NCBI RefSeq assembly: GCF_004010195.1
Contig: NW_025214404.1
Location: forward strand, 1-35,503
Direction of reading: 5' to 3'
From: Chiloscyllium plagiosum
Lineage: Eukaryota
Length of the DNA: 35,503 nt
A model generated the notes under the pieces. The model was given only the letters and a program-made list of their open reading frames with translations. It was not told the DNA's origin and did no database searches. A program made the translations under genes and the position numbers. Positions within the stretch are counted from its first letter, which is position 1. The number at the start of each line of letters is the position of its first letter. This document shows positions 1-35,503 of this stretch, one piece after another.

Positions 1-282
1 TTATGCCGACCAGACATCCCAGCCCAATCTAGTCCCACCTGGCCCATATCCCTCCAAACCCTTCCTATTTATATAGCCATCCAAATGCCTTTTAAATGTT
101 GCAGTTGTACTAGTCTCCACCACTTCCTCTGGCAGCTCATTCCATACACGTACTACCCTCTGAGTGAAAAAGTTGCCCCTTAAGTCTCTTTTATATCTTT
201 TCCCTCTCACCCTAAACCTCTGCCCTCTAGTTCTGGACTTCCCCACCCCAGGGAAAAAACTATGTTTATTTATCCTATTCAT
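1..282 (-). mobile_element. CR1 LINE 3' end fragment
   Basis: Translation TRGQRFRVRGKRYKRDLRGNFFTQRVVRVWNELPEEVVE...FKRHLD is the typical CR1 ORF2 C-terminus. Confidence 0.9.
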
Positions 283-385
283 AAACGGTGTAGTGGAAAG
301 GGACTGGGTGGGATACTCTTCAAAGGGTCAGTGTGGACTTGTTGGACCAAATGGCCTGTTTCCACACTGTAGGGATTCTGATTCT
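283..385 (+). mobile_element. HE1 SINE 3' tail fragment
   Basis: gggtcagtgtggacttgttggaccaaatggcctgtttccacactgtaggga matches the tails of full HE1 copies at 13162 and 19494. Confidence 0.8.
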
Positions 386-479
386 AAACTTAGAAGCTCT
401 TTCAATGAATAAAACAATAGAAACTCTGTGGAATGGTAAAGTTAAGATATCTTAATGTGATGCAGAACAAGCACTGTAC

Positions 480-1230
480 TCACCAAATAAAATAGAAATA
501 AAAGACTGTGCAATTAATAGTCAAGGCATGATGCCTAAAAATATAACAGAAAAATGTAAAACATAGCATGGTGAGAATGTCACAAAGGTTGACAAAAAGA
601 AAACGCAAAAGATATGAAAAGGGAGTATGGAAAGTTCTATAAAATCAATACAAAAAGTCTTTTAATAGATTTGTAAAGAGAAAGTAATCAGTAATAATGT
701 GGATCCATTGAAAACTGATAACAGTGATATTGTGAATGAAATAAAGAAAGACAGGTATATTGAATAGGAAAATGATAGTGTGTCCAATGTCCCAAAGAAG
801 GTAATACTGAATTAGGGAAAGAACTCAAACTGCATTCATATAAAAATTTGACAGAAGAAAATAATGTCATTAAAAAGTGACAAATACCCAAGAACAGATT
901 GGTTTCCTTTCCAGAATTTTTATGAAGTCGGTGTGCACAATATACATGTCCCCTTTTTGTAATTTTCCAAAGTTTTCTTGATTTGGGAACCTTTCCTTTC
1001 AATTGGAAAATGGTGCATGTCAATCCATTATTTAAAAAAATGTGAGAAGGTCTTGTTAATCCAACATCTGTCATCAGTAAATTATGAGAGTCTATTACTA
1101 AGATTAGAGTAGTTGAATACCTAGAAATTGATCAGCTGATCAGAGATACCCAGCATAGATTTGTTAATTGAGTTTTTTGTAGAGGTGATTGAAGTAATGG
1201 ACAGGTCTATAAATGCTATTTACATAGAGT
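480..1230 (+). mobile_element. Old, degenerate CR1 ORF2 fragment
   Basis: Decayed motifs resembling K-PG-DG, 'WKMVHVNPLFKK' and QH-FV in CR1 order, with many stops. Confidence 0.6.
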
Positions 1231-1852
1231 CATGGCAGGGTGTAGTGGTGTTGGATTTTGTGAAGGCTGCAAGCGAGGGAAACGTGGCATTTGAGATGAT
1301 TTAGTTAGGTTGGGGTGAATATTTCATTTCCCAGCAATAGATTGAGAAGCAAAATTAAGTTAGTAACATGTTTGCAGCATGTTGAGCCTCATACCATCCC
1401 AAGGCAGCTTCCCACCTGTAGTACACAGGCATGCAATATATAGTCATTGGTGTAAAATGTATTTTAATCATGTCCCACCTTCAAGATAAAGCCAGCAATG
1501 TACAAGCATCTCAAGTTAACAATTTCACATTCCTTTACTGGTGGTATGCACCAGTTGGTGCTATGAGGTTATGCCTGAGATCAGCTGTTTTCCTTGTTGA
1601 ACTCTAGAGCACGAGGGAGGGGATCAAGAGAATGGCAGCTTGGTTGGAGGCTTAGGGTCAGCAAGATAAGTCAGCAAGAAGAGAGCATTGTGGAGAAAAA
1701 GAGATGGAGGACTGGAAGGTGGCAGGACATGACATTCTGGATGTGGTGGGGTTGCAGTGGACAGTCAGTCAAGGTAAGAAAATGAATGGCCTAAAGACAG
1801 TTGCACCATTGTCCACACATGGGTTTATTTCATGGTGTTGGCTCACAGACTT

Positions 1853-1950
1853 TGAAAAGGGAGTATGGAAAGTTCTATAAAATTAATACAAAAAGTCTTT
1901 CAATAGATTGGGAAAGAGAAAGTAATCAGTAATAATGTGGATCCATTGAA
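1853..1950 (+). repeat. 98-bp direct copy of 615-712
   Basis: 94/98 identity by eye; GACTTTGA at 1848-1855 and 1954-1961 brackets it. Confidence 0.9.
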
Positions 1951-2021
1951 CTTGACTTTGAGTTTACTTCCACTATTTCATTATCCTCACTGAGAATGAT
2001 CTCAGACAATGTCCTTTATAA

Positions 2022-2955
2022 TCAAGATGGTGGCAGAGTAGGAGGGCTGAGCCTGGGCCTCGTCTGCTCCCATCTGCCTTCAATTTTTTTTCCCTCTTTT
2101 CTTCTTTTCTCTTTCTTTATTTTCCGTTTTGTTTCTTTGTTCTTTTTTCTTTAAAGCCTGGAGAGTGGCGGGTAAAGGAGGAGGCCACTGGCAGCAGTGC
2201 CAGGACATGCCAGATATGGCTCCACTCCAACCTGGGGTCTCCTGGTGAGTGAGGAGCAGGTGTCAGGCTTACTCGCTTGGCCTGGACTCCCAGTCTTGGC
2301 TGAGGCTCCAGGTCCACAGCTAGGCCCATGTACCCAAAGGACATTGGTGAAAGGGATAGAAAGAGATGGCAGCAGCGCCTAGAAGACCATCAGATGGGGA
2401 AGGGGAGATATGGAACCGGCACATCCCCAGGCCCTGGCTCCAGCTCGAATAAAGCAGCTGCAGTGGCAGCAGTGAAGGCCTATAACCGAGACCCCTGAGC
2501 CCATTACAGAGACCCCAGAGCCCATTACACGGATCCCAGAGCCCATTACACGGATCCCAGAGCCCATTACATGGATCCCAGAGCCCATTACAGAAGCCCC
2601 AGAGCCCATTACAGAAGCCCCAGAGCCCATTACAGAGACCCCAGAGCCCATTACAGAAACCCCAGAGCCCATTACAGAGACCCCAGAGCCCATTACAGAA
2701 GCCCCAGAGCCCATTACAGAGAGCCCAGAGTCCATTACTGAGACTCCAGTCAATGTCAAGCAGTGACTAGAGGAGTAGTGGAGGAGAAACAAGGAGAAGA
2801 GAGAAAGGTGAACTCTATTGTAGTAAAATCTTGCATATTATATTTCAAGATGGCACCAGAATGTGGTGACACTTTGCATACAACTCATGAAAAACCACTT
2901 TTCACTCTATTTTCATATGTATGTCATGATAAATCTAACTTTAATCTTATCTCAA
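2022..2955 (+). mobile_element. Non-coding interspersed element (CAAGATGG head, pyrimidine tract, GC-rich body, LINE-like tail)
   Basis: Same architecture as 30056-30880, with the 3' part shared with 3350-3855. Confidence 0.6.
2488..2749 (+). repeat. 21-bp minisatellite, about 12.5 copies (GAGACCCCAGAGCCCATTACA)
   Basis: Directly visible tandem array; it produces the spurious (GSGVSVM)n ORF. Confidence 0.97.
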
Positions 2956-3349
2956 TTTAAATGTTTTGAAAGAAGTCTAAACAAGTCTGCAAATACAGTC
3001 ATGTCCCAGAATGGAAAGTACAACACTGGAAACTTAACATCAGCATTCAATAAACAGTCAATTTAAAAATACATTGTTTCTTACCTGAAATATTTACAAG
3101 TGAAACCTAACAAGCCACTTAGTTTAAAAGCAATTATGGATGCACAACAAATGCAAGCCTTGAGACCCTCACATCCCATTGGAAGAGTAATTGCAAAAGA
3201 ATTGGACAGGCAAGTTTTGGCCATTTCAAACTTTCAGTTTCACCAAGAGACTCATTTTTACCCTGCCCATACCAACATTCTCCATCATATCATCACATAA
3301 GTCATTCGTAAAAACTGTTGGCACTTTAAATTTTAAATGGAATCACTAA

Positions 3350-3855
3350 GAGTCAGCAAGTGGAGTCAGCTGGAGGCCCAGTGTGCGGACCGGCTGTGGA
3401 CCTGGAGCACTGGGGTCTAGAGGTCCGGTGTGTGGAGCAGCTGTGGGTCCTGAGTCTCACAGAGCAAGCCTGAAGTGTTGGTGAGGAAGGTCCCCAGCAT
3501 CAGTGGCATCGCGAGCAGGAAGCCCGAGGTTTCCCAGAGAGCAGGCCAAAGCAGAGGAGACTTAGCCATTGCAGAGAGTGCCCTTAAGAAAGACTGTTGA
3601 ACTTTTACCTTTATTTCTTTATGTTTCCAGTTAATACTAGGAAGTTCTGTAATGTTAACTTTTAATTTTTTTTGTTACTTACACTCAGACCAATGGTAAT
3701 GCTTTACTCTGATATTTGTTTCTCATTGTTGCTACTTGTACCTAAGTTTTGTGCCTTGGCACCTTCATACCGAAGATGACACTGTGTGTGGCGACATTGT
3801 ACCTTTTCACTGTACTTCTATACTTGAGTACCTGCGACAATAAAGCATAAATCAT
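3350..3855 (+). mobile_element. 5'-truncated relative of the 2022/30056 element family
   Basis: GC-rich body, T-rich stretch, then aagatgacac...cttttcactgtac...gtacctgcgacaataaagcataaatca tail. Confidence 0.5.
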
Positions 3856-4149
3856 GTTGAACAAGTTCAAAGGTCTTCTTCATATTATGCCTGCATCCTT
3901 TTCTCAGAAATTATATGTGTTCCTTAGTCCTTGTGCCGTCAGCTAATGAGAATAGTTTCATGGATTTTCAGAACATGTTTGATAAATCTTCTCACAAGAC
4001 ACTCTTGTTTGAAACGGAGTTTCATGAAATTGAAGGTAAATTATTGACTTGGTTTGGAAATTGAACAAGTGGCAGGAGTGTGAGAATCAGAATAATTAAC
4101 AGGGACTTTGATTGGCAGGATGAGACAAATGATGTCACAGGAACATGGG

Positions 4150-5170
4150 AAAAAGGAGAAGGAGTAGGCCCTCAAGCTCATTTTACCATTCCATGAGATC
4201 ATGGCTGATCTGTGGCTTAACTCCTTTGGCCCATATCCCTCAGTACCTTTGCATTTTAAAAAGTTAGCTATCTCGGATTTAAAATTAACAACTGATCAAG
4301 GTTCCACTGCTATTTGTGGAAGAGAGTTCCGAACATCTACCACCCTTCATGTGCAGAAATGCTTCCTAGGATATCTCCTTAATGGTCTGGCCCTAATTCT
4401 CAGAGTATGCCCCTTGCGCTAGAATCTCCAACCATGGAAATAGTTTATCTTTGTCTACCCTGTTTTTTCCTGTTAATATCTTGAATACTTTGATCAGCTC
4501 ACCACTTAACTGTCCAAATTCTGGAGAAAACAGGCCTAATTTATATAATTTCTCCTTATCACAACGCTTGAAGTCAGATATTATTCTTGTAAATCTACAT
4601 TGTACTCTCTCCAAGGCCAATATATCCTAAGGTGTGGTGCCAGATCTGCTCACAGTACTCTGTTTTACCAGGGTTTTATATAACTGCAGCAAAGCTTCTG
4701 CATCTTTATACCCCAGTCCTCCAGATGTAAAGTCCAACATTTCATTAGCTTTCTTGATTGTTTACAGCACCTGTTCATGGAATTTTAAATACTTATGCAT
4801 CTGAACCCCAAGTCTCTTTAGACATCCACTGCATTTAACTTCATACCGTCTGAGAAGGTACCCTGATCTATCCTTCACAGGTCCAAATACATAACCTCAC
4901 ACTTGCTTACATTGAACTCCACCTGTCACAGTTTTGACATTCACCTATTCTATCAATATGTCTTTGTAATTTTATGCTATCATCTACACTGTCTACAATG
5001 CTGCATAACTTTGTGTCATCAGCAAACGTGCGTATACGACTTGCAATGCATTATCCAAATCATTAATAAATCATGTTAACAACAACGGCCCAAACACAGA
5101 GCCTTCTGGGACACCACTGGACACATTCTGGTGATTTGAGTACCTACCCATTCTCCTTACTTTTTGTGAG
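4150..5170 (-). mobile_element. CR1 LINE 3' part (RT C-terminal region plus 3' UTR)
   Basis: Minus-strand ALERVQCRFTRII...KLGLFSPE...LIKVFKIL; RT motifs SGVPEGSVL and FADD (tttgctgatgac) near 5010-5120. Confidence 0.85.
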
Positions 5171-5174
5171 TTAC

Positions 5175-5485
5175 AAATACCTACAACCATCTGGGCGATA
5201 AACAATTTCCTCAAATCTTCTCTCAACCTCCAGCACTTTACTATGTCCCTGTTTTTTGACCTGTCTACAAAGAAAAAAGGTTCTCCCTATCTACATTTTA
5301 GATATCTCAAACTTATCCCCCCGTCAGTGTTCTCTGCTTTAAGAGAAAACAATTCCACTCTATTTAGTCATTCTTCATAGCTGAATTGTTTCAGGCTAGG
5401 CAGCTTCCTATTGAATCGCTTCTGCTCCCTCTCGAGTGCAATCACATCCTTCCTATAGTGTGGTGACAAGAAATTCACACAACAG
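5175..5485 (-). mobile_element. Older CR1 3' fragment
   Basis: Decayed HYRKDVIALEREQKRFNRKLP on the minus strand. Confidence 0.6.
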
Positions 5486-5504
5486 CAAAAAGCTAAAATC
5501 ATTA

Positions 5505-5670
5505 TCATTAGAGAGAGACAGTTTGACCTGTGGGTCGCCATGCCTTAGGTGAGGTTTGAGGTTGAAAAGGTGAGGCCTTCATGGGAATCTCAGCTGGTAT
5601 GGAAATTGAACCCACACTGCTGGTATCATTCTGCACCACAAACCAGCCTCCTACCAACAGAGCTAACCAG
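5505..5670 (-). mobile_element. tRNA-derived SINE (non-HE1)
   Basis: Minus strand has box A GGTTAGCTCTGTTGG and box B GGGTTCAATTTCC separated by a non-tRNA-length spacer. Confidence 0.6.
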
Positions 5671-5779
5671 CCTCCAGTCCAGCTATCACTTAACTAGTGT
5701 CATATACAGCTCCATCATAACCTCCTTGCTCTTGCATTCAATGCCTTGACTAGTAAAGGCAAATAAGTGAGGGAATTAA

Positions 5780-7180
5780 TTTAAATATTAAAGTGCTAAC
5801 TTAGCACATAAGAGATTGTGGGATTGAAGACCACATTCACCACTTTGCAAGGACAATCGGGAGTATGAATGTGTACCTCAAGAGTTGATGCAGGAGGAAG
5901 GGTTTTAGATTCCAGATCACTGGGACCTTTCCTGGGGAAGAGGGACAATCCGCACCTGAACCAGAATAGAACTAACGTGCTTATGGGTGGATTCGCTGGT
6001 ACTCTTGGGAGGAATTTGAAATGGGGAGGGGACACAGAGTGTTAATACAATAGGAGCACAGCATACTTTAGTAAAGGAACCAAAGCAAAGGGAATTCATC
6101 CAGATTGAGATTCAAGAGATTAAGGTGAGAATAGATGGCTGTTAATACTAGGAGTATTATTGGTATGACAGATGAGTTAGGACATGGATTGAATGTGGAA
6201 TTGCAATACGGTTGTCAGGACAGAGATGTAGTTGAGGGATGAGCAGGACTGGCAGCTCGACACTGTGGGGTATAGAATCTTCAGGCATGGCAGGAGAAAG
6301 TGTAAAAGAGGAGGAAGTATTATTAATGAAGGAGTCAGTTACTACCCTAAGGAGGGCTGATATCTTGGAAGGCTCTTCAAATGACGTTTTATGGCTAGAG
6401 TTTGGAAATAAAAATGGGAGTAGTCACATTGCTGCGAGTGTATTAGAGGCTCTCAAACAATCTGTGGGCAATAAAGGAACACAATGTAGACAAGTTACTG
6501 AGGTGTCCAAAAACAATAATAAAGAGTAATTATATTAGAGGATTTCAACTTCCCCAACATGAATTGGGATAGTCATAGTGTAAATGGTTTAGATGAGACA
6601 GATTTCTTGAATTGCATTCAAGAGAGCTTTTTATTTCAACATGTAGAAAGCCCAATAATGGGCAGTGCAGTCGTGAATCTAATTCTGGGTAACAAAGCCG
6701 GACTAGTGTTCAAAGTCGTATTGGAGTTGCATTTTAGTCACAATGACCACAACATTGTATGTTTTAAGGGTTTGTTATCGTAAAGGAGAAAATTACCTGC
6801 AATAAAGGATTTTAAATTGGTGTTAGGCAGATTTTATTAAAATAAGGCAGGATCTGGCCAAAGTAGACTGGAAATAGCTACTTGTAGGCAAATCTGCAGC
6901 ACAATGGTGGTCAGCATTCAAAAAGGAATTGATGACACCACTTAGGGTGGCATGTACAAGTAACAAGCCCAGAGAACCCTGGAGGCTGAGGAATATTCAG
7001 GACTGAATAAAAAGGAAAATAATGGCTTTTAACAGATACAAAGGGAGTAAATCAATGGAGGCCCTAATGAAGTAAAACAGAACTTAAGAAAGCAAGTAGG
7101 AGAGCAAAAAGGGGGCATGAGAAACACTGGTGAGTAAGATTAAGGAGAATCTCAAGGTTTTCTATAACATATCAAGTTAA
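5780..7180 (+). mobile_element. Degenerate CR1: ORF1 C-terminus and ORF2 APE endonuclease region
   Basis: DFNFPNMNW, FLNCIQESFLFQHVESP, LILGN and NDHN are APE motifs; EPW follows; multiple stops. Confidence 0.8.
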
Positions 7181-8559
7181 CTAAACAGGTCTTTACATAT
7201 ACCATAGGAAGGAGGAATGGTGAACTCTACCTCAGCTAGCAGAAGGTTGAGCAAGTTTTGGCTCTGTAAAAATATGAGATTGTGATCAGTGACAGGACCA
7301 TTACATAAATACTTCAAGATAAGAATGGTGAAAAAAATCCATTCAAACCAGGAGAAAAATAATGATCAGAGGATCAGTGAGTTTTTCACTTTAAGGACAG
7401 TACTATTTTAAGAATTGTCAGTCAGTCAGCAGTTGTAAGCATTTGAGGAGAGAAGCGGAGTTGTGGAAAGAAAGGCAGGGTAAAAGCAGTTCTCTAGCCT
7501 CAGAGCTGGTTAGAGGCAAAGGAAGGACAGTGTCAGCTAGTGAGATAGCAAAACAACTACTCACACTTGGCAGTTACAGAGTCCTTAGAGAAGAAGGATC
7601 TGTAAGGGCAGTTCCGATTCGAGGTTTGGCTGGGAAGCAACCATTTCAGAGCTCCAGGATTAAAGTTAAAGGTCTCTGCAGACAAGAAAAAAACACTTTA
7701 AATTAACAGGGCAAAGGGCCAGGCTGGGAAGGTAACAAGGAACACTTACCATTCACAGCAGGTGTAACTGTCATACTGAGCGAACATGCATGGCTCAGTA
7801 GCTAAGTCAAGGTCTTTTAAATTAATATTGACTGAACCCACAACATTGGAATATTGTATGGCACATTTAATTTGACAGGAGGATAATATAAAAGATTTAG
7901 AACCCAATGTTTGAGTGAAGACGTCAGAAGGACTTTAGGACTGTGGTAACATCAGGAGATACATAATTTAAACAAGATTTGGCAGGAAGATTGATTCAGA
8001 CCACAGCCACAGAAGTTTAATAGAAAACTCAGAGACAGGGACGTGCATTGTCTCTTAGATTGTGAAAGGCAGTAATGCATCCAGTTGCCCATGAAGACGT
8101 GGGAAAACTCAGTCCAGATTGCAGAAGGCAGGAAACTTCCATCTTGTCCACTGAAAGTGGGAAATCACAACTTGGATTACAAAAAGGGCAGCAAAAACAC
8201 CAGCAAGCAGTACTGGTATATGTGCTGCTATTAAATTTTAAATAATGTAAGAAAAAATAACTACATCATTGTCATAATACAAAATTAAGATTTTTTTGTA
8301 AGAAAATAATCCAGCATTGCTATAATAGAGTTTGCAAGTTTGTAAGCAAGGAAAAGCACACTGCATTGCTACAATATGAGTTTAAAGGCTTGAAGAAGCT
8401 TTAAAACAAGCAAATTAAAACAGGATTGAGATACCACAAAATTAATATCTTAAAAACAGCTGATTACAAATGGCATTGAGAATGTGCATATTTAAAAGAA
8501 CTTTCAAGTATTAAAAAAATAGTAACACTACAAAACAATAGCAGGAGAAACAATGCTGT

Positions 8560-10130
8560 ATTGAAGACGTAATGCCAAAGATGGGTCAAACAAGAATATG
8601 AGACTGGACATCTTAGAATAAAACACAAGTGTTTTGAAATTAAATATTAATCCTCAACTGCACAAGAAAATATGTAATGATATTTGTTTCGACATACAAA
8701 GAAGGCCATTATAAATCACCAAAATATAACAAAAGACTTACTTGAAGAAGTTCCAAAAGCATTTCATAATTATTTCAAACTGAGAACAGATTGGAAAAGC
8801 AACATGTAGCGGAAGGTTTCAGCATCCAGGAAAATTCATAGACAATTTAATTAATTACCTCTCTATATTAGTAGAACGTTGCAGCAGTGGGGCTTGAAAA
8901 TCAGAATTTAAAAGGGACTGAATTCCTGAAATTAGTAATGAAATCATTGTCAAATTTATTACAATCCAAATATTTGACTTTGGAGAAAGTGATGTAAATT
9001 GTACTGGAAGCAGAAACCAGGAAGATGTTTGAGAGAAAATGGCAACCTTAACACAGGAGAGCAACAGAATCCATCCACTTTATAAAATGTGACACATGTG
9101 ATAAGCTAACTCAAAGTAGATCAAACAACTTCTACTCAGTCAGCGTCAGTGCTGCAGAATGAAAAGTCTTCACAGCCAAAAGCAATGCCCAACTATGATA
9201 AAAGAATTCTACATATATAGAACAATAGGTCATTTTGAGGAGATGTGCAGAAGGTCGAATCAGCTTCAGAGCAGCAAAAAGCCAAATGTTTACTCATAGA
9301 AATTTGTCAATGTGACAGAACCTTCACTATTAAACAAAATCCCAGAAGAATCCCAAATGAAAATTGGTGACTCAACTGACTCAAGGTCCACAGAATTAAT
9401 TTATGTCATTGGACATCACACTGATTTTTAGCTTGATATGGGGAGAGTATAACTGTCCTATCAGGTCAAATACCATAGATGAAGAAACAGAAGTTACAGA
9501 GATGAAAATACATGCTCCAGGTAGAATACTTCTTAAAAGTAAAGATATGCTAAAAGTAATATTATAACATAAAGCATGAGAGTTGAACATGTACATAATT
9601 ACAATCAACAATTTTTACTTTTGAGCCTATATGTATATCTTGACTTCAATATTTTACAGGCAGCAGAGGAGTTCAACAAATTCCAAGAGATTAACTTGTC
9701 CAGGCACTGATATAATTCAAATATTCAAGGGACAACCAGTAGAAGATTTCATTGGGCTTCCTAGACTCAAGGTGGAACCCAGAAAGAGAGAATTTTCTTG
9801 ACATTACTTGTGTTGGCAAAAGAGATTGTTTCAAACTGTCAAAAGGAAGCAAATCTACAACTTCACAGAATTGATGGAGATGTTTCTATTCCAATCATCA
9901 CTGGAGAAGATTCATAAAGATGACATCAACAAAGTTATCGAGATGGAATTACTGAGGTCAAGGATGAGCAATGCAACCAATCTGAGCTCATTGAGGAATC
10001 TTTAACTGAAGTTGTTCAGGCAGCTAATTAATCCACCGAATCAACTGATAAACAAATTTGACTTTGATGCTGGATGATGAATTGACATGTTCAAGAGCAA
10101 CATTTCAATTTTTCATCTTCCAAAAAAGAT
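8560..10130 (+). mobile_element. Highly degenerate Gypsy-type LTR retrotransposon gag-protease region
   Basis: 9141-9252 translates QRQCCRMKSLHSQKQCPTMIKEFYIYRTIGHFEEMCR (decayed double zinc knuckle). Gag-like Q-PG--ID-LI motif near 8820 and protease-like IDEETEVT near 9475. Confidence 0.6.
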
Positions 10131-10139
10131 CTATCAGAA

Positions 10140-10415
10140 CTAGTGGCACAGATAGCACTTAGAAACATTGGTATATGGAGGGATCTTGAGGTGCAAGTCA
10201 ATAGCTCCCTGAAAATTGCAACATAATGGATAAGGTGGTAAAGAAGGAAAACAAAATGGCTACCTTTGTCATTTGGGGCATTGAGTATCAAAATTGGCAA
10301 GTCATATGGCAGTCGCATAAGAATTTGGTTAAGCCACATTTTAAGTATTGTGTGCAGTTCTGGTCACCACACTACAGGAAGGGTATGGAGGCTTTGGAGA
10401 AGGTGAAATAAAGGT
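10140..10415 (+). mobile_element. CR1 RT C-terminal fragment
   Basis: LVKPHFKYCVQFWSPHYRKGMEALEKV. Confidence 0.85.
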
Positions 10416-10549
10416 TGAAACAACTGCACAGAGGGCAGTATCCTGTCATTGAGTCACTCTTTATCTATATGTGCATGGTACACTGTCTGTGGACAGACAG
10501 CTCAGAGTCAGTCACTGAAGTGAGGAGACTCTGAATCCTCTGTTTATAT

Positions 10550-10926
10550 AGGAGAAAGTGAGGACTGCCGATGCTGGAGATCAGAGTCGAGAGTGTGTGG
10601 TGCTGGAAAAGCACAGCAGGTCATGCAGCATCCGAGGAGTAGGGGAATCAACGTTTCGGGTAAAAGCCCTTCATCAGGAATGAGGCTGGGAGCGTTGGGG
10701 GTGGAGAGATAAATGGGAGGGGGGTGGGGCTGGGGAGAAGGTAGCTGAGAGTATAGTAGGGGGATGGAGGTGGGGGGTAATGGTGATAGGTCAGAGGGGA
10801 GGGTGGAGCGGATAGGTGGGAAGGAAGATTGACAGGGGGACATAGAAACACCTGCCTGCAACATCAATTCTCCTGCTCCTCAGGTGCTGCATGACCTGCT
10901 GTGCTTTTCCAGCACCACACACTGTC
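10550..10926 (-). mobile_element. Penelope-like pLTR insertion with partial inverted copy and hammerhead core
   Basis: Perfect 15-bp TSD ATCCTCTGTTTATAT (10535-10549, 10927-10941); inverted arms about 10593-10650 and 10865-10923. Confidence 0.85.
10641..10680 (-). ncRNA. Minimal type I hammerhead ribozyme motif
   Basis: CUGAUGA-A-GGGC-UUUU-ACCC-GAAA-CG-UU; one stem II mismatch. Confidence 0.6.
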
Positions 10927-11224
10927 ATCCTCTGTTTATATGTCAGCCAGTGCTCTCTGACTGACCCAGGGTAAGAACCCCCAAGTCAATAAGATCCACC
11001 TGGTTCAAATCACTACATGTCTCCCCCTTATATCTGGGGATGGAGGCCTGGTCTTTCTCAGGTAGCTTCCCCTGCGATATTTTCATCACAGGTCCAGTTC
11101 CTCTGACTTGGACTCTGACACAGATGGCATGTACTGGACCATAGCTCGTCTCTTGAGGGAAGATAAAGAAATTATTCTGCTGGTTGTGGAGTTTTGGTCT
11201 GGGGCTTAACCAAACATTTTGAGA

Positions 11225-11380
11225 CATTTGGAAAGGCAGGACTGAATAGAATAATCAGCATGGCTTTGTGCTTGGGAAATCATGTCTCACAAACTTGATT
11301 AAGTGTTTTGAAGAGGTAATAAAGAAGATAGACAAAGGCAGAGTGGTAGACATTGTCCACATGGACTTTAGAAAGACCCT
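11225..11380 (+). mobile_element. CR1 RT fragment, left part
   Basis: QHGFVLGKSCLTNLIKCFEEVIKKIDKGRVVDIVHMDFRK; continues at about 12976. Confidence 0.9.
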
Positions 11381-11497
11381 TTTTGCCCTCCTGATTTCCC
11401 GACTGTCTTTATACTCTGGTAAGGATTCACTCGATCTATCCTGTCTATACCTGACATGTGCTTCCTTCTTTTTCTTAACCAAACCCTCATTTTCTTA
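11377..11497 (-). mobile_element. Short inverted CR1 ORF2 fragment
   Basis: Minus-strand LVKKKKEAHVRYRQDRSSES...REIRRAKR, the CR1 EN-RT linker. Confidence 0.8.
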
Positions 11498-11858
11498 GGC
11501 TCTTTGGTAAACGGAAGCACCTCCCTTCTTGCTGAGCAAAGGATCTTAGTGCGCTGTGGCATGGCTCTCCAGTAGCGGAGCCATCGAGACAAAGAGGCCG
11601 AATGTTGGCTGCCAAGAGCAAGACATACCGGGCTTTGCCGACCTCCTGACGCCATGGCTCTGCGGCACCGCGAGTGGGCCGTGTCTCTGCACGGGCCGGA
11701 GCACAGCATGTAACGGGCGACGTACGTGATTGTGGATTGAAAGCCGATATCCTGGCCTCACTTGAGCTGCAGCTTACTGACAAGGCTTGTTCTGTGGCTC
11801 GCAGCACCTTGAAAACCGGCCTTTTTGGGCACCCGGTATGCCACTCGGCTGTCGGCTG

Positions 11859-11931
11859 GCCTTCTTAGCGTAGGAGGCAGTGCGTCAGTCTCATAATCTG
11901 AAGGTCCTGAGTTCAATCCTTAGAGAAGGCA
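11859..11931 (+). tRNA. tRNA-Met-CAT: tRNA-Met (CAT, elongator type), possibly decaying copy
   Basis: 73 nt cloverleaf GCCTTCT-TA-GCGT..GTGC-G-TCAGT-CTCATAA-TCTGA-AGGTC-CTGAG-TTCAATC-CTTAG-AGAAGGC-A, anticodon CAT at 11892-11894, TTTT terminator at 11942-11945. Transitions give G-U pairs in the D and T stems and TTCAA instead of TTCGA. Confidence 0.9.
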
Positions 11932-12211
11932 AGACTGTGGCTTTTGCCACCGTGTGTGTTTTCTTTCTCTCTGTGGGCAAGAATATTTGCTTTGGACGGC
12001 TTCACGCCTGATTTGAGCTGACCACACCAGAGCAAACGCACTGCTGCAAGGTTTAACATCTGGGCGACACGTGCTCAACTTTTTGTTCTGCGCAGCATTT
12101 TGTAAACCCACCATCGTGCCATCTGTGCAGCAGCAAAGACTGGAGCCACATGCAGGGTTCACGCGAGGTCACACTGCTTGCGTCCCAAACGTGTCCCCAG
12201 GAAAAGCATTG

Positions 12212-12284
12212 TGGAGAATGTGGGCATCGATCCCACTACCTCTCGCATGCTAAGCGAGCGCTCTACCATTTGAGCTAATTCCCC
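12212..12284 (-). tRNA. tRNA-Ala-AGC: tRNA-Ala (AGC)
   Basis: Reverse complement GGGGAATTAGCTCAAATGGTAGAGCGCTCGCTTAGCATGCGAGAGGTAGTGGGATCGATGCCCACATTCTCCA is a canonical vertebrate tRNA-Ala-AGC with the G3:U70 identity pair. Minus-strand TTTT terminator at 12205-12202. Confidence 0.95.
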
Positions 12285-12975
12285 TACGCTAGGCACTCGC
12301 CTTAGCCCCATGGTGCTTCGGAACGATGAGCTGAGAGCAGCAGGCGATTTCCTCTCGAGATTGTACGCTGTATTCAGCCGAACAACGCGATGCGACTATC
12401 GGCACATCCGAGCAGCAGCAGCACGTGCGCGAAGTCTTCTGGAAAACACAGTGCCGCCGAAAGAATCGCCAGCAAGACGCTCTGAGATTCCAGAATCCAA
12501 AGGAACCGATCGGCATGAGCAGTCACAACAAGTGTGAGGTAGCACTCGAGAGCGCTGTCTGACTGATTGGAGACTTGCGACACTTTCAAGTGAGTGCTGA
12601 CTGACTGCGTGGATGTTGTGTTCCTCCAGAGGGCTCCCTGCTGCTCGTGGTTTGCAACTGCAGACGTCACAGCACACCAACAGGCAGAATTCTCTGAAGA
12701 AGAAGAAGGTGTATTTTGGAGAAAGAGAACACTGGGGGCTGTTACCAGACAAAAAAAGAGGGCTTCTCCTTCATCCTCGTGAGCTGCAGCCATGCGGTCA
12801 GGTTCCGCAAAGTGCTGCTTTCAGATACACGCCAAGCAGGCCGAGATGCAAATAGCAACCGCCACTCGTCTGAAGCAGCACCCGCGAGCCCTGTCTGACT
12901 GGTAGGGCCTTTCCTTAGTGCTGACCTGCTCGGATGCGTTGCTGTTCAACTTGTGCAACTGTGGAAGTGGCACAC

Positions 12976-13725
12976 CGACGAAGTTCTGCATGGGAGATTG
13001 GTTAGCAAGGTTAGATCACATGAGATGCAGGGAGAGCTAGTCAATTGTATACAAAATTGGCTTGACAGTAGAAGACTGAGGGTTATTTTTTAGACGAGAG
13101 GCCTGTGATCAGCAGCGTGCCATAAGAATAGGTGCAGGGTTCACTGGTTGTTCATCATTGTGGGCGGCACGGTGGCACAGTGGTTAGCACTGCTGCCTCA
13201 CAGTGCCGGAGACCTGGGTTCAATTCCCGCCTCAGGCGACTGACTGTGTGGAGTTTGCACGTTCTCCCCGTGTCTGCGTGGGTTTCCTCCGGGTGCTCCG
13301 GTTTCCTCCCACAGTCCAAAAGATGTGCAGGGTCAGGTGAATTGGCCATGCTAAATTGCCCGTAGTGTTAGGTAAGGGGTAAGTGTAGGGGTATGGGTGG
13401 ATTTCGCTTCGGCGGGTCGGTGTGGACTTGTTGGGCCGAGGGGCCTGTTTCCACACTGTAATGTAATCTAATCATTTATATAAACGATTTGGATGAAAAT
13501 ATAGGAGGCATGGTTAGTAGGTTTGCGGATGACACCAAAATTGTTGGCATAATTTACAATGAAGAAGGTTATCCAACAGTACAATGGGACCTTCATCAAA
13601 TAGGCCAATAGGCTGAGGAATGGCCGGTGAAGTTTAATTCAGATAAATGTGAGGTGTTGCATTTTGGTAAGACAATCTATAGCAGGACTTACATAGTTAA
13701 TAATTGGGTCCGAGAAAGTGCTTCG
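12976..13725 (+). mobile_element. CR1 RT fragment, right part, interrupted by an HE1 SINE
   Basis: DEVLHGRLVSKVRSH...IQNWL, then after the SINE IYINDLDENIGGMVSRFADDTK...KCEVLHFG. Confidence 0.9.
13162..13473 (+). mobile_element. HE1 (V-SINE) full-length, young copy
   Basis: tRNA-like head with A box TGGCACAGTGG and B box GGTTCAATTCC, V-domain gtgtggagtttgcacgttctccccgtgtctgcgtgggtttcc, CR1-like tail with (TAATC)n; CpGs retained. Confidence 0.95.
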
Positions 13726-13853
13726 AGGAGAAAGTGAGGACTGCAGATGCTGGAGATCAGAGCTGAAAATGTGTTGCTGGAAAAGCGCAGGTCAGGCAGC
13801 ATCCAAGGAAGAGGAGAATCGACGTTTCGGGCATAAGCCCTTCTTCAGGAATC
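13726..13853 (-). mobile_element. Penelope-like pLTR fragment
   Basis: Homologous to 10550-10680 and 27352-27438. Confidence 0.85.
13813..13853 (-). ncRNA. Minimal type I hammerhead ribozyme, intact core
   Basis: CUGAAGA-A-GGGC-UUAU-GCCC-GAAA-CG-UC: all core nucleotides, perfect stem II, palindromic ACGU stem III, GUC cleavage triplet. Confidence 0.8.
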
Positions 13854-13855
13854 CT

Positions 13856-14052
13856 GGGCGGCACGGTGGCACAGTGGTTAGCACTGCTGCCTCACAGTGC
13901 CAGAGATCCGGGTTCAATTCCCGCCTCAGGCGACCGACTGTGTGGAGTTTGCACATTCTCCCCGTGTCTGCGTGGGTTTCCTCCGGGTGCTCCGGTTTCC
14001 TCCCACACTCCAAAAATGTGCAGGTTAGGTGAATTGGCCATGCTAAATTGCC
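13856..14052 (+). mobile_element. HE1 SINE truncated by assembly gap
   Basis: Near-identical to the 5' part of 13162-13473. Confidence 0.95.
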
Positions 14053-14255
14053 NNNNNNNNNNNNNNNNNNNNNNNNNNNNNNNNNNNNNNNNNNNNNNNN
14101 NNNNNNNNNNNNNNNNNNNNNNNNNNNNNNNNNNNNNNNNNNNNNNNNNNNNNNNNNNNNNNNNNNNNNNNNNNNNNNNNNNNNNNNNNNNNNNNNNNNN
14201 NNNNNNNNNNNNNNNNNNNNNNNNNNNNNNNNNNNNNNNNNNNNNNNNNNNNNNN
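14053..14255. other. Assembly gap (203 N)
   Basis: Run of n characters. Confidence 1.
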
Positions 14256-14595
14256 CTCGGCAGAGTGGGAGGGGGAGTTGAAATGTTGGGCCACAGGGCG
14301 GTGTGGTTGATTGGTGCGGGTGTCCCGGAGATGTTCCCTAAAGCGCTCTGCTAGGAGGCGTCCAGTCTCCCCAATGTAGAGGAGACCGCATCGGGAGCAA
14401 CGGATACAATAAATGATATTGGTGGATGTGCAGGTAAAACTTTGATGGATATGGAAGGCTCCTTTAGGGCCTTGGATGGAGGTGAGGGAGGAGGTGTGGG
14501 TGCAGGTTTTGCAATTCCTGGGATGGCAGGGGAAGGTGCCAGGATGGGAGGGTGGGTTGTAGGGGGGGGGGGGGTGTTGACCTGACCAGGTAGTA
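14256..14595 (-). mobile_element. Penelope-like element ORF fragment (Cys linker plus GIY-YIG endonuclease)
   Basis: Open minus frame GTFPCHPRNCKTC...FTCTSTNIIYCIRCSRCGLLYIGETGRLLAERFREHLRDTRTNQPHRPVAQHFNSPSH. Confidence 0.92.
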
Positions 14596-14599
14596 GTAG

Positions 14600-15135
14600 T
14601 TTTTACCTACAATTCTGTTTGCCCTGCTATAGAAAGAATGTTATTAAACTGGAAAGTGTACAAAAATGATTTAAAAGGATGTTACTGAGACGGGAAAGGT
14701 TGAGTTATAAGGAGAGACTGGATAGGCTGAGACTTTTTTTCCCTGGAGAGTAGGAGGGTGAGGGGTGACCATACAGAATTTATAAAATCATGAGGGGCAT
14801 AGATGAGTTGAATAGCCAAGGTCTTTTCCCAATTGGGTGGTGAATTCAAAACTAGAGGGCATAGGTTTAAGGTGAGAGGGGAAAGATTTAAAAGGGACCT
14901 GAGGGGTGACATTTTCACGCAGAGGGTGGTGCGTATATAAAACAAGCTACTAGAAGAAGTGGTAGAGTGGGTACAATTACAACATTTAAAAGACATTTGG
15001 GCAAGTACATGGATAGGAGAGATTTAAAGGTATTTGGGCCAAACGCAGGTAAATGGGATTAACTTAATTTAGGAAACTTGGTCGGCATAGACATGTTGAG
15101 CCAAAGGGCCTTGTTTCCATGCTGTATGACTATGA
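14600..15135 (+). mobile_element. CR1 3' end with (TATGAC)n tail
   Basis: RLRLFSLE, RGHRFKVRGERFKRDLRGDIFTQRVV; tail ctgtatgactatgac. Confidence 0.88.
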
Positions 15136-16237
15136 CAGAACTTTCAAGAGTGAAATTAGGAAGTACATCTATTAGTATGGTGGAACTTTGAAATTTTGAT
15201 CAAGATGCTGATCAGTTGTCAACTATAGCTCTGAGATTGATAGATTTTTGTGAAGCAACTTAATGGGGCAAAGTGGCTAGATCACCGATCAATCATGAGT
15301 TCTTTGAATGGTCAAACTAGTTCAAGGAGCTTTAGGACAACAAAAAAAAAGCAAGGTGAGACAGCAATAGAGAAACAGAGAGAGATTGCAGGGCATAGTG
15401 GATTTAAATCGTTCACAATGTTGTGGATGTATCACCTCCACATACAGTGGGGTATGTACACAACACTCAATAAAGTGGAACACCATCAAGATCCAAATTT
15501 GTGGATCAATCTATGTTCAGCCACTCATGCCACCTCATATGCTGCAACAAGCAGGATGACAGGGAATGGAGGCATCTTGTACAGAAAAAGCATTAATCAT
15601 TGAATAGATTCCTCAGAGTATGAAAAAGCATCACAAACTTGTTCAGAGAAATTTGTTGTGTGTGGTGAGTGGTTCAGATCCTATGGTATTGAAGTTCAAA
15701 ATGAGAACATGAGGGGCAGAAGGAGAACTGTTGTTACCCAAAATGTAACCAAGCTGTGGCATAATTACTTGCAGAGCACTGAAGTCGTCAGTGAAATTGA
15801 TCAGAGTCACAAATCAGTTTGGAGTTCTAGTGGGAAGGAGGTGATGGTGAAAATGTAGGTAGGTGGGGTTCATCTCAAGAAAAGGAATCAAAATGTAATT
15901 TAACATACCAATATTTTAGCAAATCTGGCAACAGATCAAAACCTTGGAATCACACTATTACAGTTTCACATTTACTTGAATATGTAGAAACTGGTTTTAT
16001 TTTTGTTAATTTATTAATTTCCATTCAAATGGTTTTCAAGCTGCAGGTTTTTGATTATACGGTCAATGGGGGTGATGAGACTGATGAGGACACTAAAGAA
16101 ATAACATAACCAAATTTGATAAAATCTATAATCTCACAAAAATTCATCAGCCTGCTGCATCTGATAATCCAGATTGCTCCAATCCTCTCACCACACATCA
16201 ACCTGGCCACCCATCTTCGATATCTCCATTGACACAT

Positions 16238-17444
16238 AGAACATAGAACATGGAAACGCACAGAACAGGCCCTTTGGCCGATGATGTTGTGCAGAGATTT
16301 AATCTTAATGTAAAATATAGTAACTTAACCTACGCACCCCTCAACTCACTGCTATCCATGTGCATGTCCAGCAGTTGCTTAAATGTCCCCAATGACTCTG
16401 CTTCTACCACCACAGCTGGCAATGCATTCCATGCATTCATAACTCTCTGCGTAAAGAACCTACCTCTGATGTCTCCTTTATACCTTCCTCCTAATATCTT
16501 CAAACTATGACTCCTCGTACCAATCAATCCTGCCCTGGGGAAAAGTCTCTGACTATTGACTCTATCTATTCCTCTCATAATTTTGTAAACCTCGATCAGG
16601 TCTCCTCTCTTCCTCCTTCTCTCCAGAGAGAAAAGTCCAAGCTTATTGAACCTTTCTTCATAAGGCAAGCCCTCCAGTCCAGGCAGCATCGTGGTAAACC
16701 TTCTTTGCACCCTCTCCAAAGCCTGTGTATATTTCCTATAGTAGGGGGACCAGAACTGGACACAATATTCCAAGTGTAGTCTCACCATGAACTTGTAGAG
16801 CTGCAGCAAAACCTCGCAGCTCTTAAACTCGATCCCCCTGTCAATGAAAGCCAAAACACCATATGCTATCTTGACAACCCTATCCACTTGGGTGGCAACT
16901 TCGAGGGATCTATGCATTTGCATACCCAGATCCCTCTGTTCCTCCACACTGCCAAGAATCCTGACTTTAATCCTATATTCAGCATTCGAGTTTGACCTTC
17001 CAAAATGCATCACTTCGCATTTATCCAGGTTGAACTCCATCTGCCATTTCTCAGCCCAGCTCTGCAACCTGTCTATGTCACGCTGCAGCCTACAGTAGCC
17101 CTCTATACTATCGATGACACCTCCAACCTTTGCTTCATCTGCAAATTTACTAACCCATCCCTCAACATCCTCATCCAAGTCATTTATAAAAACTACAAAG
17201 AGCAGAGGCCCAAGAACAGAGCCCTGTGGGACTCCACTCAACACTATCCTCCAGGCAGAATACTTTCCATCTACAACCACTCTCTGCCTTCTGTCAGCCA
17301 ACCAATTCTGAATCCAGATAGCCAAATCTCCCTGTATCCCATACATCTTGACTTTATGAATGAGCCTTCCATGGGGAACCCTATCAAACGCCTTGCTGAA
17401 GTCCACATACACTGCATCCACTGCTTGACCGTCGTCAACCTGTC
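16238..17444 (-). mobile_element. Young 5'-truncated CR1 LINE with open RT frame
   Basis: 376-aa frame with DFSKAFD, SGVPQGSVLGP and FADE (instead of FADD); (TTCTATG)n tail; 9-bp TSD TTGACACAT at 16229-16237 and 17445-17453. Confidence 0.95.
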
Positions 17445-17574
17445 TTGACACATTCCCCATATTTCATCACGTGCAAAGGGTCATAATTGGTCGCAATTAA
17501 ATAACTTTTCACTTACGTGCTCCTGGTGCAGATTTTCATTCAGTGAGAGCAGACAAAATTTAACTAGCCTAAAA

Positions 17575-18030
17575 TGTTCTGGAAGGTGGCATTATCCCAG
17601 GAGGAGAGATTGAGTAGATTAAGTTGATATTCCCTGAAGTTAAGAAGAATGAAAGGTAATCTAATTGAAGCACAATATTCTTAAAGGGTTTGGCAGGCTA
17701 GGTGCTGAGAAAGTTTCTTCGCCAGGGCACCTAGAACACCAAGTCACAGTTTCAGAATGAGTGGTCAGCAACTTAGGACTGAGAGGAAAAGTCTTTTACT
17801 CAATAATTTGGGTATCTTTGGAATTTTCCATCTTAGAAAGCTTTGCATACACAGTTACTGAATATATCCAAGTTTGAGGTTGTGAGATCTTTGGGAACTA
17901 ATGGAATTAAGAAACGTAGGGATAATATGAGAAGGTGGAGTTGAGATAAGAGATCAGCCATGTTTTATTGAACATGAAGAAAGTTCAAAGGGATAACTGG
18001 CCTACTCCTGCCCTTACAATTTCTGTTCAT
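17575..18030 (+). mobile_element. Old CR1 3' fragment
   Basis: Decayed RLS...SLKLRRMKGNLIE and a 3' UTR resembling 4150-4210. Confidence 0.6.
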
Positions 18031-18261
18031 CTGTTTAGCTGTGTGTCTTTGAGTTTCAGCAAAGTGAGTGCCAAAGACAGTGAGAACATTTGCCCCAGCA
18101 CTTTAAGTTCAAATGTCCCTCAGCATCCCATAGCCTAAACATAATCATTACTATTTTGTATTCAGTGTTTTACACAGATCAACATAAAACTTTTGCTTTC
18201 CCACAAGTCTCATTTTTTTTGTACACTTTTAGTCAATTTACACTTATCGATTTACACTCCC

Positions 18262-18560
18262 TAGGTTCAATTTCACCCTTGGGTGACTGTCTGTGTGGTG
18301 TTTGCACATTCTCCCCATGTCTGCCTGGGTTTCCTCTGGATGCTTCGGTTTCCTCCCACAGTCCAAAGATGTACAGGTTCAGTGGATTGGCCATGCTAAA
18401 TTTCCCATAGTATCCAGAAAATGTGCAGACTAGGTGGATTAGACATGGGAAATGCAAGGTTACAGGGATAGGGTGGGTCTGGGTAAGATGCTCTTTGGAC
18501 GGTTCATGTAGACCTGATGGGCAGAATGGCCTGCTTCCACATTGTGAGGATTTTATGATA
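18262..18560 (+). mobile_element. Older HE1 SINE, 5'-truncated
   Basis: B box, V-domain and tail are recognisable. Confidence 0.88.
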
Positions 18561-18906
18561 CACTATATTTATATCATCATTCCGGGAGTTTTCTCACCTC
18601 AAAGTGTCAATGACACTGCACTTCTTTAGATTAAGTTACGCATAAATCTACTCCTTAAACTATCTAATTCAGCCTTTAACTGATTTGAATGGTTTTAACT
18701 GCTAACCCATATCTGCATGCATCTTGGTATATCCTATGAAGTTATGAGTGATTCTGCTGAAGTCCCTTCCAGGTAGATAACTATTGGAAATTATGGCCAT
18801 CTAAAAATAGTCAAATGGAACCTCAATTTAACTAAATCTCCTGATGTTTCAGAACACGTCACTCCTTCTATGATTTTAGATAGCTACACATCCAGAGCTA
18901 TAACAT

Positions 18907-18974
18907 TCTGATATGTTATCTAGTATGGTGACGAAATGTCTGAAAATAAACCTTCCAGCTCAGCGAGCAAGCTT
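18907..18974 (+). mobile_element. Very short Penelope-type insertion consisting mostly of a degenerate hammerhead
   Basis: CTGAT-A-TGTTATC-TAGTAT-GGTGAC-GAAA-TG-TC flanked by an 18/19 direct repeat ACATCCAGAGCTAYAACAT (18888-18906, 18975-18993). Confidence 0.6.
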
Positions 18975-19084
18975 ACATCCAGAGCTACAACATCCCATTA
19001 TAATAACTGCCCCACAATCCAATTAGATCTGAATGTTTCTAGTCTAATAACTGCCCATACCACATTTTACATAACCAGTTTTTC

Positions 19085-19185
19085 GAATCAACCTGTTCAG
19101 AGATATTATTACACATCTTTGAAGCAGGTGAGCTTGAACCCAGACCTCCCAGACCAAAGTAGGGACGTTACCAGTGTGTTACATT
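19085..19185 (-). mobile_element. Short tRNA-derived SINE remnant
   Basis: Minus-strand box A-like TAACACACTGG and box B GGGTTCAAGC. Confidence 0.45.
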
Positions 19186-19493
19186 ATTGAACACTTTTTT
19201 TGGAATTTAGGGCTTACATCGTGAACCGATCTATACACATCCGACAATCTCTGAAGATAACTACATTTGGTTACTTAAATCAGTCCTACATTCCTGGTAA
19301 TAATGCTAGGCAGTGTTAATCATTGGTTATATGCACATCCTGTATGATTTCATTCAACAACCCCTTTCCAACCAATGTCAAGCTCACAACTTGCCTGTAC
19401 ACTCTTTTGATGTTAATAAATAGATGCTTTTTTATTAACCCTGCTCTATAAATGGTTAAAGCTTTTCAGGATGTGGAAAATTGACTTTGTAGA

Positions 19494-19813
19494 TGGGCAG
19501 CACAGTGACACAATGGTTAACACTGCTGACTCACAGCACCAGGGACCTGGGTTTGATTCCAGCCTCAGGCCACTGTCTGTGTGGAGTTTGCACATTCTCC
19601 CTGTATCTGTGCAGGTTTCAGCTGGGTGTTCTAGTTTCCTCCCACAATCCAAAGATGTGCAGACCAGGTAAATTGCCCACTGCTAGGTGTGTTAGTCAGG
19701 GGATACAATATAGGAGAATGGGTCTGGGTGGGATAATGTTCAGAGGGTTGGTGTGGACTTGTTGGGCCAAATGGCCTGTTTCCACACTGTAGGGAATCAA
19801 ATCTAATCTAATC
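19494..19813 (+). mobile_element. HE1 SINE
   Basis: Full head, V-domain and tail with (AATCT)n end. Confidence 0.92.
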
Positions 19814-19836
19814 ATTTACATTAAGATGTCCATACC

Positions 19837-20009
19837 AACAGGCTTATTTGGAAGCTCTAGCTTTCAGAGCGCTGCTCTTTCATCAGGTGGTTGATGAAGG
19901 AGCAGCACTCCAAAAGCTAGTGCTTCCAAATAAACCTTTTGGACTGTAACCTGGTGTTGTGTGATTTTTAACTTGGTACACCCCAGTCCAACATCGGCAC
20001 ATCCTAATT
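19837..20009. mobile_element. Palindromic Penelope-type mini-insertion (second family) with two opposed hammerhead motifs
   Basis: Inverted arms about 19835-19886 and 19891-19942; TSD ATGYCCATACC (19826-19836, 20010-20020); minus-strand core CUGAUGA-A-AGAGC-AGC-GCUCU-GAAA-GC-UA is intact. Confidence 0.8.
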
Positions 20010-21314
20010 ATGCCCATACCGGGCTGACAACACGTCATTCCCACGTCAGGCAGAACACGGATTAAAACAAAATAAAGAATATTTGAAACACAAACAGAAA
20101 GTGCTGGAGAAACTCAGCAAGTCCAGCAGCATCTGCAGAGAGAAAAGCAGAGTTAATGTTTCAAGTCCAGTGACACTTAGTCAGTCCTGAAAGCAGCTGG
20201 GAAACGATGGTATTTATGCTGAAGGTGGTGGTGGAGGAGAAAGAAGGGTGGGGAGTGTCCAGAGACAGAGAGAGGAAAAAAAAACAAAGTCAAAGCAGAC
20301 AAAGGAGTTGCTGATGATAAGCTGGGAGAGAGATTAATGTTGAATGCATGCTAACAGGAATTGTGAATAGTTAAAAATGGGTTGGATGTGCTGGGAACCA
20401 CCTATACAGAACAGGTTTAATGGGGGGTGTGAGGGGGATAATGAACATGGAGGAGGGTGATCACATTCTGAAATTGTTAAACTCGTTATTGAGTCCTGAA
20501 GGCTGTAAGGTACAAACATGGAAGATGAAGTGCTGTTCCTCCAGTTTATGTTGAGCCTCACTGGTGCACTGTAGCAGACCTAAGGCAGAAATGTTGGCCT
20601 GAGAACATGTTGAAGTTGCAGGCAGCTGGGGGTTCAGCATCACTTTTATGGACAGACCATAGGTTTTTGCCAAAGGTGACCCAGTGTGCGCTTTGTCTCC
20701 CCAGTGTAGAGGAGACTACATTGTGAGCAGCAAATACAGGAAATTAGATCAAGTGCAGTGCAGATAAATCACTGTTTCACCTTGAAGATATGTCCGGGGC
20801 CTTGAACAGTGAGAAGGGAGGAAGTAAATGGGCAAGTGTTGTATCATGGGAAGGTGCTGTTGTGGCATGGAATGGTGTTGGGAGTAGACGAGGATTGGAG
20901 TAGTGTGTCTGGAGGGAATGGTTCCTGCCGAATGCTGACAAGGGAGATGAGGGGAATATGTATCTGGTGGAGGCATCCTGTTGGAGATGGTGGAAATGGC
21001 TGCTTATGATCTTTGGAAATACAGAAAGTGAGGTGGAAAGTGAGAACAAGGTTGTTGTAGGAGGAAATGAAAGAGGCGAGGGTAAAAGTGTGGAAAATAG
21101 GTCATATACAGCTAAAGGCATGGTCAACCACGATAGCACAGAATGCTCAGTTATAGAATAGGGTGGACATGTCTGAGACCCCCTGTTTAAGGGGGCATCA
21201 TCAGCACAGATGTAATGAAGATGGAGAAACTGGGAGAATAGAATGGAGTCCATATAGGAAGCTAGGTGTCAGGATGTATCATCAAGATAACTGTGGGAGT
21301 TGGTGGGTTTGTAG

Positions 21315-22102
21315 TGTCATAGAGTCATACAAATTGGAAATAGACCCTTCAACCCAACTTGTCCATGCCGACCAGATTTCCTAAACTGAGCCAGTTCCAT
21401 TTGCCTGTGTTTGGCCCATATCCCTCTAAATCTTTCCTATCCATGTACCTGTCCAAATGTCTTATACCTGGTGTAATTTTACCTGCCTGTATTGCTTCCT
21501 CTGGCAGCTTCTTATGCACCATCTTCTATGTGAAAAAGTTGCCCCTCAGGTCTGTTTTAAATCTTTCCCATCTCTCCTTAAACGTATGCTCTCTAGCCTA
21601 CCCTGGGGAAAAGGCGTTGGCTATTCACCCTATCCATGCCCCTTATGATTTTATAAACCTCTATAAAGTCATCCCTCAACCTCCTATACTCCAGCAAGAA
21701 AAAAGTCCCAGCCTGTCCAGCTTCACCTGGTAACTCAAACTTTCCAGTCTTGATAACATCTTTGTAAACCTTTTTTTGCACATTTTCCAGTTTAATAACA
21801 TCCTTTTTCTCAGAGGGTGACCAGAATTGCATGCAGTACTCCAAATGTGTCCTTACCATTGTCTTGTAACTTGATGTCCCAACTCCTGAACTCAATGCTC
21901 TGACCAATGCAACAAGCGTGCCACACACCTTCTTCATCACCTTGTCTAGCTGTGAGGGAACTTTCAGGGATTGATGCACATGCACCCCTAAGCGTTTCTG
22001 TCTGTCAACACTACCTGGGGCCCTACCATTAACTGTGTAAGTCATGCCCTGGTTTGTCTTACGAAAATGCAACACCTTGCATTTATCTGTATTAAACTCC
22101 AA
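21315..22102 (-). mobile_element. CR1 3' fragment nested in the Penelope element
   Basis: EFNTDKCKVLHF...HLEYCMQFWSP...IEVYKIIRGMDRVNSQRLFPRVG; tail tatgactctatgac. Confidence 0.9.
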
Positions 22103-22279
22103 ATATATTGATATATGTTGGAGGCCAGCCAACCCCTCAGAAATAGAAACAGCGATGTCGAGGAAGAGAAAGGAGGAGTCAGAGGTGAACCAGGTCAAGG
22201 TGATGGAAGGATGGAAATTTGAAACAAATTGATAAATGTTTCACAATTCCAGATGAGAGAGAGAAGCAGCACTAATCAT

Positions 22280-22440
22280 AGTTAAAAATCACACAACACC
22301 AGATTATAGTCCAACAGGTTTAATTGGAAGCACACTAGCTTTCGGAGTGTGCTTCCAATTAAACCTGTTGGACTATAACTGGTGTTGTGTGATTTTTAAC
22401 TTTGTACACCCCAGTCCAACACCGGCATCTCCAAATCATG
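22280..22440. mobile_element. Palindromic mini-insertion of the 19837 family, hammerhead core deleted
   Basis: Near-perfect 56-bp arms (22280-22336 and 22346-22401); perfect 12-bp TSD AGCACTAATCAT (22268-22279, 22441-22452). Confidence 0.88.
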
Positions 22441-23855
22441 AGCACTAATCATGTCATGGATGTACTCGAGAAAGAGTTGTGGAAGGGCCCTGAGCAGGAA
22501 TGGAACAAGGAATGTTCCATGTACCCCACAATGCAACTGGCATAAATGCAATTGAAGAGCTAACTCTGCTTTTCTCTCCACAGAAGCTGCCAGACTCTGC
22601 TGAGTTTCTGCAGCGCTTTCTGTTTGTGTTTCAAAACACAGGTGATGTTTATGGTTAAAGTCTCTCTACACTTGTCCGAAAGCTTGTCTATTGAATATTC
22701 CCAATCCAGATACAGCAATTCCATCAATATTTTCTTTCTTCTCTCCTGTTGAGGCACTCCCACCCAACACACACCTTCAGATAGAACAAATTCAGTCTTT
22801 AAAACGGTTCATGCATGTTGTATGTATATATGAAACAGTAGATTTCTATCCTCTATTAAGGTGCTCTAAGGGTTAGCAACATATCAACATTATTGCAAGA
22901 CATTTATTTTTATTAGAGATGGATGAGGAGACTTACATGTCTCATGAAATAATCTTTGTGGGTAATCTTTGCAAACTGGCTGCAATGAGACTGAGGAGCC
23001 ATACTGTGGATTTTCTTACATTCGTAGGTAACCAGTGATGGACAAACTATTCCAATCTGATCCAGAGCTACCGTACATGTGAAGAATTGTGGGAGCAAAT
23101 TGCAAGTCATTTCAGGGAAAGTTTAGAAAAGTCTGAGTAATCGAATAGGTTAATACTTACTGTCTTATGTTTTGTGTAACATAGTATGCCAAACAAGCTC
23201 TCCTTTCGGTTACACCTAATAAATGCATTCTGGGTAACACACTCAAGTAATACACCATCACAGTGATTGGGATCCAAGAAGTAATGAACCAGAGGTTCAG
23301 GAACTGAGCTTATCTGGATAGAGGGGTGAGGAATGTGAAACAGTCCCTCATTGCCTCTCCATCGTAACAACTGATGTAGGGAGTAAGCTTGTGTGCAAAG
23401 CCAACATCAATTTTTGCTGACAACTGGAAACAAGGGGTCAATTTGAACTGTACCTAATTGGTGAAAACAGGCACCAGGAAAGGAAAACAGGACATGGTGT
23501 AGAACGCTCAGCTGACCCACTACCATCTGTTTTCCAACCAGTAATATTCAGAACTGAGCCTTGAATGAGTGCAAGTGGGTCAGCTGATGACTGTTTCAAG
23601 GCCCCACTCCATGGTTTGAGTGCAGAAATTTGGCCAACCTTTCAGAATATACTGTTTTGTTCGAAGTGTCACCCTTTCTGCTCAAGCTGAACCAAGCCTG
23701 CTGGGGTGAATGTGAATACTGCAGTGAAAAGGAAATAGGACTGGTATTAATAAAGTAGGTCTTCTTCATCTGAAAGTTATGATGTGAGACTCACAAAGAT
23801 TGCATTTATTGATGTTGGACTAATTCAAATCTAACCCACAAATAAAATTGCTTAC

Positions 23856-25116
23856 CTGCAAATAGCTCCAACATTATCCATGACATAACACTGTCCACCA
23901 TTGTAGCAGTAGCTTGGGACCATGTCACAAATGGACTTGCAAGACTTATTCTGCTTCACATATCCCAGTTTGCATTCACTCCCATTTTCTCCAAGAACAG
24001 GAGGTGACAGGCTAGCATCGTGTCTGCTTTCTAAGTCAGAGGAGCCCGTGAAGGCATTTTCCTTCAGGAAAGATTCTGATTGGAAGTCCTGATTGGGCAC
24101 AGTCTGTATGTTTGTGGCTTCTTCTTTCGTCAACATGGTCTGTACCTTAGGAGAGACTGTGGTCAGCCTGAGCTCATTCTCATCCTCCAGCTCAATAGAC
24201 ACTTCTTCCCAATAATATAACGTGGTCATTTTGATATCTGAGATACTGACATCAGGACCAATTGTCAAGGCAGGTAGGTCAGGCAAATAATCTTCTGTGG
24301 ACTCTATGTTGGATGATGTCATGGGAATGTCTGGAGCTTCAATGATGGGAAATTTGTCAAAAGAGCCAATAGTTGTATTATTGTTAGAGTCATAATTGTA
24401 GTCTGTAGGCACCTGAGAGGGTTCATGTGTTGTCAAGGGCTCAAGGGCAGGGGTGATACCCAGGGGGTCTGCCCGGGTGTAATCTGTGCTCACTTCTGCT
24501 CCTTGGGTTGTGATATTGGTGGCCACTTCAGACATGCTCAACTTCATGTCCTGCTTCTCTTTGAATGCAGTAGTACTTCCTGTCGATCCAAAAGTCTCTC
24601 CACTTCCCTCTACCCCTTTTATTGGGTCTAGGCTAGGGATTGCAACTTGCTGAGTGGATGGGCTTGTCAGGCTGGGTGGCTCCTCCTCCAGTTTCTGCTC
24701 AGCTCCTTGGCAGCCAAGGCAACCCCCAAACTCCTGATCCAAATCAGTTGTCAGAGGTGGCGAGGTTACCCTTAAGCCGCCCTGAACCTCTGACATAAAG
24801 TGGCTGCCATTTGCTCCCTGCTCCCAACTCACCTGTCCACTTCCAGTTCCATCATCTAGTCCCTCCCTCTGGGTCTGCTCTACCATGGAGCTCTTCACAA
24901 AAGCATCTGCTAGACTTTGGGAGAGGTCACCTGATGTTGACCAAGCAGACTGGCTGGGGACAATGGGAACATTAGGGGAATCCTTGTGGGGAGATATAGG
25001 AGAAGCTGTCTGAGCCTCTGAGAATTGGGAATGGGTGAGAGATGAGGAATTCTCGATGGTTAGCACAGCAGAAGCAGTATCCTCAGTGGGGAAGGCAGAT
25101 GCTGTATCATCTTTTC
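23856..25116 (-). CDS. CSPG5: Large internal exon of chondroitin sulfate proteoglycan 5 (neuroglycan C/CALEB): Ser/Thr-rich GAG-attachment ectodomain plus most of the EGF-like domain
   Basis: Open frame ending ENGSECKLGYVKQNKSCKSICDMVPSYCYNGGQCYVMDNVGAICR matches my recollection of vertebrate CSPG5 (ENGTECRSGFVRHNGSCRSVCDLFPSYCHNGGQCYLVENIGAFCR). LEDENEL is conserved and Ser-Gly sites occur in acidic context (DDGTGSG, EGSGE). Acceptor ctctatttcAG (AG at 25118-25117, phase 1); donor AG|GTAAG (GTAAG at 23855-23851, phase 2). The 1261 bp length fits those phases. No other exons were found in the window. Confidence 0.93.
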
Positions 25117-25676
25117 CTGAAATAGAGCAGAGCAAATTGGGAATGAGGTAGGATGCATAACATGATGTCATTGAGTAAATGTGTATAAAATTTACACAAT
25201 GTATCCATAAATAATAAATAGGTAATACAATACACCAGAACACAAGAGTATGCACAACAAAAATATTTATGTGCATAAAGTTTAAGTATGAGGGAAATTT
25301 TGTTTAATAGTTTCTGATGACTACCTTACTGATGCAATTATATGAGTTGATTATAGAGAACATAACATTTGTCCATAAGAAACATGCTGCACAACAAAAT
25401 CAATGTACCGTGAATGCTGAAAATCTGAAATGTAAGTGGAAATTATTGAAGTCATTCAACAGGCTAGTCATCATCTATATAGAATTGAACTGAACTAATG
25501 TTTAGAATGATCATTCTATGTTAGTACCTGTATACATCTTACTAAAATGCACATATACTTGTAAATGACTAATCACATTTAAGAGATTGTAAGCATTAAT
25601 ATACACAAGTTATACTTTATATTGACAAACAATGTTTTCTTGGATAATATGTGAATTAATCCTATATATTTTTGTA

Positions 25677-26155
25677 AATTCATTCATGAGATGGCATTTA
25701 TTGCCTGCCTTTAGTTGCCCTTGAGGAGGTGGTGGTGAGCTGCCTCCTTGAACCACTGCAGTCCATTTGCTGTTTGTAACCCTTATTACCCTTACGGAGG
25801 GAATTCCAGAATTTTAGCCCAGTGACAGTGAAGGAATGGCAATATATCTTCAACTCAGGTGAGTGGCTTGGAGGAGAACTTGCAGGCAGTACCCATGTAT
25901 CTACTGTCCTTATTCTTCTAGATAAAAGTGGTCATGGTTTTGGAAGGTGTTTTGTGAATTTCTGCCATACATCTAATAAATAACACAAACTGCTACTACT
26001 GAGTATCGGTGATGGAGGGAGGTTTGCAGATGTGGTACCAGTCAAGCCGGTTATTTTGTCCTGGATGGCATCAAGCTTCTTGAGTTTTGTTGGAGCTGCA
26101 CTCATCCAGGTAAGTGGGGAGTTTTCCATCACATTCCGAGTTGCACCTTGCAAAT
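25677..26155 (-). mobile_element. 3' fragment of a second CR1/L2-clade LINE family
   Basis: MENSPLTWMSAAPTKLKKLDAIQDK on the minus strand; 3' end shared with 31719-32000. Confidence 0.75.
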
Positions 26156-27336
26156 GGTAGATTGGATTTGGGAGGCAGGAGGTGAGTATGGGTACAATGG
26201 GCACTTTTATATCTATCATTTGTACGACATATATATCGATATATATTGGACAAATTGTATTAATAGCTGCATAGATGTGAATATAAGCCCTAATACAATA
26301 CCAAACTACAGTCTGCATCTGTACACTACATTAGTATAAAACTCAAAATATACACCACATCTGAATATCATCACACTGAACATTACAAATTTATTTAACC
26401 AACTCAGACTGAACACTGGAGTTGTATATAGCGACATTGTGTTGTTATGAAGATGCTTCATTAATAATTCATTTTTTTAGGATTCCTGTTTAAAGTATTT
26501 TGGGCAGTGATTCATTTAGAAAAGACTGAAGAGATACTTGGATTTTTTTAAAGTGGCTTTAAAGACACAGGAACATTTTTAAGACACTCGTACTGACCAC
26601 TTTTTCTGTGTTTCTGTTATGAAGTAAAATGGTAAAAGGACTATTTTATCACCGAGGGACAGAGAGAAGAATTACTGCACTTTTAAAAACAAGTAATTGA
26701 TAATAATGCAAGCTTTGTTTGCACTGATGGTTTGCAAGCAGTGGAGTAGGTGAGATAAAACAGCACAATACCGGGGTGCCTACATTGAGAATTAGCCTGT
26801 AACAGATTGTGGATGTAACCAGTTGTGGATGACAGCAGGTCTCCGATTTTGCTGGGCAAGTGAACAGCTTGGTTGATTATAATAGCGGGATGAACCTCCT
26901 AATTGCTGGAAGAGCAAGTTTTGAGACTCTACCTCTCTGCAGTAAAATGATCTGAAGCCTGAAAATAGCTTGTTATTTTCTCCCACAGCAAATTGTTGTC
27001 CCTAACCAGTAACTAAGAGACTATGTAATTAGTGTACTAAACATCTTGAGAGGTAGTGAAACAGTGTGGAGAAAGGAGATTGAGAAACAAAATGTCTTGA
27101 GATTGAAAAGGAACATTTCATCAAACCCTGTGGACTTGTGCTATTGAAATAGAAAACATTGAAACACAAGATAAAATAAGGGATACAATTCTAAAGGAGG
27201 TAGAGGAACATCATCCCATCATGGGAGATTTTAATTTTCCCAACATTGACTGGGATACACTTATTGTCAGAAGTCTGGATGGGGCAGAATTTGTAAGGAG
27301 CATCCAGGGAAGTTTTCTAGAGCAATATATCAATAG

Positions 27337-27435
27337 GATGAAATCTTTGAGGAGAAGGGCTTATGCCCGAAACGTCGATTCTCCTGTTCCCTGGATGCTT
27401 CCTGACCTGCTGCGCTTTTCCAGCAACACATTTTC
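27337..27435 (+). mobile_element. Penelope-type pLTR mini-insertion within CR1
   Basis: Perfect 16-bp TSD AGCAATATATCAATAG (27321-27336, 27436-27451); stem II-GAAA-CGTC present but the CUGA box is lost. Confidence 0.88.
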
Positions 27436-27594
27436 AGCAATATATCAATAGTCCAACTAGGGAAGGGGCCATATGAGACCTGGTGTTGGGGAATGAGCCA
27501 GGCCAGGTGATCGAAGTTGCAATAGGGGATGTCTTTGGGAATAGTGACCACAACTCTGTAAGTTTTAGAATACTCATAGACAAAGATGAGAGTG

Positions 27595-27842
27595 GGGTCA
27601 AGATTAGAGTGGTGCTGGAAGAGCACAGCAGGTCAGGCAGCATCCAAGGAGGAGGAAAATTGACATTTCGGGCAAAAGCCCTTCATCAGGGACATTCCTG
27701 ATTCCATTAGCCCTTCCTGATAAAGGGCTTTTGCCCAAAACGTCGATTTTCCTGCTCCTCGGATACTGCCTGACCTGCTGTGCTTTCCAGTACCGCTCTA
27801 ATCTGGACTCTAATCTCCAGCATCCGCAGTACCCATTTCTGC
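27595..27842. mobile_element. Palindromic Penelope-type mini-insertion within CR1 with two opposed hammerhead motifs
   Basis: About 94-bp inverted arms (27597-27690 and 27716-27809); 13/14 TSD CAAAGATGASAGTG (27581-27594, 27843-27856). Confidence 0.88.
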
Positions 27843-30055
27843 CAAAGATGACAGTGATCCAAAGGGAAGAGTACTTAACTGGGCCAAGACCAATTATATC
27901 AAAATTCGGCAGAAGCTGGGAAATGTGTATTGGGGGCAGCTATTTGAAGGGAAGTCCACATTTGATATGTGGGAAGCTCTCAAAGATAGGTTGAAGATTG
28001 TGCAGGACAGGTAAGTCCTTTTGAAAACAAGGGATAGGAAAGGCAAGATTTGTGAACTGTGAATGACAGGAGAAATTGTGTGACTAGCCAAAGGAAAAAG
28101 GAAGCATACATAAGGTCCAGGCAGCTAAGAACAGAACAGGCTTTCGAGGAATATCAGGAGACCTTAAACGAGGAATCAAGTGGGCTAAAAGGGGTCATGA
28201 AATAACTTCAGCGAGCAGAATCAAGGAGAATCCCAAGACCTTTTATTCATATATAAGAAGCAATAGGGTAACTAGAAAAAGGATTGGTCCACTAAAGGAT
28301 AAGGAAGGAAGGCTGTTTGTCGAACCTGAGAAATTGGGTGAGATTCTGAATGATTACTTTGCATCAGTGTTCACTGAGGAGAGGAACATTGTGAATGTTG
28401 AGATTAGAGATAGAAGTTTGATTAGTCTGGATCACGTTGACATAAGTAGGGAAGATGTGTTGGGTAGGCGAGAGGTTATTAAGATGGACAAATCCCCAGG
28501 ACCGGATGGGATCTATCCCAGGTTACTGAGGGAGGTGAGAGAGGAAATAGCTGGGGTCCTGACAAATATCTTTGTAGCATCCTTAAACACAGGTGAAGTG
28601 CCGGAGGACTGAAAAGTTGCTAACATTATCTCCCTGTTCAAGTAGGGATATTCCAGGTAACTACGGACCAGAAGCCTGGCATCAGTGGTAGGAAGGTACT
28701 GAGAGAAAGGATCTATTAATATTTGGAAAAGAATGGGCTTATCAGTGATAGGCAACATGGGTTTGTGCGGGGGAGATCATGCCTTACCAACTTAATAGAG
28801 TTCTTTGAGGAAGTAACCAAGTTGATAAATAAAGGAAGGGCTGTAGATGTCATATACATGGACTTTAGTAAGGCATTTGATAAAGTTCCCCTGGTAAACT
28901 AATGGAGAAAGTGAAGTCAAATGGTGTGCAGAGTATTCTAGCTAGGTAGATAAAGAACTGGTTGAGCAACAGGAGACAGAGTAGTAGTTGAAGGGAGTTT
29001 CTCAAAATGGAGAAAGGTGACCAGTAGTGTTCCACAGGGGTCAGTGTTGGGGCCACTGTTGTTTGTAATATACATAAATGATCTGGAAGAGGGCATTGTT
29101 GGTATGATCAGTAAGTTTGCAGATGATATGAAGATTGGTGGAGTAGCAGAAAGCATAATGGACTGTCAAAGAATGCAGGAGAATATAGATAGACTGGAGA
29201 GTTGGTCGGAGAAGTGGCAGATGGAGTTCAATTCAGAAAATGTGAAGTGATCCATTTTGGAAGATCTAATTCTAGAGTGAACAATACTGTAAATGGAAGA
29301 GCCTTGGGAAAAGTTGATGAGCAGAGAGATCTGGGAGTTCAGGTCCATTGTACCCTGAAGGTGGCCGCACACGTGGATAGTGTGGTCAAGAAAGCATATA
29401 ATATGCTTGCCTTCATCGGACGGGATATTGAGTATAAGAGCAGGCAGGTCATGTTAAAATTGTACAAGACATTGGTTCGGCCGCATTTAGAATACTGTGT
29501 ACAGTTCTGGTAGCCACATTACCAAAAGGATGTGACGCTTTGGAGAGGGTGCAGAGAAGGTTTACGAGGATGTTACCTGGTATGGAAGGTGCTAGCTATG
29601 AAGAGAGGTTGAGTAGGTTAGGATTGTTTTCATTAGAAAAAAGGAGATTGAGGGGTGACCTGATTGATGTCTACAAAATCATGAAGGGTATAGACAGGGT
29701 GGATAGAGATCAGCTGTTTCCCTGGGTGAGGGATTCAAACACAAGGTGTCACACGTTCAAGGTGAGAGGAGAAAATTTTAAAGGGGGATATACGTGGCAA
29801 GCGCTTTACACAGAGAGTGGTAGGTTCCTGGAATGCATTGCCAGCAGAGGTAGTAAAGGCAGGCATGGTGGATTCATTTAAGGTGCATCTGGACAGATGC
29901 ATGAGTCGATGGGGAGCAGAGGGATACAGATCCTTAGGAATTAAGAGATAGGTTTAGACAGTGGATTTGGATCGGCACAGGCTTAGAGGGCCGAATGGCC
30001 TGCTCCTGGACTGTAAATGTTCTTTGTTCTTCTTTGTTCTTTATCATCTTACAGT

Positions 30056-30880
30056 AAAATGGCAGTGGAGTAGATCTTCTGAGCCCAGGGCTCGCTCGCT
30101 CCACCAACATTTCTTTTTGTTTCATTTCTTGTTGTTGTTGTTGTTTTCCTCTTTTCTCCTTTTTTTTCTTTTTCGCTTCTCTTTTTTTTTTATGGCTTTG
30201 GCAGTGGCAAGTGAGCCTAGTGTGGACGCAAGCAGGCCCAGCTTGGACTTGAATAGGCCCAGCAGCACGGACTCATGGTGGCAGCAGCAGAGGTGACTTT
30301 GGTTTCCCAGCAGCTTCTGCATCGATGGGACGGTCCTAACATAGAACTCATGGCTGCTGGGGCAGAGGTGACTTTGGGTTCCCACCAGCATCTGCATCCA
30401 GCGCAGATTAATGGAGGCTATGGTGGAGGCAAGTTTGGGCCCAGTACAAGACCCAGCAGCGGCTGCATCAGTGAGGTGAGTCAGATGTAGACTCATTGCA
30501 GTGGCAGAGTCGAGTTTGGGCCGTTGGGTCATCAGTGATGTCTGCAATAGTGAGGCCCATTGAGGACTCATAGTGGCGAGGATGTCGGTGGAGGTGAGGT
30601 GACATTATTGAGTGATGACTTTAGTTCCAGTGGCAGCGACACGATGAAGGGGACCCGGGCCTGGCCACCAGGCCCACGGAACATGGCAGAGTACTTAACA
30701 AGAATGAGTGTAAAGTTGAACACTTTTTCTTTATTTATTCATTTCTCTGCCTTTATATTCTATGGTTTATTATTTTTCTGTGTTTTAAGATGGCACCAGT
30801 GAGTTGCAACACCATACAAAACTTTTCACTGCATTTTGTAACAAAATACATGTGACAATAACTAAATCAAATCAAGTAAA
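30056..30880 (+). mobile_element. Non-coding interspersed element, same family as 2022-2955
   Basis: AAAATGGCAGTGGAGTAG head, T/C tract, internally duplicated GC-rich body, AAGATGGCACC...CTTTTCACTG...TACATGTGACAATAA(ATCAA)n tail. Confidence 0.62.
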
Positions 30881-30884
30881 ATCA

Positions 30885-31710
30885 GGAGCAAAGGGACCTG
30901 GGTGTATATGTGCACAGATCTCTGAAGCTGACAGGACAGGTTAAGAGAGCAATTAATAACACATACAGTATTCTCAGCTTTATTAATAGGTGCAAAGGTT
31001 ACAGGAGCAAGGAGTAATGTTGAATACATGTGACATAGCATAGCCAGGTTTGGGAGTTCTCATGCACGAATAACAAAAAGCTGGCGTATATGTTCAGCTG
31101 GTAATAGGGAAGGCAAATGGAATGTTAGCCTTTATTTCAAAGGGAATAGAGTATAAAAGTAGGGAAATTTTGCAAAACTTATGCAAGTACTAGTTCACTC
31201 AAGAATACTGTGAATAGCTTTGAACTGCTCACTGAAAGAAAGATATTCTGCTATTAGAGGCAGTGCAGCAAAGGTTCACTAGGCCGATTCTGGGTATGGA
31301 GGGACTTTATGATAAGTGGTTGAGTAAGTTGTGCATGTACTCATTAGAGTTTACAATTATGAGGAAACCTCATCAAACATGTAAGATTCTTAAGGGACTT
31401 GACAGGGTAAATGCAGAGAGGTCATTTCCACTTGTGTTAGATCTAGGACCAGAGGACTTAATCTCAGTGTAAAGTGTCATGCAGTTAAGGAAGAGATTAG
31501 TATGAATTTCTTCTTTCAGAGGATAGTCAGTCTGTGCAGTGCTTTAGCATAGAGCACTGTTGGGGCTGGGTCATTAAGTATATTTCACGTGAGATAAGGA
31601 TTTTTAATCAATAATATCTTCAAGGATTAAGGGAAAAAGCAGGAAAGCGCAGTTGCAGATTATCAGATCAGCTAAAGATCTCATTGACTGGCAGAGCAGA
31701 TACATAGGTT
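30885..31710 (+). mobile_element. Old CR1 3' fragments
   Basis: RDLGVYVHRSLK, KANGMLAFISKGIEYKSRE, QQRFTRPILGMEGL. Confidence 0.75.
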
Positions 31711-31718
31711 CACTTTTT

Positions 31719-33960
31719 TAATCATTCATGAGATGTGGGCATTGCTGGCTGGGCCAGCATTTATTGTCTGTCTCTAGTTGCTCTTGAGAAGGTGGTTGTA
31801 AGCTGCTGTAGTACATGTGCTAAAAGTGGACCCACAATGCCATGAGGGAGGGATTTCATGAATTTGACGCAGTGACAGTGAACGAAAGACAATGTATTTC
31901 CAAATTAGGATTGTGAGTGGCTTGGAGAGGAGCTTGCAGGTGGTGTTGTATCCATGTATCTACTATCCTTGTCCCTCTAGATGACAATAGTCATGGGTTT
32001 CAAAGTGCCATCGAAGGATCTTTGGCAAATCATTGCATTGCATCTGGTAGGTAACTCATACTGCTACTCTCAGCATAGTGATGGATGGATTGAATGATTG
32101 TGGATGTGGTGCCAAACAAGCAGACTGCCTTGTCCTTTTGGTAAGGGGCGGGCCACTGTTGGGGCAGCATGGTGGCTCAGTGGTTAGCACTGCTACCTCA
32201 CTGCACCAGGGTCCCAGGATCAATTCCAGCCTTGGGTGACTGTGTGGAGTTTGCATATTCTCCCCGTGTCTGCGTGGGTTTCCTCCCACACTCCAAAAAT
32301 GTGTAGGTCAGGTGAATTGGCCATGCTAAATTGCCCCAAGTATTAGGTGCATTGTTTGGAGTGAAATGGGTCTGGGTGGGTTATTCTTCAAAAGGTCAGT
32401 GTGGGCTTGTTGGGCCGAAGGGCCTGTTTCCACACTGTAGGGAATCTAAACTAATCCAGTTTCTTGAATGTTGCCGAATCTGCACTCATGGAAAATACTC
32501 CATCACACTTCTGGTTTGTGCCTTGTAGGTGGTGAACAGACCTTGGGGAGTCAGGAGGGGACTAATTTGCTGCAAGACTCTGAACTGCTCTTGTAGCCAC
32601 TATATTTATATGGTGAATCTAGTTCCGTTTCTGGTCAATGGCAACCCTCAGGATGTTGATAATGGTGGATTCAATGATGTTAACACCATTGAATGCCAAG
32701 GAGCAGTGTTAAGATTGCCTGGCATTTGTGTGGAAAAAATGTTACTTGTCACTTGTCAGCTGAGCCTGAATATTTTCCAGGACTTGTTGCATTTAGACAT
32801 GGTCTGCTTCCATATTTGTGGAGTCGTAAATGGTGCTGAACATTGGACAATCACCATCCACTGGAATTATGATGGAAGGAAAGTCATTGATGAAGCAGCT
32901 AAAGATGGTTAGGCCTAGGACATTACCCTGAGGAACTCCTGCAGTGATGTCCTGGAGCTAAGATGATTGACCTCCAATAATCACAACAATCTTCCTATGT
33001 GCCAGCAGATGGGTTTCCCCTGGTTCTCGTTGACTCCAGTTTTGCTTGGGCTTCTTAATGTCACACTCTATTGTATGTGGCCTTAAAGTCAAGAGGAGTC
33101 ATACTCACCTCATATCTGCTATTCAGCTGTTTTGTCAATGTTTGAACAAAGCCTGTAATGAAGTCATAAGCTGAATGGCTCTTGAGGAACCCAAACTGGG
33201 CATCACTGAGTGGGTTATTTCTGAGAAGGTGACACCTTCCATCACTTTATTGATGATCTAAAGTAGACTGATAGGGTAACTGGCTGGGTTGGATTAGTCC
33301 TATTTTTTGTGTAAAGAATATAACTAGGCAATTTCCCACATTGTCAGGTACATGCCAGTGTTGTAAATATATTGGAACAGCTTGATGAAGAGTAAGGCAA
33401 GTTCTGGAGCACTATTGCCAGAATATTGTCAAGGCCCATAGCCTTTGCAATGTTCAATATTTCCAGCTGCTTAATGATATTATGTGGAGTGAATTGAATT
33501 GACTGAAAACTGGTATCAGAGATGTTGGTCCTCTGGAAGATGCTGAAATGGATCAGCCATTCAGCACTTCTGGCTGAAGACAGTTGCGAATGTTTCAGCT
33601 TTATTGTTTGAACTGATGTGTTAGGTTCTCCCACCATTGAGGATGGGGATGTTTGTGGAGCCACCTCCTTCAGTGAGTTATTAATTCTCCACCGCCGTTC
33701 ACAACTAGCTTGTTCAGCAGTACCACTCTCAAGTCACTATTAGTGGTGAACAATGAAAGCCCAATTCACAGTACATTCTGCATCCTTGCCACCCTGAGTC
33801 CTTCCTCCAAATGTTGTTCAACATGGAGGACAACTCTGTCATCCATGTAAATGGTAATCAGCAGAAGGTCTCCTTACCCATATTTGACCTGATGCCATGA
33901 GACCTCATGTTGTCCAGAGTCAATGTTGAGGAATCCCAGAGCAATCACTGCTGACTATAT
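31719..33960 (-). mobile_element. Degenerate LINE of the second CR1/L2-clade family, interrupted by HE1
   Basis: Minus-strand IQFTPHNIIKQLEILNIAKAMGLDNILAIVL and GVPQGNVLG; 3' end shared with 25677. Confidence 0.75.
32161..32455 (+). mobile_element. HE1 SINE
   Basis: Head, V-domain (with a small deletion) and tail. Confidence 0.92.
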
Positions 33961-33974
33961 ACTACTGTATATCT

Positions 33975-34135
33975 TTGCTGTAAACCAGATACATTTTTCC
34001 CAAAAATTGTGGTTTCATAGTCATTTTCAGGCCATTATAGAAATTCCACCATCTGCTGTGACTGGATTTGAGCTCTGGTCCCCAGAACATTACCTCAACT
34101 TCTGGATTAATAGTCTAGTGATACTACCAATATGC
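33975..34135 (-). mobile_element. Old tRNA-derived SINE remnant
   Basis: Minus-strand box B-like GCTCAAATCC preceded by GGTAGTATCACTAGACTATTAATCCAGA. Confidence 0.45.
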
Positions 34136-34199
34136 AATCACCTCCTCTCTTCTGTGCCTATTTCTTATGCTGTCATGATCTAAAGCTAGGAAGACAGCA

Positions 34200-34660
34200 A
34201 AAACAGAAGTACTAGCACAGCATTTGAGTTTCACAAGAATATAAGAGAGTCTATGTATTCTGGATGGTGAAACATCGGAATTGGATTTTATTGAAACACA
34301 GTTAAAGTAGCATGAACTCAAAGAAAACCTACAAAGTTCCAAAGAACAGAAAATACAAAGAATAGGAAATGGAATTAAAAGGTCAGGAAATGGAAGTGAG
34401 AAAACCAGAATTAGAATTGCAAAGGGAAAGGAGAGAGAGATCAGAAATATTTCCTTGAAATGTTTTTTTCAAAAAGTCAAAGTGATGATGCAGCATCTGA
34501 TGGCAAGAATCTGAGTCACAATCTAAAGTCCTGTAAAAAATTGTATGCCAACCCTACCTTACTTTGAGGAGGTGGACATGGAGGCATTCTTTATGTCTTT
34601 TGAGAAAATAGTGAGACAGATGAATGAGGCAACAGGAAACTGGATGTTACAGAGTAAGTT
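34200..34660 (+). mobile_element. Gmr1-like Gypsy gag fragment
   Basis: From 34545: MPTLPYFEEVDMEAFFMSFEKIVRQMNEATGNWMLQSK, preceded by a decayed coiled-coil-like (ELKIK/LELQRER-type) stretch. Confidence 0.65.
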
Positions 34661-34840
34661 CCTGTCAGGTCAAAGGGCAAGGATAGCAGGAGGAGGGAAC
34701 CCTGGGTGACAAGAGATATTGAGGCTTTGACCAGAAAAAATCAGGAGACATGGCTCAGGGACAGGCAGTTTGGATCAAGGGAATCCCTGGAGGTATGTAA
34801 GGATACACGGATTTATTGAAGAAGAAAATCAGGAGGACAA
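34661..34840 (+). mobile_element. CR1 ORF2 linker fragment
   Basis: VKGKDSRRREPWVTRDIEALTRKNQE. Confidence 0.75.
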
Positions 34841-34842
34841 CT

Positions 34843-35503
34843 GCTTTATATGCTGTTGGGGAAAAAAAAGTCAAAACAACAGCAGTTTAAAAGGGAGAAG
34901 AGAAGACAAAGGAAGCACATGGTGAGGACAGTGCAGGAGAGAGAGAGAGAGAACCTGCACAGTTACTGCCTTTGCTGTTTGAATTCGTGTATCGCTGGAC
35001 ATCGGAGTGCATCTGGGAAAATTAACAAACAGTGAAATTCACAACTAATCTTGGAGGAACTGTTGGGCGAAGTTCACAGCACAGAATCAGATAAGTAATT
35101 GTTTTTTTTAAGTCTATCCAAGAGAGAGGCTGTATTAGTGAGTACAGTGGGTTCTTTCTTGATTATATGTTTTTGGAGACAAGTCTCTTGATTAAATTTA
35201 AAATATAAGCCATCGCTATTAATTTAATCTGGGGCAGTGTTTGTAGAGGAATAAGATGGTGTTATTTTCTGGGTCTGTAGATTGTGAAGGAGCAAAAATG
35301 GCCTTTGCAGTGATATGTACTTCTTGTCAGATGTGGGAGTTTAAAGAGAGTTTAAGGGTTACTGCGGATTATAACTGCCATAAATGCTATTGGATGCAAA
35401 TCTTATCAGATCGAGTGGATCAGTTGGAGAGACAAATAGAAGCGATGAGGAATTTGCAACAGCTACAGTATGTGATGGATGGCAGTTACAGGAAGGGGGG
35501 AAA
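34843..35503 (+). mobile_element. 5' end of a CR1 LINE: probable 5' UTR and ORF1 start (ATG 35298), running off the window
   Basis: MAFAVICTSCQMWEFKESLRVTADYNCHKCYWMQILSDRVDQLERQIEAMRNL: CxxC-x16-CxxC zinc finger followed by a leucine-zipper-like helix, typical of CR1 ORF1. Confidence 0.8.

What the first reader, a model, noticed from the sequence alone, without database searches (positions are those of the whole stretch)
10550..27842. Several families of hammerhead-ribozyme-bearing Penelope-derived mini-elements scattered through a CSPG5 intron
Seen: at least eight hammerhead-like motifs (CUGANGA / stem II / GAAA / 2-nt palindromic stem III / UH) at about 10641(-), 13813(-), 18908(+), 19858(-), 19891(+), 20152(-, degenerate), 27660(-) and 27717(+), plus broken ones at 22337 and 27352. 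They have four different stem II sequences (GGGC/GCCC, GGAGC/GCUCC, GUUAYC/GGUGAC, GUC/GAC-type), so the core is kept while the helix covaries. Most sit in 70-380 bp non-coding insertions with 11-19 bp TSDs. Established: Penelope-like elements carry minimal type I hammerheads in their pLTRs that work best as dimers, and non-autonomous retrozymes use them. Inference: this shark hosts several ribozyme-carrying non-autonomous PLE derivatives that move as tiny units. I do not know whether these specific families have been described.
Basis: partly seen in the sequence, partly recalled or inferred. Interest (0 to 1): 0.75.

Follow-up and report, generated by a model that had tools for sequence, protein, structure and literature searches.

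The report
Shark Penelope stubs carrying hammerheads
These short inserts in a shark gene are end pieces of very abundant Penelope-type jumping genes, each with a small and mostly damaged hammerhead RNA motif; they are likely dead one-off copies rather than mobile mini-elements, and their front ends likely mark where the parent element's RNA begins.

Summary
The motifs are real (4 exact cores against 0.2 in shuffles), but only 1 of the 8 claimed is fully canonical. They are the ribozyme-plus-tail ends of four ordinary Penelope-like families; two motifs of families A and B alone have 132,608 and 32,790 exact genomic matches, and the window is not enriched. All four families connect upstream to GIY-YIG coding sequence. 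Foldback junctions differ from copy to copy and no ribozyme tandem arrays appeared, so the 'non-autonomous mini-element' reading is not supported. The more interesting result: 5' ends pile up at the hammerhead's 5' edge (stop rate 0.052 per base, against 0.0075 at the predicted cut), on initiator-like bases, with a 4- to 6-fold excess of G just before. Foldbacks pair one tailed with one tail-less arm (98 of 106). Likely mechanism: reverse transcriptase starts at the tail of the upstream repeat and runs off the capped, uncut mRNA start. RNA reads did not test this directly. The scan reached a similar reading before on other DNA of this genome (e1-8022009).

The parts
10550..10926 (.). E1, family A foldback insertion (377 bp): long tailed arm on - (about 10550-10838, includes ~160 nt of 3' UTR) and short arm on + (about 10853-10926); 15-bp TSD at 10535-10549 and 10927-10941
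10645..10681 (-). Minimal hammerhead, core intact, one stem II mismatch
13726..13853 (-). E2, family A tailed arm whose 5' end is at -32 from the predicted cut with a G before it; no TSD found
13816..13852 (-). The only fully canonical minimal hammerhead in the window; sense to the host gene
13856..14052 (+). tRNA-type SINE copy abutting E2, followed by an assembly gap at 14053-14255
   Evidence: repeat family D1; SINE label from recall
14259..14552 (-). Penelope GIY-YIG endonuclease fragment with the upstream Cys linker (family A)
   Evidence: (PF01541, E 1.4e-5)
18907..18974 (+). E3, family C (Poseidon-type) stub, 68 bp, damaged core; 19-bp TSD with one mismatch, part of it shared with the element's end
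19837..20009 (.). E4, family B foldback; - arm with CUGA at 19886 (core intact, closing pair changed), + tailed arm with broken core at 19891; 11-bp TSD
20080..22635 (-). E5, family D: old ~2.5 kb truncated copy; damaged hammerhead at 20184, GIY-YIG remnant 20679-20882, thumb 20909-21316, RT end 22136-22279, inverted tail 22547-22635; interrupted by a LINE and by E6
22280..22440 (.). E6, family B foldback with its apex inside the hammerhead; 12-bp TSD
23856..25116 (-). Large exon of the CSPG5-like host gene, with AG acceptor and GT donor; separates E1-E6 from E7-E8
27337..27435 (+). E7, family A stub, 99 bp, 5' end inside the core plus filler; 16-bp TSD, inserted in a LINE
27595..27842 (.). 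E8, family A foldback; - arm CUGA at 27689 (core intact, stems I and III damaged), + tailed arm CUGA at 27717 (core broken); 14-bp TSD with one mismatch

Best explanation
The inserts are end pieces of four abundant endonuclease-bearing Penelope-like retrotransposons, each likely laid down once by the parent's enzyme and then left to decay, and most short ones are likely run-off copies of the first 70-140 bases of the parent mRNA. Shown: an element reads hammerhead - tail - ORF (RT, GIY-YIG) - 3' UTR - hammerhead - tail; copies end at two fixed 3' points; 5' ends concentrate at the hammerhead's 5' edge; a G is over-represented just before that edge; foldbacks join one tailed and one tail-less arm head to head. 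Inferred: transcription starts at that edge from an internal promoter. The protein nicks both target strands and primes at the two tail sites. Priming in the upstream repeat runs off the capped 5' end after about 100 bases and gives a stub, or a foldback when both strands prime and the two cDNAs join by microhomology or filler. Priming in the downstream repeat gives longer, variably truncated copies. The template is therefore likely uncut RNA, and the ribozyme is likely kept by selection only in master elements.
For: Coding links: GIY-YIG upstream of A, B, C and D. 57 of 343 A arms and 39 of 171 B arms extend more than 100 nt upstream of the cut. 5'-end stop rate per base: A 0.052 at -37..-27, 0.0075 at the cut, 0.007 and 0.003 upstream; B 0.041, 0.005, 0.005 and 0.004 (histograms). 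Reference-free check: of 51 TSD-flanked A arms, 19 start at -39..-22 and none at -5..+5; control TSD rate 32 of 559. Modes fall on pyrimidine-A steps: A at -32, B at -37 and -31. G before the mode, genome-wide: A 2,086 against 1,300 for A+T; B 2,255 against 1,038; base composition predicts a ratio near 0.36 (42% GC). Local control: G at 15 of 28 peak junctions against 75 of 251 others (p 0.018), and 9 of 12 against 38 of 126 (p 0.003). Of 4 arms that run on into the ORF start, 3 begin at -28, -30 and -35; the fourth is a foldback cut at +3. One tailed plus one tail-less arm in 64 of 68 A and 34 of 38 B foldbacks. 99 RNA reads leave the reference at -32. Papers: internal RT initiation at two sites bounding the tail, both strands cut and extended, ribozyme cutting not needed (PMC11167929); start site inside the pLTR (PMC2377424; PMC8557442); extra G at full-length L1 junctions reflects capping (PMC11702581).
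Against: No direct transcript start was seen: both read lays list no place where many molecules begin or end, and reads lie on both strands, as expected of passengers in host RNA. The peak is about 10 bases wide. Among 30 inspected G-junctions the G is clearly untemplated in only about 5, is the last base of the target duplication in about 7, and is ambiguous at foldback or filler junctions in the rest (my reading). In family A the G could also come from a jump to the repeated stem I sequence. The TSD check was weak for family B: 24 of 79 against a control of 24 of 228, with only 2 at the peak. In D. virilis the start lies well upstream, beyond a 75-bp intron, so the position is not universal. 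No intact full-length copy could be read because long copies fall in assembly gaps. Families C (17 arms) and D were not testable for the peak. The positional sample comes from the first 10 Mb of one contig.
Confidence: 0.6

Rival explanations
1. Same origin as dead Penelope end pieces, but the pile-up reflects RT stalling or template switching at the hammerhead structure, or processing such as a splice acceptor at helix I, rather than the mRNA start.
For: The peak coincides with the 5' strand of stem I and is broad. The motif is partly self-complementary, which favours microhomology joins there: 8 of 69 A foldbacks share one spacer length. The D. virilis intron ends at helix I (PMC4209133). 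Many G's come from the target or the other arm.
Against: A structural stall is expected on entering the helix from its 3' side, where the stop rate is low. Spliced templates would give shared upstream exon sequence, but upstream sequences are unrelated. The G excess holds in family B, whose stem I sequence cannot supply it.
Confidence: 0.27
2. One reading: the short units are non-autonomous families (retrozyme- or SINE-like) that are transcribed and re-inserted as units.
For: Units are short, TSD-flanked, very numerous, and two thirds to three quarters keep the whole core (228 of 343 A, 126 of 171 B). A stub that starts at the start site could keep an internal promoter and the RT binding site. 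Non-autonomous PLE derivatives are described (PMC8557442; bioRxiv 10.64898/2026.07.22.740005). Three copies with an ORF-start piece between two repeats exist, each with its own junction.
Against: Junctions are nearly all different. The recurring junction occurs in several subfamilies and with either arm tailed. No ribozyme arrays were seen. The core decays at CpG like flanks. Foldback RNAs fold into long hairpins that lock the ribozyme.
Confidence: 0.1
3. The ribozyme cuts the template in vivo and the stubs are copies of cut or circularised RNA.
For: Proposed in the literature (PMC4209133). A few arms start at or near the cut (22 of 327 at risk for A).
Against: The stop rate at the cut is no higher than inside the core (0.0075 against 0.0101 for A; 0.0054 against 0.0078 for B). 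None of 51 TSD-flanked A arms starts there. No tandem units were seen.
Confidence: 0.03

Closest known systems
Insertions of EN+ Penelope-like elements: 5'-truncated copy, adjacent inverted truncated copy, optional 30-40 bp tail (PMC8557442, PMC3846280; passages read)
   Same: 5' truncation, head-to-head inverted arm, tail on one end only, TSD, C-terminal GIY-YIG, Cys linker in families A and B as described for Neptune/Nematis, none seen in family C as in Poseidon.
   Different: Here the copies number in the hundreds of thousands and most are only the ribozyme-plus-tail end; the passages read do not describe a pile-up of 5' ends at the ribozyme edge or an extra G.
Minimal type I hammerheads of metazoan PLE pLTRs (PMC4209133; parts 1-2 of 4 read)
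   Same: Extra base between positions 9 and 10.1, G10.1-C11.1 pair, palindromic stem III, short stem I, mostly single motifs or opposite-strand pairs from truncated PLEs.
   Different: Stem II is 4-6 bp. Sharks are not among the genomes named in the parts read. Cleavage was not tested here.
Poseidon of Anolis carolinensis, PAc (PMC11167929; parts 1-2 of 4 read)
   Same: Two 3' end points bounding a tail; hammerhead just upstream; both strands extended; no sign of ends at the cut.
   Different: In family A the ORF starts after the tail, not inside the hammerhead. The paper does not map the RNA 5' end or discuss run-off stubs in the parts read.
Non-LTR retrozymes (PMC7229834, passages; bioRxiv 10.64898/2026.07.22.740005, parts 1-3 of 5)
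   Same: Non-coding, hammerhead-bearing, related to pLTRs, longer TSDs.
   Different: Retrozymes are head-to-tail repeats of a fixed 150-450 bp unit, mostly with canonical ribozymes and circular RNA. These are single or head-to-head pieces of variable extent with minimal ribozymes.

Membership tests
EN+ Penelope-like element | GIY-YIG endonuclease C-terminal to RT, upstream of the 3' repeat | tested here: met
   A; B: (translated remnants); C; D:
EN+ Penelope-like element | pLTR repeated at both sides of the ORF | tested here: met
   Family A only: 4 arms run on into the ORF start, others follow the ORF end. Not found for B, C, D in the sample.
EN+ Penelope-like element | Optional 30-40 bp tail, inverted 5'-truncated copy, TSD | tested here: met
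EN+ Penelope-like element | Intact full-length RT-EN ORF in this genome | tested here: inconclusive
   All 9 long-frame candidates were assembly gaps; a 654-aa RT relative is annotated in Chiloscyllium punctatum
Neptune/Nematis clades (A, B, D) versus Poseidon (C) | Cys-rich linker between RT and EN | tested here: met
   Present in A and B, not seen in C, too decayed in D; definition from PMC8557442
Neptune/Nematis clades (A, B, D) versus Poseidon (C) | RT phylogeny with named references | not tested
Minimal type I hammerhead of PLEs | Core, extra base after position 9, G10.1-C11.1, palindromic stem III | tested here: met
   Met by the majority of family A and B copies and by 1 of 8 window motifs
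Minimal type I hammerhead of PLEs | Self-cleavage as a dimer | not testable with these tools
   Cofolding gives a dimer-like core for family A only; B and C pair through stem II instead. Weak evidence.
Non-LTR retrozyme | Head-to-tail repeats of a fixed unit, each with a ribozyme | tested here: not met
   None in the window. Same-strand neighbours in the sample have scattered spacings; of the 17 spaced 380-470 nt that were printed, 14 are separate or unrelated pieces and 3 enclose an ORF start.
Non-LTR retrozyme | Circular or monomer-length RNA | tested here: inconclusive
   No joint going back from tail to cut and no end peaks in poly(A) reads; this library type is unsuited
Non-autonomous family (SINE- or MITE-like) | Fixed boundaries and shared internal junction among copies | tested here: not met
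   47 spacer lengths in 69 A foldbacks, 26 in 38 B foldbacks

The most novel reading that the evidence does not exclude
Hundreds of thousands of shark Penelope stubs are a fossil 5'-end map: the mRNA begins, capped, at the first bases of the hammerhead; the enzyme primes about 100 bases downstream on uncut RNA from both nicked strands; and the ribozyme at the very front of the message works as a dimer-dependent off-switch that removes the cap, not as a processing step for insertion.
Probability: 0.35. Interest if true: 0.65.

Novelty: new member of a known kind. Interest (0 to 1): 0.36.

Why it matters
What remains of value is mechanistic. The role of the Penelope hammerhead and the origin of the inverted, one-tailed insertions are open questions, and these very large copy numbers give statistics: ends avoid the cut, cluster at the ribozyme's front with a cap-like G, and pair one long with one short 3' end in over 90% of foldbacks. 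That yields single-base predictions for the start site and for an in vitro assay that already exists for a lizard Poseidon. It also warns repeat annotators that such stubs can be mistaken for SINE, MITE, microRNA or retrozyme families.

Tried and rejected
First motif scan without the extra base after position 9 found nothing; corrected. Rfam: no hammerhead family; weak plant microRNA matches on the foldbacks are far below gathering scores. Nine 'long open frame' hits were runs of N. I first read E2 as one truncated long copy; the gap and missing TSD leave this open. The 5' peak as an artefact of missing subfamily references was rejected by reading junctions and by TSDs. An apparent cluster of tandem spacings at 400-470 nt was mostly separate insertions. 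Family D density was dropped because its anchor cross-matches family A. Sequencing runs: no RNA holder listed for the queried stretch; run X20 laid no reads. Loci were left out of end statistics unless the same arm also lay in the positional set, because their queries bias the ends. Pfam found nothing on the CSPG5 exon or on two decayed E5 frames. Literature: 8 searches answered; 'shark genome + Penelope + hammerhead' gave 0 papers, and the one paper listed was seen as a listing only. Lunse et al. 2017 (PMC5785218) is not held and may cover these motifs; I saw only its citation in the passages of PMC6765202. Supplements of PMC4209133 and of the 2026 preprint were not read and may list shark motifs. 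Repbase and Dfam could not be checked.
Full report
Setting. The window is a whole contig of a 3.56 Gb genome. A minus-strand exon at 23856-25116 matches a Chiloscyllium punctatum protein at 96-99% and proteins named chondroitin sulfate proteoglycan 5-like in other sharks, with splice signals at both ends. No other exon lies in the contig, so six insertions are on one side of this exon and two on the other.

The observation. A scan allowing one extra A after CUGANGA finds four exact cores, all on the minus strand, against 0.205 on average in 200 shuffles. Reading each named motif: one is fully canonical (13848), three have an intact core but a damaged helix, four have core changes, and two are halves. 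Six insertions of 68-377 bp have 11-19 bp TSDs; two have none, and both sit on or beside Penelope coding remnants. In the three short foldbacks the arms are predicted to pair into one long hairpin, and in E1 the 3' part of the motif pairs with the other arm. Stem II reads GGGC/GCCC (A), GGAGC/GCTCC (B), GTTACC/GGTRAC (C) and GGGTC/GACYC (D). Stem I also differs by family and stays paired, and stem III is ACGT or AGCT. These are the four traits that PMC4209133 lists for PLE minimal hammerheads.

What the elements are. Exact matches in the genome: 44,050 for a 33-base family A core, 132,608 for a 33-base A tail motif, 32,790 for a 30-base B motif; reversed-pattern controls gave 0. Against bycatch rates in about 1 Mb, the window has 4 A arms (8.5 expected), 2 B (1.7) and 1 C (0.6) by the same anchors. 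Each family runs upstream into a GIY-YIG frame: A with a Cys linker, B likewise, C of Poseidon type, D in the window itself. Four A arms run downstream into the ORF's N-terminus, which gives the layout hammerhead - tail - ORF - 3' UTR - hammerhead - tail. No intact master could be read.

Do the short units move as units? From 324 loci and the window I extracted 506 A, 219 B, 56 C and 74 D arms. End statistics use only arms in loci chosen by patterns downstream of the cut or by position (343 A, 171 B, 17 C with an alignment). Foldback spacers take 47 lengths in 69 A cases and 26 in 38 B cases (identical spacers were counted once, and a few recur at different loci). The commonest junction uses a microhomology inside the motif and occurs in several subfamilies and both polarities. 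Same-strand neighbours are mostly separate insertions. Copies decay through the core: G12 is changed in 36 of 207 A and 23 of 116 B copies, while subfamily differences fall on position 7, loop II and flanks. This is the pattern of dead copies of selected masters. The architecture is the one described for EN+ PLEs (PMC8557442; PMC3846280; PMC8969392), and PMC4209133 already notes opposite-strand pairs and single motifs from truncated PLEs.

Where the ends fall. 3' ends lie at two points about 35-40 bases apart. 153 of 346 A arms and 75 of 174 B arms have the longer end, yet 64 of 68 A and 34 of 38 B foldbacks join one long with one short arm, which fits priming of the two nicked strands at the two start sites shown in vitro for a lizard Poseidon (PMC11167929). 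5' ends pile up at -37..-27 (A) and -40..-27 (B) from the predicted cut: 133 of 234 A arms and 74 of 128 B arms that reach this zone stop in it. The cut itself shows no excess. TSDs confirm this for A without any reference (19 of 51 at -39..-22, 0 at -5..+5) but are uninformative for B. The modes are the A of TCATT (A, -32) and of CCACA and TCACC (B, -37 and -31), which resemble initiator steps (consensus from recall). G precedes these modes 2,086 times against 1,300 for A+T in family A, with G-G excluded, and 2,255 against 1,038 in family B; T counts include ordinary C-to-T decay. Local controls agree (p 0.018 and 0.003). In 30 inspected loci the G is untemplated in about 5, target-derived in about 7 and ambiguous in the rest. 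An extra C on the cDNA would give both the first and second kinds, but this is inference. Extra G at full-length L1 junctions is read as a cap trace (PMC11702581, one passage).

RNA. Poly(A) reads of one run with the same species label cover the stub region on both strands at 250-715 fold, the 3' UTR and ORF end at 5-70, and the ORF start at 0-8 per strand. No start or end peak is listed; 99 reads leave the reference at -32, which repeats the genomic junction peak. This shows passive transcription of stubs and does not test the start site or cleavage.

Mechanism and rivals. Most likely (0.6): run-off from the capped front of uncut mRNA after priming in the upstream repeat. Stalling or processing at the ribozyme (0.27) gives the same dead stubs. 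Non-autonomous units (0.1) and copies of cut RNA (0.03) fit poorly. Together the first two make 'dead Penelope end pieces' about 0.87. All four intact cores are sense to the host gene; with four cases and a need for dimers this may be chance, and an effect on the gene is unlikely but untested.

Novelty. The kind is known. I found no paper on shark Penelope hammerheads and none stating the 5'-edge pile-up, but a key paper was not held, supplements were not read, and repeat databases could not be checked. After forming this reading I looked up earlier notes: one on another piece of this genome reaches a similar run-off reading and others describe the same debris. They are unreviewed and not independent support. 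Interest 0.36.

Noticed in passing
window 11500-12990: A GC-rich block that interrupts a LINE and holds two intact-looking tRNA genes, Met(CAT) at 11859-11931 (+) and Ala(AGC) at 12211-12284 (-); it looks like a piece of a tRNA gene cluster inside the intron.
   Followed up: partly
window 2488-2749: Minisatellite of 12.5 copies of a 21-base unit, open in several frames.
   Followed up: no
L164:+, L195:-, L304:+: Three family A copies with about 280-325 bases of ORF start between two repeats, each joined to the hammerhead edge at a different ORF position; they may record a template jump after run-off.
   Followed up: partly
L039, L042, L105: Internally deleted family A copies joining the ORF start to the 3' UTR, each with its own junction.
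   Followed up: partly
L003, L007, L240, L280, L285, L323: Family A insertions land inside family B ends near the same T-rich spot at B's short 3' end, suggesting that one family's end is a preferred target of another.
   Followed up: no
window 18888-18993 (E3): The target shares about 9 bases with the element's short 3' end, as if priming used target-RNA pairing here.
   Followed up: no
window 10677, 13848, 19886, 27689: All four intact cores are sense to the host gene; probably chance.
   Followed up: no
family C loci L137-L160: The ATG inside the hammerhead core opens a frame through the tail by my reading of the sequence, as reported for the lizard Poseidon; not checked against a full ORF.
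   Followed up: no
P0018, P0033: Annotated ray and skate proteins named as a kinase-domain protein and nicotinamide riboside kinase isoforms contain Penelope RT-thumb sequence; either gene-model artefacts or exonised copies.
   Followed up: no
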